The notes under the pieces were generated by a model that did not search any database, was not told where the DNA came from, and saw nothing but the letters and a program-made list of their open reading frames with translations. A stretch of DNA of 64,000 nucleotides from contig CAWIGG010000005.1 in NCBI GenBank assembly GCA_963835575.1, positions 352,001 through 416,000 of the forward strand, read 5' to 3'. Below are positions 1-64,000 of this stretch, piece after piece. Position 1 is the stretch's first letter. Each line of letters opens with the position of its first letter. This DNA comes from an uncultured Spirochaetota bacterium. GTDB lineage: Bacteria > Spirochaetota > Brevinematia > Brevinematales > JAOACQ01. Both the position numbers and the translations under genes were made by a program.

Positions 1-286
1 ATCTTGAGATGTCTTAATTTTTTTAACAGCGGAATCTTTGCCGGGGCGCTTTTTATCCGGACCATACGGACGCCGTTTAATTCGGCCGACAAAGACCGGT
101 TCTTTTCATTATCAAAAAAGACGATCCGCGGATCAATTCCAAACATTTTTTTCATGTAAAAAGGGATCATCGCCGGGTCTTTATATATTAATGTTTCATC
201 AAATTCGAAAATATCAAAAATGACAGTGAAATTCTTTTTTACCATGCGACCTCTTAATATTTTTCAATTGACAAAGATAGGAGTGG

Positions 287-544
287 AACCACAGACGCCG
301 TGGTGAGCCTGTCGAACCATTGCACTGATTTCACAGATATCCATATAAATTATGACAGAAATAATATTTTTTTTACTAATAAAATTTGGAAAAAGTTATA
401 TAACCTCAAAAAAACGGGGAATAACCCTGTAATAAGTTTTTGCCTGTATGTTCGCGGATTGCCCTTAGTTCCTTTTTCCATGTTTATAATTATAACTTGA
501 TTTCACTGATACTTCCAAAATTATAATCTGTGTAATCTGTGGTT
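287..544. mobile_element. Internally deleted (MITE-like) copy of the GxxExxY element at 32509-33110
   Basis: Terminal IR aaccacaga...tctgtggtt. Bases ~445-535 align with ~32980-33066, including the first codons of the gene (MEKGTKGNPRTY vs MEKETKNDPRTY). Confidence 0.8.
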
Positions 545-554
545 TCGATTTATT

Positions 555-944
555 TTATTTTTTAATATGATCGATGTGTCTGATCCGGAGCGCGCTCCAG
601 TCGTCATCTATTGAAACGAGCGACACTCCCTCAAAATGGTACTGTCTGACGACCTCGCGGATCCTATCGCGGCTTAAATCCGATTTATATTTCTTTGAGC
701 TTCCTTTCGGATAGCAGATCCAGAGAAGCCCGTCCCCTTTGACCGCGTCGACTATCCTGCCCAGCTCTTTATCCAGCTCCGCCCTCATTAGCGCAAAAAA
801 CTGGATAAACTCGTATTTCCCCTGCGGTTTATTTTGAACCTTTACCGTCAAATCCTTAATGATATCCTTGCAGGCTTCGATATGTCCCGCTATAAGAATG
901 GGGTCCTAGCCTTTATACTGAAGCTTCTTCAATACCGGGTTCAT
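555..944 (-). pseudogene. Small conserved hypothetical protein (DUF3052-like) with in-frame TAG at codon 13
   Basis: ATG at 944 with AAGGAGGAG RBS. Reads MNPVLKKLQYKG*DPILI and continues in frame into ORF 555..851 (LWICYPKGSSK...IDDDWSALR motifs). Confidence 0.65.
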
Positions 945-1202
945 AAAAAAACTCCTCCTTGATTAATTAAAGCCGATCCCCATAATTACTCTTTAAAAAT
1001 TATAAACAATTTCTGAAATTTAATCAATAGCCTGTTTGTTTCGAAAAATTACTCAAAATTTCCACAAGTAAAAACAATTTATTTGTTTTTTTATCAAATA
1101 AGCCATGGTTTTTTGATAAAAAACCGGCAGTGGCATATAATATTACCGGATAGTTTTTTCAGAGCTCCCTATCAATAATATTTACATACAGAAGGTAAAA
1201 AA

Positions 1203-2303
1203 ATGGCTTTAAAAACGCCTTATTACTTGATCGATGAAAAAAAATTATTAAAAAGCCTGAAAAAAATAAAATACGTCAGGGACCATTCCGGGGCGAAGTC
1301 CATGCTGGCGCTCAAATGCTTTTCCACATGGTCTGTTTTCGGCCTGATGAAGCAGTATATGGACGGAACAACTTCCAGCTCGCTTTACGAAGCCAGGCTG
1401 GGACGCGAGAAATTCGGCAAAGAGGTCCATGGCTACAGCGCCGCCTTTTCAAAGGACGACATCAGGGAAATAAAAAAATACGCGGACAAGGTTATTTTCA
1501 ATTCCTATTCACAGTTAAAATCATTTTATAGAGATGTCAGAAGTTTAAAAATCGGGCTCAGGGTGAACCCGATGCTCAGCTATTCCCAATTCGACCTGGC
1601 GGACCCGGCGCGCCGCTATTCCAGGCTGGGCGTCACAGATCCGAAAGAATTGCTGAAAGCCGCGCCGATGCTGAGCGGCCTGATGTTCCACTTTAACTGT
1701 GAAAATAAGGACTTTGTTAATTTTTCGGACAATCTCGACATAATCGGAAAGAAATACTCGGAAATTCTCCATAAAATGGAATGGGTGAGCCTGGGAGGGG
1801 GGCTCTACTTTACTCAGGAAGGCTATCCATTGAACAGCTTCTGTATGAAGCTGAAGGAGTTCGGCGAGAAGTATAACGTCCAGGTGTACCTCGAACCCGG
1901 CGAAACGGCGGTCACAGAGTCCGCCGAGCTTGTCACGACGGTGCTGGACATCGTTCATAATGAAGCTGACATCGCTGTCGTGGACGCTTCCACAGAAGCG
2001 CATATGCCGGACCTTCTCATCTACAGGACGCCGGCGAAAATGGAGATGCCGAAAGGCAAGTTCAAGTATACGATAGCCGGGCGCTCATGCCTCGCGGGCG
2101 ATATTTTCGGCACGTATGACTTCAAGTCGAAATTGAAGCCCGGCAGTATCGTCCGCATAGCGGACGCCGCCGGCTATACCATGGTAAAAAAGAACTGGTT
2201 TAACGGTTTGCAGATGCCTTCCATAGCCGTTAAAAGGCTGAACGGAAAGCTGGAAACAGTGCGCAGTTTTGATTATAAGGATTTTATAAATAATTTATCG
2301 TAG
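1203..2303 (+). CDS. nspC: Carboxynorspermidine decarboxylase
   Basis: TPYYLID, ALKCF PLP lysine, SCLAGDIFG and YTMVKKNWFNG motifs; adjacent to the dehydrogenase. Confidence 0.93.
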   Translation: MALKTPYYLIDEKKLLKSLKKIKYVRDHSGAKSMLALKCFSTWSVFGLMKQYMDGTTSSSLYEARLGREKFGKEVHGYSAAFSKDDIREIKKYADKVIFNSYSQLKSFYRDVRSLKIGLRVNPMLSYSQFDLADPARRYSRLGVTDPKELLKAAPMLSGLMFHFNCENKDFVNFSDNLDIIGKKYSEILHKMEWVSLGGGLYFTQEGYPLNSFCMKLKEFGEKYNVQVYLEPGETAVTESAELVTTVLDIVHNEADIAVVDASTEAHMPDLLIYRTPAKMEMPKGKFKYTIAGRSCLAGDIFGTYDFKSKLKPGSIVRIADAAGYTMVKKNWFNGLQMPSIAVKRLNGKLETVRSFDYKDFINNLS

Positions 2304-2313
2304 GGAGGAAAAA

Positions 2314-3546
2314 ATGCGGAAAAATGTATTGATTATAGGCGCCGGCGGCGTTGCCCATGTGGCGGCCCATAAGGCGGCGCAGAATAACGACATCCTCGGC
2401 GATATCTGCATCGCGTCCAGAACGCAGAAAAAATGCGGCGCGATCATCGAAAGCGTTATGCGGAAAAACAGTATGAAAGATAAAACAAAAAAAATATACT
2501 CCCGTTCAATCGACGCGCTGGATATCAAGGCGACGGAAAAACTGATCAAGAACACAAAATCGGAAATCGTCATCAATCTCGGCCAGTCCTACATCAACAT
2601 GTCGGTGCTGGAAGCATGCATCAATACCGGCGCTGTCTATATGGACACAGCCATTCATGAGGAGCCCAACAAGGTCTGCGAAGACCCGCCCTGGTACGCC
2701 AACTACGAATGGAAACGCAAAGACCGCTGTAAAGCCAAAGGCATTACTGCCATCCTGGGCTGCGGGTTCGACCCGGGCGTCGTCAACGCCTATTGCGCGC
2801 TGGCCGTCAAGCATTATTTCGACACGATAGACACCATTGACATCATGGACGTCAACGCCGGGAACCACGGCAAATATTTCGCCACAAACTTCGATCCGGA
2901 GATCAACTTCCGCGAATTCAAGAAGGTCTGGACATGGATCGACAGGAAGTGGGTGGAGGAAAAAGTCCATTCGATAAAAAAGATCTACAATTTTCCCGTC
3001 GTGGGCGAAATGCCCATTTATCTGAACGGCCATGACGAGCTTCATTCCCTCTCGAAAAATATAGACGCGAACAGCATCCGCTTCTGGATGGGCTTCAGCG
3101 ACCATTATATCAACGTCTTTACCGTGCTGACAAAGCTCGGTCTCACATCGGAAAAACCCATCAGAACGGCCGAGGGTGTCGAGGTCGTTCCCCTCAAAGT
3201 TTTGAAAGCCCTTCTGCCGGACCCGTCATCGCTTGCCCCGAACTACACCGGCAAAACATGCATCGGAAACCTCGTCATAGGCAAAAAAGACGGGAAGGAC
3301 AGAATGGTTTTCATCTACAACACCTGCGACCACGCGGAATGCTACAGGGAAGTGGAATCGCAGGCCATCAGCTACACGGCCGGAGTGCCGCCGGTAGCGG
3401 GCGCGATGCTCGCCGCTCAGGGCGTATGGGACGTCAAAACAATGGTCAACGTCGAGGAGCTCGACCCGGATCCGTTCATAGAGCTTTTGAACAAGATGGG
3501 GCTGCCCACAGTGGTTGTGGAAAAGCCGGAGCCTCTGTTCAAATAG
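2314..3546 (+). CDS. Carboxynorspermidine dehydrogenase (saccharopine dehydrogenase family)
   Basis: GAGGVA Rossmann motif, GFDPGVVN, ATNFDPEINFRE, QAISYTAGVP; in an operon with nspC. Confidence 0.92.
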   Translation: MRKNVLIIGAGGVAHVAAHKAAQNNDILGDICIASRTQKKCGAIIESVMRKNSMKDKTKKIYSRSIDALDIKATEKLIKNTKSEIVINLGQSYINMSVLEACINTGAVYMDTAIHEEPNKVCEDPPWYANYEWKRKDRCKAKGITAILGCGFDPGVVNAYCALAVKHYFDTIDTIDIMDVNAGNHGKYFATNFDPEINFREFKKVWTWIDRKWVEEKVHSIKKIYNFPVVGEMPIYLNGHDELHSLSKNIDANSIRFWMGFSDHYINVFTVLTKLGLTSEKPIRTAEGVEVVPLKVLKALLPDPSSLAPNYTGKTCIGNLVIGKKDGKDRMVFIYNTCDHAECYREVESQAISYTAGVPPVAGAMLAAQGVWDVKTMVNVEELDPDPFIELLNKMGLPTVVVEKPEPLFK

Positions 3547-3674
3547 GAAAAGACGCAGGGTACTGCTATATGAGCTAGAGGCATAATTCCAGATACTGAA
3601 TTCAATGCAATGCGTTATTTATAATCTCATTTGTTGAAACCAATGGTTTTAAAGCCTTTTTAAAAGTTATCTTT

Positions 3675-4700
3675 TTATTTTTCTTGTGATAAAACACGAT
3701 TAATCATTGCTTCGACATTTTTATTGGCATTTATCCATATGATATGAACCGAGGGATACAGGTTTTTAAAAACCCTGAAAATTTCATCCGAAAAAGCCTG
3801 TCCTATCATCTTTATCCCTTTAAAATCCAAAATTACTTCCTTGAATTTTTCAAACCTCACGATTAATCTTTTAGCCTGAGACCTTGATATGAGCGCTTCT
3901 CCTTCATATTGAAGAAGTTCCACAGGTATAATCGTCTTTGAAAAACCAAAATCATCGATCGAAGTGAATTTTGAAAAAATCTCCTGCATAATTCTTTTTG
4001 AATTCCGGTTTATCTGCATGCATACCATAGTCCCGACTGCCGTCACTTTCTTTGATTCTACAAGCCAATCAATTCCATAGTAACTTGAGAAAAAAAAGTT
4101 ATGTGAAAGAATGGAAAACTTGTCAAACATTCTTGATGTAAAGAAAACCCCTTCTCCTGTATGGCTTTTCGGATCGGATGTCAACTTTCCTTTCGCCAGT
4201 TCAAGAATGGAATGTCTTTCATCTTCCAGTTGAAAGTCATCCTTGATTTTCTTGAAAATACCTATTCCGTTATCAAGGACTATAATTGAAATATCTCTTA
4301 TATTATACTCCACTTTTAAAATTGCCTGATCAGCTCCTGAATGATCGATAATATTGTTAAACATCTCGGTAAAGCCGTAATGACATATAACCCGAACATT
4401 TTCCGGTAACTGAGGTATTATGGCAAATATTTTTTCCCTCCAGACCCTGTCTTCCTCAATGTCTTGAGTCATTTCAATTTTAATAGAAGTGCTAAATAGT
4501 TCTTTCAGAGTATACTTTGTATTATTCGTAGTTCCGGAAGATTCAATAATTCCGTCTTCAATCAGACCTTTTATATGATGATTGACAGTCTGCCTGGTAA
4601 TATGAAAGCGCTCCGAAGCCTTTTTTATAATATGATCCAACCCGATATTTTGAATGATATATTCACGGATTGCTTTCCCTTTTTCTCTTATTTGCTTCAA
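3675..4700 (-). CDS. wHTH + HATPase-like + STAS-like (DUF4325) protein
   Basis: N-terminal HTH; EMFNNIIDHS, DNGIGI and GEGVFF boxes; C-terminal SRSQAKR...GQAFSDEIFR. Confidence 0.8.
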   Translation of the reverse strand: MKQIREKGKAIREYIIQNIGLDHIIKKASERFHITRQTVNHHIKGLIEDGIIESSGTTNNTKYTLKELFSTSIKIEMTQDIEEDRVWREKIFAIIPQLPENVRVICHYGFTEMFNNIIDHSGADQAILKVEYNIRDISIIVLDNGIGIFKKIKDDFQLEDERHSILELAKGKLTSDPKSHTGEGVFFTSRMFDKFSILSHNFFFSSYYGIDWLVESKKVTAVGTMVCMQINRNSKRIMQEIFSKFTSIDDFGFSKTIIPVELLQYEGEALISRSQAKRLIVRFEKFKEVILDFKGIKMIGQAFSDEIFRVFKNLYPSVHIIWINANKNVEAMINRVLSQEK

Positions 4701-4894
4701 AATAAGACTCTCCTATTGTCATATTATCTACTTTAGATAGTAATACTATCTTTTTGAATTGTCAAATTATCTATTATTAAGTAAAATATAGAATATGAAT
4801 CAAAGTGAGATTTCTCAGGGAAAAGAAAAATTTTGTCACAATAGACTGAAGGAAATTGAACCTTGCAGTAATAGCAATCAATATATTTATTAAG

Positions 4895-4922
4895 AAAAAG
4901 CCGGGGTTAATAAACCCCGGCT
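4895..4922 (-). terminator. Rho-independent terminator after the xylanase gene
   Basis: Minus strand agccggggtt-tatt-aaccccggct followed by a T run. Confidence 0.75.
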
Positions 4923-4983
4923 ATTCCTATTTTAATGGAATCCAATCCTATACGGCGGAAATATAACCAGCCGCATTTTCATT

Positions 4984-6774
4984 TCAGTAGAGTGTACAAC
5001 TTGTCCCGTTCAATGTAAACGCCACCGGTTTAGCGTTCGCGCTGCTGTAGCTCAGATTAAAGCCGAAGCCCTGAGTACCGCCGTTCGCCCCGATGACATT
5101 GTTATAACTCATGTTCTTTACCGTCACCGTCGCTCCGCTCTGTGTGTCAGCCGCGTTCCAGATTTGGGTGATCGTCTGATTCCCGGCGAACGTCCAGACT
5201 AATGTCCAGCCGTTTACAGCAGCCGCAGTATTATTCTTTATAGTCACTGAAACCGTGGCGCCTGCGCCCCAATCATTATTCACAGTATAGTTCACAGCAT
5301 ATCCGCCGCCGGCACTTGAAGCCGTACTTGAAGCAACGGATGCCGAACTCGAGCTGCTCGAACTCATTACAGATGACACAGCGCTCGAACGGCTGGAGCT
5401 GACCACTGAAGAAGCGGCACTGGACCGGCTCGAACTCGCCGCCGATGAAGCAGTGCTCGAACGACTGGATGAAACCGCAGAACTGCTTAATGATACAGAG
5501 CTGCTGGATACCGCCGAACCGGTTTCAACAAAAGTCGTTACACTCTGCGCGTCCAGGACGGCAGTAAACGAATTGTTTGTAACGGTAACTGTCCCGTCAT
5601 TATTGAGGCTTTTACTGCCCGAAGTGGTATACCTGGTCAAGTTTGTTACAGTGCCATTCTGAAAAGTAAAATCCTGGCTTACTGAAGAACTTCCCTGGTT
5701 AACCGCAACGATAACGACTTTACTGCCTTTGTAAGCGCTGATATAAACACCGGTTGAGGGGTTGTATGTCGCGTCTACACGCTGGTATCCCGGGCGGACA
5801 AATTTAGAATATTGGGCCATAATATATCCTTTCTTGTTAAAGCCACCGCCGGAGTTTATCAGGTTGCAGTTGGGCTGTTTTAAATACCACCAGACGTAAG
5901 CGTTCATATTGTCATCCATACAATCATTTATTTCTTTAGCCATGGTCATACAGGTACCGATATCATCAGGATCATAATAATGCTCGGTCATCCAGACCTT
6001 TTTGCCTTTGCTGATCGCATTGGTATAATTAAACGGGCTGGCCCCGTAGACATGCCCGCCGATATAAGCGATGTGGGACGCCGAAGTCGAATTGTTAAGA
6101 GTGGGATCGGAATAATTGACATCAAAATTATAGGCTTCAGGCATCATAACGCTCCCTCCGATATTCTGCGCGTTATTCTGGCAGAAAGTCTGAAGCTGCG
6201 CCGCAGTCCAGTTGCATGACTCATAATTTACACTGATGTTCGGTTCATTTTGAATAGATACTATATCGATATTGCCGAAACTGCTTTTTTCATTGCTCAG
6301 CCAGGCGGCATAAGCGGCATATGAGGATGCGTTTAAAGATCCCCCGATAGTATTGGTGTTATCTTTCATTGAAGCAGGCGGCGACCATACGCTGGCAAGA
6401 ATCACAGCTCCGCGGGCTTTCGCTTTTATCGAGTTGGAAATTTCATCATTGTCCGCTCCGCCCGGCCCGCTCGGATCGAAACGGATTCGGCAGATAGTAA
6501 GGCCCATCTGGCCGGTCCCGTTGCCGAAAGAAGCATCCATTTCAGCGTCGGATAATTGACCATTCCAGACGGTAGCGGCGCCGAACCCGTCAATGATCTG
6601 CTGTATTCCTGTCAAATTTACTGCCGCAGCGGCCCTGGTAACCGTACTGGCATTGTGAACTCCGGTATTAGTGTTATTACCTGCCTCTGAAGACGGAGCA
6701 TACGAGCAGGAAACCAGCCAGGTCAGTAAAATAAACACTAACAGAACAGGGGAAAAACCAAATTTTTTAATCAT
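4984..6774 (-). CDS. GH30 (glucurono)xylanase lipoprotein with Ser-rich linker and C-terminal CBM2
   Basis: Lipobox LVSC; IDGFGAA, WSPPA, QNEP and WMTE catalytic motifs, YVWWY; CBM2 pattern (NDWGAG, WTLVWTF, QIWNA). Confidence 0.92.
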   Translation of the reverse strand: MIKKFGFSPVLLVFILLTWLVSCSYAPSSEAGNNTNTGVHNASTVTRAAAAVNLTGIQQIIDGFGAATVWNGQLSDAEMDASFGNGTGQMGLTICRIRFDPSGPGGADNDEISNSIKAKARGAVILASVWSPPASMKDNTNTIGGSLNASSYAAYAAWLSNEKSSFGNIDIVSIQNEPNISVNYESCNWTAAQLQTFCQNNAQNIGGSVMMPEAYNFDVNYSDPTLNNSTSASHIAYIGGHVYGASPFNYTNAISKGKKVWMTEHYYDPDDIGTCMTMAKEINDCMDDNMNAYVWWYLKQPNCNLINSGGGFNKKGYIMAQYSKFVRPGYQRVDATYNPSTGVYISAYKGSKVVIVAVNQGSSSVSQDFTFQNGTVTNLTRYTTSGSKSLNNDGTVTVTNNSFTAVLDAQSVTTFVETGSAVSSSSVSLSSSAVSSSRSSTASSAASSSRSSAASSVVSSSRSSAVSSVMSSSSSSSASVASSTASSAGGGYAVNYTVNNDWGAGATVSVTIKNNTAAAVNGWTLVWTFAGNQTITQIWNAADTQSGATVTVKNMSYNNVIGANGGTQGFGFNLSYSSANAKPVAFTLNGTSCTLY

Positions 6775-6999
6775 ATCTATCCTCCTTTAAATTTAATATT
6801 CAGACATAGATGGAACACAGCCTGTGGAATGATTTAAGAAGTAATATTATAAATCCACGGTTAAAGCCGTATACAGTACCTGCTGTACGGTTTTTGCAGT
6901 ACTTACGGTATTGATTTTGAAAATCATTTGGAAATTCCAAAAAGTGGGACAGCCTGCGGCTGGCGGGAGCGATGCGCTGCGCGCATCGGCAGCAGGATT

Positions 7000-7378
7000 G
7001 TCCCCCGGCGGTGGGCAATGGCCGGAATTAATTTTTAATTTTCGTTCAATACAAGGTATTGAGCTTCCTTTATATGATACATGCCGCTTTTTTGCTCCGG
7101 CGGTTTGGGCTGCAGCCATTCGCGGCAGCACAAGGGTATCTCACCTGCCTCTTGAAAGATTTTTTTAATAAATTCTTTTTTTACATTCGTTTTGGTTCTA
7201 TTAATGCTGACAAGAGGCAGGTTCGGTCATTACCCGTGTTCAAGCCTGCCGCTCATGGGCAGCCCTACGCCGCTTCCGCAATAAGCTGCGAATCAGATAA
7301 TTTTCTTGTTTATATTGATGTTATGAGAAAAAATTAAAAATTAATTCCGGCCTCAGCAGGAAGAATCCGCCGGGGGAC
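7000..7378. repeat. Long imperfect hairpin element, family H1 (gtcccccggcgg...ccgccgggggac)
   Basis: Terminal IR with nested internal IRs; colinear homolog at 41370-41757. Confidence 0.85.
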
Positions 7379-7457
7379 GATGATGAAGAAAAATAATAAA
7401 AAATAATTATAAACGGACCTTGTTGCGACAGAAAGGAGGATGTTGTGATTCATTTCA

Positions 7458-7877
7458 TCATTTAAATCCGACGTGCGATAGAATTTTTTCGGCCAGGCCC
7501 ATATTTTCCATTTCCTTTTTCGAGGCCTCATAGGACGCGTCCAGGACCCTGCCGATCTTCTCATCGAAGTGCCAGTGCTTTTCCAGGAGGCCCGGTCCGT
7601 ATTCGCTTTTTATCTCCATGAGCATATAGGAGCAGAGATAAAGGTCGTCGATATACCCGGCGGGGCCGAAGATCGCCTCGGGGATCACGTCATAGGGCGC
7701 GATCAGGTAGCCCAGGACGGCGTAGATCTTTATCCTGATGCCGCTCTTCAGATGCTCCGTCAGGAGCTCGCACAAAAGCCGGAAAAATTCAGGGAGATAG
7801 AAAATGACAGAGGCGAAATCACCCTTGAAAGAGCCGATCTCTCCCTTTAGATATTCATAATAGTCTTTCTTTTTCAT
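7458..7877 (-). CDS. YkvA/DUF1232 family protein
   Basis: YLIAPYDVIPE...GYIDD motif. The MKKK start after GGAGG is preferred over the longer ORF start at 7949. Confidence 0.82.
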   Translation of the reverse strand: MKKKDYYEYLKGEIGSFKGDFASVIFYLPEFFRLLCELLTEHLKSGIRIKIYAVLGYLIAPYDVIPEAIFGPAGYIDDLYLCSYMLMEIKSEYGPGLLEKHWHFDEKIGRVLDASYEASKKEMENMGLAEKILSHVGFK

Positions 7878-7973
7878 AACGCCTCCCGCAGATAAATTTG
7901 AAAACGCGCTCTTTTGTTCCACAAGGGTCTTTCTTTTTTGTATGAACATAAAATCTATTAAAAAGAAAGCTCA

Positions 7974-8939
7974 TTATGCCGGCCCCAATGGAACATTTAT
8001 AACCACTTTTCCCCGTGCGTGTCCTTCGGCTAAATAACGCATGGCATCGGCGGTTTTTTCAAGCGGATAACGCTTCTCAATAACCGGCTTGATCCTGCCA
8101 TCCTCTACAAGCTTTGCGATAAACTCCAGGTCCTTCCGGTTTGACCTGGCCGAAAGAAAACGCATTTTCTTCGGGCCGAACGACATCAGCCGGCCGAATA
8201 AAAGGGACTTGAAAACCTGCCGCAAAGCGCCGCCGACCATGACATATATGCCGTTCCGGTTTAAAGTCCGCTTATAAGCGGACAGCGGATAATTTCCATT
8301 GACGGCCAAAATAAGGTCGTAACGCCTGCCGCTTCTGGTAAAATCCTCTTTTGTGTAATCAATGACATAATCCGCGCCGAGAGAACCCGCTTGTCCGGCA
8401 TTTTTTGTACTGCATACCGCTGTCACTTCCGCGCCGAAATATTTCGCAAGCTGGACAGCAAAGGTCCCCACGCCGCCGCCGCTGCCGACAATTAAAACCT
8501 TTTGTCCTTTTTGTATATTGCCTTTATCGCGCAATGCCTGCAGAGCTGTCATTCCCGCCATAGGCAGGGCGGCCGCTTCCTCAAACGATATCTTCGCCGG
8601 CTTCAGTATCAGCGCTTTTTCAGGGACCGCGGCGTACTGCGCGAAACCGCCGAATCCGTAAACAGCAAGGTCTCCGATCACTTCATCCCCGGGCTTGAAC
8701 TGCCGGATATTATTACCAACCAACTCCACCCTGCCCGCTACATCGGCCCCAAAAATCCTTCTCTTAGGCATGATCCCCATTCTCATCGAACGGTAATCCG
8801 CCGCGTTTAACGATACCGCGATTATTTTTATCAATACTTCGTCTTCGTTTGGAACAGGCTTTTCAACATCGCGATAAATCAATTTTTCAGGCGAGCCTTT
8901 TTTGTCATAGACTACCGCTTTCATCCTGTTTTCTTTCAT
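7974..8939 (-). CDS. NAD(P)-dependent medium-chain dehydrogenase/quinone oxidoreductase-like protein
   Basis: GADVAGRV, GSGGGVGTFAVQLAK, GHARGKVVI. Confidence 0.9.
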   Translation of the reverse strand: MKENRMKAVVYDKKGSPEKLIYRDVEKPVPNEDEVLIKIIAVSLNAADYRSMRMGIMPKRRIFGADVAGRVELVGNNIRQFKPGDEVIGDLAVYGFGGFAQYAAVPEKALILKPAKISFEEAAALPMAGMTALQALRDKGNIQKGQKVLIVGSGGGVGTFAVQLAKYFGAEVTAVCSTKNAGQAGSLGADYVIDYTKEDFTRSGRRYDLILAVNGNYPLSAYKRTLNRNGIYVMVGGALRQVFKSLLFGRLMSFGPKKMRFLSARSNRKDLEFIAKLVEDGRIKPVIEKRYPLEKTADAMRYLAEGHARGKVVINVPLGPA

Positions 8940-8975
8940 GATAATTCTCCAATTATTAGTATACTCAAATTATAT

Positions 8976-9055
8976 GCTCCTGGCAAGCCCATTTGCCGGG
9001 CCCTGCGTTGCGCTTCTCCGGCCTACCCACGGCAGGGCGAACCTGAGGAGCTCTT
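8976..9055 (-). other. Degenerate attC-like remnant
   Basis: ctcctggcaagcccatttgccgggccct...ttctccggcctacccacggcagg aligns with the internal part of the attC-like site at 15270-15427 and with 11515-11560. Confidence 0.6.
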
Positions 9056-9098
9056 CAGCTTCGAATAAAGCCCAATCATGCCTGCCGCTTTCACCCGC

Positions 9099-9677
9099 TT
9101 ACGAAACCGCCAGCACTCCCAGAAATGCCGCCGCTACGAAAGAATCCACCGCCAGCGGGACCATGCCGTTCCAGTACGCCGCCGTGCTGTCCAGACGGTA
9201 ATGAATCACGTAGCAGATCAAACCGATGACGAAGGCAATTAATACAAGGGCCGTCAGTGTTAGGGCGCGCCCCGTGCCGAAGCGCCCCGTGCCGTACAGC
9301 ACAACGACAGCGCATAGCTCCAGCGCCGCCCAGATATGGATGATGATCAGTTCCGACGTCACTACCCGGTGAAACGCGATGGACGTGACCGGAAGCAGAA
9401 TGAGAAATAAAGCTGTAATGCCCAGCAGGATGATCCATACCGGCACGCTCTTTGAGTTCTGTGAAAGCGAGCTGATACCGCCGGACATCAGCACAATCGC
9501 GGCCAATCCCGCGATAAAAGCGGCCGTGATAAAGAACCCGCCGCCCGGACCGGCTGATGCATCCGGCCGAAAGGAGACAACCCACCAGGCAAGATAAAAC
9601 AGGCTGCAAAACAAAAGCAGCAGATTTCCGAAGAATATCCCCCAGAGTGGGGTGGTGAAGTTATGGAAAAAGTTCAT
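9099..9677 (-). CDS. Hypothetical integral membrane protein
   Basis: About six hydrophobic segments, GGAGG RBS; preceded by a GTTAAAT core (9731-9737). Confidence 0.75.
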   Translation of the reverse strand: MNFFHNFTTPLWGIFFGNLLLLFCSLFYLAWWVVSFRPDASAGPGGGFFITAAFIAGLAAIVLMSGGISSLSQNSKSVPVWIILLGITALFLILLPVTSIAFHRVVTSELIIIHIWAALELCAVVVLYGTGRFGTGRALTLTALVLIAFVIGLICYVIHYRLDSTAAYWNGMVPLAVDSFVAAAFLGVLAVS

Positions 9678-9825
9678 AGCGGCCTCCAGTGATTATCGGA
9701 AAGATTTTAATTCCTATCGCTCGACTGTCAATTTAACGACGCGCAGAATGAAACTCCTTTTTATAATATCCGATTGTTCATGCGAATAAGCACGGATGCA
9801 GTGGAACTGTTTATTGAATCGCTTT

Positions 9826-10641
9826 CTAATTAGTAACAGGATAAAGAAAATTAGGATTGACTGGAATATAAGGTTCTGTATTAGAGATCATAGTTCCATT
9901 TTTTATATGATATGCTTTATTATTCTTTTCACAAAACTCAATCACCTTATAACTCAATTCGTTGAAGAATTCTACGTTTTTGAAATATTTTTTTACAAGA
10001 GGATTATAATTCAATTTTCCAAATATAATTTTGTCAACAAAAGAAATTGAATCCAATATTTCATCAAAATTCTGATTGATTATATTAGGTGTAGGATAAG
10101 GTTCAATACTAACCCACGTTTTAACGTTTTTTTTATGTAAATCATATAAACATTTTATTCTTTCTTTATATGGAGCGGAGAAGGGCTCATATTTTGCTCT
10201 GAATACTTCATTTAATGAAATGAGAGTAATACCAAACTCATTTCTATTATTAAGATTGGCTAAAGATAGCGGAAGCAGCCCTTTTGTCAAAGCTGTGCAT
10301 CTAATATTCCGCTGATTTAATAATTCTATTATTTTAATACTTAATTCCGATATTTCTTCATACTTATACATAAAAGGGTCTGTACTGAAACAAAGATGAA
10401 CAAATTTTATTTTTTTCTGATATTTAGGTATTTCAAGCTGTAAAAGATCAAGAGCATTGGATACAATTTTTGGAACAATCCAATCCTCATAGCATTTTAT
10501 TTTACCAAATCTTTTTGCCATCATCATAGCATAACAGGGGTAAAGGCAGCCATGGGAACATCCTTCAACATGGTTGATTGTATAATCACCGTATTCCACA
10601 CCGGTTTTATAAAGTAGTGTTTTTCTTTGGATGGTTTTCAT
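9826..10641 (-). CDS. Radical SAM protein (SplB-like/DUF5131-type), partner of TcmP
   Basis: GCSHGCLYPCYA cysteine cluster, STDPF, WVSIEP. Confidence 0.85.
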   Translation of the reverse strand: MKTIQRKTLLYKTGVEYGDYTINHVEGCSHGCLYPCYAMMMAKRFGKIKCYEDWIVPKIVSNALDLLQLEIPKYQKKIKFVHLCFSTDPFMYKYEEISELSIKIIELLNQRNIRCTALTKGLLPLSLANLNNRNEFGITLISLNEVFRAKYEPFSAPYKERIKCLYDLHKKNVKTWVSIEPYPTPNIINQNFDEILDSISFVDKIIFGKLNYNPLVKKYFKNVEFFNELSYKVIEFCEKNNKAYHIKNGTMISNTEPYIPVNPNFLYPVTN

Positions 10642-10656
10642 TTCATTATCCTTATA

Positions 10657-11487
10657 TTAATATCTATATTTATCAAATATTTCTTTTACTATTTTACCAC
10701 CGATTTCATTACTTGAAGCAAAATATAAGTAATAAACGATTGCATCTTTAGAATTTTTCATAGGAATTGGTTCAGGAACATATTTAAATCCTGCAACAGT
10801 TTTTAATCTATCTTTAAAGAACCCTGCTATTGTTTCATTATCGGTTTTTTTCTTGTCATTACCAAATAATGTTTCATCATCATAGTATGCGGCATCCTTC
10901 CAGCTTTCATCACCCCAGAATCTATTCATTCTATCTAAATTATGTTGTGATACTTCACTATAATTTTTCCAAAATACATTTCTATTCATATCAGCAACCG
11001 GAAAATTTAAGAATATCTCAATCGCTTTTGATTTTCCGGCTTTTTCAATAACTTTCCAATCCAAATCAAGTCCATAAGGGTCAAGCAAGCATAATGCTCT
11101 TTGATAATTTTCATATGTTATATCTGGAAATATTTCGGATAATAATACTTTATTGCAATCATTATTATGATAGGAAACATCTTTTCTTTCACCTATCATT
11201 TGTTTAAGAAAATCTAATTTTGAAGAATCCAAATCAATAAAATGATATTCGGAAAAAGGTGGTTTTGTATTAATAGCATTAAAAGGACTTCCAGAAATTA
11301 ATCTCTCTTCATATTTTGAAAGGTGTAGGCCTGCGCCACAAAAAGCATCTATATATATGTATTTTCTGATAAATCTTTGCCGATTTAAAATTGCAGAATA
11401 AGCACCAAGATATTTATTTATAATTTCTAGTTTAATTTCTGACCAATCTCCAATTTCATCAAATTTTAGTTTCTCGTGTTTATTCAT
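10657..11487 (-). CDS. Three-Cys-motif partner protein (TcmP/GMT-wHTH-type methyltransferase fold)
   Basis: WSEIKLEII..Y, YIDAFCGAG, GSP, LLDPYG, YYLYFAS; directly upstream of the radical SAM gene. Confidence 0.85.
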   Translation of the reverse strand: MNKHEKLKFDEIGDWSEIKLEIINKYLGAYSAILNRQRFIRKYIYIDAFCGAGLHLSKYEERLISGSPFNAINTKPPFSEYHFIDLDSSKLDFLKQMIGERKDVSYHNNDCNKVLLSEIFPDITYENYQRALCLLDPYGLDLDWKVIEKAGKSKAIEIFLNFPVADMNRNVFWKNYSEVSQHNLDRMNRFWGDESWKDAAYYDDETLFGNDKKKTDNETIAGFFKDRLKTVAGFKYVPEPIPMKNSKDAIVYYLYFASSNEIGGKIVKEIFDKYRY

Positions 11488-11504
11488 TATGAAATACCTC
11501 ACTT

Positions 11505-11600
11505 TGTGTTGTGTTTCTGCGGTATACCTGCGGCAGGACGAACCTGAGGAACGAAGCTGTTGTTAGTATGAGTATCGCAGTTTTTTAACCGTTATAAGGC
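11505..11600 (-). other. Degenerate attC-like site
   Basis: Intergenic GC-rich segment with ...TAAC shortly after the stop codon; cggcaggacgaacctgagga is shared with ~9030-9050. Confidence 0.5.
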
Positions 11601-11614
11601 ACAGCTTTTGGCAC

Positions 11615-12097
11615 TTATTCTTCTTCAAAGTCTTTTTCAGTTTCAATGAAATCAAGATCGTCAAGAACATTTAGAATCGTTACATTCTGAAAACAATTTG
11701 AAGGGTCAAGCTGCCGTTCTATCGCTTCTTTGGTACTTCGCGAGAGCACGACAAAATATCTTTCCATTTGTCCAGTCTCGTTGGACAAACGTTGAAAGTC
11801 TTTTTTGATTGCTATCTTTTGTGGACCACGTAGATTACCTTTGCTCGATGTAAGAGTTGTTTTTACTTCTGCAATAAGCATGAGATTATCATTGTCATCA
11901 TATGCTTTTATATCGATGCCTGCTGCTCCGGCGTTAGTATAGTGAAAAATAAATTTAGGGAATATCAATTTAAGTTTCTCGATTGCGATAAGAGCAAGTT
12001 TGTCATGAATTCGATTATTGAGGCTACCAATGGATTGTTTCAGTCTGAGCAAGAAATCAACCTCATCAATATAAAGCTGTAATAATTGTCCATTCAT
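11615..12097 (-). CDS. Hypothetical protein, PD-(D/E)XK nuclease-like
   Basis: GIDI...IAEVK spacing resembles a restriction-endonuclease-fold active site. Confidence 0.6.
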   Translation of the reverse strand: MNGQLLQLYIDEVDFLLRLKQSIGSLNNRIHDKLALIAIEKLKLIFPKFIFHYTNAGAAGIDIKAYDDNDNLMLIAEVKTTLTSSKGNLRGPQKIAIKKDFQRLSNETGQMERYFVVLSRSTKEAIERQLDPSNCFQNVTILNVLDDLDFIETEKDFEEE

Positions 12098-12153
12098 CTA
12101 TTCTTACCTCCAAATTTAGCACTTAATGTTCCAGGTATAGGCGACGTTTTTTA

Positions 12154-12606
12154 CTAAAAATCATTAGTAATTGTAAATATAGATGCCACACCAATATTTG
12201 CTGTGGCTTTAGATATCGAATATTTTTTTGATATTTCATTATCAAGATGTACCATATTTCTAAATTCTCTTATTGAATCAGATAATTTATGAATGACTCC
12301 TTTTAATAATCCTTTTTCCTCACACTTTTTTATATATTCATTAAATGATTTTCCTATAGAACCGATATTTTTGCTTCTTAAATATTGTTTTAATAACTCT
12401 TCGATTACTCCACCAGAAATTATTACAGCTGGTTTTGATAAACCAACTTTTTTCATATAATATGCATGTGAAATATCTCTGAATATAACACTTCTTAGAA
12501 ACTTATCTTTGATAAAAGCTATTTTCTTACCGAAAATCTTTTTTGTTACACCTAATTCCTTTTCAATTTCTATCCATATTTTCTTCTCATCCAATTCTAA
12601 AGCCAT
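12154..12606 (-). CDS. Hypothetical protein with HEPN-like motif
   Basis: AVIISGGVIEELL helix and REFRNMVH (R...H) motif; AT-rich. Confidence 0.6.
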   Translation of the reverse strand: MALELDEKKIWIEIEKELGVTKKIFGKKIAFIKDKFLRSVIFRDISHAYYMKKVGLSKPAVIISGGVIEELLKQYLRSKNIGSIGKSFNEYIKKCEEKGLLKGVIHKLSDSIREFRNMVHLDNEISKKYSISKATANIGVASIFTITNDF

Positions 12607-12646
12607 AAAATCCCCCTATAATTACATTTTCACCACAAAATATTAC

Positions 12647-12718
12647 ATCTAACGGTACATATAGACAAAGTTTACCGGTCGCGTGAGCGATTGGCACATC
12701 TTTTTGCCGCCGTTGACA
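12647..12718 (-). other. attC-like site (short or degenerate)
   Basis: Minus strand ..GTCAAC ... GTTAGAT (GTTRRRY) between two AT-rich co-oriented genes. Confidence 0.5.
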
Positions 12719-14186
12719 TGGGTTTTATTAAACCATATAATGTCTTAATACCACTTACAAACCAGCAATTCATTTTATCTTTTTTAACAAAATTTCTCCA
12801 AGGATAAAATTGGCAATTTGAAGATTCTTTTATTCGCGGTTCTGCACTACAGCAAGTAAAAAATGGACACATTGATTTTACTGAATCTAAATCATTTTCA
12901 ATTACCATTTCGAGTTCTTCAGTTGTTTTAAAGCCTTTTTCACACAAATGGCTTGTAACAAAATATTGTTGGCAATTCAAAATCCCTAAAGCGGCACTTC
13001 TTTTATAATCTGAAGTCAATGATTTTGTAGCAAGATCAAATGTAAAATATAAATCTTTTTTTAACTTACTAGGATTTTTATTTTTTATTTCTTGAATAAT
13101 ATCACAAGATATAACAATATTAAACAACGCCTCTAAAATGTTCAAATCCAATTTATCATATTTAATAAAATCAAGATCAAATAAAGGGTTTTCAATTCGT
13201 TTGTTAAAGAGAAATTTAATTAAACTTAGAATTTGAGTCATTGCTTCTTCAATAGCACCTCTTTCTTTATGAATATTAGCTAGATCATCAATATCTTGAT
13301 ACACTAAATCAGCAATTTTTTTAAAAGGCTCTGTAATCTTTTGGGATAATAATTGAAGAGATTTTTCTACACTATAGAATAGATTATTTCTGTAATGTCG
13401 ATAAGTTTCAAAGAAATCAATGAGAGAATAAGGTGAATCATTAGACATTAAAGAAAGGGTTGCTAAGCATGATAATTCGTATTTTGTTAGAATATAATTA
13501 AAATAGTGTAAAGACAGTTTTTCTAAAATTAAATAAATAATATAATCAGGATTATATACTGATTCTTTTCCTTTTTTGTCAAAAAATGAATCGATTATAT
13601 TTGCCAAACTCTCTTCAATTGCGGTTGAGCCAAGTGTTATTTTAGAATTTAATTTCTTATTATCATTTGTCAAAATTTTTAAGGATAAGACAATTTTAGA
13701 TATTTCTATTTTCCTCGAATCTAAGTAAACATCATTATAAAACGTAGAAATAATTTCAGTAATAAAAAAATCTTTGATTTTGATATCAGAATTAATTAAA
13801 TCTTCAGGAATTGAATCACCGGAATATATTTCTTTTAATCTCATAAGATCTAGCAACTTTTTTTTATCATTTTTTGATAATTCCTTGTTCCCCGATGATT
13901 TTCCGTTCTGAGTATTAATTAAAGTGTGACTAAAAAGCGCAGAAATATTTCTTATTAGATGAATATCTCTTAATCTTGTAAATGTAGATAAATTAATAAA
14001 ATAATGCCAGTATTCATGCATGAACACAAAGTAATAATCCTCATTAATTTTAATATTTTGTGCTTCAAAGTCATTCATATCACATTCGTCAACATACAGA
14101 TACTTATAATTTTCATTGATTCTTATCAAAAAAGAATCTGAGTAATACAAACCCGAATAATTGCTATTATTTTTAACAAAAGGCAT
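12672..14186 (-). CDS. Hypothetical protein with HExxH metallopeptidase-like motif and Cys-rich C-terminus
   Basis: FMHEYWH; CPFFTCC...C...CW; very AT-rich. Confidence 0.7.
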   Translation of the reverse strand: MPFVKNNSNYSGLYYSDSFLIRINENYKYLYVDECDMNDFEAQNIKINEDYYFVFMHEYWHYFINLSTFTRLRDIHLIRNISALFSHTLINTQNGKSSGNKELSKNDKKKLLDLMRLKEIYSGDSIPEDLINSDIKIKDFFITEIISTFYNDVYLDSRKIEISKIVLSLKILTNDNKKLNSKITLGSTAIEESLANIIDSFFDKKGKESVYNPDYIIYLILEKLSLHYFNYILTKYELSCLATLSLMSNDSPYSLIDFFETYRHYRNNLFYSVEKSLQLLSQKITEPFKKIADLVYQDIDDLANIHKERGAIEEAMTQILSLIKFLFNKRIENPLFDLDFIKYDKLDLNILEALFNIVISCDIIQEIKNKNPSKLKKDLYFTFDLATKSLTSDYKRSAALGILNCQQYFVTSHLCEKGFKTTEELEMVIENDLDSVKSMCPFFTCCSAEPRIKESSNCQFYPWRNFVKKDKMNCWFVSGIKTLYGLIKPMSTAAKRCANRSRDR

Positions 14187-14218
14187 TATATCCCCCTGTT
14201 ATGTTTAGTGTCAATGGC

Positions 14219-14633
14219 GACTAACTTGTTATAATTTCATGAATTCTTATACCACTTCGTAATCTTCGTTCTCTTCGTGCCGGAGCCTGTCCTGAGCAGC
14301 ACGAAGGATGTTTAAATTTATAGATTCGTTAAAATAATAGATATGTTTTAAAATTGAAAAAGCCTTGTTTAATATACCGCGGCCCGGCCTGTTGCATAGA
14401 CAAGCCTGTAAGACGTGTGTGATTGGAAGCCCCGCCATAAATACCCCCTTATCGCGGCCGCCCCTGTTCCCCTTAAATACAAATCCCGGCGTAATTATAC
14501 ACCCGCCTGTAAATAAATTCAATAGGAAATAGGTTTGCCGCGGAGGCACAGAGATCACAGAGATATTACAAAACAAAGAAAAGTTTTATTTTATAAAGGC
14601 ATTAAGGCAGCTCTGGACATTTCGATAGTGCGG
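14219..14633 (-). repeat. Leader repeat L copy 1, ending in an attI-like core (ataacaaGTTAGTC)
   Basis: Homologous to 16632-17015 and 22525-22805. Confidence 0.8.
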
Positions 14634-14667
14634 CCCCTCGATACAAGGTGATGGGCGGCGGACTATA

Positions 14668-15225
14668 TTACCACTTTTTCTTATCAATTTCCTTGTCATA
14701 AATTTTCAAAATTTGTTTATTTCTTAATTTTAAATCTTCTATGTTTTTGTCATAGGTATTATAGACATTATAACCTGTAATTTGATTATTATTATTTTTA
14801 TCAATTAATGGATAAAATGAATACCAAATTTCTTGAGAAAAACTAAATCTAATAAAAGGTAGGATTGAAAGATATTTTCCTTTAAATCTCACTCTTGCAA
14901 AAAAAGGAGTTTGTAAAGGTTGAAATGAAAAATAAAATTCAGAATCATTACTGATAGAAAAGTAAAATTTATTTTCAACTTTACTGAGTAACACTTCATT
15001 TAAATTAACATCAAAAATATTCAATATTAAAGTTAAATCGTGAATTACTTTTTCTGAACTATTTTTCCACACTAAAGTAAAATGTGTTACATTAGCAAAG
15101 GGAGTATAATAATGATTGAAAGGCATTAAATTTGGTTTATCTTTTTTACTAAATAATAAAGCAATAATTGCAATAAAAAAAGAAAGAGAAGAAATTACTA
15201 CACTTATTATTTCATATTCAGTCAT
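14668..15225 (-). CDS. Hypothetical protein with N-terminal transmembrane helix (cassette gene)
   Basis: AT-rich ORF with AGGAG RBS just after the GTTAGCT core. Confidence 0.75.
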   Translation of the reverse strand: MTEYEIISVVISSLSFFIAIIALLFSKKDKPNLMPFNHYYTPFANVTHFTLVWKNSSEKVIHDLTLILNIFDVNLNEVLLSKVENKFYFSISNDSEFYFSFQPLQTPFFARVRFKGKYLSILPFIRFSFSQEIWYSFYPLIDKNNNNQITGYNVYNTYDKNIEDLKLRNKQILKIYDKEIDKKKW

Positions 15226-15269
15226 TTCATACTCCTACAAAATTATTAATAAAGTGTCCGCCAGCTTTC

Positions 15270-15427
15270 AGCTAACGGTCGGCGTAGGCGAAGTGTGCGA
15301 GCCTTAGAACTTCGCTCCTGGGCGAGCCCATTTGCCGAGCCCTATTTTGTATTTCTCCGTTTTACCCACCGCCGGCTGTAGCAACTGAGCGGAGGCTGAG
15401 GAGCGGAACGTCTATGCCTTGTTAAAC
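15270..15427 (-). other. Integron attC-like recombination site
   Basis: Minus strand GTTTAAC (R'') ... GTTAGCT (R'-like), with arms ggcatagacg/cgcctacgcc. R'' is the exact reverse complement of GTTAAAC at the cassette start (16632-16638). Confidence 0.8.
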
Positions 15428-15454
15428 CAAGTAACGACAAACTGTTTTAGCAAT

Positions 15455-15940
15455 TTACTTTATAGAATTATTAATTCTTTCGATTAAATGATCGGCAAGT
15501 ATTAATAATTGGAAAGCTCTAAAACGAGTATCTTCCCAATCATTTTCATGTGCTCTTGGATTTCTTATACCTGTCATACATCCAGAAAATATTTCCATGT
15601 AACCAAGCTGTTCATCTAATTCCGAATTACTAGATAACGAATTAATTTTTAATATTGGATTCTTAGCACTAAAAACCTGTTTCATAAGACTAGAACCATC
15701 ATTAGTTATTTGAGATTTATGTTTAACTATATTATTGAGCAATTTATAAGCCTCTTCAACAGCTCTTGCATGATGACCATCATTATACAATTTTTCCACT
15801 GTCTTTAATAATTTTGCATCTTTTAAATAATTTCTTAAATCATAATCAGAAATAACTACTTTCTTTTTTTGTAAGCCGGATAATTCTTGTATTGTGTTAT
15901 TTAATTCTTGAATTTTAAAAAATGTGTTTTTTAAAGACAT
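15455..15940 (-). CDS. TIGR02391 family protein (HEPN-like)
   Basis: AVEEAYK, DGSSLMKQVFS, EQLGYMEIFSG, IRNPRAH. Confidence 0.85.
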   Translation of the reverse strand: MSLKNTFFKIQELNNTIQELSGLQKKKVVISDYDLRNYLKDAKLLKTVEKLYNDGHHARAVEEAYKLLNNIVKHKSQITNDGSSLMKQVFSAKNPILKINSLSSNSELDEQLGYMEIFSGCMTGIRNPRAHENDWEDTRFRAFQLLILADHLIERINNSIK

Positions 15941-15942
15941 TA

Positions 15943-16590
15943 TTATTTCCTATATAAATATTTAGCAACATTAGCAAAAATTGATTCAATCTGATCTGCA
16001 TTCGCTTCTGGAGAAATATGAATTTGTAAGTTTATGTGAATGTTTGGGATTTCATCAACTTTTTGAATAGATTTATTACTTACTGTTTCTTGAGTTTGAG
16101 ATTTTTTTTGTTGTGGTTTTGTATTTGGTTTTACTATTTTCTGAGCCTTTTTAATATTGTTATCATCCAAATTAATTTTAGCTTCTTGAAGTAATATATA
16201 CATTGAAGCACATTGACCTGCTGCAACTTCTCCTAATGAAGTAGTATTTTTAAACCATTCCTTTATAGAGTTTTTATTTAAATTTGAACCAGAATACAAC
16301 TCTATAAGTTCAGAAGGATATACTTCTTTAATTATTTCTTTACAAGTTTCACTATACTTAGTATCACTACGCCAATTAGTTGCACGAGGAGTGGGTTTTC
16401 CTTCATCATCAATTAAACCAATTTGTTTTAAGGGTGATAATAAGTTACTTGCGGCCACATCAGTTGTTAAATTTAATAAAGATTTGAGATAACTGGTTGT
16501 TACTGATGTTGGTAAAGTTTTATGAAATTGATTTCTTAATGTCCACCAGTTGCTTTCAGGGATTCTAGGGAATGTTTGTTTTTCTACCAT
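15943..16590 (-). CDS. DUF5343-like protein
   Basis: LKQIGLIDDEGKPT and C-terminal HINLQIHISP...IESIF. Confidence 0.75.
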   Translation of the reverse strand: MVEKQTFPRIPESNWWTLRNQFHKTLPTSVTTSYLKSLLNLTTDVAASNLLSPLKQIGLIDDEGKPTPRATNWRSDTKYSETCKEIIKEVYPSELIELYSGSNLNKNSIKEWFKNTTSLGEVAAGQCASMYILLQEAKINLDDNNIKKAQKIVKPNTKPQQKKSQTQETVSNKSIQKVDEIPNIHINLQIHISPEANADQIESIFANVAKYLYRK

Positions 16591-16631
16591 AAAAAACCTC
16601 CATAAAATTAATTAGCGTTTGCCGTTATTGC

Positions 16632-17015
16632 GTTTAACTTTTCATAAGTGCAAACTTGGTGTTCTTCGAACTCTTCGTGTCTTTGTGTTGAAATTTATAG
16701 ATTCGTTTATTTCAAAGATATGCTTTAAAATTGAAAAAGCCTTGTTCAAAAAATCGCCGCGGTCCGGCCGGTCGAATGAACAATCCCGAAAGACGTGTGT
16801 GATTGGAAGCCCCGCCATAATTACCCCCTTATCGCGGCCGCCCCTGTTCCCCTTAATTTACAAATCCCGGCGTAATTATATTACTTTTCATAAATTAAAT
16901 CAATAGGAAGAAAGTTTGCCACGGAGGCACAGAGAACACAGAGATATTATAAACAGTTTAAGGTCTTTAATTTTTAAAAGCATTATGGAAACTCCGGACA
17001 TTTCGATAGTGCGGC
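16632..17015 (-). repeat. Leader repeat L copy 2, ending in a GTTAAAC core
   Basis: Homologous to 14219-14633; continues into a module shared with 22880-23000. Confidence 0.8.
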
Positions 17016-17217
17016 AAAGCAGGGAGCGGTAGACTCAATGTCCGTTTTTTTACCAGGCTTGCCGGCAGGGCAGATAGTTTTTATTTATGGACTGCACTTA
17101 TCGGCGCCGACAGATTGCTTCGCGCTGTAATCAGTGCCGGAGTACCAAGCCGGACGCTCGCAAAGACGGCTTTTTTATTGAATTTTCTTTTTATTATTTA
17201 TTTTTTTCTTCATTACC

Positions 17218-17385
17218 GTCCCCCGGCGGGGGCAGAGAATTCACTTTTCCGGATGCGGCACTTCCTTAATATGGAATTAAAACACTGAGCATCGCGCAGA
17301 GGGCGTAGTTTTACCCGCGACAGGCCGGCTTCAACGCCCGGAATGTTTGAGCGCGCCCATTGTCGTCAAATCAAGAATCAAGTCT
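17218..17385. repeat. Truncated left arm of hairpin family H1
   Basis: Nearly identical to 19041-19230. Confidence 0.8.
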
Positions 17386-17495
17386 ATTATCGAGGTCTTT
17401 TTCTCTCAGCTTTAGACACATCATCCTTTCTCCATAAAAAGCTCTCAGTTTCAAAAGGGTCCGTTTATGATTAATTTTTATTTATTCTTCATTCC

Positions 17496-17730
17496 GTCCC
17501 CCGGCGTGCCAATGAACCGTCAATTCATATCGATCGGCGGGGGAGTTCTCTCCAGGCAAGCGAGGCAGGACGCCGAGCGCCCCGCGGAATACCCAACAGG
17601 ATGTTTGTTGGAGCGGGTGCCTGGAGAGAACTCCACCGCCGTATCATTAATATAATAAAGTATGTTTATTAATAATAATCTGTCCGCCGGGGGACAATCT
17701 GTAGTGCGGCACAGCGCAGCTGTGCCCCCT
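17496..17730. repeat. Short H1-type hairpin plus a flanking GTAG-type REP palindrome
   Basis: gtcccccggcg...cgccgggggac termini; internal stem gagttctctccaggca/tgcctggagagaactc; followed by gtagtgcggcacagcgcagctgtgcc. Confidence 0.75.
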
Positions 17731-17761
17731 ATCCAATCGGGGGGATGTAAACACCTTGATA

Positions 17762-18148
17762 TCAGGTTTTTATCTTTTTTGAAACAAACTGCTTGATATT
17801 GTTCGCTAATTCAGAAGCTTTAATTGCTTCTTCAAAGCTTGGTGTATAAAAATCGTCGGGATAACGGACGGAGACTGCGTAGTCCGTCAGATTACCAATA
17901 TCCAGTTTTTCAAAATCTTTATCGTTGTCTGCGCAAACGGCAAGCAGATACTCAAGATCGTGAGATTTCGGGAGATCGATACTTTTTGTCAGCAGGTAGG
18001 CTTTCATATATTTTTCGGCGGCCTGCTGAGCGTGAAAACAAATAGCCCCGGTTGCTCTTTCTTCTGCCGGCTGGTTTAATTCATGCCGTACAACTTTTAA
18101 ATCCTCATCGGCTTTTTTTATCCAGTTTTTGATTACTTCTTCATTCAC
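17762..18148 (-). CDS. HEPN domain protein (toxin)
   Basis: CFHAQQAAEKYMKA, SHDLEYL, RYPD. Confidence 0.9.
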   Translation of the reverse strand: MNEEVIKNWIKKADEDLKVVRHELNQPAEERATGAICFHAQQAAEKYMKAYLLTKSIDLPKSHDLEYLLAVCADNDKDFEKLDIGNLTDYAVSVRYPDDFYTPSFEEAIKASELANNIKQFVSKKIKT

Positions 18149-18489
18149 AGTAAAACACCTTCTTTCAATGCCTGATATGTCACAGTTCCCATTGATTTTT
18201 TATATTTTCCCATTTCTTTTCTGGAATGGATAATAATATCTGTCCCAATCGCCGGTATTCGATTCTCAATATAAAACCGGGCCAGCCTTTCCCGTATTTT
18301 TTTCATTAACCGAAGGCCCAAATTTCTGTCCAGATCATTCTTTGTGATCAGCAATAAGTCGTAATCACCCTGATTATCTGTTTTTCCGGTTGCTTTTGAG
18401 CCGAAGAGATAGATTTTATCTACCGGAGAATTATACTCAAACATGGTTGAAATCACTATATTTTTGATCTGTTTTAAATTTTTATCCAT
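18145..18489 (-). CDS. Minimal nucleotidyltransferase (MNT antitoxin)
   Basis: LFGSKATG...DYDLL; 4-bp overlap with the HEPN gene. Confidence 0.88.
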   Translation of the reverse strand: MDKNLKQIKNIVISTMFEYNSPVDKIYLFGSKATGKTDNQGDYDLLLITKNDLDRNLGLRLMKKIRERLARFYIENRIPAIGTDIIIHSRKEMGKYKKSMGTVTYQALKEGVLL

Positions 18490-18674
18490 AATCAGCTCCG
18501 GAATTATTATAATCTATAATTTATTTATCTGACAAGAAAAAGAGTGGAAAGAAATTAATTTTTGTTTTAGATGATATGATTAAATTTATCAAAATGAGCC
18601 AAACTAACCAAAAGAACTCAATGTAAATTTAATAGACATGCCGGAAATAAAGTGGAAGCAGTTTATCATAATAT

Positions 18675-18848
18675 ATTAAGGGCAGTTCTAAAAACTCACA
18701 TTTTTAGAACTGCCGACATTGTTTTGATTCATGCAACTGCTAAGTTTGCTTTGCAAACTCCACGCAGTAGCGTCATTTACATTAACCAAAAAGCTTTTAT
18801 TATCGGGGCAGTTCCTAAAAACTTAAGGTTTTTGGAACTGCCCTTAAT
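18675..18848. repeat. REP doublet (ggcagttc..aaaa...tttt..gaactgcc twice)
   Basis: Two palindromes with outer IR attaagggcagttc/gaactgcccttaat. Confidence 0.8.
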
Positions 18849-19040
18849 CATTATCCCGTATATTTATAGATAGGATCGAGAGCGAGGGGGATTCGACTTT
18901 TGCCTAATGCTTTGCGCAGGATAGCCCTCTCGATACGCTTCGCTACTCGGGGACCGGCAGGAAGCGGTAAACACTTCGACAGGCTCAGTACATCGCTCAA
19001 TGTCCGTTTTTTATTTTAATATTTTTTTCTCTTTATCATC

Positions 19041-19419
19041 GTCCCCCGGCGGGGGCAGAGAATTCACTTTTCCGGACGCGGCACTTCTATAATTTTAGTA
19101 TTGAAGTTCTGAGCATCGCGCAGAGGGCGTAGTTTTGCCCGCTGCCTGCACTGAGCCTGCCGAAGGGACAGGCCGGCTTCAACGCCCGGAATGTTTGAGC
19201 GCGCCCATTGTCGGTAAATCAGGTATCAAGACAGATTTATTGACGAATCTTTTATAAAACACTTACAATGGGCGTGCGAGTTCCGGGCGTGCGGCCTGGA
19301 ACGGCTGCAAAACGAGCCCTTGAAGCGAATGCGCGTTTTTGTCTTATAAAAAAGATTCGTCATTTAATATCAGCGTCCAGAAAAAGTGAATTCTCTGCCG
19401 TTGCCTTCCGCCGGGGGAC
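19041..19419. repeat. Long hairpin element, family H1
   Basis: gtcccccggcgg-ggcagagaattcactttt ... aaaagtgaattctctgcc-ccgccgggggac. Confidence 0.85.
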
Positions 19420-19701
19420 AATCTGTAGTGCGGCAAAGCAGGGAGCGGTAGACTCAATGTCCGTTTCAGTCAGCGGTTGCAGGCTAAGTTAAAAATTACC
19501 AGGAAAATTGGTTAAAATAAGTTAAGAGTAATAATCAAAAAAGATGTTAAACAAATTATCCGTTCCCGAGGCCATTTTCCATTAACCATAATCGGCAGAT
19601 TAAATATCTCAATATCAAGTTGTGTCATCCGCTATATAATAGAAGAGAGGAAGCACATACTTTTGACACGGATGTCAAAACCGCCGCATAAAGCCAGGGA
19701 C

Positions 19702-21517
19702 GATACCGCTGAAAAATAGCACCTTTACAAAAACCGATTTCCTTAGATAACTTCAAGATTTAAAAAATTGAACACTTGAAGACACAAAAACAAAAATGAC
19801 GCCAAATCCAAATAAAAGTAGATGATTCTACTTCATAATTCCCTTAATTCATCTCCAAAACTAACTTTTTGACAAATCTCTTTAAATTTAAAGCACAGGC
19901 TGCCATGTAATATTGCTGAGAACGGCCTGATTCCCCTTTATATTTCATCATTCTTAAACCATGAAATCGAACCAGTGCGCTTATCGTCGATTCAACTTGT
20001 GCCCGAACTTTCATTTCTTCTTTAAATTTATCGGTCTTTTGTTCTTCTCTCCGCTTGCACAAAGTTGTGTATTCTTTTGTGATACATAATTTTCGCCCCC
20101 CGCACTTTTTACTTGTTCTTCTGACACATAACCCATAATTTATACAATTTCCGCATGTTTCATGTGAAAGGACACTTGATACGAATTACTTTTCTCACTA
20201 AAATTCCAGGAATCATTCGTCTTTCCTGCCGGACAGACAGCTTTCCGGTTTTGAATATCTATTGAAAATTTATCCAATCTGAATTCTGCCGGAACTTCGT
20301 TTGAAGTTTTTTGTATATATCCCATCAGTACCTGGTCTTTATCTTCATATTCTTTAATCGCGCTGCTGCTGATATAATTGCTATCCGCAAAGATTTTCTT
20401 CGGATTTAATTTTGAATTTTCATTCCTTCTATCCAATTCCGGTAATATTTTATTGTCATTTTCCTTGTTTGATTGTGGTATCATATCAACTATGAAATTC
20501 ACCTCGCCTTTGTTTGCTGTTTCAACGATATGGCATTTCTCGCCTGACCAGCTTGTTTTTCCTTTCTTTCCTAATTGAATGGTTGTATCCCGCGGGTCAA
20601 TTACGCTCTGCATCGGCTTTTCTATTTCATCCACTTCTATAAACACTTTTTCACCTACTTCTTTTTCTCGAATGATCACATTTTCCTGAAATACGGTTTT
20701 CATTATTTTTAGCTGTTTCAAGACTTCTTCATTTTCTATCTTAGAACCCTCAATCATCCGCGTTATTCGATAGCCATCTTCCACAATCTCCGCCTGCTTG
20801 TCCGATCTCTTCCCCTTTGACATCCCGAATGAACTGAATTTCTTTGAGTAGCGTTCAATCAAATCCGCTGGAATATTTTCTTCATACCACACGGGATTAT
20901 TTCTTTCTAATACTTCCAGTAATACTCGCACAGTTCTGAAGAGTAGTTCTGTCGTTGATATCCGGTTTAAATGTTTTACAATATGAGTCGCGTCAATACG
21001 CTGGTGTGAATTACTTTTAATCAAACCTTTTTCCCGGCAAAACTCCACCATTTTCTTAAAGGCGTTATTTTCTTCTCCATTATTCCGAAAACGCTTTCTG
21101 AAATTACAGAGTGTGCTAGAGTCAAAAATGAAAACTTTCTCGATCGGCAAATGTAATGCGTATTTCCAATCCAGCCGCAAATACACAGCTTCCGCTGCTT
21201 CTGAGTCTGACAGAGAATCAAAATATTGCAGAATGGTAACCATTGATAGAAATGCCGGTGATATTCCATTGCGTCCTTTCCTGGAGTATAAATGTTTAAA
21301 ATCCCCATCATGAAATATGGGATATATTTCCCTGGAAAATATCTTTAATGGGTTTGTTTCTTCAAGTAAATCCGACATCAAATTAGTTACCGAATATAGT
21401 TCATCCTGGCTATGTCTTTTTAAACTCATTTTATTACCCTGCAATTAATTATGTTAAATATTATGACACATTAATATAATTACAGCAATGTATGTTAATG
21501 CATTTTTCAGCGGTATC
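19702..21517 (-). mobile_element. IS1182-family insertion sequence
   Basis: 16-bp IR gataccgctgaaaaat/atttttcagcggtatc; 6-bp direct repeat AGGGAC at 19696-19701 and 21518-21523. Confidence 0.9.
19844..21429 (-). pseudogene. IS1182-family transposase, frameshifted near 20090-20165
   Basis: RLDWKYAL, FRKRF, RIDATH, ADSNY, CPAG; the C-terminal RAQVES...NLKR lies in a separate ORF, 19844..20062. Confidence 0.85.
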
Positions 21518-21647
21518 AGGGACGGCATAATAAGGCGGCTATGATAATACAGAATCGTCTTTCAAAAGCCGGATGACACACCTCCATCCAATCAGACAGC
21601 TTCGTATGAAAATGGCCTCGACCTGTTTTCTTTCTTTAGCGCGAAAT

Positions 21648-22223
21648 TTAGACCCTTAGCGAGCCGCGGAACCCCCTGACGCCATAGTAAGATTCCGCGC
21701 CGTTGTGATACACGAAGACATGGTCGTAGCGACGATCGGCAAAGATGGCGCCGCCGAGTTTTCTGATTTCAGAAGGTGTTTTCAACCAGCTCGATGTTTT
21801 CGCATCGAAATTTCCAAGTTTCTGCAGCTCTCGATATTGTTCTTCCGTTAAAATCTCGATGCCCATGGCAGCAGCCATATCCATAGCGTTATTTTCCGGT
21901 TTATGTTCTTTCCTTGACTCCAGCGCTTCACGGTCGTAACAAACATTTCTGCGGTCTTTAGGAGTTTCCGCCGAACAATCATAAAAAATGTATTCGCCCG
22001 TCTTTTTATCATGACCGACAACATCCGGTTCACCGCCGGTTCTTTCCATTTCATTGAGCGGCCAAAGTTTTTCAGTATTAGCTTCCAGCTTTGCCTGTAC
22101 TTCAGCCCATTCAAGACCTTTATGGCGGTTCATGTTTTTCTCAAAACGGGCTTTCAACACTTTGAGCAGTTCTTCACGTTGTTCCGGTGGCAAATCCTTT
22201 TTATTGCTGTTAATGTTGTTCAT
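21648..22223 (-). CDS. DUF4256 family protein
   Basis: MERTGGEPDVV, YHNGAESYYGVRGFRG. Confidence 0.85.
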   Translation of the reverse strand: MNNINSNKKDLPPEQREELLKVLKARFEKNMNRHKGLEWAEVQAKLEANTEKLWPLNEMERTGGEPDVVGHDKKTGEYIFYDCSAETPKDRRNVCYDREALESRKEHKPENNAMDMAAAMGIEILTEEQYRELQKLGNFDAKTSSWLKTPSEIRKLGGAIFADRRYDHVFVYHNGAESYYGVRGFRGSLRV

Positions 22224-22372
22224 ACTTTTATATTACCTCCTTCAATTCTTCGAAGAATGATCATTCTCAATTTCTCCAATTCTTCCTGCCGCTTTCCGGC
22301 TTTACTTAAATATACATCAGCCTTAAGCATTCTATTTGATGGTGTTTGTTCAGCAGATCTTTCATTTTTCAA
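22220..22372 (-). pseudogene. Truncated remnant resembling the YdeI/DUF1801 N-terminus
   Basis: TTG after GAGGAGG, reading KADVYLSKAGKRQEELEKLRMIIL; the stop overlaps the DUF4256 start. Confidence 0.45.
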
Positions 22373-22459
22373 AATGCAACCTCCTCATGAAGTTTTTCGA
22401 AACTTCATATAATTAATATACTATTTTCAATTCCACTAGTCAACATATCTATATTCTTC

Positions 22460-22499
22460 AGATATTATTTTGCGCCATGCATGGCGCAAAATAATATCT
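22460..22499. repeat. Perfect 40-bp palindrome
   Basis: agatattattttgcgccatg|catggcgcaaaataatatct. Confidence 0.9.
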
Positions 22500-22524
22500 A
22501 TACTTCCGCCCGAAAAACTTGCGG

Positions 22525-22805
22525 CTATCCTTGTTAAAAATGCATGAATTCTTATATTACTTTGTGATCTTCGTGCTCTTCGTGCCGGAGCCTGTCCTGA
22601 GCAGCACGAAGGATGTTTAAATTTATAGATTCGTTAAAATTATAGATATTCTTTAAAATTGAAAAAACCTTGTTCAAAAAACCGCCGCGGTCCGGCCGGT
22701 TGAAGTGACAAGCCTGAAAGACGTGCGTGATCGGAAGCACCGCCATAAACGCCCCCTTATCGCGGCCGCCCCTGTTTCCCCTTACAAATCCCGGCGTAAT
22801 TATAG
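22525..22805 (-). repeat. Leader repeat L copy 3 (degenerate core aacaaGGATAGC)
   Basis: Colinear with 14225-14500. Confidence 0.8.
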
Positions 22806-23059
22806 AATTTTTCATAAATAAAATCAATGGGCAAACGGTTGGCATAACGGTGCGGTCTTTTCATAAGCCGCCTGCTTTTCCCCGGCTTGTTGGCAGGGCA
22901 GATATTTTTTCTTATTTATGGACTTCTCTTTACCGGTACCGACAGATTGCTTCGCGCTATAATCAGTACCAAAGTACCAAGCCAGACGCTCGCAATGACG
23001 CTTGATGACTGAATATGCTTTTCTGCTTTTATTGAGGCCGCTCGGCAAGTCCTCCGTTC

Positions 23060-23460
23060 CCGAGGCCATTTTCCTCTTAACCATAATCTGGACATAAAAT
23101 ATCTCAATATTAAGTCGTGTCATCCGTTATTATAATAATAGAAGAGAGGCGCAAGTTTCTGACACGCCTGCCCTGAGTAAGCGAAGCGCATCGAATGGGA
23201 TGTCAAAACCGACGTCCAGCACCACTTTGATTGTCTGACCTCAAAGTGGTGCTGGACAGGGACGGCGTAATAAGGCGGCTATTAAATAAAAGAATCTTTA
23301 ATAAAAAGCTGGATGACACACCTCCAACCAATCAGACAGCTTCGTATGAAAATGGCCTCGACCTGTTTTCTTTCTTTAGCGCGATATTTCTTTCTTTTCG
23401 AAAAGAAAGAAATATCGCAAAACCCCCGACAGCCTGTCGTGACAAAAACCCCCGGCGGAG
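23060..23460. repeat. Hairpin family H2, intact copy
   Basis: cgaggccattttc...gaaaatggcctcg and gtgtcatcc...ggatgacac IRs, followed by a gcgatatttctttcttttcgaaaagaaagaaatatcgc palindrome. Confidence 0.85.
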
Positions 23461-23474
23461 GGTATGGACCGCAA

Positions 23475-25487
23475 TTATTGACTCAGTTCGATTCTCTCAA
23501 AATCATTCCGGGATAAAACGATAAGGGTGTTCATCCAGTTTCTTATATCGACGGCCTGCCTTTCGAGATGGATTATTCTGTCCGCCTTGAATGAAACTAT
23601 ATCATAAGAGGTCAGCAGAAGATCGTCCGTAGCCGCCCATAAAAGGTCCCCACCGGAATAGACCGCGTCAATTTTGCCCTCAGTCTGCAGACTTCCTCTC
23701 ATTGATCCATTTTTCAAATCGATTGACCATAATCTTCCGCCATTATTGATATTGCAATAAACAGTTAATAACCCTCCGGCTGCTGCCAGATGAATCTCCC
23801 GGCGGGAAGTTTCAGGAATTCCGGCCGTCCAGACCATTTTTCCGTCCGATTTCGAATAGGCATTGATACTGCCGTTTACCCTGAAATAGACGATCACAGT
23901 ATTTTCAGTTTCAAGCAGGGGGTGCGCCGGCACAGAAGGCAGGGATGTGTTCCAGATCTCCCTGCCGTCCGGGATGGAATATGCTGTCAGCCTTCCGGAT
24001 TCGTCTATGTAATACAATATGTTTTTCTCATCCAGAACAGGGGATGAATATCCGGGACCGGCTTTCGCGCTGTCGATGTGATCGATCATCTTGCCGTTTA
24101 AATTAAACAGGTAAATCCCCCTGTCCATGGTCGCGAGCGCGTATAAAGATCCGTTATGGGCGCATACCGCCCCGTACCAGACGGTCCCGGGGACGCCGAG
24201 GGTCCAGGCCTTATGAGCGCTGTTGTCATAGCTTTCGGCGGCGCCGCCGGCATTAATAAGCAGGATAGCATCCCCATCAATAACGGGCGGGACCTTCCAT
24301 CCCGCTTCCGCTCCGGTGAATTTGTTCAATTGCCTTGAATTTAAATGATAAATCCATCCGTTTGTTTCCCTGATAACGGCCAGGGTCCCATCTTGGAGTG
24401 CCATCAGCGGGACAGCCTCTCTGTCTTCAGTCAGGACCGGGTACAATAAACCGTTTTCCCGGTTTAAATCTATTGACATGGTTTTATTACTTTTCAGCTT
24501 CATTCCCATGCTCCGCGCCACTCTGCCGTTATTCCCCGCCGCTTCCAGGTCAAAGCTCATGTCCTTTTTGATTTCCAGTCCCGCGGGAGTACGGCCCATA
24601 TTTTCACCGTTGAAATAAACGGTTCCGGCAGCTCCGCTTGTTTTTATCTCCAGTATGGCCGTGTTATTTGAGATTAAAGATATTCCTTTTTCCGAAAATC
24701 GTGATAATTCTCCGTTCAAAATTCCCGTCAGCGGGAAAAGCTGCGGATTGCCTTTCTCAGGAATAAAATACATCCAGCCTTTTTTGACATGCAGTTCCTT
24801 GAAGTCTTTGCCGTTCCGCAAAACCGAAACTTCTCCTTCATATGCCGCGATTTCCACTCCCCTGTTTGTCATACTGACGCGGAAAACCGTTCCGACGACC
24901 GAGACAGTCATGCCGGAGCAAATCACATGGAAAGTCTCATCGGGCAGAAGTTTTTTTACGCTGAAATCCATACTTCCGTTTTCCAGCCTGATATCCGAGT
25001 TCAATCTGTCTTTTTTAAATGAGGTGAGAAAAACAGCCCTTCCTTCCGGGCTTAAGGAAGCCCGGAAACTGCCTTCAGCCGTAAAAACCGCCGGCACTCC
25101 GCTTTCATTAATGACCCTGTCGCCCGCGGCGACAATTGTATTCAATCCGGCCTGGCTTTTCATCCCGTTTTTCTCAATGGAAAGCCCTCCGCTGAACCGG
25201 GAAATCCTGATCTCATTTTTTTTAAAAAAGCCCGGTCTGCCGTAAAATCCGAAAAACAATATAACAGCAAGGACCGCAATCAATGCGAATGCCGCCCCAA
25301 AGGCCGGCGTTAACCGGGGGAATTCTATACCGGGCCTGCGGTCTTTGTTTTTTCTCTCCTCCAGCGCCCAGGCGCTTTCCCATGCGTTATCCATATCGGC
25401 GGCGGAAGGAACGGGCGTTCCGATGCTGTTCCTGATGTTTTTGACTATATCGTTCCTGTTCCCGGTCAAAGATATTCTTTCAGACAT
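23475..25487 (-). CDS. FecR-domain anti-sigma factor with PEGA-like and PQQ-type beta-propeller domains
   Basis: Single TM; VSVVGTVFRV...EGEVSV FecR motif; GRTP PEGA motif; DG..VW propeller repeats; overlaps the sigma gene. Confidence 0.82.
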   Translation of the reverse strand: MSERISLTGNRNDIVKNIRNSIGTPVPSAADMDNAWESAWALEERKNKDRRPGIEFPRLTPAFGAAFALIAVLAVILFFGFYGRPGFFKKNEIRISRFSGGLSIEKNGMKSQAGLNTIVAAGDRVINESGVPAVFTAEGSFRASLSPEGRAVFLTSFKKDRLNSDIRLENGSMDFSVKKLLPDETFHVICSGMTVSVVGTVFRVSMTNRGVEIAAYEGEVSVLRNGKDFKELHVKKGWMYFIPEKGNPQLFPLTGILNGELSRFSEKGISLISNNTAILEIKTSGAAGTVYFNGENMGRTPAGLEIKKDMSFDLEAAGNNGRVARSMGMKLKSNKTMSIDLNRENGLLYPVLTEDREAVPLMALQDGTLAVIRETNGWIYHLNSRQLNKFTGAEAGWKVPPVIDGDAILLINAGGAAESYDNSAHKAWTLGVPGTVWYGAVCAHNGSLYALATMDRGIYLFNLNGKMIDHIDSAKAGPGYSSPVLDEKNILYYIDESGRLTAYSIPDGREIWNTSLPSVPAHPLLETENTVIVYFRVNGSINAYSKSDGKMVWTAGIPETSRREIHLAAAGGLLTVYCNINNGGRLWSIDLKNGSMRGSLQTEGKIDAVYSGGDLLWAATDDLLLTSYDIVSFKADRIIHLERQAVDIRNWMNTLIVLSRNDFERIELSQ

Positions 25488-26055
25488 TGTTTTCCCCCGC
25501 GATCAGCTTGAGCTCCCGGATCGCCTCATCCACCCGGATCCTCGCATACCTCGAGCTGATTCCTATGGTTTTCCCTATCGCTTCAAAATCCATATCCTGA
25601 TACATATATAACAGAAGACAGTCCTTGAGATGTTTCGGCAGTCTATATATAATAGCGTCCAATACGGCCCGATCATGAAATAATTTTATGCCGGCGCTTT
25701 CCTCGCCCAGCGATTCGGCATGATCGTCGCTGTCTTCATGACGGTGGCGGATTAATTCACTGAATTTTGCCTGGACCTTATGGAAAAGTATTTTAAAAAA
25801 CCAAGGCTTGAAATTTCTGTCCGGCTTGTAACCGGCCGAATATTTAAAAACATTGATAAAAGCTTCCTGTACGGCCTCCACGGCATCGTTATGCCTCAGG
25901 CCGTAATGAAAGCAGAAGCCGTAAGCCACGGGATAATATCTCCGGTAAAGCTCTTTGAAGCCGCGTTCGGCCTGTTCCTTGAAGTTATTCTGGCCGCCGG
26001 CCGGGTTCTGCAGCATTTTCATCAGTTCTTCATCACTGCGTTCTTCATAAGGCAT
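25480..26055 (-). CDS. ECF RNA polymerase sigma factor
   Basis: DAVEAVQEAF, FKPWFFKI (region 2); LP...DFEAIGKTIGIS (region 4). Confidence 0.92.
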   Translation of the reverse strand: MPYEERSDEELMKMLQNPAGGQNNFKEQAERGFKELYRRYYPVAYGFCFHYGLRHNDAVEAVQEAFINVFKYSAGYKPDRNFKPWFFKILFHKVQAKFSELIRHRHEDSDDHAESLGEESAGIKLFHDRAVLDAIIYRLPKHLKDCLLLYMYQDMDFEAIGKTIGISSRYARIRVDEAIRELKLIAGENNV

Positions 26056-26067
26056 AACAGCTCCGGA

Positions 26068-27453
26068 TCACTTAATGTAATAATTCAAATTTAAAGCCAA
26101 GCCGCTTCCGGCCGGAATAATCTGGAAAGAGAAATCCCTGCTTTTTTCCTGGATCGCCTTCATCTGCTCCGCATAAAACCAGCTTCCGGCCGCCAGCGCG
26201 ATCCAGAACCCGCCGGTGATAAGCGAGGCGGGAAGATAGAAATCCCTGTACGGCTTGATCTGGTCCCTGTAATAGGAACGGGGATCATTCCGGACAATAT
26301 TATCCGACACAAAATAACCGTAGACGCAGTAGGCGCATATGCCTGCATCGGCCAGCCACAGACCGCCGAAAATCAGGGCCATCCAGTAGTCATGCGCCTG
26401 GATTTGAACAAGGCCGGGCAGAAGCAGGTCCCACGCCGGGGAAAGACCGGAATAATTGATGCGCGGATGGAAATTATTTGCGTCAAAATTCAACGCGGAG
26501 GGAATTCCCTCGGAAATATATATTTTACGGACATCCGTTTCCAATTCCTTGTTCCTGAGAAAAAAACGGTAATATGAGCCGGCCGGCAGTCCATTCAGGA
26601 TAAATGTCTGTTTCTGGGATATATCCCCGGTTTTTCCGCCGTCATACCAGACTTCCGCCGGACAGACGGATGACTGGATAAAAACAGGCGCCGTGGGGTA
26701 ATAATCGATCGATACGTCCCTGTCCTTTGTCAGCAGGATATTGGTGCGGAATACTTCAAGGCCGTCTGTTTTCCTGCGGAGGGTCAGGTCGAAAAGAGAG
26801 CCCGCCGGCAGCTCCTTGCTGTAAAGCGGCGAGGCCGTTCCATCCGGACTGCCGCCTAGAAACACATCATAGGCCGCGGTCGTGTTTGTTGCCATGATTT
26901 TCAATTCCGTCATCGGGACGTCCTTCCCGGCCAGAAGAACTGCCGTGTCCCGGCGGACATTATCTATCGTATCCAGGAGGCTGTTCCCCGTGTTCCCTTC
27001 GTAGCGCCTCTTGAAAATAACCTCGCCGCTCGCTGTGTCATAGGCCGAAACGTTTATTTCAATCTTCATCTGCTTCGCGTCTGTCTGGTAGCTGCCGAAA
27101 ACAACCTGCCGGCACCGGAGCGTCTGGCCGATCCGGACGGCAAGATCTGTATCCGGGCCCTTTTTATCGAAAAAACCGCCGTCCCTGGCCGCCTTATCGG
27201 AAACATCGAACGGGATGATCTTCGACCCCGGCAGTCTGGAAAAGAATGAAATGAATGAACGGGTCAAAAGGACGTTCATCTCGCTGTCCAAAGGGCCTTT
27301 ATTGATAAACCCGATAACAGCGGTGCTTTTTGACTGGGCAGAAAAAGACATGACCGGCGGAATGAGCGTAAAAGATAGAAACAGGATGAACAGATTTAAA
27401 AGTGAGAGTAATTTCTCATTGTTCAAAAAAATATTTCCACACGCCTTCACCAA
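26068..27453 (-). CDS. Exported protein with TolB-N/CsgG-like domain, PEGA-like domains and C-terminal hydrophobic helices
   Basis: AVRIGQTL...VVFGSYQ...DTASGEV; LLPGLVQ membrane motif. Confidence 0.6.
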   Translation of the reverse strand: MVKACGNIFLNNEKLLSLLNLFILFLSFTLIPPVMSFSAQSKSTAVIGFINKGPLDSEMNVLLTRSFISFFSRLPGSKIIPFDVSDKAARDGGFFDKKGPDTDLAVRIGQTLRCRQVVFGSYQTDAKQMKIEINVSAYDTASGEVIFKRRYEGNTGNSLLDTIDNVRRDTAVLLAGKDVPMTELKIMATNTTAAYDVFLGGSPDGTASPLYSKELPAGSLFDLTLRRKTDGLEVFRTNILLTKDRDVSIDYYPTAPVFIQSSVCPAEVWYDGGKTGDISQKQTFILNGLPAGSYYRFFLRNKELETDVRKIYISEGIPSALNFDANNFHPRINYSGLSPAWDLLLPGLVQIQAHDYWMALIFGGLWLADAGICAYCVYGYFVSDNIVRNDPRSYYRDQIKPYRDFYLPASLITGGFWIALAAGSWFYAEQMKAIQEKSRDFSFQIIPAGSGLALNLNYYIK

Positions 27454-27554
27454 GAAGCTCCTGGATACTTTCCAGTATTATAGCACAATAAGATTCGCTT
27501 GTAAAATCAAAGATTGAACTATTGCCTGTTCATTGACAGTCTTTTTTACATGTA

Positions 27555-27586
27555 AAAAAAGTCTGTCCCGGTTTCCCGGGACAGAC
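27555..27586 (-). terminator. Rho-independent terminator
   Basis: Minus strand gtctgtcccgg-gaaa-ccgggacagac followed by a T run. Confidence 0.85.
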
Positions 27587-27608
27587 CGTCTTTTATCATT
27601 GATATTTT

Positions 27609-29144
27609 TTACTGCAGCTGGTATATTTTGACCGTTAATTTTATATAGCCGCTCGTATAAACTTTGTTTGTATATTGTAAAGGGTTGGCCAATAAATTGG
27701 AAACACTGAGAACATTTGTATAACTGCCGCTGACGGAGGGAGCTCCAGGGCCTTCAAATTGACCACTGAATTGGCCGGTGCAAGTAATCTTATCGCCCGG
27801 GCTGGCGTTGGTATAAGTGATAAAATAGGCATTGCTGATCTGTCCCCAGGGTTCCGGGAGATAATAGTTGTTGCTGTCCTGCACCGTTATCCCTGAACCC
27901 ATGCTCAGGTTACCTATCGAACCGCCACTTATCGTAATGGTATTGCTGATGACAAAATTGGTGCCTACCGGCGGTATGGCGGGAATGTTTGTTCCGGTAT
28001 AAATGGCCGCCAGTTCGTCTCCCTGCCTGTACACAATCGCGTCGCCATTGTTCTTCAGGTAATAAAGATGAAAGGCAACCGGAACTCCCACGGTAATGTC
28101 GTTCTGGTTTGTCAGGGAGGATATCCAGTCTATGAAACCATTCAGGCCGTTGATGTATTGTCCCCCTGTTACGTCTGTACCCCGCATAATGGCCGTCATT
28201 GTCGAGTGCTCCATCACGTTGCTGCTGGTCTGGGATAAGCTGGCATGGGCGTTAAAACCCCAGCCGCCTACATAGGCGTCCAGCGCCGTCCTGACGTCCT
28301 GTTCCGCGTAATCCGATTCAATGCAGAGATATCCCATCCTGCCGTATTCCACCGAACCGACGTAGACGGGACAGACATTCCCGGAAATTTTATTCTTGAT
28401 ATCGTCGAACGTCACCGAAGACGCAAAAAGCCGATCGGGATCGGCGGGCTTGTCCATATCGGTGCGGTACAGCACCTGCGTAAACTTGACCAGGACCCGC
28501 GTCTTGGCCGTGCTGCTGTTCCAATTGTAACTCGCGTTGATCGAGGCGCTTACGCCCCAGCCGCTGTAACCGGCGCCGAACCCCAGATTGAAGCCGATAT
28601 CGCTGGAACTATACAGGTAATCCTTCTCGAAGCTGATGGAGCCGGGCTGTTTCCTGACCAGGTCCTGCGAGATCAGCGTGCCCAGCGCCCCGACATAACC
28701 CGATTGCGTCCCGTCGCATGTATTGGTATTTGTCACCCCGGCCAGGGAGACTGAAAATCTAAAGGGAGCGCGGTCAAAGACGATCTCATTGACATTGCCT
28801 CCCGGAAGCGCCGCCGCGTCGACGATCTCTCCCAGCCAGAAGTAAGTATCGTCCAGCACGCAGCCGTCGTAATAATTCTGTCCCTGGCTGATCCTTATGA
28901 TCTTATAGTCTCCGCCCCAACCAGCCGGCACAAACGGCCTGTCGGCCCCGCTGTAATTTGTCCCGAGGTCCTGTTCGTTGGTATAATTGCTTCCTGACGG
29001 AAGCAGGCTCATAGCCCCAATGCCGTCGTTAATGCTCTTGCCGTTATCGGACGGAGGCGCCACAGGGGCGGGGACCACCGCGCACCCCGACAACACTATG
29101 AATAACCCTATTACCGGTATCAGATTGATTAAAATCTTTTTCAT
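27609..29144 (-). CDS. Thiol-activated cytolysin (CDC-like) family lipoprotein
   Basis: Lipobox LSGC; VKFTQVLY, PVYVGSVEYGRMGY and GVPVAFHLYYL match the CDC core pattern. Confidence 0.8.
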   Translation of the reverse strand: MKKILINLIPVIGLFIVLSGCAVVPAPVAPPSDNGKSINDGIGAMSLLPSGSNYTNEQDLGTNYSGADRPFVPAGWGGDYKIIRISQGQNYYDGCVLDDTYFWLGEIVDAAALPGGNVNEIVFDRAPFRFSVSLAGVTNTNTCDGTQSGYVGALGTLISQDLVRKQPGSISFEKDYLYSSSDIGFNLGFGAGYSGWGVSASINASYNWNSSTAKTRVLVKFTQVLYRTDMDKPADPDRLFASSVTFDDIKNKISGNVCPVYVGSVEYGRMGYLCIESDYAEQDVRTALDAYVGGWGFNAHASLSQTSSNVMEHSTMTAIMRGTDVTGGQYINGLNGFIDWISSLTNQNDITVGVPVAFHLYYLKNNGDAIVYRQGDELAAIYTGTNIPAIPPVGTNFVISNTITISGGSIGNLSMGSGITVQDSNNYYLPEPWGQISNAYFITYTNASPGDKITCTGQFSGQFEGPGAPSVSGSYTNVLSVSNLLANPLQYTNKVYTSGYIKLTVKIYQLQ

Positions 29145-29514
29145 TTTCTACCTCCACTATTACCGTAAGACCATGTCCGCGCGTCCGGGGCGGGCCCTGC
29201 CCGAAAAAGCGCGCTTTTCCCAGGTGTTCACGGTTCTGATATTAATAGCGCGGAAATTAATCAAAATTGAACTAATTTTGTATATTATTGAAACAGCGTG
29301 ATTTACAAACACCAGCAGGCAGGCGGAAAAGCGACCGGACTGATCCAGCCCGGCAGGCAATTCAAGCATTTTCATTTTGATTTTCCCCGGTCTAAAAAAG
29401 GGTTATACTTCTAATTTATTTATTATATCATAAACTCCCTTCCGGCGGGGACATACCTGAGGTATGGTTTTTATAAAACAGAAAGGAGCTGCCTGCGGTA
29501 TGTGTTGCCGGTAA

Positions 29515-30645
29515 CTAAATACCAAGAACAGCCCTTGAAACGCTTATGAAGCGGTTCATAAAACTCCGCCTTACCCCAATCGCCTTTTCAGTGCACTCGC
29601 CTATGCAGTAATAGCAGTTAATGCATTTACCGAGGTCAATTTCCGGATAATTACCTTTCTCGAATGATATTGCCTGTGGAGCGCAATAGCCCCTGCACTC
29701 CCCGCACCGGGTGCATTTTGATTGAATAATCCGCGGGTTAACAAAAGTGTCCAGTACGAACATGCCTTCCTTTTTCTTACTAAGAGGGATCGGTTTTTTA
29801 TTGACGGATTTGAAAGTGATAGAAGGCAATGTACCGATGACTTCGACGGCGTCGAAGTCCCTGATAAACCCCCTGGCCTTCGCCCGGACAAGTGTCGCGA
29901 TTTCCTCCGGCTCATAGCCGATGATACGGCAGGCAATGGAGTCCAGCGCCGCGGCGCTTGTTGAGGCCAAAACCGCCCCGGCTATTTTCGGCTTTCCGGC
30001 CGCTGACGGCCCGCCGTCCAGCGCAACGATAGCGTCCATGATATTAAGCGCCGGCTTTACAGCGGCATGAATATCGAGAAAAACGTCCGAGAGCTCAAAA
30101 TCGTTTTTCGTACGGATGTGCATCTTCTGCTTATACCCGCCGGGCAGGCACCCGAACATGTTTTTCAGCGCCCCGGAAAGCCTGAGCCCGCCGTGCGTCT
30201 TGAGCTTGGGCACATTGATCACGGCGTCCGCTTCCAGAAGCCTTCGGGGCAGGTACAATTCTCTGACGCCCTTGAGATTTTTTGTAATTTTTACCAGCGG
30301 TTCACCGTCGAAAGCGATCAGCTCGGCGCCGTATTTAGCGGCGACGTCTTTGATCCGCGAAGACGCGAACGCCTTCATCGTGAGGCCTTTTTCATAAAAG
30401 GCGATGGACTCGCCGATCTGTATCCGGCAGTTATTCTCTTTCAAGAGGCGGCAGACGGCATCGACAACGCAATAGTGCGTAATGCTGTGCTGTTCCGGGC
30501 GGTTCGCCGCCATGACATTAGGCTTGATCAGGACCGTTTTATTCTTCGGGATTTTAAATTTAATTTTTTCAAGGGCTTCTTTAGTTGCCGTATAGACTTT
30601 TTCCGGCATGTAGCTCATGCAGGAAACAACGGAAACCTTATCCAT
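29515..30645 (-). CDS. DUF362 protein with two C-terminal 4Fe-4S motifs
   Basis: VLIKPN, PKLKTH, LKNMFG; CxxCxxCxxxC twice. Confidence 0.9.
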   Translation of the reverse strand: MDKVSVVSCMSYMPEKVYTATKEALEKIKFKIPKNKTVLIKPNVMAANRPEQHSITHYCVVDAVCRLLKENNCRIQIGESIAFYEKGLTMKAFASSRIKDVAAKYGAELIAFDGEPLVKITKNLKGVRELYLPRRLLEADAVINVPKLKTHGGLRLSGALKNMFGCLPGGYKQKMHIRTKNDFELSDVFLDIHAAVKPALNIMDAIVALDGGPSAAGKPKIAGAVLASTSAAALDSIACRIIGYEPEEIATLVRAKARGFIRDFDAVEVIGTLPSITFKSVNKKPIPLSKKKEGMFVLDTFVNPRIIQSKCTRCGECRGYCAPQAISFEKGNYPEIDLGKCINCYYCIGECTEKAIGVRRSFMNRFISVSRAVLGI

Positions 30646-30717
30646 GATACACCTTCTTTAAATCATTGCTGTCCAAATTAGAATTTATTAAATAATTAAG
30701 GCATAATACGGAGTCTT

Positions 30718-30967
30718 CCGCGCATACACGCGAATTCACGCTAATAATTTCCCATTTAATTTTTTATTTTCTATCCCTAATTGTAAAAATTCGTATCCCT
30801 TTACTCTAATTCATATCATTAGCGTGGATTAGCGAAATACATATAAATCTCCTGAGAATACACGCAAATTTTCGGTAATAATATTAATTTCATTATGATT
30901 TCTATTCATCAATATCAATTCATATCCCCCTTCACCCCGATTCGCGTCCATTAGCGTGTATTAGCGG
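30718..30967. repeat. Gene-less element(s) with 9-nt-period inverted termini
   Basis: cacgcgaattcacgctaat ... attcgcgtccattagcgtgtattagcgg. Confidence 0.75.
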
Positions 30968-31051
30968 ATTATCCGTTTCCCCACCTTATATTTCAAATCA
31001 CGATTTTTTATTTTCATTATTATCAATAAATGAACAATGTTTTATAAAATT

Positions 31052-31510
31052 TTATTTGGACACAAATGCCTTTAAATATGAAGTGAAGTCTTTATTGAAT
31101 GTCAAAGCTTTATTTCCAATAAAGCCCAGGAGCGTGTAAACAACCATCGCTATGATCTGGCTCCAGAAAATGTCCAGTTTGACGGACTCCTTTAAATAGA
31201 TCAGCATCCCTGATTCGATCGAGAAGCAGATGATAAAGACGATAAAGAAAAGAACAACCTCCATCCTGCTGAACCCGCCGCTCTTGAATGTCCAGAATTT
31301 ATTCCAGAGAAAGCTGTTGATGAATCCAAGGCTATAGCCTATCGTATTCGAAACGACATACTGGATATGAAAGACATTGAGGAGGATAAAAAATCCCCCC
31401 AGGCCCGCTATAGTGTTCAGCACTCCCACGAACCCGAATTTAACCATCTCGAAAAAGCTTTTCACGATCCATTCTTTATTGATCTTCATTTTATTGTCTG
31501 CCTTTTTCAT
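31052..31510 (-). CDS. GtrA family flippase-like protein
   Basis: KFGFVGVLNT, NSFLWNKFWTF. Confidence 0.88.
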   Translation of the reverse strand: MKKADNKMKINKEWIVKSFFEMVKFGFVGVLNTIAGLGGFFILLNVFHIQYVVSNTIGYSLGFINSFLWNKFWTFKSGGFSRMEVVLFFIVFIICFSIESGMLIYLKESVKLDIFWSQIIAMVVYTLLGFIGNKALTFNKDFTSYLKAFVSK

Positions 31511-32467
31511 TTATTTTTTCCCCCGCGCGGGCCTGTCAAAGCCGATCTTCTCCCTGACAAAATAGAGCGGCCTTCTCTTCGTCTCATTATAGATGCGTCC
31601 GATGTATTCACCGATAATGCCGATCGCGAACAATTGAATGCCGCCCAAAAACAGGATAATTGTGATCATGGAAGCGTACCCCTGGACAGGATCGCCGAAT
31701 AAAACTTTTTTCAAAATCACATAAACGGCGTAGCAGAAGGAAAAGAAGGAAATAAAAACGCCCAGGAAGCTGGCTATCCGGAGCGGGATGTGGCTGAAGG
31801 ACGTGACGGCCTCTATGGCCAGGTTGAAGAGCTTCCGGTAGTTCCATTTGGTCTTGCCCGCATGGCGCGGGTCCCTCTCAAAAACAACACTGGTCTGTTT
31901 AAAACCGACCCAGCTGAAAAGCCCCTTCATAAAGCGGTGGGATTCCTTCAGCTCCTTCAAAGCGTCCACCACTTTCCTGTCCATCAGCCGGAAATCGCCC
32001 GTGTTTTCCTGGATATCGAATTTCGTGAATGCCTTGAATATTTTATAAAAGAAGGACGCCGTAATTTTTTTAATCCAGGTTTCCCCCTTCCTTTTGATTC
32101 TCCTGGCCGTCACAACCTCAAAGCCTTCCTTCCATTTCCGGAAAAGCTCCGGGATCAACTCAGGCGGATCCTGCAGGTCGGCGTCGATCGGAATGACAGC
32201 CCTGCCGTAAGCGAAATCGATGCCCGCGCTTAAAGCGATCTCCTTCCCGAAATTACGGGACAGGTCGATGACCTTGACCCTTTTGTCTTTTTTATTCAGA
32301 GCGGCCAGCTGCTCTAATGTATTGTCCTTACTGCCGTCATTAACGCAGATGATCTCATAGCCGGCGCCGAGCTTTTTTAAAACCGCGGAGACTTTATGAT
32401 AAAACTCGGCGATATTCTCCGATTCATTGTACATCGGAACAACGATGGATAGTGTGATATCAGCCAT
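31511..32467 (-). CDS. GT2 polyprenol-phosphate glycosyltransferase (GtrB-like)
   Basis: VPMYNE, DGSKD, SRNFGKE, DADLQDPP, GEYIGRIY.E.KRRPLY. Confidence 0.93.
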   Translation of the reverse strand: MADITLSIVVPMYNESENIAEFYHKVSAVLKKLGAGYEIICVNDGSKDNTLEQLAALNKKDKRVKVIDLSRNFGKEIALSAGIDFAYGRAVIPIDADLQDPPELIPELFRKWKEGFEVVTARRIKRKGETWIKKITASFFYKIFKAFTKFDIQENTGDFRLMDRKVVDALKELKESHRFMKGLFSWVGFKQTSVVFERDPRHAGKTKWNYRKLFNLAIEAVTSFSHIPLRIASFLGVFISFFSFCYAVYVILKKVLFGDPVQGYASMITIILFLGGIQLFAIGIIGEYIGRIYNETKRRPLYFVREKIGFDRPARGKK

Positions 32468-32508
32468 GACATCCTCCGATTATTTTACTGCCTGGGAATA
32501 CGGGTTGA

Positions 32509-33110
32509 AACCACAGATTTCACTGATTTCACAGATATTTTCAAATAATCTGTGGTGATTACAGCCGAGCTCATCTATTTAGAATTATGGAATATATTTC
32601 CTCTGCAGGGTTTTCATTCCAGGAATAAGATCCATATCAATATACAAACCGTTTAAATTTCAATGAGCTTTCTCCAAAGTTAATCAATAAACCAACTTTC
32701 TTTCCTGAGTTCTTCAGACTGTTTATGATTTGAGCTTCATCCTCTTTCGTCAAACATCTTTCGGCTTTGATTTCAACAATAATCTCATCATAGACAATAA
32801 AATCGGGAATGTAATACTTCTTCAATTCAACGCCTTTATAGAAAACCTTAAGCAAAGGTTGAGATTCGTATAATATATCTCTCTGTCTGAATTCAATTTC
32901 AAGGCATTCCTGATATATCGCTTCCAGAAAACCTGAGCCCATTTCATTATGAACTTCAATTGCCGCACCAATAATTTCATATGTTCGCGGATCGTTCTTC
33001 GTTTCTTTTTCCATAATCTTAATTATAACATGATTACACTGATACTTTCAAAATTATAATCTGTGTCATAGTTCGGCAAGCTCACCACGGCGTCTGTGAA
33101 ATCTGTGGTT
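32509..33110. mobile_element. Putative GxxExxY mobile element with periodic terminal inverted repeats
   Basis: aaccacagatttcactgatttcacagat at the left end and tctgtgaaatctgtggtt at the right end, enclosing a single gene. Confidence 0.7.
32637..33014 (-). CDS. GxxExxY protein (PD-(D/E)XK nuclease fold)
   Basis: GSGFLEAIY, PDFIV, VEIKA, GLLINFG. Confidence 0.92.
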   Translation of the reverse strand: MEKETKNDPRTYEIIGAAIEVHNEMGSGFLEAIYQECLEIEFRQRDILYESQPLLKVFYKGVELKKYYIPDFIVYDEIIVEIKAERCLTKEDEAQIINSLKNSGKKVGLLINFGESSLKFKRFVY

Positions 33111-33133
33111 CCTTTCCGTCGTTCCTTGTCAAC

Positions 33134-34156
33134 TTACCATTTCGACTCATGCTCCTCTGTAAACCCGGCTGAGGACTTAATAGTATAGGTATTTTTACCG
33201 TCGCTGAGCGTCCCTGTAAAACTGCCGAAAAGCTGGTGGAAATAACTGGCTATCAGGCCGAGATTGAGGTTCGACGCCCTTTCGCCTTCCGGATGGAATG
33301 TCAGTTTCACCCTTCCGTCGCTTGAAACAATCCGCCATGGCGAAAGGATATGAAGGTCATCATAAATAAAATTGACCAGATCGATCTTTACCATTCTGCC
33401 GTTTATCCAGAACGCGTTCTCGCTGAACCCTGTCTCATTGATGCCCAGCGAGAAATTAAAGCCGATCGTTTTCCCCGCCTTATCCATGCCCGATCCGGAA
33501 GCCCAGTTCCAGAAGGTCATATGTCCGGGATAGCCGACGGTATAATCGATCACCCCCGCCGGGCTGCCGGTTTTTATTTCATACCTTTTTCCCTTCAAAG
33601 CAATAGCACCTCCGACGCCCAGGCCCGCTTCCTTGATCGTATAATTAAAGCCATGCAGTCCTTCCCTTGTCGCGAGGCAGAGCGGATTGGAAGCCCGCTT
33701 GAAACTGAGATCAACGTTTAATTCCCTGTTAATTGAAGCGATCAGACTGCTGTAACCGGTTTGATTATCGATTTTTATCGACAGGTCTTTACCTTTACAG
33801 CCGGTCTGTCCATGAACAGGACTCCCCCTGAAATAGGTTTTGTAACCGAAGGGACGGATAAAATTATATTCCTTCATTTTCTTTTCTTTCCTGTCAAAAA
33901 CATACGCGAAAATATTGCTGAGATAACCCAGGTGAACGACGGCGATCCCGAAGATCACCTCTTCATTACAGACGCCCATATATTCCCAGCGTTTCAGCTT
34001 GAGGGATTTATAAAGTTTTTTCTTGAAATTTGTCAGCTTGGGCATGGAGAGGGGACGGAAATCTTTGATGTTGATCTGCTGGAACGGACGGCTGTGAAGC
34101 CCGAGGTTCGGCCTGCCGTCCCGGCCGATAAGCCTGGTCAAATCATTTTTTTCCAT
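33134..34156 (-). CDS. DUF2804 family protein
   Basis: KRWEY, TFWNWASGSG, ENAFWING, QLFGSFTG, GFTEEHESKW. Confidence 0.8.
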   Translation of the reverse strand: MEKNDLTRLIGRDGRPNLGLHSRPFQQINIKDFRPLSMPKLTNFKKKLYKSLKLKRWEYMGVCNEEVIFGIAVVHLGYLSNIFAYVFDRKEKKMKEYNFIRPFGYKTYFRGSPVHGQTGCKGKDLSIKIDNQTGYSSLIASINRELNVDLSFKRASNPLCLATREGLHGFNYTIKEAGLGVGGAIALKGKRYEIKTGSPAGVIDYTVGYPGHMTFWNWASGSGMDKAGKTIGFNFSLGINETGFSENAFWINGRMVKIDLVNFIYDDLHILSPWRIVSSDGRVKLTFHPEGERASNLNLGLIASYFHQLFGSFTGTLSDGKNTYTIKSSAGFTEEHESKW

Positions 34157-34436
34157 TGTTTAAATGCCTCCCCGTAATCTTTCTATAATAAAGCAAAATG
34201 AGAATCTTTTGATTGGATATTTTAGCTGATTACATGATATATTGCAAAAGAGACTATGTTAATATATCCCGAAAGATTATTATCCGTTTCAAAATTATCC
34301 GGTCTTCCATTAAAAGATGCCGTGAGGAACTCGAGCGCCGCCTCTGAAATTTATACTCACTTGAGAAATGGAAAAATGATACCATTCAAAAAGTGCAATA
34401 TATTTTTAAAGATGATATTATCTAAGAGGGCGGATT

Positions 34437-35204
34437 ATGCAGAAATATTCCGAAATAAAAAGCGGCGGTTTGACTTTAAGGGGTATGGTCCATATCCCCG
34501 AAACGGGAAAGAAGCTTCATCCTTTCGCCGTCATGTACCATGGCTTTACTGGCAACAGGCTTGAAGCCCAGGGTAATTTTGTCCGGCTTTCCCAAGAACT
34601 TGAAGCCCTCGGCATCGGCAGCGCCCGGTTCGATTTTTCAGGCTCGGGTGAAAGCGGAGGGAAATTTGAGGATATGACGGCCTCGGGAGAGATTGCCGAG
34701 GCGAAAATGATTTTTGATTTCGTCAGAAACTCGGATTTTGCGGATAATAATAATTTAATTATTCTGGGAATGAGCATGGGCGGCTTGATCTCAAGCCTGA
34801 TAGCCTATGAATTGCCGGGTCTTAAATCGATGGTATTATGGGCGCCGGCGGGGAATATGAAGAATATTATTGATCTGCTGATAAAAGTGAATCCGCATTA
34901 CGGTGACAACATCGAAACCAACGGGGTTCTTTTTAATAAAAAACTTCTGGACGATCTGAAAAAATACGACCCGTTCGCGGCGGCCAAAAAATTTTCCGGC
35001 AATGTGCTGATCGTCCACGGTACAAGGGATACGGCCGTACCGCTTAAAGTGCCCCGGCAATACCGGGAAAGCTTTCCCGGAAAATGTTCTTTAGTCGAAA
35101 TCCGGGACGCCGATCATACTTTCTCGAAATTGATATGGAAAAATAAGCTCATAGAAACGACAAAAGAATTTTTATTGAAGGAATTGCGTTCAGAAAACAC
35201 TTGA
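34437..35204 (+). CDS. Alpha/beta hydrolase (esterase)
   Basis: HGFTG, GMSMGG nucleophile elbow, HGTRD, ADHTF. Confidence 0.9.
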   Translation: MQKYSEIKSGGLTLRGMVHIPETGKKLHPFAVMYHGFTGNRLEAQGNFVRLSQELEALGIGSARFDFSGSGESGGKFEDMTASGEIAEAKMIFDFVRNSDFADNNNLIILGMSMGGLISSLIAYELPGLKSMVLWAPAGNMKNIIDLLIKVNPHYGDNIETNGVLFNKKLLDDLKKYDPFAAAKKFSGNVLIVHGTRDTAVPLKVPRQYRESFPGKCSLVEIRDADHTFSKLIWKNKLIETTKEFLLKELRSENT

Positions 35205-35270
35205 AAAGTCATGAACGTTTTATTTCAGACTTAAAGAAGATATCTGAGAAATAATTCTTCCATTTTCTAT

Positions 35271-36365
35271 TTATAAGTCTGGACGCTGATCAAACTGCCG
35301 TTTGTCATACCCTGATAAGCTATAAAGGGCTGGCCGGTGGACGGGTTTGACATCCATCGACAGGTTCATTCCCTGGTCAAGGTCGCTCCCGATCTGGTTC
35401 CAAACTGTTCCGTTATAGGAAAAAACCCGGATATACTGCATCGAATCCATGGTGCATGCGGCGTATATCGCATTGTTCCCGGCAGCAATGGCGGGACTGC
35501 CCACCATGTTCGCGTTCGTATTGGTAATATACCCCAGATAATTCGTGCTGACTCCATCATAACTGTATGTCTGCAGTGCGAATTCGCTTCCCCTCTTGAA
35601 AACGATGTAAGCCTTGCCGTTATTCACGGTCATCGCGAATTGAGACGCGTTTGGATCAATCAATATACCGGCGTCAATTGCAACTGAATCATAGCTGATG
35701 CCGCTTTTTATATAAAGAGAATTGCCTTTCAAGTAAGCAAGATAAATCCTGCTTCCGGCATTTTTAACAACAGCTTTAGTAATACTTCCGCCGCTGTCAA
35801 AATTGGAGGAACTGATACTCAGAGTTGACAAATTAATTTCATATATAGTACCATAGCTGCCGTTGATATAGGCTGCTAAATTCATCGTACTTGATAATAT
35901 ATCCATTGAAGGCGCAATGACACCTGAAGCCCCCAGGTTTGTTAAAGTATTCCAGCTTGAGGAATAATTAAGCAGCGTACCATAATTATCTGAACCCATA
36001 AAATAAGGTGTGGAACCATTATAAAGCGCAAAGGCAACCTCATTTACTCCGATAGGATAACTTATTTCAATCCAGGTGCTCCCACTAAACTGACATAGGT
36101 ATAAATAGGTCGGAGCGTATAAATAAGCAACTATGGGTTTTCCATCAGACATCACTTTTATTTGCGGCGTTCCTATGGATGATGAAAACCCTGCATTGCC
36201 GACAAATTGCCATGATTGAATGTTGCCGCCCTCTCACCCGCCGCCGCTGCTTTGTCCTTTCGCCACAATATTCTGGTAGTACTGCGGCGGGAATAAAAGA
36301 TCGCAGGCGGAAAAAGATAAAATAAATAAAAACATCAAAGCAAAGCTGTATCCCGGCATTTTCAT
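35271..36365 (-). pseudogene. Hypothetical beta-rich lipoprotein with in-frame TGA (36234-36236) and a probable 3' frameshift
   Basis: ATG at 36365 after AGGAGG, lipobox FSAC; reads SSGGG*EGGN in frame with ORF 35271..36155. Confidence 0.65.
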
Positions 36366-36502
36366 GCGTTCCTCCTTCTATAATATCAGCACTTGGATCA
36401 TAAATGCTGTCCGCAGGACAATCAAATTATATTTTTTCTGCCGGTATTAATTTTTATTAATATTAGCTCTAAACAGACAATTGTCAATAGTGAAAAGTTT
36501 TT

Positions 36503-37472
36503 TCATAAAGACAGCGTGATCTCCTTTTTTTCAAGTATGACAGCGATCCCGCTGAGAACTCCCAGAAGTAAAACAATCTGAATGGCCACGATCCACCAGG
36601 GCGCGTTAGAGTACCAGAAGCTGTTGTCCGGAAACACCATAAAGCCCAGCAGTATCAGATGCAGGACATAAAGGAGGAGCGGGTTTTTGCCCCAGCTTGA
36701 AAGAATATTTTCCTTTATTTTAAAAACCAACTCCAGAAGATAAAAGCCGTAAAACACAAGCGCCGAGATACCGAGGCTGACAAGGATATAACTGGATGAG
36801 ACCCTGTTCTTGCTGACCGGGCTGAAGTAAGAAAGAAATATTCCGGCGGCCAGAATCAGAAAAGAAAGCATCAAATACTTTATTTTGTATTTACTTTTTT
36901 CATCCCGGTGAAAAAACCTGCCGAGCGCGGATGCGAAGACCATCATGGACGACCATCCGATGGAACCGAAAAGCCCGCCATGAGGCGAGCGGAGGACAAC
37001 GGAAAGAAAGAATGAATCCAGGAAAAATTGATAGCCGATGAGGATGATGATGCCGCAAATCCACACAGCGAAATCAGGCATCAGCAGGAAGGGAAGCGTG
37101 ATAAGCCCCGCCGTGCCTATCGCCTGCAGGACGCCCCAGTCGAACCCGCTTTTATTCTGCCCTAACAGTGTTTCGCCGGCCGAAAGGATGCAGCCGATCC
37201 CGATGATGGAAAAATTCCTTTTCAGAAAATGGCCGGCCGTTCTGCTCAATCCGTCTCTTATGAGCCTTTTCCGGAATGACAGGCCGTAAGTCAGCCCGAT
37301 CGCGAAGATAAAGGCCGGCGCGATCACATCGATGACGGTCAGACCGATATCCTTCGCGTGCTTTAAATAGGGCGGGGCCCATGATATGCCGGCGATATAG
37401 TTGGCCAGGACCATCAGTACTGATGGTAAAGCCGCGGAAATTATCAATCGAAACAATCCTGTTCTTTTCCAT
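36503..37472 (-). pseudogene. Membrane acyltransferase (heparan-alpha-glucosaminide N-acetyltransferase-like) with a 5' frameshift
   Basis: RIVSIDNFRGFTI lies in one frame and LMVLAN...PAFIFAIG...GVLQAIG...SKNRVSSSY in another. Confidence 0.75.
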
Positions 37473-38203
37473 GATTAATTATAAATTAAAACCGGCGTTT
37501 GTGAATCCCTTTTTTATTATTCAATAAAATCCGGATTATTCTGCTTTTTGGATCTGCATTTAAAATATTTTTATAAAATACAGGGCTTTAAGAATAAATG
37601 CCTTCCATCCGCTTCGGGTTGTTTTTTTTGACAAAATGATTTTAATTATGTTATATTTAGCATCTCAGTCAAATCGGTTATAAAGGGGGGCTTTTTATGA
37701 AATCCTTTTCTCTCTTCAGTATTTTCTTTTTTATCCTTATTATTTCTCCTCTCTACGCTGATGATGGATCCGCGAACAGGGAAAAAATCCTCAGTTTCGA
37801 CAGCGTCGTCCAGGTGCAGAAAGACGGCAGTCTGGAAGTAACTGAACAGATCACCGTTTACGCAAACGGGGACCAGATCATCCATGGCATCTACCAGGAT
37901 TTTAAAAAAAATCTGCCTCTGGGCTGGGGAATGATAAAAAAAGTAGATTATGATTTTAATACCATCCTGAAAAACGGGCGTGAAGAGCCTTACCACATGG
38001 ACCGTGAGGACTTCGAAATCCGTCTTTACATCGGCAGCCGCGATAAAGAGCTCACACCCGGCGTTTATACTTATATCATCAAATATATAACAGGCCCGGG
38101 CATCCTTTTTAACGATAATTATGACGAACTGTACCTGAATATCACAGGCAATAACTGGAAGTTCCCGATTGAAAGCGCGTCCGCCGCACTTCTCCTGCCG
38201 GCC

Positions 38204-39878
38204 TTGCCTGTCGGTTATTTCATTTTCGAAGTCAAACCAGCCCCTTACAATAAGCGGGCAAATAAAAATTTTGTCAGCTTAGCTGATTTTAATAATAAAT
38301 TTCGAATAATCGATACTCAGACTATACAAAATCCTCTCTATTTTCTCAAATATTGGGCATATTTCATAAAATTATGCGCAAGGGATACCCAGCATAGCTC
38401 CAAATTCACTTTCCGTTGACCTCTGTAAACTGTCTGAACATAACCCTTCTGTGTTTTGATGTTTGAAAATACGTGTTCTTTACCTATCCTGCGGTTGTAT
38501 ATCTTTTGCCCTTCTTCGCTGTAAAGTTTTGTTAAATAAGCATCAATCTTAGACCGATTATTCAATTCAAACTCACTGAAAATTACTGTCTTTTGCTGTG
38601 TTTTCGGTTTGATGTTTTTATAACACTCACTGAAAAATGGACATCTTTCACAGCCCTTCCGTGAATACAAAAATGTATATCTTTGGTTATTTCGATCTAA
38701 ATACCCATTTTCCTTACGGCCGCCCCGGCATCCCAGGATATATTCGTCATCAATCTTTTCCAGTTTAAAGTCTCTTCGCTTCTGTGATTTATCACTGAAA
38801 TCCCGCTCTTTCGTATCCACATAAAGGTCTTTTCCTTCCTCCACCATCCGGATTGTCTCTTCCATGTCCTGAAAACCCGAATCAAAAAGGTATTTGCTAG
38901 CCTTATCAACTTTTAATTCCGCTTTTTTCTGTTCCACCCTCTTTACCATTTCTTCCGTATGCTGTTTTTCCGGTGTTGTGATTGCTTCAAAATCTATAAT
39001 CACATCATTATTACTGACCATCATCGCCGAATTATATCCCTGTATAAACACACTATGCGGATTTCCAGACATCAGCTTGCTTTCGGGATCAGTCAGGTTG
39101 GTGAATTCTTCGTCTGTCTTTTCCCCTCTCTCTACCTGTTTTTTGTATTCATCGATTTGGTTCAAAACACTATCGTAAATCTTTTTCCGCCTTGATACCC
39201 GCTTCTTCTCCGCTTCGTAATAAGGCTGCTCCAGCTTGCCTTCCCGGTAAGATTCTTCCAGTTCCAGGTCTTGTTTCACAATCTTTTCCGCCATCTTCTG
39301 GTAAGTGTCCATCAGCTTCCGGGTATGTTTCTTTCCCACATTCTTATTCTTACTCGCGTAGGCCTTGATCTTTGTGCCGTCACCCACTACCATGTCCCAA
39401 TCTATAGACCCCATTTCGTTGAGTATATATAAAAGCTGGCTGAACAACTCCTCGATCTTTTCCTGAAAAAGTACCTTGAACTCGCAAATTACCGAATGGT
39501 CAATTTTCAGCCGGTTTGAAACATACATAAACCCAATGTGTTTTTTCAGCAAATCTTCTATCTTTCGGCTGATACGATTTCCCGTAATGTAACCGTAGAG
39601 TACCGCACAGATCACATCCCGAGGATTTTTAATCTCTCTGCCTCTATGGTCGTTCTTATAGTAAGCCGCGAAATCCTCCAGTTTAATACGGTTTTTGATG
39701 AATTCTTTTAGTATAAATTCTCTGGAATTCTCATCAAACTGCTCGCCTATATTGATCGCGAGGAACTCACCCTGCTCCAGGCTGTTCTTTTCAAATCTTG
39801 CCATCTTTTTCTCCCGTTTTATTTTAACGGGAACCCTGCCGTATGTCCATGAAGCATGTTATAAAAACCGACAGGCAA
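38204..39878 (-). mobile_element. IS1182-family insertion sequence
   Basis: 13-bp IR ttgcctgtcggtt/aaccgacaggcaa; GGCC duplicated at 38200-38203 and 39879-39882. Confidence 0.9.
38338..39804 (-). CDS. IS1182-family transposase (intact)
   Basis: SRKIE, DGTKIKAYAS, TDPES, QGYN, DSGF, EHVFSNIK, AHN. Confidence 0.92.
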   Translation of the reverse strand: MARFEKNSLEQGEFLAINIGEQFDENSREFILKEFIKNRIKLEDFAAYYKNDHRGREIKNPRDVICAVLYGYITGNRISRKIEDLLKKHIGFMYVSNRLKIDHSVICEFKVLFQEKIEELFSQLLYILNEMGSIDWDMVVGDGTKIKAYASKNKNVGKKHTRKLMDTYQKMAEKIVKQDLELEESYREGKLEQPYYEAEKKRVSRRKKIYDSVLNQIDEYKKQVERGEKTDEEFTNLTDPESKLMSGNPHSVFIQGYNSAMMVSNNDVIIDFEAITTPEKQHTEEMVKRVEQKKAELKVDKASKYLFDSGFQDMEETIRMVEEGKDLYVDTKERDFSDKSQKRRDFKLEKIDDEYILGCRGGRKENGYLDRNNQRYTFLYSRKGCERCPFFSECYKNIKPKTQQKTVIFSEFELNNRSKIDAYLTKLYSEEGQKIYNRRIGKEHVFSNIKTQKGYVQTVYRGQRKVNLELCWVSLAHNFMKYAQYLRK

Positions 39879-41369
39879 GGCCGGCATGAAAAAACTCCTT
39901 CTTCTTGAGGCTTACACAGGCGCTTCCGGCGAAAAGGGCGCAGACTGGACCCGGCAGAAAAACAGCGGAGGGTTTATCGTGCTCAAGACAACCCGGGAAT
40001 TATACGAAGGCGAGGGCTTCACAATACTTGCACGGTGGCCGAAAGGCATTATCAGCCGGCCTTCAGGAATGGAATACTGAAAAGAGCTGGCATACGACAA
40101 CAGCGCCCTTTTCAGCATTCTGGCAGGAACAATTGTTGTTTTCATATTTTATCTGCTGGTCTGGCTCGCTGTCGGCATCGACCCCAGGAAGGGGCATATT
40201 ATGCCGCTTTATGAAGCGCCGGACGGTTTGTCGCCGGCGGCGATCCGGTTTATCGAGAAGATGGGTTATGACAATAAATGTTTTGCCAGCGCCATTGTCA
40301 ATCTGGCCGTGAAGGGCTTTATTAAAATTGAAGAGGATGAGCTTTCCGCCGTCACGCTCAAAAAAGTCCCGGACGCGAAAGGGGAGCTTAAACCGGAGGA
40401 AAATCAGATCCTCAAGCGGCTCTTCGGCGGGAAAAAAGAAATGTCTCTCACCCGTTCTTTCTACAGTGAAATAAAGGACGCCCAGTCATCATTCCATACA
40501 TCGCTCCGGCTGAACTACGAAAAGCAGAATTTCAGGACAAACAGTTTTTATCTGATCCCGGGAGTAATCCTGACGCTGGCTGCTGTCGCTTCATGTATTA
40601 CCTTCGGTTTGATGAGCGGGACCATCAACTTTGTCGCCGTATTTCTCGCCGTCTGGCTGACAATCTGGACATTCGGCGTCGTTACCCTGCTCTCAACTGT
40701 TTTCAGCAGCTGGAAAGCCGTTCTGGCCCCGTCAAAAAGAGCATCAAAAATCGTGAGCGCGGCATCCGCCCTGTTTATAACAGTTTTCGCCCTTCCCTTC
40801 ATCGCAGCGGAAATAGCAGCTTCGGTATTTTTTGTCATTTACGGTTCCATCTGGCTTTTGGCCGGAATACTGGTCCTTGTCCTTCTGAATTTTGTGTTTT
40901 ATCATCTGTTAAAAGCCCCGACGCTGGGCGGGCGGAAACTGATGGACAAAATAGAAGGATTTAAGAATTTTCTGCGGATCACGGAAAAGTATTCGCAGAA
41001 TTACATCAACCCGCCGGATAAAAGCCCGAAAGTTTATGAGAAATTCCTGCCCTTCGCGATGGCCCTTGACACGGAAAAGACATGGGGCGCTTTCTTTGCC
41101 GGAGTTCTTGCCGGAGCGGCCGCGGGAACGGCGGCTTACTCGCCGTCCTGGTATCACGGCGGCGGCTGGACTCATTTCAATGCCTCAGATTTTTCATCAA
41201 GCCTCGGCAGTTCCATAGCCGGCGCGATCTCATCCGCCACGGCACCTTCCAGCTCCTCACCGGGCGGAAGCGGCGGAGGCTCGTCGGGAGGCGGCGGAGG
41301 TTCCGGAGGCGGAGGCGGGTGGTAGAAGTGAGGGCAGCACAGCTGCGCTGCGCTGCACACTGCAAGAAT

Positions 41370-41757
41370 GTCCGCCCGGCGGAGGGTAGTCGGCCGGAAT
41401 TGTTTTTTTAAATTTTTGCTCGAGACTTTATATAGAGCTTCTTTATATATAACACATACCGCTTTTTGCTCCAGCGGCTTAGGCTGCAGCCATTCGCGGC
41501 CGCATGCGGGTAACTCGCCTGCCTCTTGTAAGCATTTTCAAGAAAATTCTTTATTGTGTCCGCCTTGATTCCTGATATACCGAAAAGAGGCGGGCTCGAA
41601 CATTACCCGCGTTCAAGCCGGCCGCTTATGGGCAGCCCTACGCCGCTTCCGCAAGACGCGGCGAAAATTCTTATCAGAGGCTTTTATATATTGATTGGTT
41701 AAGCAAAAATTTAAAAAAATCAATCCCGGCCTTAACAGGGAGAAACCGCCGGGGGAC
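41370..41757. repeat. Long hairpin element, family H1
   Basis: Colinear with 7000-7378; flanked by a gcacagctgcgctgcgc REP-like palindrome. Confidence 0.85.
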
Positions 41758-41788
41758 GAAAATGAAGAGAAAATAAAATAATAAATTT

Positions 41789-42435
41789 TTAATTAATATT
41801 TCTCAAAGGAACGTCTTTATACAATTCCCTGTCGCCTTCCGTGATCAGCGGTATAACCATTGACGGGTCCTTTTTTGAATAGATAATGTCGATATCTTGA
41901 TATTTATGGACCTTCTTATAATCCTCTTCATAAAGGCTTTTTGTGATTTTAATGTGTTTTCCCTTGACAGAATATTCCAGAACAACATTATATATCCCGT
42001 GATTACCCATGGTTTTTATTGAAAAAACTTCCAATGAATAACGATCCAGTACCATCGCGCGCGTGCGGGCGCCGTCTTTCTTCAGCAGGCCGATCTCATT
42101 AAACGTGAAATGCATATAAAATACGAACGGCATAATGAATCCCGGTATGATCATAAAAGGAGCAGCTTTCTCATTTAATGTCTCCTCTTTTGGAGCGGCT
42201 CTATTAAAATGACGGAAGGACTTAAAATCGCCCGTCAACTGGATCAGGAAAAAGAGACAAGAGCCGCGCCGATGAGCGAAATGACAAACGGGGCAATTTT
42301 GTAGACATGGGGAGGTATGACAAAATAAAAATAAACCAGGGTAAAGAACAGGCATATTGCCCAGAACAACCTTCTCAGCAAGTTTCCTCCCGATAAATGA
42401 TATTTTATCTACAGCGTATATATTTCCCCTCACCA
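41789..42435 (-). pseudogene. Hypothetical membrane protein, probably frameshifted
   Basis: The C-terminal half is protein-like (TM plus beta domain). The hydrophobic N-terminal helices read better in another frame. Confidence 0.4.
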
Positions 42436-42670
42436 TTTTGTCAGGCTGCACCGGAGAAGCTGACAAAATGGTGAGGGGCTATTATAAAGCTTTTGCTAAA
42501 AAAATCGATTGATTTTTGTTTTAAGCTATCATTATTATAAATTATTTAAAACATTAAATAAATTAACAAAGTATTTTCCGCCAAACATTGACTGCATACT
42601 ATAATCCCATTAAAATTATTTTCAGGCAGATACGAGCAGCTTTTGATTTTAAACCGGGGAGCGTTTTTTT

Positions 42671-43747
42671 ATGGCTTTAATCGAACTGATCAATATTTCA
42701 AAGGATTTCGGAAAACAGAACATCAAGCCGCTGATGGGGACGAAGGAAATAAAACAGGGATTTTCCATAAAAAATCTCAATCTGACGGTGCCTGACGGCA
42801 AAACAATGGTCATTCTCGGCCCGAGCGGCTGCGGAAAAACCACGCTTTTAAAACTCATCGCCGGGCTGGAACAGCCGAATAATGGGACGATTAAATTTAA
42901 CGGCACAGATATGGCCGAAATACAGCCCTCGGAAAGAAAGATAGGCATGGTTTTTCAAAACTACGCACTCTATCCTCATCTGACTTCTGAAAACAATATC
43001 ACATCCTTTTTCTTTTTTAAAAAAAAGACGCCGGAACTGGATGACGAAAAAAAGGCCAAATTCAAAAAAACCAGCGAACTCCTCGGCGTTGAGATGGAAT
43101 ATCTTCTTGATAAAAATCCCGCCCAGTTGTCCGGCGGGGAAAAGCAGAGGGTGGCAATAGGCCGCTGTATTACAAGGGACCCGTCCATATTTCTGCTGGA
43201 CGAGCCTTTCTCAAACCTCGACGCGAAACTCCGCGAAAAATACCGCGTCGAGCTTAAAAAACTGCTGAGGCAGTTCAGCGTCACCACGGTTTATGTGACA
43301 CATGACCAGCAGGAAGCCCTGATACTTGCCGACATACTGACGGTCATGAAAGACGGGGAAATACTGCAGACGGGCACTTATGAGGAGATTTATAATAATC
43401 CCGTAAATCTATTTGCGGCCGAATTTCTTAATCCCAACAGCGAGACAAAAGCGGTCAATATTCTGGACGGCGGAACAATTTCCGAAACGCTGAAGGAAAA
43501 ATTGATAGGCGTCCGGCCGAACGATATTGTACTGCATCATTCTCAAACGGAAAATTCTCTTAAAGGCGTTGTGACGTATATACAGCAGATCCCGATCAGG
43601 AACAGTGCGGTCGTCAGCATCAATACTTGCGGCGGCGAAGTGATGACAGGGGTCCCATTAACTTCCGATTTTAAGGAAAACCGGGAAGTCTGGCTCACTT
43701 TTAAAAAACAACTGTTGTTCGATAAAATCTCGGGGAACAGACTGTAA
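42671..43747 (+). CDS. Sugar ABC transporter ATP-binding protein (MalK-like)
   Basis: GPSGCGKT, FQNYALYPH, LSGGEKQR, LLDEPFSNLD, YVTHDQ. Confidence 0.93.
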   Translation: MALIELINISKDFGKQNIKPLMGTKEIKQGFSIKNLNLTVPDGKTMVILGPSGCGKTTLLKLIAGLEQPNNGTIKFNGTDMAEIQPSERKIGMVFQNYALYPHLTSENNITSFFFFKKKTPELDDEKKAKFKKTSELLGVEMEYLLDKNPAQLSGGEKQRVAIGRCITRDPSIFLLDEPFSNLDAKLREKYRVELKKLLRQFSVTTVYVTHDQQEALILADILTVMKDGEILQTGTYEEIYNNPVNLFAAEFLNPNSETKAVNILDGGTISETLKEKLIGVRPNDIVLHHSQTENSLKGVVTYIQQIPIRNSAVVSINTCGGEVMTGVPLTSDFKENREVWLTFKKQLLFDKISGNRL

Positions 43748-43915
43748 GAAGAGAATAATAATAAAGCCGTATGAATAAAAAATTCCTTTTTCACAAAATC
43801 TGATTTACAATAAATAGAAGATTGTTTTCAAATACTATCGATTATTCTTTTTGTTATTATTGAGCTTCAGAAAGCAATATTATACTTTTTTACTTTACAT
43901 TTGTTACAAGGAGAC

Positions 43916-44037
43916 AGCCGCAGAATGACACGGAATAACACTGAATTTTTATATTATATATAAATATAAGATTCTACTTTAAATTGCTAAAGATATTAAT
44001 GTTTTATTTCTGTGCTCTTCAGTGAAATTCTGTGGCT
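43916..44037. repeat. Gene-less element with 9-nt-period inverted termini
   Basis: agccgcagaatgacacggaataacactgaa ... ttctgtgctcttcagtgaaattctgtggct. Confidence 0.75.
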
Positions 44038-44118
44038 GAATAATTTAGAAGATTAATGTATGATCTTATTAATATTATTTTATTATTTTAAAATCTCTGA
44101 ATAAAAAGGAGAAAACCC

Positions 44119-44655
44119 ATGTTCAACAGAAAAAAGAAACAGTGGTATAATAATAAACCCAATTATAAAAAGAATAATCAGGGTTCGGAACAGAATAGCG
44201 AAGGTATAAATGCGGCTGATAATACCGGACAGAAAACACAGCCTGAAATTGTAAAAGAGGAAGCACAAAGCGCTCCTCCTCAGGCTCAGCCGGCGGCCCC
44301 TCAGCAGGACCAAAAGAGCCCCGCCGCGGCGCAGGTAAAAGCGGCCCCGGCGCCTGAAAACAGCGGGCAGGAAGCGCCCAAGGCCGCCGCAGTCGATGTC
44401 GAATGCACCATCTGCAAAATGCCGATACGGAACCACTATACCGCGGTCCGCCATAAAGAGTCCGGCAGTCTGGTCCATTTTGACTGCGTCCTCAGGGAGC
44501 TGTCAAAGGAAAATTCATCAAAGCTGGGCAAATTCAGAAGGATCTATTATATCGGCGCCGGCAATTTCGCCATTGTCAAGGAATTTTTTGACAAGCGGGG
44601 GCATCTCAAAAGTTACGAGATCATCGAGAAAATTATGTATGAAAATAAAGACTGA
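44119..44655 (+). CDS. Hypothetical protein (low-complexity N-terminus, CxxC...HxxC domain)
   Basis: GGAG RBS; CTIC...HFDC...YIGAGNF; upstream of recO. Confidence 0.75.
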   Translation: MFNRKKKQWYNNKPNYKKNNQGSEQNSEGINAADNTGQKTQPEIVKEEAQSAPPQAQPAAPQQDQKSPAAAQVKAAPAPENSGQEAPKAAAVDVECTICKMPIRNHYTAVRHKESGSLVHFDCVLRELSKENSSKLGKFRRIYYIGAGNFAIVKEFFDKRGHLKSYEIIEKIMYENKD

Positions 44656-44663
44656 ATACTGAT

Positions 44664-45368
44664 ATGGCCTTCCCGAAAGGTAAATTCATTTCTTTTTACG
44701 GAATCCTGATAAAAAAAAATGACTTCGGCGAGGGAAGCACAATCCTGACCGTCCTGGACAGGGAAACCGGCAGGCTGGAAATCGCCTCTTTCGGCTCGAA
44801 TAAGGAAAAAAGCACGCGGAGGGAAGCGCTTATAGTATCGTACCTCATCTCCGGCGTCTGCTATAAAAAAAACGAGGAATCCCTCCCGTCCCTCAAGGAA
44901 GCAAGGCAGGAAGCTTCGTTCGACGCCATCACTTCCGATCTCAATAAGCTTTCCTATCTTTTTCTCATTTTTGAAACGCTTGATATTATTCTGCAGAAGG
45001 AGGAGCCGTTCGGGCTTTTTGGACTTTTCCTGGACACCATCAAAAAAATGAACGGCCAGCCGGAAAGCGAAAAATACTGCTTTTTTTTCATTATCAAACT
45101 GCTGAAAAACGAAGGCCTTCTCCCTTCCTTCATCCGGGCTGAAGAATACCAGTCCCTTCTCGGCGGCAGCGGGAACAACCCTCTCAATCTGGGGAACGGC
45201 GCCATCCGTTTTATCCAGGATATAGAACGGAATGAGTCACCGCTCTTTCTGGAAAATAAAATAATTTCCCCGTCAGTAATTAATAATATGATAGAATTCA
45301 TTTCATTTATGATAGGGCATAATTATAACAGGGAGCTTAATTCGCTTTCTCTCATAAAATCCCATTGA
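44664..45368 (+). CDS. recO: DNA repair protein RecO-like
   Basis: GILIKKNDFGEGSTILTVLDRETGRL OB-fold start; FIIKLLKNEGLLP; ELNSL end. Confidence 0.7.
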   Translation: MAFPKGKFISFYGILIKKNDFGEGSTILTVLDRETGRLEIASFGSNKEKSTRREALIVSYLISGVCYKKNEESLPSLKEARQEASFDAITSDLNKLSYLFLIFETLDIILQKEEPFGLFGLFLDTIKKMNGQPESEKYCFFFIIKLLKNEGLLPSFIRAEEYQSLLGGSGNNPLNLGNGAIRFIQDIERNESPLFLENKIISPSVINNMIEFISFMIGHNYNRELNSLSLIKSH

Positions 45369-45449
45369 ACCGTCTATTGACAAAATTCCCGGCAGGTTTT
45401 AATATTTTTAATAATTCCCGTTTAATACGGATATACAGGGGGACATAAA

Positions 45450-46384
45450 ATGAAAATAATTATAATTGGAATTGCTTGTTTTATCGTTTTCAGCGGCTGC
45501 AGCGGTTATCTGGGACAGGATGAATCGAAAATAAACAGCGGAACGGCAGACCATCTGGCGTTATCCGACGGCAGCGGTTATCTCAGCTCGGACTAATACA
45601 ATGAAATAACGCCGTTTTTATACCGGGACACGGCCAGCGGCAGAGCATGGCTTTTCTTCGCGTCCGACAGGCCCGGCGGCAGCGGCGGGTATGATATTTA
45701 TTACGCCGAAATGGACAGCTCGGGAAAGTTCAGCGCGCCGGTCAGGATGGACACGAATATCAACACGGTCAGCAACGAAACATCTCCTGTCGTTTTTAAA
45801 GGAATTCACACTTTTATTTCATCACCACATAGTTCAACCAATACCTATATTACATTCATCAGCAGTCTCGGCGCTTCTACAAACGTGGTCACATATATTC
45901 TTGACACAGATTTTGGTTATACAAGCACAACATCCTCTTTCAGCACCAATGCCGTCCATCTGGGCCTCAAGAATAAATACCAATACGATCCGGCATTAAT
46001 TTTAGCATCAGGCACAGGTAATTGGGAGGAAATATCCTGGGCTATTCTGAACGGTGACTGGGGAACCGGCGCCGGCCTGGGCATCAGTAATTTATCGGCG
46101 ATATATGGGACTGACGGCTATCACGAAGGAATAACCAACTGGGTTGAAAAATATCTTTTTTGCGTCCGGAAGGGAAGTAAATACCAGCTTTACGCCGGAT
46201 ATACTGATTACCTGGGCGCGAACCAATCCGCTTCCATCAGCGCTTATTCCTCAGGATATAATGATAAAGACCCCTGCATCGACCTGGAAACCTTGAAGGT
46301 CTATTTCGCTTCCGACCGCAATGGTAAAGGAACTTTGATTTGTATAGATATAATGTAAAAACTTTTGATAAAATAAAGCCATAA
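45450..46384 (+). pseudogene. PD40/WD40-like repeat lipoprotein with in-frame TAA (45594-45596) and a probable 3' frameshift
   Basis: Lipobox FSGC; FFASDRPGGSGGYDIY and YFASDRNG repeats; in frame with ORF 45711..46358. Confidence 0.7.
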
Positions 46385-46442
46385 AATCACCTTGAACCTG
46401 TCATAAATAAGTTATTCGAGATGAAAATGAAATTTACAGACC

Positions 46443-47645
46443 TTACTGCAGTACAACCCTGTTCCGTCCCCGTCTTTTCGCGTCATAAAGCGCCAGGTCC
46501 ACGCGCTTGAGTATGTCATGCAGGGTGTCTGAATTAAGAAGCGCGGCGACGCCGAAACTGCATGTGAGATTCCCGACCTTTTGAAAATGATGATCGTCGA
46601 TTTTTTTCCGCATTCTTTCCGCGAATTCCACCGCCCCGCATTTATCCGTGTCGGGAGAAAGGATCATAAATTCCTCGCCGCCCCACCTGGCAAAAAGGTC
46701 GGTGTCGCGGATCATCGGCTTGATGACCGAGACAACCGCCACAAGGACCGCGTCGCCGGTGTCATGGCCGAAGTTATCGTTTATTTTTTTAAAGTGGTCG
46801 ATATCGAACATGATGAGCGACAGGGCGTGCCCGTACCTGGCGACTTTATGAAATTCCTCATGGAGCACCTCGTTGAATTTCTTTCTGTTGAATATTTTTG
46901 TCAATTCATCCGTTACGGAAAGGATTTTCACTGTTTCCAGGGTCCCTTCCAGCCTTCTTGTCAAAAACATATAGATGACTACAAGCAGGGAAGTGATGAT
47001 AAAAGCGATTATGCTTATGCTCAGGGTAAAAGTCGTCGCCTGATAAAATGTTTTTAATATTTCCCTTTCCACAAATTCGATTACGATAACGCCGAGGGGA
47101 TAATTTGATGTTTTATTGTTTTTTGTGATTTTCCATAATATGGGATAGTAATAAACATAAAATCTTCTGCTGCCCCTCTGCACCACATTCAATTTCAGTT
47201 CCTTCAAACCCAGATAGTTCTTCATTTCCCCGCCGGATATTTTTTTCCCGATTTCATTATAATCCAGGCTGCCTATGATCTCGCCCTCGTAAGAGATATT
47301 ATCATCTTTATCTTTATTCCTGATATACTCGATAACATGCGTTTTATAAAGTCCTTCAATCGCCGCGCTCTTTAAATTTTTAATATAATCGTTGATCACC
47401 GCCTTTTTATCCAGGGTAATGGCCTCTATCGAAACGCTGGAAAGGCCGATGGCCGTGGATTTACACATGTCTTCAGTCTTCTGGATGATCGCCTGTCTTT
47501 CACTGTAAAGAAAAAGAGAACTTAATAGAAATAGTATGCTCAGGATCAGAAAAGAAATTATGGGGACAATTTTGTGCCTGACGCCGAAAAGTCTGTTTAT
47601 CAAAAAATCATTGATGAAGGCATTAATTTTACTTTGTTTTTTCAT
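46443..47645 (-). CDS. Membrane-bound diguanylate cyclase
   Basis: Two TMs, DIDHFKKIND.FGH..GD, RWGGEEF. Confidence 0.93.
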   Translation of the reverse strand: MKKQSKINAFINDFLINRLFGVRHKIVPIISFLILSILFLLSSLFLYSERQAIIQKTEDMCKSTAIGLSSVSIEAITLDKKAVINDYIKNLKSAAIEGLYKTHVIEYIRNKDKDDNISYEGEIIGSLDYNEIGKKISGGEMKNYLGLKELKLNVVQRGSRRFYVYYYPILWKITKNNKTSNYPLGVIVIEFVEREILKTFYQATTFTLSISIIAFIITSLLVVIYMFLTRRLEGTLETVKILSVTDELTKIFNRKKFNEVLHEEFHKVARYGHALSLIMFDIDHFKKINDNFGHDTGDAVLVAVVSVIKPMIRDTDLFARWGGEEFMILSPDTDKCGAVEFAERMRKKIDDHHFQKVGNLTCSFGVAALLNSDTLHDILKRVDLALYDAKRRGRNRVVLQ

Positions 47646-47661
47646 TCAGCTTTTATTCTCC

Positions 47662-48774
47662 TTAACGGATATCGTCCCAATCCTTGAACAGAGGCTCATA
47701 ACCTTCCGCCGCTATAACCCCTGCTATTTCCGTGACGCTTCTATGGTCGGCAACCTCGAACTGCGGCGTTGATATTATTTCCTTATCGGGATAATATCCC
47801 CCGACGCTCGTGCTTGATCCGGCCGACATTTTCGTCACACCCAGCGGCAGAATTTGGTCGCGGAAAAGAGCGTTCTCCCTGGTCGACACGGTAATCCCCG
47901 CCCTCGGCAGAAAAAGCCGGAACGCGGTCAGAAATTGAACGAATTTTTTATCATTCAAAAGGTGAAGGGCTTTAAAATGCCCTTCCGCCTCATTCAGCCG
48001 GGGAAGTGAAACGCTCACTTCAGTTTCCGGGTAACTGTCCTGAAGGTATTTCGCGTGCAGGCCGCAGAAGAAGGCTTCTGTTACCGGTTCTCCCAGTCCG
48101 AACAGGGGCCCGATATTGACGGACCGCAGTCCGGCAATCGCCCCTCTTTTCGGGGCTTCCAGCCGGTACTCATAATTCCTTTTAGGACCGGCAAGATGGA
48201 CCCTGCCGTATATTTCCCTGTCATACACTTCCTGATAGATCGTCAGGCCGTCAATCCCCGCGTTTTTTAATTTTTTATAATCCCCGGTTTCCATGGGAAA
48301 CACTTCAATCGATACAGAAGCGAAATATTTTTTCAGGATGCCTGCCGCGTCCATTATATAAGAAAGCGGAGTGACTTCTTTCGCCTCGCCGGTAAGGAAG
48401 AGGACGTGCTTGATGCCCGTCCGCGAAATTTCCAGGGCGTTTTTTCCCACTTCTTCAAGTGAAAGTTTTGCCCGCTGAATTTTATTCTTATGATTAAAGC
48501 CGCAATAGGCGCATTCATTCGAGCAGTAATTCGATATATAAAGCGGAATGTACAGCTGGATCGTTCTGCCGAAATATTGAAGGGTCAGCCGGTGGGATTT
48601 CCTGGCCATTTCTTCCAGACAGGGTAAAGCCGTATCGGAAAGGAGATTCAAAAAATCGAATTCGGAAAGTTTGTCTTTATTAAGGCTTTTCCGTACATCT
48701 TCAACCGTTACTTTGCTGAAATAACCTTTAAAGTCAAAAGATTCCCATTTATTTAAAATCTGTATAAAAGACAT
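47662..48774 (-). CDS. thiH: 2-iminoacetate synthase
   Basis: PLYISNYCSNECAYCGF, YQEVY, SLPRL, STRE, SAGSSTSVGGY, QFEVADHRS. Confidence 0.92.
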   Translation of the reverse strand: MSFIQILNKWESFDFKGYFSKVTVEDVRKSLNKDKLSEFDFLNLLSDTALPCLEEMARKSHRLTLQYFGRTIQLYIPLYISNYCSNECAYCGFNHKNKIQRAKLSLEEVGKNALEISRTGIKHVLFLTGEAKEVTPLSYIMDAAGILKKYFASVSIEVFPMETGDYKKLKNAGIDGLTIYQEVYDREIYGRVHLAGPKRNYEYRLEAPKRGAIAGLRSVNIGPLFGLGEPVTEAFFCGLHAKYLQDSYPETEVSVSLPRLNEAEGHFKALHLLNDKKFVQFLTAFRLFLPRAGITVSTRENALFRDQILPLGVTKMSAGSSTSVGGYYPDKEIISTPQFEVADHRSVTEIAGVIAAEGYEPLFKDWDDIR

Positions 48775-48851
48775 GATTTTCTCCAGTTATATTGTAATTC
48801 CACTTTAAAGCATTTAATGGAACCAATCATGAAAATTCTACAACCAGTCTT

Positions 48852-49005
48852 CCGCCAAGCCACGCGAATACACGCGAATTTCTATATTAGCTAATAATAT
48901 CAATATAACTTATTTTGCTAATACTGTCCATTGCTGATAAAGAAATAAGCCGGGTATAATTTACTATCCGCATTTATTGGGGCGTTTATCAGCGTGCATT
49001 AGCGG
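48852..49005. repeat. Gene-less element with 9-nt-period inverted termini
   Basis: cacgcgaatacacgcgaat ... atcagcgtgcattagcgg. Confidence 0.7.
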
Positions 49006-49033
49006 ATTACCCATAGATCATAACCAGGAAATG

Positions 49034-49870
49034 TCATCCCATCGAGTTATAAATTTTTTTAAGCAGAAGCGTGTCTCCCTCTCCGTTCGGGCTTTCACAG
49101 ACCAGTACTCCGCAGACTTCATAATCCCGCAAGGCCTTCAGGAACTCGCGCGTTTTAAAATCGCTCAAGCGCGTGATCACATGCTTCTGCTCCCCTCTGA
49201 GGGAATACTTTATCCCTGAAAAATGCATGTGCATTTCCTTTAAAGCTTCCTCGCCCAGCTCTTTTTTGATGTATTCGAACACCCCGGCGAATTCCTCATA
49301 GCTGTTGTATCTGCCGGTCCTCGCGTGCAGGTGCGCGAAATCGATGCACGGCTTGATCGGCCCGCCCAGGTCCTTCGAGAGGCTGACGATCTCCTCCAGC
49401 GTGCCGAACTGGGAGATTTTCCCCATCAGTTCCGGCCTGAGAGATACCCGAAGTCCTTCTTTTTCTATTATCGCGGAGATATGCTGTAAATGCTCGCGAA
49501 TGGCGGGATAGACCTCGGCCGGTTTTGTCCCCATGTAATAGGCCGCATGAAAAACAATACTGTACCCGTTAGCGCAGTCCAAAATTCTGGCAGTGTTGAG
49601 GATATGTTCATAGCTTTTATTGACCTTATGTTTTTCCCGGGCGTAGAGATTGATGTAATATGGGGCGTGGGCCGTTAAAACGAGCCCTGATTCTTTCGCT
49701 AATTTTCCGACCTGCCTCATCCTGATATAATCCACTATAACGCCGCGGACATACTCTATTTCCATACCGTCCAGGCCCAGCTCTTTAACGCGATTGAGCC
49801 CGTTTTCCATAGATTTATTGGGTTTTGTCGAAAGGGGAATACCCGGCGTCAGAAAATGAAGTTTATTCAT
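49034..49870 (-). CDS. nfo: Endonuclease IV-like TIM-barrel protein
   Basis: HAPYYINL, FHAAYY, ELMGK, CIDFAH, HMHFSG, CESP. Confidence 0.82.
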   Translation of the reverse strand: MNKLHFLTPGIPLSTKPNKSMENGLNRVKELGLDGMEIEYVRGVIVDYIRMRQVGKLAKESGLVLTAHAPYYINLYAREKHKVNKSYEHILNTARILDCANGYSIVFHAAYYMGTKPAEVYPAIREHLQHISAIIEKEGLRVSLRPELMGKISQFGTLEEIVSLSKDLGGPIKPCIDFAHLHARTGRYNSYEEFAGVFEYIKKELGEEALKEMHMHFSGIKYSLRGEQKHVITRLSDFKTREFLKALRDYEVCGVLVCESPNGEGDTLLLKKIYNSMG

Positions 49871-49873
49871 TGC

Positions 49874-50305
49874 TTAATCCATATTCTTAAATTCCAGAAG
49901 CTCCAGGAAAAAATCCTTGGACGGATAGAAAATATCTTCCGATTCCAGAATACCCTCTTTAGTAAAAAACCGGACATCTTTAATTGACTCGTCAAGCGCT
50001 TTCACTTTAATGTCTTTCAGCTCTTCTTCAGACAATTCAGTCAGAAAGCCGATCTTGACAATATGCCTTGGGTTTTCCATATCGATAAACTCGTCCACAA
50101 AAACCAGCTCTTTCACTTCAGTATTTTCAAGACCCAGCTCTTCCCTCAGTTCGCGCTCTAAGGAAGATGAAAGCTTTTCGCCCTGTTCAACGTGGCCGCC
50201 CGGAAGGACCCAGTATGCCTTTCCTTTCTTTTTATGCAGGGCGATCAACAACTCGTCTGAAGAATTATAAATAACCGCTTCCACGCGTACCTGAATCTTT
50301 CCCAT
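49874..50305 (-). CDS. NUDIX hydrolase
   Basis: PGGHVEQGE.....LERELREELG. Confidence 0.9.
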   Translation of the reverse strand: MGKIQVRVEAVIYNSSDELLIALHKKKGKAYWVLPGGHVEQGEKLSSSLERELREELGLENTEVKELVFVDEFIDMENPRHIVKIGFLTELSEEELKDIKVKALDESIKDVRFFTKEGILESEDIFYPSKDFFLELLEFKNMD

Positions 50306-50320
50306 AATCCAACCTCTAAA

Positions 50321-50351
50321 TGTAGAGACGCACGAATCGTGCGTCTCTACA
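50321..50351. repeat. GTAG-type REP-like palindrome
   Basis: tgtagagacgcacga-a-tcgtgcgtctctaca. Confidence 0.75.
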
Positions 50352-50356
50352 TCTTA

Positions 50357-51961
50357 TCACCGTTTATTGGCTAATTCAACATGAATGCGGCGGCCTTTAT
50401 ATTGCGCGCCGTTGAGAGACTCCAGAAACTTTGAGGAATACTGGGACGGAACGCTTACAAAAGAGAATTTTTCAAGCAGGGCGATATCGCCGATATCCCG
50501 CCCGCTGATCCCGCTTTTCTGAAAGATCCAGTCAATAAGGTCTTTTACCCCGATTTCATCCTTCCTGCCGAGCGTCACAAAAAACCGGGTCGTTTCTTCC
50601 TCATCCGTCGAAAATCCGATGCTGGGTTCTTCCGTCCCTTTCCTGTCCAGCATCATTTTCATCAGCGCTGCCGCCACCTCGATTGAGGAATATTCCTCAA
50701 GTGTATCGGAAATCATGGTGATGTATTTATCCAGCTCGCCGCTTTCAATGTTTTCCTTGATGGAAGAAACAAAAGCCTGGCTCCGGATATTCTCGACATC
50801 CTTTAAAGTCGGTATGCTTTTTCTTTCAATCTTAGACTTTATGAAGATTTCAATATCCTTTAATTTCCTGAATTCTTTTATTGTGACAAATGTGATCGCC
50901 ATACCGTCTTTTCCCGCCCGCGCCGTCCTGCCGATCCTGTGCACATAATATTCCTCATCCTGGGGAAGGTCATAGTTAAAAACGATGTCGATATCATCCA
51001 CATCAATGCCCCTCGCGGCCACGTCAGTCGCGATGAGTATTTCAAAATCATTGTTGCGGAAACGCTTCATCACATAATCGCGCTGGGTCTGCTTCATGTC
51101 GCCGTGGAGGCCTTCAACGGAATAGCCCGCCGCGTGTATCTTTTCCTTCAGTTCCTCCACGCCGACCTTTGTTTTGACAAAAACGATGGCAAGTTTCGGA
51201 TTATAAAAATCAATAAGCCTCGTCAAAACCGCCGGCTTGTCGCTTCCCCTGACCTCAAAATAAAACTGCCTGACCATGGGAACGGTCAGCTCTTTATGGA
51301 CAATCTTTATAAACCGCGGATTTTTCTGGAATTTTTTCGCGAGCCTCGTTATCTCTTCCGGCATTGTGGCCGAAAAAAGGACCGTCTGCTTGTCCGGGTC
51401 TGTCGTGTTTGTCAGTATATCCCTCACATCGTCCAGAAAACCCATATCCAGCATTTCATCCGCCTCGTCAAGGACAACGGTTTTGACTTCGTCCAGATGC
51501 ATCGTGCCGCGCCTCAAATGGTCCAGGATCCTTCCCGGGGTCCCTATAACGGCATGAACCCCCTGCTTGAGCGCCCTGAACTGCCTGTCAATCGACTGGC
51601 CGCCGTAGATCGGCACAATATTAAATCCTTTGTGAAACTTGGCCAGTTTATTGATCTCTTCCGCGACCTGAATGGCAAGCTCACGCGTCGGCGTCAGGAC
51701 CAGCGCCTGAATGTGCTTGGAATGATAATTCATTTTCTCAATGATCGGTATGCCGAATGCCGCGGTTTTGCCCGTGCCTGTCTGGGCCTGCCCGACTATG
51801 TCCTCGCCAGTCATCATGGCGGGTATGGCCAGGCTCTGGATCGGCGACGGTTCGGCGAAACCCATCTCCTCAATCGCCTTAAGAGTTTTCGGCGAAAGGT
51901 TCATTTCATTGAACGACCGGATTTCCAGGCTGTTTTCTTTTTCTACTTGTTTCTCATCCAT
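50357..51961 (-). CDS. deaD: DEAD-box RNA helicase with C-terminal DbpA-type RNA-binding domain
   Basis: AQTGTGKT, PTRELA, DEAD, SAT, ARGID, HRIGRTAR. Confidence 0.92.
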   Translation of the reverse strand: MDEKQVEKENSLEIRSFNEMNLSPKTLKAIEEMGFAEPSPIQSLAIPAMMTGEDIVGQAQTGTGKTAAFGIPIIEKMNYHSKHIQALVLTPTRELAIQVAEEINKLAKFHKGFNIVPIYGGQSIDRQFRALKQGVHAVIGTPGRILDHLRRGTMHLDEVKTVVLDEADEMLDMGFLDDVRDILTNTTDPDKQTVLFSATMPEEITRLAKKFQKNPRFIKIVHKELTVPMVRQFYFEVRGSDKPAVLTRLIDFYNPKLAIVFVKTKVGVEELKEKIHAAGYSVEGLHGDMKQTQRDYVMKRFRNNDFEILIATDVAARGIDVDDIDIVFNYDLPQDEEYYVHRIGRTARAGKDGMAITFVTIKEFRKLKDIEIFIKSKIERKSIPTLKDVENIRSQAFVSSIKENIESGELDKYITMISDTLEEYSSIEVAAALMKMMLDRKGTEEPSIGFSTDEEETTRFFVTLGRKDEIGVKDLIDWIFQKSGISGRDIGDIALLEKFSFVSVPSQYSSKFLESLNGAQYKGRRIHVELANKR

Positions 51962-52877
51962 TATTTTTTCTCCATTTAATTTGATATTTGCTTTCTATAC
52001 TGAGATTAATCTCTTTTATCATCATTTTTTTACAGATCAGGGAGGTTTCCATATATGTTCCGTCTCCCCCGTATTTCATATCTCCTGCCACGGGATGTCC
52101 CGCAGCCCGGCACACAGCCCTTATCTGGTGATGGCGGCCCGTCCATATCTCAACTTCGCATAAAGTCATATCCTCGTTGTTTGACAGCGGCCTTATGATA
52201 GTCGCCGAAATTTCCGGCGAATAAATATATTTCTGCTTTAACCAGTTTTCCTTATCAGGGATTTTATTTGTCATGTTTAAATTCCTGACCTCCACAACAC
52301 TCCGGCCCGGCAGACGCGCGATATCAGCCTCAATAAACACTTCTTCCTTCAGGCTCCCTTTCAGGAGGGTATGATATATTTTCAGCACCTTCCCCGCCCG
52401 GAAATATTCCGAAAATCTCCTGGCCGCCTCATAATTCCGGGCGAATAAAACTATGCCCGCTGTATTTTTATCAATCCGGTGCACAGGGACAACAAATTCA
52501 TAAGATTCATTATTTTGATAAAGATAGGCTTTGACCCTTTCATTGAGAGAACCCTGACAATCCTTTTTATGAGAAGAATGGACCGCTGTTTTATCATCCT
52601 TATCGACTGCAATAATCTGATCATCAGAATAGAGAACGTCCAGATGCCCGGGCAAATTTAAAAATTTATCTTTCTTTTCCATCAATTCGAGAAACTTTGA
52701 GTATATCTCATCATTTTGCTTGACAACTGCCGAGCCTTCGGCTTTTCTTCCGTTTATCAGGATCAATCCTTTTCTGAACAGTTTGTATAGATAAACCTTC
52801 GTGCCGTCTGTCTTTCTCAGCAGGTATTTTATCGCCTTTTGACCGCTTTCGGAAACATCCACTATGATTTTCAACAC
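51954..52877 (-). CDS. RluA-family pseudouridine synthase with S4-like N-terminus
   Basis: HRIDKNTAG, TGRHHQIR, PVAGDMKYG. Confidence 0.9.
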   Translation of the reverse strand: MLKIIVDVSESGQKAIKYLLRKTDGTKVYLYKLFRKGLILINGRKAEGSAVVKQNDEIYSKFLELMEKKDKFLNLPGHLDVLYSDDQIIAVDKDDKTAVHSSHKKDCQGSLNERVKAYLYQNNESYEFVVPVHRIDKNTAGIVLFARNYEAARRFSEYFRAGKVLKIYHTLLKGSLKEEVFIEADIARLPGRSVVEVRNLNMTNKIPDKENWLKQKYIYSPEISATIIRPLSNNEDMTLCEVEIWTGRHHQIRAVCRAAGHPVAGDMKYGGDGTYMETSLICKKMMIKEINLSIESKYQIKWRKNNG

Positions 52878-52900
52878 TTTCTTATTACCGGACCCCGAAC

Positions 52901-54862
52901 TTAAAATAAAGGATCCAGAACTCCTGAAATAATATAATTTTCTCTTTCTTTTTTTATTTTAAATATAACATATGAATAAGGTTTCCCGGCTATCAATTTA
53001 TAAGCCTGGATATACAGCTCATTATTCGTCTGATTCTGAGTATCATACAAAAATTGAATATTCGTATCAATTGCGGCGCTTCTTTCCCTGTCTGCCGGAA
53101 TAGTTTCAAAATCCCCGGATGCCTCATTTGTTTTATCAATTTTGACATTTTTACTATTTATTTTCTGATAATTATAAAAACTGTTTACGGCGTTAATGAT
53201 CATTTCACCGTTATTATTCGTTACAAATAAAATCCGGTTATCAGACAATTTTTCTTCAAGCATATCCATTTTTGATTTTGCTTCAATAGATAAAATATAA
53301 TATTCAACAATAATATTTGTATTGGAATTTTTAACTAATTCTATCGAATTGGTAAAAACACGATCCGGGTAACGTTCAATGAGCGATACCTTGAGCGGAA
53401 TGGGAAAATTGTTGTTTATAATAATCATTCTTTTGGCATCTATTGATATGCCTTTTTTAATTTTATTTGTCACAAAAACATTGATATAAGAAAGCTCAAT
53501 ATTATAGAGCTTATTATCCTTCCAGAGGGACAGAGCATCGCCGTTAATCAAATTGGTCATTTCACTGTCCGTTAAATCAGAAGCAGTCTGTATTAACTCA
53601 TCCAGCCCGACCTCAGTATAGGAATATTTCTGGATAAGCATATTGACATAATTATAAAATTCATCTTTATTCTCGCCGAATGCCGAATGAAGCACATTAA
53701 CGCCGTAGATGTAGTTGAATAATCTCAAATTTGTTTGATTGGCCAGCTGAAGATTAATCAAATCAATCCTGTTTCTTTGAATGAATTTATTATATATCGC
53801 CGGATTATAATAAGCTATGGTCGTCAGGCCCATATACTCGGCAAAAGACTCCGATTCAATATAATCTTTTTCCTCAAATTTTAAAAATGGAGGCACATAA
53901 GCATGGGAAAGCTCGTGCGCCAGTACCTCAAACAGCTTTGCATAGCTCTGCCTCGGGATATAAGGGATCGCAGAATTTTCAAGTTGCTCATCATCCAGAA
54001 GGCCGTCGGATGTCAATTCGGGAGATATCTGCACGATATTGGCCATCTTTTCGCCGTCTATGAATTCCTCGGTGTCCTTATACTGAAACAGCTCATTAAC
54101 CACATATGTCTGGGAATAAGGGTATTTCCACAATCTGTTTGATAAAAAATCAATCGTTTTGGATGTATCATCGAAAATCAGGCCGATATTATTCGTTTCA
54201 GTAGTATAAACGCTTATATTATCTTTCTTGATCCTTTCAAACAAGCCGATGAAAATGTCCCCGGTATGCAGGATATCATCAGTCTCGCTTTCCCATAATG
54301 TGGTTTTTTTATTGTTCTTTACGGACTCTTCCTGCTCTTTCCCGCCCATTACCGTATAATAATTATCCGGAGTTATTATCTTGATTGAATAAAGAAAGGC
54401 CGGCAAATCGGCAAAAGGGACCGGCAGCCATATTTTTTTAGCGTCCATAAAAACCGTATCCGCAGTCAGGAGAAAACGGTCTTCCTCCACAGGCCCGCTG
54501 ATATGGAACTTGATTTCAATTTTCGCCGACGCTCCGCTTAAAAGAGAAGCGACCCGGATCCTGTATATACCGCTTCCATAACCTATTCCCTGTTCAAAAC
54601 GGATTGTATCCCCGTTATAGCGGATGTTGTCGATTATAACCTGGGAATGGGATATGAAAAATATTTCCTGAAGGGTTTTATTCTGTTTATTTTTAATTGT
54701 ATAAATCAAATCCCCGGACATGGAAACATTATCCGGATCAAAACTGACATCGCCTTCCAGGAACTGGACAGAAACGGTTTTTCTGAGCATGAACTCGTCG
54801 CATGAGACAAAAATAAGACAAAAGCTTAGCGATAAACAGTAAAGAATTTTCCTGAGAAACAT
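52901..54862 (-). CDS. Lipoprotein, M1/gluzincin-like metallopeptidase
   Basis: Lipobox FVSC; AHELSH followed by ESFAEY. Confidence 0.7.
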   Translation of the reverse strand: MFLRKILYCLSLSFCLIFVSCDEFMLRKTVSVQFLEGDVSFDPDNVSMSGDLIYTIKNKQNKTLQEIFFISHSQVIIDNIRYNGDTIRFEQGIGYGSGIYRIRVASLLSGASAKIEIKFHISGPVEEDRFLLTADTVFMDAKKIWLPVPFADLPAFLYSIKIITPDNYYTVMGGKEQEESVKNNKKTTLWESETDDILHTGDIFIGLFERIKKDNISVYTTETNNIGLIFDDTSKTIDFLSNRLWKYPYSQTYVVNELFQYKDTEEFIDGEKMANIVQISPELTSDGLLDDEQLENSAIPYIPRQSYAKLFEVLAHELSHAYVPPFLKFEEKDYIESESFAEYMGLTTIAYYNPAIYNKFIQRNRIDLINLQLANQTNLRLFNYIYGVNVLHSAFGENKDEFYNYVNMLIQKYSYTEVGLDELIQTASDLTDSEMTNLINGDALSLWKDNKLYNIELSYINVFVTNKIKKGISIDAKRMIIINNNFPIPLKVSLIERYPDRVFTNSIELVKNSNTNIIVEYYILSIEAKSKMDMLEEKLSDNRILFVTNNNGEMIINAVNSFYNYQKINSKNVKIDKTNEASGDFETIPADRERSAAIDTNIQFLYDTQNQTNNELYIQAYKLIAGKPYSYVIFKIKKERENYIISGVLDPLF

Positions 54863-54887
54863 GACGTATTAACTCCCAGAGTATAAA

Positions 54888-55265
54888 CTACTTTAAACCA
54901 AACAATCTTTTTATGAAATTCCAGATCCTTATGAAAATATTCGGGGAAAGGAGTTTTTTCTTTTTCGCAAGCCCGTCGTTCAGTTCTTCTATGGTAAAAT
55001 CCTTTCTGACCATATTTTCATGCATTTCCATTTCCAGAAAATCCAGCCCGCTTTCCGGGATAATGACGCGCACCTCAATGTCCCTCCAGCCCAATTCCCG
55101 CGCGGCGCATAATCTTCTAAAACCGCTGATCAGATCATTCTGGGGAGTGATCACTATGGGATTGATCAGACCGTATTTTTCAAGGCTGGATTTTAAATTT
55201 GACAAGTCCCCGATTTCTTTTCTAACCCTTTTGCCGATTATAATATCATTAATGGCAATCTTCAT
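54888..55265 (-). CDS. ParB N-terminal domain protein
   Basis: GLINPI, LISGFRRL, ENMVRKD. Confidence 0.85.
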   Translation of the reverse strand: MKIAINDIIIGKRVRKEIGDLSNLKSSLEKYGLINPIVITPQNDLISGFRRLCAARELGWRDIEVRVIIPESGLDFLEMEMHENMVRKDFTIEELNDGLAKKKKLLSPNIFIRIWNFIKRLFGLK

Positions 55266-55408
55266 AACGAACTCCGTTAAGAATAAAATAACTTAATATA
55301 GTATAATGAGTTAATGCAATAGTGTCAATTTGTTTAAAAGTATTATTTGTTCCATTGATTTTTATCCGGATGTGTTTTAAAGTAATGATCTCATCCCTAT
55401 GATAAACC

Positions 55409-56251
55409 ATGGAAAGGATTTTTATAACTATGATATACAATCCGTTTTCAGTCCAATTTTTAAAAGAAGCCCTTCATCAAAATAAATTATGGCTTTCACA
55501 GGAAAGAGGACAGAATTATCTCATCGACAGGAATAATGCCGTAAAAATAGTCTCATGCATTCCCCCTGCTTCAACAGTACTGGAAGTCGGAAGCGGTATG
55601 GGCGCTCTGACCTGTCTTATGATAGAAAGTCACAAGGTTTTTTCCATCGAGATCGATAAGGGAATTTTTGAATTCCTCAATTCTGAGCTGAAAAGCCCGA
55701 ACTTAATTCTCTTTAATGAGGATTTCCTGAAATTCGACCTGTCAAAGCTCAAAGAGAAAGATCTTTTTTTCGTATCCAATGTTCCCTATTCCATAGCGGG
55801 CGAAGTGATAAAAAAATTCATCGACAGCCCGGAGTTCAATGCCGGCATCATGATGCTTCAGGAAGAGCTTGTCGGGAGAATACTGGCCCGGCCGTCCTCC
55901 TCTCAGTTCGGCCCTTTTTCCATTCTCTGCCGGTATTATCTTGATATTGAAAAACTCTTCCCTGTCAGCAGGAATAGTTTTTTCCCGGCTCCTTCCGTCG
56001 ACTCCGCCGTTATTCAAATGAAAAAGAAAAAGACTTCCATTCCCCAGGACGCATTCAACCTTTTCCTGAGAAAGGCTTTCCTCGCGAAAAGGAAAACCAT
56101 CTATAACAATTTAAAAGATTCAGGCTTTTCGAAAGAAGCGCTCATTAAAACCGGCGTTGACCCTGCGGTCAGGCCGCAGGATATAACAATCGAGCTTTGG
56201 GAGAAGCTCTATTTGGAATTTGAGAAACTGCAGAAAGCCTTTCAGACATGA
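55409..56251 (+). CDS. rsmA: 16S rRNA adenine dimethyltransferase
   Basis: GQNYL, EVGSGMG, EID, NVPY, F.PAPSVDS. Confidence 0.92.
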   Translation: MERIFITMIYNPFSVQFLKEALHQNKLWLSQERGQNYLIDRNNAVKIVSCIPPASTVLEVGSGMGALTCLMIESHKVFSIEIDKGIFEFLNSELKSPNLILFNEDFLKFDLSKLKEKDLFFVSNVPYSIAGEVIKKFIDSPEFNAGIMMLQEELVGRILARPSSSQFGPFSILCRYYLDIEKLFPVSRNSFFPAPSVDSAVIQMKKKKTSIPQDAFNLFLRKAFLAKRKTIYNNLKDSGFSKEALIKTGVDPAVRPQDITIELWEKLYLEFEKLQKAFQT

Positions 56252-56271
56252 GGGTTTTTTCCGGCAGCAAC

Positions 56272-56605
56272 TGCCGGGGGTTTTTACCGGCTGACAGCCA
56301 GGGGGATTGCTACCTTTCTGTCTTTTCGAAAAGACAGAAAGGTAGCACCAAAGAAAGAAAACAGGTCGAGGCCATTTTCATACTAAGCAGTCGGATAATA
56401 CCGAGGAGTGCTATCCGGCTTTTAATAAACTGTTCCTCATTGAAATAGCCTCCTCATGTCGCCGTCCGATGGCTTTATTCGTCGGTTTTGACATCCGTGT
56501 CAAAAGCATGTGCCTCTCTTCTATTATTATAGCAGCGGATGACACGTCAATAAATCGAGATATTTGATGTGCTGATTATGGCCAGGAGGAAAATGGCCTC
56601 GGGTT
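56272..56605. repeat. Hairpin family H2, inverted copy
   Basis: Reverse-complement homolog of 23060-23460. Confidence 0.82.
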
Positions 56606-56679
56606 CGGATGGTTTTTTGAGCGGCTTTTTTGATTAATATTTTTTTCATTTATGATAAACCATTCTTTTTTATCCGGTA

Positions 56680-56701
56680 TAACAGACATTCCTGTCTGTT
56701 A
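56680..56701. repeat. Intergenic copy of the RAYT-associated REP
   Basis: taacagaca-ttcc-tgtctgtta. Confidence 0.75.
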
Positions 56702-56848
56702 ATCTGTTCAAAATTCCTACGCCGTAGATTCTTACCTATCTAATGACTAAAATTAAAGAATTATTTGTTATAAGACTTTGGCTTAATCATTTGAAAAGAT
56801 ATATAATTAATGAATTAAACAACCCTGAATTTTTCAAAGGATTGAAAA

Positions 56849-59800
56849 ATGGAAATGAAGGAAAAGCTGAAATCGTTAAAAATACTTACGGATAATTTCA
56901 AAGCCAACATTAAACAATATAAAAGTCTTTCCTATGACGAAGCCAATACACGGGTGGATTTTATCGATAAATTCTTCGAGATTCTGGACTGGGATGTCAG
57001 AAACGAGCAGGGTTATTCCGAGGATTACAGGGATGTGGTGCGTGAAGACAGGGTCGTCATCGCCGGAAAACCGAAGGCGCCGGATTACAGCTTCCGCATC
57101 GGCGGCGGCCGCAAGTTTTTCGTGGAAGCCAAAAAACCCAGCGTCAACGTTAAAGAGGAAATCGATCCGGCCTATCAAATCCGCCGTTACGGTTATACCG
57201 CGAAAGTTCCCCTGTCAATCCTGACTGACTTTGAGGAATTCGCCGTTTATGACACCCGCATTAAGCCCCACAAAAACGATAAGGCAAGCGTCAGCCGGGT
57301 CTTCTACTGCATTTACGACGAATATGAAAAGCAGTTCGATTTTATTTACAATACTTTTTCTAAAAACGCCATACTCAAGGGGAGCTTCGACAGGTATATC
57401 GGGGAAAGCAAAATCAAAAAAGGCACTTCGGAAGTGGACAGGGAATTCCTCAAGCTTATCTCGGACTGGCGCGAGGAGCTGGCGAAAAACATTGCGCTCC
57501 GGAATTCCGACCTCGATATTTACCAGATCAATTACGCCGTCCAGAAAATCATCGACAGGGTCATATTTCTTCGGATCGCCGAGGACAGGGGCACGGAAAA
57601 GTACGGCAGTATCCGGGAAATGACCGGGCAGAGGAACGCCTACGCTTCCCTGAACTCATTATTTGTCAGGGCAAACGACAAGTACGACAGCGACCTCTTC
57701 AAAATCGAGCCGTTTCTAGTTAGCCTCTCCATAGACAACGATCTTTTGATTGATATTGCTTCACAAATGTACTACCCGGACTGTCCTTATGAGTTTTCCG
57801 TGCTTCCCATCGAGGCGCTGGGAAATATCTATGAGCAGTTCCTCGGCAAGATCATCCGGCTTACCGCCGGACATCAGGCCAAAGTGGAAGAAAAGCCGGA
57901 AGTCAGGAAAGCCGGCGGCGTTTACTACACCCCTCAATACATTGTGAATTATATCGTTGAAAATACCGTGGGCGCCCTATTAAAAGGTGAAACATGCAAC
58001 CCCGGTGCCACAGGCATTCCTGCCTGTGGCAATAATCCCGCGTTAAAAATAAAAAAGAGAAACCTGCCTCACTGGACAATCGATGACGCGACATATTTTA
58101 TCACTTTTAACAGCATTGACAGAAAACCATTATCATCAGAAGATCAGAAAATAGCAATGGATCATATTAAAGAGGGAAATAATAAATTTTATGATTTATT
58201 ATGCGTTGTAATAATGCCGGATCATGTTCATCTCATATTCAAACCCCTGGAAAAGTACAACCTGCCGGATATTATGAAAGGGATAAAGGGCGTATCAGCG
58301 CATAAGATTAACGTGAAAAACGGCGGCACAGGTTCGATCTGGCAGGACGAGTCTTATGACAGGATTATCAGAAATGAAAAAGAACTGATTGAAAAGATAC
58401 ATTATATGTATGATAACCCGAAAAAAGAAGGTTTAACAGAAGAAACTTACGATTATTCCGGCTGGTATTTTAATGAGGAATATTTTGGAAGCCCTGCAGA
58501 TCAGTCTGTTGATAAAGTCACAGACAGGAATGTCTGTAATACCGCTGGTAAAACCAGTAAAAGAAGTGGTACAGACAACCGTGCCACAGACATTCCTGTC
58601 TGTGGTTCACCAATGACCCCCGCTGAAATCTCCAAACTTAAAATCCTCGACCCCGCTTGCGGTTCCGGCTCGTTCCTGATCGGGGCTTATACATACCTCC
58701 TCAATTACCATAAAAAATACTACACCGATGAAAAGAGGATCGGCAAGGCCCTCAAGGAAGGGAAAATCTACCAGATCGACGAAAAGCATTACCATCTCTC
58801 TATAAAGGAAAAGCAGAAGATACTTCTGAACAATATCTACGGCGTGGACATCGACCCTCAGGCCGTGGAAGTGACCAAGCTTTCGCTCTATCTCAAGCTG
58901 ATGGAAAACGAGGCGTCCGAAACGGAAGAATTCCTCGGCGGGCATGAATGGAAAAGCGGAAGGGACAAACTCCTGCCCGGCCTCTCAGACAATATCAAAT
59001 GCGGCAACAGCCTCATCGCCAGCGATTTTTATGATGACTCAGGCTCCCTGTTCGATAAAGAGACGATCCGGTCGATCAATGCATTTGATTGGGAAAAGGA
59101 GTTCCCGGAAGTATTTAAAACTTCAACGGAAAAAGGTCCACGCAATATCAATGGTGCCACAGGCATTCCTGCCTGTGGTCAGGATCATCCCGGCGAGGGT
59201 AATAAAAAGTCCACAGACAAGAATGTCTGTGACACCAATGTCTGTGGCACCGTATCTAATACCGGCGGGTTTGATGTGGTGATCGGGAACCCGCCGTATA
59301 CCTACTTAATTTCTTTAGAGGAACAAAAATATTATTCTGAGAAATACAAACATCAGGATTATCAAAAAGACCTTTATTTATTATTTTTGGAAAGATACAG
59401 CAAATTATTAAAAATAAATGGGGTTTTAGGTATCATTATATCTAATACCTGGCTTCAATCGTTGACATATCAAAAAATTAGAATCTATATGACATCTTTT
59501 TACAAATGGAAAAAGATTTTACATATACCTGAAAAGGTCTTTAATGCCGTAGTTGATACTCATATTTTAATATTTGAAAGAAAAGATATTTTAGAAACGG
59601 ATGATTATAATTTTGATATTGAAATTTTAAGAAATAATAGTATTGTTCCTTCTCATACACTGTCAATTAAAGATATACCTCGAAACGGTGATTCAATCAA
59701 CATTGTGGCTGATAAATCAAAGAGAGTTATTTATAAAAAAATCATAGGAAAATCAAAACTTTTAAAAGAATTATATACTGTCTATAACGGAGTGAAACCT

Positions 59801-60472
59801 TTTGAAAAAGGTAAAGGAAATCCGCCTCAAATGGAAAAGACAATGAAAGAAAAACCATTTGTTAAAGAAGGTAAACGTCCCGGAAAGGAATGGAAACCTT
59901 TATTAAGGGGCAGTTTGATAAACCGTTATATAAATCTTTGGAATAAAGATTACTGGATTCTTTATGGTGAATGGTTGGCTGCGCCAAGGAATCCTAAAAT
60001 ATTTGATGCAGAATTAAAACTGCTTGTTAGGCAGACTGGAGATTCAATAATATCTACAATAGTACAAGAAGGTTATATCGCAAGAGATAATTTACATATT
60101 ATTTTATCGAGTAATAACAATAATTTATTATACCTATTAGGAATATTAAATTCTAAGCTAATGGATTTTGCTTATACTATTTTAAATCCAGAAAAAGGTG
60201 AAGCCTTAGCTCAAGTAAAGAAAGAACATGTTGAATATTTACCTATTAAAACAATAGATTTCTCAAAACATCTAGAAAAAGAAAAGCATGATAAAATGGT
60301 TTCACTCGTCAACAAAATGCTAACTACTCAAAATGAAATCAACAACACCAAAAACGAGCAGGATAAGGCGCTTTTACAGAAGCAGGCCGACCTTCTGGAC
60401 AGGCAGATCGACCGGCTGGTGTATGAGCTGTATGGGTTGACGGAGGAGGAGATCAAGGTGGTAGAGGGATGA
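56849..60472 (+). CDS. Type IIG (Eco57I-like) restriction-modification enzyme with an in-frame RAYT domain
   Basis: PDY...VEAKK nuclease; GVYYTP, LDPACGSGSF and GNPPY adenine methyltransferase motifs; C-terminal TRD and IDRLVYELYGL. Confidence 0.92.
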   Translation: MEMKEKLKSLKILTDNFKANIKQYKSLSYDEANTRVDFIDKFFEILDWDVRNEQGYSEDYRDVVREDRVVIAGKPKAPDYSFRIGGGRKFFVEAKKPSVNVKEEIDPAYQIRRYGYTAKVPLSILTDFEEFAVYDTRIKPHKNDKASVSRVFYCIYDEYEKQFDFIYNTFSKNAILKGSFDRYIGESKIKKGTSEVDREFLKLISDWREELAKNIALRNSDLDIYQINYAVQKIIDRVIFLRIAEDRGTEKYGSIREMTGQRNAYASLNSLFVRANDKYDSDLFKIEPFLVSLSIDNDLLIDIASQMYYPDCPYEFSVLPIEALGNIYEQFLGKIIRLTAGHQAKVEEKPEVRKAGGVYYTPQYIVNYIVENTVGALLKGETCNPGATGIPACGNNPALKIKKRNLPHWTIDDATYFITFNSIDRKPLSSEDQKIAMDHIKEGNNKFYDLLCVVIMPDHVHLIFKPLEKYNLPDIMKGIKGVSAHKINVKNGGTGSIWQDESYDRIIRNEKELIEKIHYMYDNPKKEGLTEETYDYSGWYFNEEYFGSPADQSVDKVTDRNVCNTAGKTSKRSGTDNRATDIPVCGSPMTPAEISKLKILDPACGSGSFLIGAYTYLLNYHKKYYTDEKRIGKALKEGKIYQIDEKHYHLSIKEKQKILLNNIYGVDIDPQAVEVTKLSLYLKLMENEASETEEFLGGHEWKSGRDKLLPGLSDNIKCGNSLIASDFYDDSGSLFDKETIRSINAFDWEKEFPEVFKTSTEKGPRNINGATGIPACGQDHPGEGNKKSTDKNVCDTNVCGTVSNTGGFDVVIGNPPYTYLISLEEQKYYSEKYKHQDYQKDLYLLFLERYSKLLKINGVLGIIISNTWLQSLTYQKIRIYMTSFYKWKKILHIPEKVFNAVVDTHILIFERKDILETDDYNFDIEILRNNSIVPSHTLSIKDIPRNGDSINIVADKSKRVIYKKIIGKSKLLKELYTVYNGVKPFEKGKGNPPQMEKTMKEKPFVKEGKRPGKEWKPLLRGSLINRYINLWNKDYWILYGEWLAAPRNPKIFDAELKLLVRQTGDSIISTIVQEGYIARDNLHIILSSNNNNLLYLLGILNSKLMDFAYTILNPEKGEALAQVKKEHVEYLPIKTIDFSKHLEKEKHDKMVSLVNKMLTTQNEINNTKNEQDKALLQKQADLLDRQIDRLVYELYGLTEEEIKVVEG
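58006..58605 (+). mobile_element. RAYT (Y1 HUH transposase) domain with flanking REP palindromes, embedded in frame
   Basis: RNLPHW, YFITF, MPDHVH (HUH), WQDESYDRIIR, Y..DNP; REPs at 58006-58031, 58520-58537 and 58584-58605. Confidence 0.9.
59153..59251. repeat. REP doublet (REPIN-like) inside the RM coding sequence
   Basis: ggtgccacaggcattcctgcctgtgg ... cacagacaagaatgtctgtg ... aatgtctgtggcacc. Confidence 0.88.
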
Positions 60473-60518
60473 CGGCGTTGAACTTTTTTAGGCAAAATTT
60501 GCATAGAAAGGAAGTTTT

Positions 60519-60959
60519 ATGAGTTTGACTTACTCGCTTGATAATTCTGATGACTTGTTTGAAAAACTAAAATATGATTACAGTAACTTGAATAATGAAT
60601 TAAATGCTTATACTTTTTTCAATTTTATTATAACAGCATATCATTTGAAGCAGTGGATTGAAGAAGATGAATTAAAATCTGAAACTCGACAGCAAAAAAT
60701 AAAAGAATTTAAAAAATCCTCTTATTATAATATTTGCCGGGACATAACAAATGCAAGTAAGCATTTTAAATTAAATTATATCCCAAAAACACAAGATGCA
60801 AACTTGATGAGTGGATGTGGTGTTGGACGGTGCGGTCATGGCGCTTGCGGAATAGGCGAATGTTCAATAGAAATCATTATGATTGATGGAAGGAAATTTG
60901 ATGCTTTGGAAGTTGCTAATAAAGTTATGAAAATATATTCGGATATATTTGAAAAATAA
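60519..60959 (+). CDS. Hypothetical protein
   Basis: AT-rich ORF with RBS; NFIITAYHL..W and CRDITNASKH motifs. Confidence 0.7.
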   Translation: MSLTYSLDNSDDLFEKLKYDYSNLNNELNAYTFFNFIITAYHLKQWIEEDELKSETRQQKIKEFKKSSYYNICRDITNASKHFKLNYIPKTQDANLMSGCGVGRCGHGACGIGECSIEIIMIDGRKFDALEVANKVMKIYSDIFEK

Positions 60960-60978
60960 AGTGATATTATTCCCCAAA

Positions 60979-61320
60979 CATCCGCGCGAAGCCGTCTCAT
61001 CCGCGTCATCCGTGTGGAATTGGGGTCTATAAACCAGCTTTAGTAAAAACAAAAAGGAATTATCAAACAACAGCTTTTCTATTACCGGCGCAGCCCTTAC
61101 TGCTTAACCACCGAACCCTTCCGTGCCATTCCGTGCCATTCTGTGGCCATCCCCTCTCCGTTCACCTTCCCGTCTTCCTACCTTCCTGTAAACCCTTAGC
61201 GTTCCTTCGCGTGGCTTCGCGGATTACCCCATTAGACCCCTTCCTGCCTTGTAAATTCCCAAATTCGCGTTCATTCGCGTGGCCCTTCGATACGCCCTTC
61301 GGGCTACTCAGGGCAAGCCT
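60979..61320. repeat. Cluster of periodic repeat modules plus a cccttcga..ctcaggg REP
   Basis: Modules are shared with 62601-62968, e.g. aacccttagcgttccttcgcgtggcttcgcggattacccc. Confidence 0.8.
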
Positions 61321-61457
61321 TGCCGCAAGCATAGGCTTCGTTTCTTCTATTGCATTTACCCTTATGGAAAAGTATAGGAAAGTCGGAAATTGAAGACTTT
61401 TGATTAATTTCCAGTTATTGATCCCGGCGGACGGCGAACTGCCGTCTATGATCCGGC

Positions 61458-62384
61458 TTACTTCTCCGACAGGAACTTGATCATATCCCTAACGGACAAA
61501 TCGGGGGCCTCCTCCATCGAGACATGGCCGAGGTTGGTGTATATGACAAGTCTCGAGCCGGCGATATCCTGATGGAACCGGTAGGCGTTCTCCACCGGGA
61601 TGACCTTGTCCTTCATTCCCCACATGATCAGCGTCGGCGTGCGGATAGTTTTGATCAGACCCGAGCTGTCCGGTTCGGAGATCCGCATCCTTTTGCCGAT
61701 CTCGTCCCTGTTTCCTTCCCTCATGATAAGCTCATAATAACGGTCTTCGGTCTCCGGCGTCAGCTTGGACCTGTCCGCATAAGCGAGCTCGATATTCTTG
61801 ACCACCATCTTTTTGGTCGTCAAAAATTTTACCAGCTTGCCGAAAAAAGGGATTTTAGCCGATTTGAGCGCCGGCAATGTTGTCGCAGACGGGTAGCCGC
61901 CCGCGTCTTCCAGGACAAGTTTCGAGACCTTGCCGGGATGGGCGACGGTATATTCCCATGCCACCCTTCCGCCCATGGAATTACCGCAGAGAGCAAAATT
62001 GGAGATTTTCAAATACTCTGTCAGCTGGTCCACGGCCCGTACCGAGCTCTCTGTTGTCGGAGGATGGCCTTTCCATGGCCCTGTCAGGCCGAAGCCGGGC
62101 AGATCGAGCCTGATGACGCGGTAGCGGTTTGTCAGGTTCCGCACCCATCCGTCCCATGTCTGGAGCGAGGATGAAAAGCCATGCAGCAGAATGACAGGGT
62201 ATCCCGAGCCCTCGTCCCTGTAGTGAAAGGCTGTGCCCTCAAGCACGACGAATTTCGAGTCCTCGTTGGCGTATTTGGCCATAAGCCGGCTGACAGGAAT
62301 ATCCGGGTTTCCGAAATTAACCGTTAAGACCGCACCGGCAAGCAGGACAACGATGACAATCAGGACTACGGTTGAACGTTTCAT
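61458..62384 (-). CDS. Membrane-anchored alpha/beta hydrolase
   Basis: HGFSSS, DLPGFG, GNSMGG, WG.KD, GHVSMEE. Confidence 0.92.
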   Translation of the reverse strand: MKRSTVVLIVIVVLLAGAVLTVNFGNPDIPVSRLMAKYANEDSKFVVLEGTAFHYRDEGSGYPVILLHGFSSSLQTWDGWVRNLTNRYRVIRLDLPGFGLTGPWKGHPPTTESSVRAVDQLTEYLKISNFALCGNSMGGRVAWEYTVAHPGKVSKLVLEDAGGYPSATTLPALKSAKIPFFGKLVKFLTTKKMVVKNIELAYADRSKLTPETEDRYYELIMREGNRDEIGKRMRISEPDSSGLIKTIRTPTLIMWGMKDKVIPVENAYRFHQDIAGSRLVIYTNLGHVSMEEAPDLSVRDMIKFLSEK

Positions 62385-62600
62385 AAGTCCTCCTTAATAG
62401 GGAAAATTATAATTCTCGCATCCAAAAATCGCAAAAAATGGGGCCAGTGTCGGTACTGGCTAAGCCAGTACCTCCCAACGGAAAATCGTCCCGCCGGCCT
62501 TCGACACATAGGCTGAAGGCTTAGAGTTAATAATCCTCGAAAATCCGCGGGACTTGTGCCGAGTGCCTTGCCTGCTGACGCAGGAAGGCAGGTAGTCGAG

Positions 62601-62968
62601 TCATCCGCGCCCATCCATGTGAAATTGGAGTTTACTAAAAAGCTTAAACAAAGCCTGAAGGACTTCTCTCTTATTTTTCTCTGTATTCCAGTCTTAGCTC
62701 TCTGTACCCTCTGTATTTAAACACCGAATCATTCTCTGCAATGTCAGCCAACTTGAAATCCAATAAAACCGCTCCATAAATCATACCTTCGTACCTTCCG
62801 CCTTCCTGTGAACCCTTAGCGTTCCTTCGCGTGGCTTCGCGGATTACCCCGTTCGTGGTCCCTTCCGTGCTATTCCGTGAAATTCCGTGGCTAAACCCTT
62901 TCCGTCCTCTTCCCGTCTTCCCACCTTCCTGCCAATCCCCATTCGCGTCCATTCGCGTGCATTAGCGG
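62601..62968. repeat. Cluster of periodic repeat modules
   Basis: Shares direct-repeat modules with 60979-61280. Confidence 0.8.
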
Positions 62969-62982
62969 ATTACCAACTCTGA

Positions 62983-64000
62983 TTACAAACTCTTCAAAAT
63001 ATAGTCCATCGAGCTCGATATGGACAGGGCCCTGGAAATAGACATCGCCGCGATATTCGCGAAAGAGTCCAGATACCTGACTTCGTCTTTCGAAAAAAAG
63101 GTTTTATCATCCTTCTTTAAAATGGCAATGACGCCGATCACCGAATTGTTGGCCGAAAGCGGCATATAAAACCATGGGGATGAGGAAAGAGTGTCCGTGC
63201 CGCGGCCGGCTGTCTTATTATTTTTATAGACCCATTGGGATATGCCTTTTTCATTCTCGCCGAATACGGCCCTGTCCTCTGTTTCCGCCATGATCTTAAC
63301 ATTATCTTCCTTGCCGGGCAGGAGAACAATCACGTCGCTCTTGAAAAAATCCCCGATATTTTTAATGATTGAACCGAGAAGTTCGCTCAGGTTATTACGG
63401 CTCAAGAGCTCCTTGCTGAAATTGTAAATCGTATAAAGGAATTTTTCCTGCTTCTTGTAAGTATCTATTCTCCAGCGGACCATATCGGACAAAATGCTGG
63501 TCGTTACGCCGACGATAAAAAAGACGATGAAAATCGGCAGATACTGGATGTCGCTTATGGAAAAGCTGAAAAAAGGCTTGACAAAGAAAAAATCGAGAGC
63601 GGCGACGGATAAAAGAGAAGCCCAGACACCCTGCTTCCTGCCCCAGAAGAAACTCACTATCAGTACCGGCAGGAGCATCAGCATAATGATGTTTGTAAAC
63701 CCGAGTATATGAATGAGAAAATAACACACGGTTGTAACAGCGATCACAATTAGCGAAGGAACGATATATTTTGTCCATTCCCAGCTTTTCCCTGTCTCGG
63801 ATTTAACTTCCTGCCTTGAAGACTCCCCCGTTGTATCGACCAGCATCACATGGATAGGTTTTACTTTCCCGATCAGTTCCCCGACTACCGATCCCCGGAT
63901 CAGGTTGTCCAGACGCGACCGGGATGAAAAACCGATCAGGATCAGGGTCACATGGTTTTCCTTTGCGAACGAGGCGATCTCGTCAGCGATCCTGTCCGCG
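62983..64000 (-). CDS. kdpD: KdpD-like sensor (USP, DUF4118 TMs, GAF); 5' end outside the window, no kinase domain
   Basis: GSVVGELI USP, ALDFFFVKPFFSF, AGRGTDTL GAF motif; the stop follows the GAF domain. Confidence 0.8.
   Translation of the reverse strand, partial: ADRIADEIASFAKENHVTLILIGFSSRSRLDNLIRGSVVGELIGKVKPIHVMLVDTTGESSRQEVKSETGKSWEWTKYIVPSLIVIAVTTVCYFLIHILGFTNIIMLMLLPVLIVSFFWGRKQGVWASLLSVAALDFFFVKPFFSFSISDIQYLPIFIVFFIVGVTTSILSDMVRWRIDTYKKQEKFLYTIYNFSKELLSRNNLSELLGSIIKNIGDFFKSDVIVLLPGKEDNVKIMAETEDRAVFGENEKGISQWVYKNNKTAGRGTDTLSSSPWFYMPLSANNSVIGVIAILKKDDKTFFSKDEVRYLDSFANIAAMSISRALSISSSMDYILKSL

Follow-up and report, generated by a model that had tools for sequence, protein, structure and literature searches.

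Inverted periodic repeats enclose a predicted GxxExxY nuclease gene in a cassette that comparative genomics suggests is mobile between fixed slots

The window analysed here, the whole stretch of 64,000 nucleotides from the genome that we call G000, contains a compact cassette between a DUF2804 gene and a glycosyltransferase gene. The cassette and its surroundings comprise the following features.

32509..33110, minus strand: full cassette, arm to arm, 602 bp
33037..33110, minus strand: upstream arm, with three outward words, one of them shifted by a 24-nt insert, and an inner inverted word at 33037-33043
33069..33092, minus strand: small 24-nt repeat nested within the upstream arm, with 30 genome matches to its core
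33022..33051, minus strand: sigma-70-like promoter match (TTGAAA, 18 nt, TG-TATAAT; 11/12), a consensus match only
32637..33014, minus strand: GxxExxY (PF13366/TIGR04256) gene, 125 aa, PD-(D/E)XK fold, with Thr11 as candidate specificity residue
32509..32556, plus strand: downstream arm, with three words of 9-nt period at 32509-32536 and an inner inverted word at 32548-32556
33111..33133, minus strand: family-conserved flank beyond the upstream arm, 13/15 to the family consensus, reaching the DUF2804 stop codon
32489..32508, plus strand: flank beyond the downstream arm, weakly family-like (8/15)
33134..34156, minus strand: host gene upstream of the slot, DUF2804 (context, outside the element)
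31511..32467, minus strand: glycosyltransferase family 2 gene of the host, downstream of the slot (context, outside the element)

The element starts with AACCACAGAT-TTCACTGAT-TTCACAGAT, its opposite end is the reverse complement of that word array, and the arms are inverted arrays of the 7-base word CACAGAT with a 9-nt period around one intact GxxExxY gene. The first-pass annotation of this DNA had described the gene as enclosed by inverted termini built from units of about 9 nt, and the arms at 32509-33110 around the ORF at 32637-33014 bear this out. Each arm also carries an inner word that faces inward, so that each arm would form a small hairpin by itself. The predicted promoter is part of the upstream arm; its spacer contains the inner word, and 8 nt separate it from the start codon. 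The predicted fold of the full element includes a terminal stem and is modestly better than that of shuffled sequences (z -2.7). Eleven contig pieces from one sequencing run showed no junction that spans the element.

The single ORF of the element matches TIGR04256 alone (E-value 7e-41; 139 bits against a cut-off of 35), with no known transposase class encoded, and also scores above the PF13366 cut-off. The AlphaFold model of the protein (pLDDT 92) adopts a PD-(D/E)XK fold, for which Foldseek returned Cas4 SSO0001 as the best match (E-value 7e-4). The VIA fold search gave Z scores of 7.7 for BpuSI and 7.5 for SSO0001, tied with other PD-(D/E)XK folds, and even the best of these may mean no more than a common arrangement. 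A sequence search of the PDB produced no related solved structure (one match, E-value 5.2). Across 106 diverse members of the family, the residues E31, D71, E81, K83 and Q95 are conserved in 105-106, and D71, E81 and K83 in all 106. The model, the Cas4-like and restriction-type fold matches and the retained catalytic residues all agree with the fold assigned at first pass. The protein has the fold and the catalytic E...D...ExK...Q set in common with Cas4/RecB-type nucleases; unlike Cas4, it lacks the Fe-S cluster cysteines, has only 125 residues and scores equally against several restriction-type folds (Z 7-8), and a shared fold in itself shows no function. Position 99, in the QxxxY motif, is Ser in the focal clade and Tyr in most of the family, and the activity of the focal clade may differ for this reason. 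Among three intact congener copies dN/dS is about 0.08 (0.07-0.09), which implies purifying selection on the gene; the dS of the same copies is 0.86-1.5, compared with 2.6 in the neighbouring host gene. A 2012 survey entered the function of PDDEXK_3 as 'Unknown' in its accessible part (PMC3424549). On the strength of the modelled fold and the conserved residues, we regard the GxxExxY protein as a predicted nuclease.

The arms belong to a family that is dispersed across the genome. The terminal 9-mer occurs 68 times in G000 against about 15 expected, and pairing of termini gave 26 rows, which reduce to 25 elements of 71-602 bp once one nested row is dropped. A generic scan for paired periodic arms recovered 152 rows in five word classes (including some nested duplicates) compared with none in the reversed genome. 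All nine PF13366 matches in G000 sit in inverted periodic arms, one of them with a low score, and the word follows the protein clade. Among the 25 elements one has an intact gene and another a full-length gene with one stop (74% aa identity), while some coding sequence is kept in 14 of the 18 elements that entered a nucleotide alignment, with breakpoints that differ among copies. The highest identity between any two of the 25 copies is 81%, the best of 300 pairs. We found no excess of target-site duplications at these 25 elements for k=5-8 (observed 12, 6, 2 and 0; expected 13.7, 5.2, 2.2 and 0.7). Similarity among copies extends beyond the repeats at 0.50-0.55 over the first 10 bp and 0.38-0.43 over the next, and falls to 0.26-0.29 past 30 bp; several copies have around 45 bp in common outside the upstream arm. 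Family conservation reaches about 20 bp past the inverted repeats, which therefore do not mark the exact limits of the element. A promoter match of 10-11/12 at the position of the focal promoter was present in 5 of the 25 elements examined. The elements lie in all four classes of orientation relative to host genes (8, 7, 6 and 4 of 25), some of these orientations being guessed.

Several minor observations concern the arms and their surroundings. The shared outer flank begins, in at least six G000 copies (for example C3:125316 and C6:88526), at a 10-bp palindrome-like motif about 40 bp beyond the upstream arm, which is possibly the true end of the element or a trace of the parent site. At one copy in the congeneric genome G002 (L047, C1:1510159-1510659) around 35 bp beyond both arms form an extra imperfect inverted repeat, which is not a general feature; the inverted flank duplication that this copy suggested was rejected, as same-element scores equalled cross-element scores in five sets. 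The 24-nt dispersed repeat has 30 core matches genome-wide, many of them within arms of word classes other than the focal one; besides arms of several classes it also occupies other sites, and we take it to resemble the small dispersed repeats of cyanobacteria. Paired-arm elements of other classes (CGCGAAT/CGCTAAT and CACAGAA) lie in the window at about 30729-30966, 43919-44034 and 48853-49004 (G000 C5:382729-382966, 395919-396034 and 400853-401004). A broken GIY-YIG gene at C2:667062-667464 of G000 lies within several nested layers of arms of different word classes.

A second member of the family lies near the left edge of the window.

287..544, minus strand: gene-less relative, 258 bp, with the same arms, a promoter match of 10/12 and the first 13 codons; the rest of the interior is unalignable
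443..481, minus strand: remnant of the first 13 GxxExxY codons, inside the short element
296..319, plus strand: 24-nt repeat nested within the short element's downstream arm

The short and focal elements are 86% identical across 90 bp of upstream arm and gene start, and 9 of the translated codons 1-13 are identical. Alignment to the focal coding sequence is confined to nt 1-35, with about 95 bp of retained interior unalignable, and the foreign 24-nt repeat is in the upstream arm of the full element and the downstream arm of the short one. Two other copies (69% and 67%) resemble the short element more closely than the focal copy does, which makes the short element a decayed derivative of a sibling copy and not a deletion of the focal one. 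The earlier claim of a deleted derivative at 287-544 therefore stands as to the shared termini, upstream region and first codons, and fails as to descent from the focal copy. The predicted fold of the short element is no better than that of shuffles (z -0.76), and its flanks did not map in the five relatives G001-G004 and G009. At C5:349642-350916, 1.1 kb left of the window and one gene from the short element, there is a 425-aa ORF that by eye resembles an IS110-family transposase.

Comparison with relatives of G000 provides evidence of presence and absence. The congener G002 contains two intact cassettes (82-86% aa identity) at sites that are non-orthologous to the focal one. Of 23 G002 elements or single arms tested, 20 have a flank that maps closely to G000; six of these 20 coincide with a G000 arm element, against 3-5% of gene ends, and in four of the six the coinciding G000 element is of another word class. 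At five syntenic sites G002 has an element and G000 has no arms. The cassette is absent upstream of the focal glycosyltransferase gene in G001-G004 and G009, where the upstream neighbour differs, so that these relatives give no clean empty-site junction for the focal locus. A relic of the upstream arm, 31 of 37 bp, persists in the focal slot of G001; none was seen in the other four relatives.

In G002 the same upstream and downstream arms also enclose unrelated low-GC genes, which include an ankyrin protein, a methyltransferase fragment, a PtuA/PtuB-like pair and membrane proteins. The PtuA/PtuB-like pair, an ATPase and an HNH protein, lies between CACAGAT arms at L102:1536-3730. Two G002 elements carry homologous cargo in opposite orientation, and one element keeps the last codons of the nuclease gene beside its cargo.

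The association between gene and arms extends beyond this genome, and the flank survey that the first-pass annotation had proposed as a check found the arms to be associated with the gene family. The median inverted-repeat score was 36 at 54 GxxExxY loci and 18 in 600 control ORFs, and a shared periodic word was present on both sides in 29 of the 54 loci compared with 7 of the 600 controls. For 107 further loci, out of 118 submitted (the others were dropped for short flanks or because they gave no match), 90 scored at or above the 95th percentile of the control. Overall, 106 of 161 loci have word chains on both sides. The metagenome scan kept 80 of 584 loci, a sample biased to relatives of the focal clade because the diverse alignment was unusable in the scan. 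Within the focal clade (support 99/83) a CACAGAT-type word accompanies the gene in records from Spirochaetaceae, Marinimicrobia, KSB1 and Planctomycetota. Among 201 genomes of the phylum of the window, the multi-copy arm pattern is confined to G000 (58) and G002 (18), with one match in each of eight others, and the protein clade of more than 70% identity is present in the same two genomes only; G000 and G002 are congeners, so this co-occurrence counts as one lineage. Relatives in plasmids and viruses were limited to 7 of 72,556 plasmid records and two viral loci, in collections that under-represent the host phyla.

The arm word changes with the protein. Position 5 of the word changes 11 times on the protein tree and position 7 nine times, compared with 34 and 41 changes for shuffled labels. 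Where word position 5 is G, Thr11 is present at 43 of 50 loci; where it is A, at none of 50. Independent pairs number about five concordant and none discordant (p 0.0625), in a test that cannot reach 0.05; the link was chosen post hoc from 125 columns and three positions, and is therefore a lead and not proof. Word position 7 has several residue partners that rest on one independent contrast, and position 2 has no good residue partner.

The most informative comparison comes from 47 genomes of the family of G219, the Brocadiaceae, most of which are metagenome assemblies in which chimeric contigs are possible. Here the focal clade occupies one slot in 14 of 16 loci, between genes that, from our reading of the sequence, we take to be an efflux adaptor-like gene (cusB) and a cusA-like gene. 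Of 41 places found, 30 loci of this cusB-cusA slot were analysed: 19 contain CACAGAT cassettes, intact or decayed, nine contain CGCAGAG cassettes with another GxxExxY clade, one has a four-helix-bundle cassette, one has bare arms and none is empty. The four-helix-bundle gene (TIGR02436; L196:2092-2466, minus strand) is itself flanked by arms of a different kind, built from heptamer repeats. The one four-helix-bundle gene of G000 is at C6:2193-2513. On the cusA tree the slot switches cassette type nine times, and an AU test rejects the grouping of all CGCAGAG hosts in one clade (p 0.0006). Between hosts that differ in cassette, the first flanking windows are 96-100% identical, and the flanks track the host from within 60-100 bp of the cassette. 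The CGCAGAG cassette has each of its 11 best full-length matches in this slot, and the next match, at 72%, is at another locus. In one pair dS is 0.18 for the cassette against 1.21 for cusA, and in another it is 1.26 against 0.20. Replacement of one GxxExxY cassette by another at a single slot is thus backed by tree, tract and dS tests. Identity of CACAGAT cassettes correlates with that of cusA (r 0.56 over 45 pairs), which indicates that much of the inheritance is vertical.

A second Brocadiaceae slot has both filled and empty alleles in sister species, with junctions that fall in A-runs. From 47 places we took 30, one of which was mis-anchored and was dropped; there were four full cassettes, one partial cassette, three arm remnants and 13 gaps of 0-7 bp, the rest being short armless gaps or junctions missed by the anchors. 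In one pair dS is 0.05 in the cassette and 0.52 in the flank. Many of the empty alleles look like losses via microhomology in the A-runs. Three relatives of a Scalindua copy have a short empty gap at 65% identity. Empty orthologous sites, which the first-pass annotation had named as a check, were thus found both in the congener and in the Brocadiaceae as presence/absence polymorphism, although no base-precise insertion junction was obtained in the genomes compared. The idea of a mobile class tied to GxxExxY that is neither DDE nor HUH gains from this polymorphism and from the association with arms, the two points whose absence the first-pass annotation had named as refuting it. The accompanying picture of an insertion sequence with MITE-like derivatives does not survive: target duplications are absent, the ends are ragged, the best pair of copies is 81% identical and the breakpoints are heterogeneous, and the main movement seen is the replacement of cassette by cassette at the same slot between species.

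Comparative genomics supports mobility of the cassette, and the role of the enzyme is our inference from it. The reading that we favour, with a probability of about one half, is that of a selfish slot cassette, in which the nuclease reads the word of its own arms and host recombination copies the cassette into the matching slot. It takes in the anatomy, the match of word and protein clade, the exchange at slots, the filled and empty alleles, the cargo and gene-less forms and the absence of target duplications. The GxxExxY protein would probably bind its own arm word, as the covariation of Thr11 with base 5 and the conserved catalytic set suggest, and would probably nick or cut at or just outside the arms. 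Its substrate would be the folded-back arms in single-stranded DNA, for instance incoming or lagging-strand DNA, in which the paired arms would loop the gene out and bring the two flanks together as in an empty site. A cut near the base of the stem would favour copying into a matching slot, with replacement of the previous occupant, by host recombination that would use a few tens of bases of flanking homology. Rare mis-aimed events would seed new slots and carry along 20-45 bp of the old flank. The inner word in the promoter spacer would provide autoregulation. Deletions between short homologies (microhomology) would leave alleles that are empty, one-armed or without the gene, and the cargo forms would stem from repair that drew on foreign DNA. 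The four-helix-bundle cassette in the same slot and the nuclease-less cargo elements indicate that arms and slot exchange need no nuclease in cis, and that the nuclease itself moves the element is a conjecture drawn from the comparisons. More tentatively, and at somewhat less than even odds, the cassettes may constitute a new class of prokaryotic mobile DNA, 'slot-homing' cassettes, in which a PD-(D/E)XK nuclease of 125 aa reads the periodic word of its own folded arms and pushes its cassette into the allelic intergenic slot of related genomes at the expense of rivals with another word specificity, with residue 11 providing a one-residue, one-base code. Leftover arm pairs would then be promoter-bearing landing pads for foreign genes.

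The main rival, which holds that position because a non-nuclease cassette uses the same slot, is that ordinary host recombination alone swaps the cassette. The nuclease would then be a payload (Ssn-like control of incoming DNA, defence or addiction), the arms would be binding or operator sites, and the hairpin would do no more than help a heterologous insert to be taken up. This account fits the long vertical persistence in a single slot (dN/dS near 0.1), the promoter with an inner word in its spacer and, in the accessible part of its description, the precedent of SsnA, which modulates transformation (PMC11893778), and homologous recombination among species could exchange alleles without any drive. 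It leaves unexplained the 25 dispersed copies of one arm family, 14 of them with gene pieces among the 18 aligned, the shared 20-bp outer flanks at unrelated sites and the finding that, among 201 genomes, the same two carry both the arm copies and the gene clade, and we consider it unlikely on balance. An autonomous insertion sequence with terminal inverted repeats, in which GxxExxY would be a cut-and-paste or copy transposase with MITE-like derivatives, would account for a gene boxed by inverted termini, for intact copies at non-orthologous sites in G000 and G002 (82-86% aa identity, dS 0.86-1.5 against 2.6) and for the five syntenic G000 sites empty of arms. We regard it as improbable given the lack of target duplications at k=5-8, of near-identical copies and of uniform breakpoints, the fidelity to slots, the few plasmid and viral relatives (in collections that, as stated, under-represent the host phyla) and a 125-aa fold with no integrase or strand-transfer domain.

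The arms might instead be REP-like ends that an HUH enzyme (RAYT, IS200 or IS91) mobilises in trans, with GxxExxY as a passenger or helper. Like the cassette, HUH elements have arms that form hairpins, lack target duplications and conserve sequence beyond the hairpin, and G000 has a RAYT-like gene beside a CACAGAG arm as well as a methyltransferase with a fused RAYT domain. We give this little credence: the arm word tracks the GxxExxY clade and one of its residues and not an HUH gene, and the RAYT-like gene has different palindromes of its own. No HUH gene lies inside the element, with two Y1 matches elsewhere in G000, and a search for Y2 transposases gave no match in G000 and none in 14 controls. 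The explanation that we find hardest to credit is a role in RNA, by which the arms would pair in the operon transcript and RNase III or GxxExxY would excise or neutralise the insert in the manner of an intervening sequence. Four-helix-bundle proteins are known from 23S rRNA intervening sequences, a four-helix-bundle gene shares the cusB-cusA slot, the predicted fold of the focal element has a terminal stem, and some of the PD-(D/E)XK-fold matches are RNA endonucleases. Against this, elements occur in all four orientations to host genes (partly guessed), the base-specific covariation with a periodic word suits DNA binding, and a role in RNA offers no route by which DNA copies would spread.

Of known systems, the slot cassettes work most like a cross between Ssn/SRM, REPIN/RAYT and free-standing homing endonucleases, and differ from each in a defining respect. 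In the accessible portions of its description (PMC11893778), the Ssn/SRM system (NTS-ssnA-NTS) likewise has a small single-domain nuclease gene between its own hairpin repeats, many dispersed gene-less repeats and many enzyme-repeat pairs, with mobility as a proposal only. Ssn is a GIY-YIG enzyme whereas the cassette encodes a PD-(D/E)XK protein, and SRMs are hairpins of 20-50 nt in contrast to word arrays of 9-nt period with distinct upstream and downstream arms; these portions describe neither replacement by a rival cassette at one slot nor cargo between arms (PMC11893778). REPIN/RAYT, REPtrons and TIRtrons, as far as the available text of the reports goes (PMC3116915, PMC3733652), resemble the cassettes in that the enzyme gene lies next to repeats of its own type, that one genome has several such types, that the repeats form inverted pairs between genes and that enzyme and repeat have long co-evolved. 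Enzyme-specific paired inverted repeats dispersed between genes were found here too; an HUH Y1 gene associated with them was not. RAYT and TIRYT are HUH tyrosine transposases, single-copy and not self-mobile in that text (PMC3116915, PMC3733652), unlike the GxxExxY cassettes, which are multi-copy, have the gene inside the pair, decay to gene-less forms and move across species at fixed slots.

The free-standing homing endonucleases of T4-like phages provide, in the accessible part of that account (PMC2988022), the precedent of intronless homing, in which an intergenic nuclease gene between conserved genes spreads to allelic sites by recombination and one endonuclease gene can replace another. 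They are GIY-YIG or HNH enzymes described there as lacking repeat arms, and they cleave the recipient at a distance of hundreds to thousands of bp and with significant co-conversion (PMC2988022). The cassettes resemble them in slot-to-slot transfer between related genomes. They differ in that flank exchange is under about 100 bp in place of long co-conversion, the word that is probably recognised, judging by covariation, is in the donor's own ends, and the derivatives are dispersed. Insertion sequences with terminal inverted repeats and their MITEs have inverted termini around one gene and internally deleted copies. The cassette is like them in both respects and unlike them in having no DDE, HUH, serine or DEDD transposase, no target duplication, no fixed ends and no burst of near-identical copies.

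The system is real, widespread and apparently undescribed as a system, and the repeats alone were already noted in Geobacter in 2009 (PMC2700814). The available text of that report describes 'class 2 predicted global regulator binding sites' in Geobacter metallireducens that are paired on opposite strands, with three tandem repeats whose consensus is the reverse complement of a CACGGAG word and with variable spacing; it reads them as regulator or IHF/HU sites and, in that text, draws no link to GxxExxY or to mobility (PMC2700814). For another class of site the same report notes that the proBA space has a different conserved sequence in a sister species (PMC2700814). The accessible part of a further description of multicopy repeats makes no link to a nuclease (PMC2996986). 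Our literature search, with most subscription papers and bioRxiv supplements outside its reach, found GxxExxY nowhere tied to repeats or mobility, and a search for four-helix-bundle genes with repeats, again with most subscription papers outside it, found nothing.

For a widespread family with no described function, these data propose the word of its own arms as substrate and one residue as the candidate for specificity, and they reinterpret abundant paired intergenic repeats, once read as regulator sites, as footprints of mobile cassettes. The slots show replacement of cassette by cassette with almost no exchange of flanks, which models of IS/MITE or REPIN/RAYT do not predict. To judge by the cargo forms, bacteria may also have a way to stock defence and membrane genes between housekeeping genes that involves no integrase. 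Should the nuclease act on folded single strands, it would be the second such family after Ssn, with a different fold; if the 'slot-homing' reading is true, the GxxExxY proteins would make up a natural library of very small nucleases that are reprogrammable and specific to structure and sequence.

Three further loci in G000 carry genes of the RAYT or GIY-YIG type. The window encodes, at 56849-60472 on the plus strand, a 1207-aa adenine methyltransferase (PglX or type II RM-like) with an in-frame REP-associated tyrosine transposase domain at residues 408-537 that scores above the NF047646 cut-off. A RAYT-like gene with its own palindromic repeats is found at C2:500597-500758, just within a CACAGAG-type arm. 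A small GIY-YIG gene lies between its own long repeats at C4:1026468-1026683, and is likely an Ssn/SRM-type locus.

Follow-up and report, generated by a model that had tools for sequence, protein, structure and literature searches.

Within a 64,000-nucleotide stretch of DNA from an uncultured Spirochaetota bacterium (the window), one open reading frame encodes both a type IIG restriction-modification (RM) enzyme and, inserted into its methyltransferase core, a RAYT transposase with its REP hairpins. This arrangement raises the question of whether the transposase serves restriction or is a passenger in the host gene. The host itself is readily recognized: the top PADLOC match for the 1207-aa protein is a type IIG REase-MTase (E 3e-175), and, as in type IIG enzymes, a nuclease, N6-methyltransferase motifs I and IV and a specificity domain are united in one chain. 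The host features are as follows.

56849..60472, + strand: type IIG restriction-modification gene, 1207 aa, one unbroken frame
57053..57265, + strand: N-terminal nuclease domain HSDR_N, aa 69-139, with a PD...EAK motif
57923..57934, + strand: YYTP motif, the host flank left of insert 1
58646..58669, + strand: methyltransferase motif I, LDPACGSG
59288..59299, + strand: methyltransferase motif IV, NPPY
59400..60250, + strand: target-recognition region, with TaqI_C at aa 1016-1133

Consistent with the first-pass annotation, which had described an open 1207-aa frame with intact RM motifs, all five motifs were located: PD at aa 78-79, EAK at aa 93-95, YYTP at aa 359-362, LDPACGSG at aa 600-607 and NPPY at aa 814-817. 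The protein thus shares nuclease, N6-methyltransferase and specificity in one chain, with all catalytic motifs, with the PDLC03604/Eco57I-like type IIG family, but its methyltransferase core carries two extra segments, of 208 and of 47 aa. The target-recognition region has a GC content of 25-37%, compared to about 49% across much of the core, and is likely a swapped specificity module. An Rfam scan of positions 54000-64000 matched no known intron or other RNA family, and a promoter scan gave six candidates against 3.1 expected, no useful excess over chance.

The first insertion had been described as about 200 aa lying between GVYYTP and LDPACGSG. Alignment to insert-free homologues shows that the YTP-to-DPACG spacing is 242 aa in the 1207-aa enzyme and 34 aa in 101 of the 114 measurable nearest homologues, giving an insert of 208 aa whose borders, deduced from the empty spacing, are uncertain by a few codons. 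It contains, in order, a REP, the RAYT and two further REPs.

57995..58618, + strand: insert 1, 208 aa, aa 383-590
58005..58031, + strand: REP1, foot GTGC, 11-bp stem, translated GATGIPACG, DNA-fold z -5.3
58043..58492, + strand: RAYT (TnpA-REP) domain, aa 399-548, HuH H459/H461, W498, Q499, D504, R505, R508, catalytic Y519
58520..58542, - strand: REP2, inverted, foot GTAT, translated TDRNVC
58581..58604, + strand: REP3, foot GTGC, translated ATDIPVCG

The claim of a fusion hinged on a match to Y1_Tnp, and insert 1 matches this family at 34.9 bits (cut-off 23) as well as REP_Tyr_transpos NF047646 at 84.9 bits (cut-off 80). The Y1 HUH domain, previously called apparently complete, carries its motifs in order: MPDHVH at aa 456-461 (HuH, H459-V-H461), WQDESYDRIIR at aa 498-508 and YMYDNP at aa 519-524, with 60 aa between the HuH and Y519. 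By their spacing, W498, Q499, D504, R505 and R508 match the guide-binding residues W94, Q95, E/D100, H/R101 and R104 given for class 2 TnpA-Y1 proteins (PMC6006769). The domain has neither a start nor a stop codon of its own. In an AlphaFold model built on an alignment in which the left and right host parts formed rows of their own, the RAYT reached a pLDDT of 89-98 and the flanking linkers stayed below 50, and the best Foldseek match of the predicted fold was 4ER8 (E 1e-8); a single-sequence model gave a pLDDT of 32. The RAYT is therefore predicted to be an independently folding unit flanked by two disordered linkers that the REPs encode, an arrangement in which the two methyltransferase halves could still meet. 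The host part of the model was a poorly resolved fragment (pTM 0.43) and the model is thus no proof that the halves reassemble.

All three palindromes bracketing the domain, noted earlier as translated, are real hairpins by DNA-fold z (-5.3, -3.9 and -2.6). In addition, a second insertion within the gene, with which the full REPs translated in the host gene number five, and a hairpin copy upstream of the gene had both been overlooked.

about 59123..59263, + strand: insert 2, 47 aa, REP-only, an inverted doublet plus a half copy, before NPPY
59154-59177, + strand: REP4, in insert 2
59213-59235, - strand: REP5, in insert 2
56280..56702, + strand: dispersed intergenic element (300-430 nt) preceding the gene, with a REP copy at 56677-56699 as its 3' end

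At insert 2 the spacing is 68 aa, against 21 aa in 93 of 114 measurable nearest homologues, and the whole doublet folds with a DNA z of -4.9. After merging, 32 loci of the upstream element are counted in the genome. The six extragenic REP copies correspond in alignment to its 3' end and may therefore have spread with this larger element rather than via the RAYT.

The hairpin and this RAYT clade belong together as REP and cognate transposase: exact REP cores number 65 in the 37.6 kb adjoining free RAYT relatives but 6 in 173 kb far from them, an enrichment of about 50-fold, while the four other RAYT-like genes of this genome are accompanied by GTAGAGAC-type hairpins. The foot of the hairpin is unusual. 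All 11 genome copies, found regardless of foot, carry GT[AG][CT] rather than the canonical GT[AG]G, whereas among 113 copies outside this genome 75 carry GTAG or GTGG and only two carry GT[AG][CT]. Foot changes of this type sharply reduced cleavage by one enzyme and redirected that of another in the experiments of PMC8266576.

Compared to known systems, the cassette most resembles the REPtron of Escherichia coli TnpA-REP (PDB 4ER8), with which it shares the HuH and YxxxNP motifs, the guide-binding W, Q, D, R and R, and inverted short hairpins that bracket a single-copy RAYT and recur as dispersed REPs in the genome. Unlike the REPtron, it lies inside another gene without its own start or stop, its REPs are translated as linkers, and its foot is GT[AG][CT] instead of GT[AG]G. 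Within the classification of PMC6006769 it is nearest to class 2 and most like subclass 2.7, with its HuH-to-Tyr distance of 60 aa. We rejected subclass 2.4, for which that classification gives about 88 aa and REPs inserted within the transposase gene; no REP lies between HuH and Tyr here. An IS200/IS605 identity was also rejected, since the motif is YxxxNP and not YxxxQ, NF033573 scores 24.1 bits against a threshold of 55, and there is one copy instead of multiple near-identical ones.

The first-pass annotation held that RAYTs normally stand alone between extragenic REPs; the extragenic part needs a qualifier, as in-frame REPs are in print (PMC3733652). Intragenic REPs and Rickettsia palindromic elements are palindromes in frame in unrelated proteins, thought to lie in flexible loops (PMC3733652, PMC3184786), and a supplementary row of PMC3733652 lists an in-frame REP dimer for an Opitutus terrae N-6 DNA methylase. 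Insert 2, together with a paralogue's doublet described below, is of this same kind. Insert 1 differs, in that the cognate transposase lies inside it, while those palindromes come without an enzyme.

A further parallel is offered by a different class of element. Inteins with homing endonucleases are nuclease-bearing parasites in frame near conserved host motifs, with filled and empty alleles, and are marked by a splicing domain and a terminal His-Asn before Cys, Ser or Thr. The cassette is similarly sheltered and has similar alleles, but its enzyme is by analogy a single-strand HuH nickase and the mature protein would retain the insert. An intein was rejected: no splicing-domain Pfam family matched at E 0.01, and the insert ends in ...VCGSPMT, with no C-terminal His-Asn.

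Is the RAYT required by the host enzyme? Among 119 nearest homologues examined, none of the 114 measurable at site 1 carries a RAYT there; 101 have the 34-aa loop and six have other short inserts. Both insert sites coincide exactly with the two loops that vary among homologues, and these loops can likewise be occupied by unrelated short repeats that lack an enzyme. Three loop states coexist in this one genome, namely full cassette, REP doublet and empty. The doublet occupies the site 1 position of the paralogue C2:249429-252521, whose left junction ALLKGET shares 18 of 21 nt with the cassette gene; LLKGET was found in none of 118 homologues, and sisters of the paralogue that are 82-83% identical have an empty loop. 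The cassette is thus optional for the host enzyme. Elsewhere, RAYTs occupy site 1 of the IIG proteins P0003, P0013 and P0018, a count that is a lower bound, and the independent protein P0003 repeats the whole layout with REPs at site 2; in L008 and P0193, a different Y1 group is inserted at site 2 of IIG enzymes. A quick host tree of 30 rows placed the 1207-aa enzyme in a clade with six RAYT-free proteins and rejected a clade of the hosts with a RAYT at site 1 (the 1207-aa enzyme, P0013 and P0018; AU p 4e-8). Quick RAYT trees (148 and 40 rows) did not reject a single clade of all IIG site-1 inserts (AU p 0.46 and 0.56); they are weakly resolved and do not demonstrate independent origins.

We examined the wider distribution of this RAYT group. 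Related RAYTs lie in frame inside type ISP, IIG-like and MmeI enzymes and also inside RecG, tRNA synthetases, MetH, PurH and CarB, so that many of the hosts are enzymes without a link to defence. The 27 other long RAYT-bearing proteins comprise type ISP (6), partial ISP-like (1), IIG-like (4), RecG (4), class I tRNA synthetase (6), DUF1156-type (4), CarB (1) and MmeI (1) hosts, RM enzymes being frequent among hosts of the closest relatives. At 84 GTDB loci of the group, 59 RAYTs are free genes, two lie at contig edges and 23 are in long frames, 19 of which have an identified host domain, so that about a quarter of sampled loci (19-23 of 84) are fused; only two of the 19 identified hosts are DNA methyltransferases. 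Metagenomes yielded 80 loci (70 free, six fused, four at edges). Within the order, the RAYT clade is present in one of 35 genomes and was not found in the other 34 searched, of which 24 are at least 90% complete; the REP core occurs 10 times in this genome and as single imperfect matches in two of those 34. This pattern suggests that the RAYT clade and its REP family arrived laterally.

The fused domains show signs of constraint. The cassette RAYT retains 36 of the 38 columns conserved across 120 free relatives, whose own median is 37. YxxxNP, including the catalytic tyrosine, is kept in 52 of 54 fused domains, and dN/dS was 0.08, 0.15, 0.17 and 0.20 in four same-host pairs of fused relatives, indicating that these are not decaying; the MetH pair has dN 0.073 and dS 0.893. 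Of the 12 pairs compared, seven had reached saturation, and a type ISP pair with few changes came out at 0.5; the ratios obtained are all for relatives of the cassette RAYT in hosts other than IIG enzymes. For a passenger present in single copy, such purifying selection may arise because the domain has to fold inside an essential protein. Neutral decay in relatives had been proposed as a refutation of domestication, but this test cannot separate the two readings offered earlier, since fused copies in non-RM hosts likewise show no decay. Extra REP inserts at distant loops were present in 11 of 11 RM fusions and in one of 119 homologues without this RAYT, and in none of six non-RM fusions; the fusions compared were 17 chosen by eye from 54, and with several type ISP kin among them the 11 RM cases represent perhaps 4-5 independent ones.

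These observations support one of the two earlier readings, a selfish REP-RAYT unit in a tolerant loop, over the other, a module domesticated for the RM enzyme. The nearest hosts lack the RAYT, carriers do not form a clade and many hosts have no role in defence, so that we regard the cassette as probably an active intragenic REP-RAYT passenger that borrows the expression and mobility of its host gene and does not serve restriction. Domestication, in which the domain would sense or nick the single-stranded hairpin DNA of invaders or diversify the specificity region, could draw on the repeated arrival of Y1 domains in the same two IIG loops, the frequency of RM hosts and a specificity region that looks recently swapped. 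That region is not flanked by REPs, however, the loops accept repeats without any enzyme, and 17 of the 19 identified GTDB hosts are not DNA methyltransferases; with no RAYT in 114 homologues and related RAYTs in non-defence enzymes, this function is decidedly unlikely. An assembly artefact at repeated palindromes is extremely improbable: two DNA runs (share 0.06, aligned at 85%) gave no piece across the junctions, but both inserts are in frame at precisely the variable loops, P0003 has the same layout, and the contig measures 487 kb in a genome of 7 contigs.

The remaining alternatives accept the fusion but not an active parasite. The RAYT might be kept for a general benefit to the cell, as proposed for free RAYTs, without being selfish, its location being a harmless accident. 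The strong purifying selection on orthologous fusions, MetH among them, and the single copy in the genome fit this idea, and hitch-hiking leaves RAYT persistence unexplained (PMC5581495). We nevertheless consider it unlikely, given the absence of the clade from the 34 other genomes of the order, the presence of only about 13 REP copies alongside four other RAYT-like genes, and the RAYT-less derivative of the same loop in the paralogue. It is also quite unlikely that a recent insertion is now inert, the enzyme folding without acting on the altered hairpins and heading for loss. The non-canonical foot in every copy, the RAYT-less paralogue and the lack of a close relative with the same fusion among those found would agree with inertness, but the conserved columns are retained, a second REP insert lies in the same gene, and the altered foot is common to intragenic and extragenic copies, which suggests that the copies spread with that foot.

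How might such a passenger operate? The start-less and stop-less cassette, translated in frame as part of a methyltransferase loop, would use its HuH/Tyr519 site to nick single-stranded DNA beside a REP hairpin and rejoin it elsewhere, by analogy with known TnpA-REP chemistry, yielding insertions of a REP or REP doublet. Of these, only insertions that keep the frame and hit a tolerant loop would persist, and insert 2 would be accounted for in this way. The conserved YYTP and DPACGSG flanks would allow the loop to recombine from one type IIG paralogue into another, and a cassette that lost the RAYT from between its REPs would end up in the REP-only state of the same-genome paralogue. More tentatively, and with doubt outweighing conviction, the sequence comparisons raise the idea that intragenic REPtrons are distinct mobile elements, start- and stop-less, persisting as unspliced domains of host proteins, seeding hairpins in cis into loops of the same gene and homing between RM paralogues, this copy having a shifted guide tetranucleotide and cleavage specificity.

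We found no description in the literature of a RAYT nested in another protein, although figures, other supplements and most subscription journals could hold one. In the RAYT classification of PMC6006769, long proteins were set aside as 'gene fusions or annotation errors', and such pipelines thereby dropped a category that makes up roughly a quarter of the GTDB loci sampled here. If active, the cassette would add a third mode of parasitic life within coding sequence to those of self-splicing introns and inteins. Why RAYTs persist as conserved single copies is debated (PMC5581495), and a RAYT that can be produced only within a larger protein, in a genome that has the loop in its full, REP-only and empty forms, makes the question directly testable. 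In type IIG methyltransferases, moreover, the locus pinpoints two loops that accept a 200-aa domain.

The gene at 56849-60472 (+) is a single open frame encoding a 1207-aa type IIG restriction-modification (RM) enzyme (PADLOC PDLC03604, E 3e-175) with the Pfam families HSDR_N, Eco57I, N6_Mtase and TaqI_C. As the first-pass annotation had stated, the frame is open and the host motifs (nuclease PD...EAK, YYTP, LDPACGSG and NPPY) are all kept. The in-frame insert of about 200 aa that had been reported between GVYYTP and LDPACGSG was confirmed by alignment to insert-free homologues: YYTP and DPACGSG lie 242 aa apart, whereas the distance is 34 aa in 101 of the 114 nearest homologues that allowed the measurement (from 119 examined, the top-ranked of 8000 scored), which gives an insert of 208 aa.

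56280-56702: intergenic element, 300-430 nt, with 32 merged loci in the genome
~57995-58618 (+): insert 1, 208 aa, delimited by spacing relative to homologues
aa 399-548 of the 1207-aa protein: RAYT (TnpA-REP transposase) domain, matching Y1_Tnp and NF047646
before NPPY: insert 2, 47 aa, an inverted REP doublet with no enzyme (spacing 68 versus 21 in 93 of the 114 homologues)

The RAYT domain has neither a start nor a stop codon of its own, and the palindromes noted as bracketing it proved to be three hairpins, in the order forward hairpin, RAYT, reverse hairpin, forward hairpin. Its description as a Y1 HUH domain was upheld by profile searches, with 34.9 bits against Y1_Tnp (cut-off 23) and 84.9 bits against NF047646 (cut-off 80); an IS200 identity was rejected (24.1, cut-off 55). 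The domain matches TnpA-REP 4ER8 by sequence, and 4ER8 is also its best fold match in an alignment-based structure model, where the domain is predicted with pLDDT 89-98 and both linkers fall below 50. HuH and tyrosine lie 60 aa apart, with W, Q, D, R and R; judged by this motif spacing, the closest subclass of PMC6006769 is 2.7, not 2.4.

Elsewhere in the gene, the specificity region (59400-60250) has a GC content of 25-37%, with third-position GC down to 8%, between GC-rich conserved parts on either side, and is likely a recent module swap. Directly 3' of the gene (60519-60959, +) is an AT-rich 146-aa ORF with a Gly/Cys-rich patch and no match in Pfam or PADLOC. Two type ISP genes, L108 and L109, carry RAYT inserts that are 95% identical next to upstream specificity segments that are 34% identical, indicating that the cassette stays while the adjoining module is swapped.

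The hairpin is the REP belonging to this RAYT. Across 80 metagenome loci with related RAYTs, the exact REP core was counted 65 times in 37.6 kb of sequence lying up to 250 nt from the gene versus 6 times in 173 kb at distances above 1 kb, and 27 of the 70 free genes bear it. The genome (94% complete) holds four further RAYT-like genes, which are distant from the window's RAYT (26-32% identity where matched) and bear GTAGAGAC-type hairpins, so the fused domain is the only cognate transposase found in it. On contig C4 (784590-788302), a free RAYT with an internal GTAGAGAC-type hairpin directly follows another type IIG-like gene. The foot, the tetranucleotide at the hairpin base, is GT[AG][CT] in all 11 REP copies of the genome (found regardless of foot) and in 2 of 113 copies elsewhere, 75 of which have GTAG or GTGG. 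According to PMC8266576, TnpA-REP binds the REP as a single strand and nicks it at a dinucleotide that the foot determines; it becomes attached through a 5'-phosphotyrosine and then joins strands. With GTAC in place of GTAG, cleavage by one enzyme shifted to GA and GT, and that by another dropped sharply. By analogy, the altered foot may reflect retargeting or substrate loss. In its working the system resembles a REPtron, a RAYT with its cognate REPs; unlike a REPtron, its gene is not free-standing and its REPs lack the GT[AG]G foot, and it was therefore filed as a variant.

Sequence comparisons indicate that the RAYT cassette is optional and of lateral origin. Site 1, the loop between YYTP and LDPACGSG, holds a RAYT in none of the 114 nearest hosts that could be measured; 6 of them have short inserts of other kinds. 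Among 35 genomes from the order, the RAYT clade was found in this one alone, and the REP core has 10 copies here versus single imperfect matches in 2 of the 34 others; a DNA search of four congeners found the neighbouring genes but, of the RM gene, only a 103-nt patch in one. In a host tree with insert columns removed (30 selected rows, quick LG+G4), the window's protein groups with six RAYT-free proteins, and their clade is starred. Three other host proteins, P0003, P0013 and P0018, have a RAYT at site 1 (60, 48 and 41% identical to the window's). A clade of the window's protein with P0013 and P0018 was rejected on the host tree (AU p 4e-8), whereas a single clade of site-1 inserts was not rejected on an insert tree of 40 of 148 rows (p 0.46 and 0.56). 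This would need either repeated insertion at the same spot or loop transfer between hosts; the data are compatible with both and rank neither.

The genome itself holds three states of this loop: full cassette, REP doublet and empty. The doublet lies in a paralogue on contig C2 (249429-252521), 41% identical to the N-terminal part of the window's protein, whose loop lacks a RAYT and reads ENTVGALLKGET, reverse REP, forward REP, MPPEEI. Its sisters (82-83% identical to it) have the empty 34-aa loop. After ENTVG the paralogue matches the window at 18 of 21 nt versus 13 and 15 of 21 with those sisters, and LLKGET is found in none of 118 homologues. This loop is suggestive of a remnant left after loop transfer and loss of REP1 and the RAYT, or of the precursor that the RAYT entered, but because the shared stretch is short neither is proven. 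The paralogue's motif I is DLACGSG, not DPACGSG.

At site 2, before NPPY, a different Y1 group (25-31% identical to the window's RAYT) is nested in L008 and in P0193, one of the nearest hosts, both of the same IIG family; in P0193 the motif ends in NNR, not NP. The same two loops hold unrelated short repeat-like peptides in L002, L003, L009, L011, P0150, P0152, P0162, P0166, P0198 and P0228, which marks them as general landing sites.

RAYT nesting is not specific to restriction enzymes. Among long proteins, the in-frame domain was found in 27 others (type ISP 6, partial ISP-like 1, IIG-like 4, RecG 4, class I tRNA synthetases 6, DUF1156-type 4, CarB 1, MmeI 1), with repeat-like linker peptides in nearly all. 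Free relatives were more numerous, at 474 matches (best 50-60% identical). A GTDB scan over 8 of the collection's 64 parts, with the best 80 of 525 kept, gave 84 loci: 59 free genes, 2 at edges and 23 within long frames. Of these 23, 19 have a host domain (PurH 2, RecG 3, MetH 3, three tRNA synthetases, ThiE, GcvP, archease, aminotransferase, CarB, Ham1, DUF1156 and MmeI) and 4 have none. In the metagenome loci, 6 of 80 RAYTs were fused (type ISP 3, ThiE 1, DUF1156-type 2, one without a Pfam match). By these tallies, RM enzymes are frequent among hosts of the closest relatives and a minority in the wider sample. In Planctomycetota/Verrucomicrobiota, the RAYT lies in frame in PurH, glycine dehydrogenase, ThrRS, MetH, CarB and Ham1 (L018, L070, L080, L085, L088, L092, L095, L097, L099). 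The earlier premise that RAYTs normally stand alone between extragenic REPs holds for the genes, which are mostly free (59/84 and 70/80), but less so for the repeats: in-frame REPs are already published in PMC3733652, one case being a dimer within an N-6 DNA methylase. We found no description of a whole RAYT nested in another protein in the literature searched, which mostly lay outside subscription journals; PMC6006769 reports discarding long proteins as fusions or annotation errors, and PMC5581495 contains neither "fused" nor "fusion".

Of 38 columns with at least 90% conservation among 120 free relatives, the window's RAYT retains 36 (range 33-38, median 37). Among 54 fused domains, YxxxNP is kept in 52 and HuH in 53, only the tyrosine count being informative because most GTDB loci were found by a HuH pattern. 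DNA was available for 12 same-host pairs, 7 of them saturated; dN/dS was 0.08 (MetH, hosts 95% identical), 0.15, 0.17 and 0.20 in four pairs, none IIG, and 0.5, from few changes, in one type ISP pair. These non-IIG pairs indicate that fused RAYTs are not decaying; the neutral decay raised earlier as an argument against domestication was absent from the four, with the type ISP pair less clear. In addition, all 11 RM fusions flanked by the window's REP family have further REP peptides in frame at a distance of over 120 aa from the RAYT, versus none of the 6 non-RM fusions (these 17, out of 54, were picked by eye, and several are kin) and 1 of 119 homologues without the window's RAYT. This fits seeding in cis, but tolerant loops in REP-rich genomes would give the same.

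The window's insert is probably a selfish REP-RAYT passenger in a tolerant host loop. A REP-bracketed RAYT would have landed in frame between the YYTP helix and motif I, then lost its own start and stop, and would now be made whenever the RM gene is expressed. Disordered REP-encoded linkers would let RAYT and host parts both fold. Nicking by the RAYT would place REP doublets elsewhere; those falling within genes would persist only if they were in frame and in a tolerant loop. Lateral transfer of RM genes and paralogue recombination at conserved motifs would supply fresh empty alleles, which a selfish element requires.

Set beside the low dN/dS values, a RAYT kept for some general benefit to the cell is conceivable, though we think it unlikely. 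Less probable still is an inert remnant, a reading to be weighed with the altered foot on one side and the conserved columns on the other. The first-pass annotation had offered a selfish unit and a domesticated RM module as its two readings; the former is the one we favour, and domestication for restriction, for all the RM hosts of the closest relatives, ranks slightly lower again, given the non-RM hosts and the nearest hosts that lack the RAYT. Misassembly is very improbable beside the independent site-1 fusions in other proteins.

Finally, the element at 56280-56702, which has no match in four congeners, has a copy within 2.5 kb of 6 of 9 N6-methyltransferase RM genes, compared with 6.4% for 3-kb segments placed at random. 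Elsewhere the element precedes genes whose first residues resemble those of type III mod, type I hsdM and cas3. In several copies the two parts are ~1.9 kb apart, and six copies end in the REP. A further repeat family with TTCGCGT-type words occurs at 60980-61350 and 62786-62979, with 30 matches in the genome.
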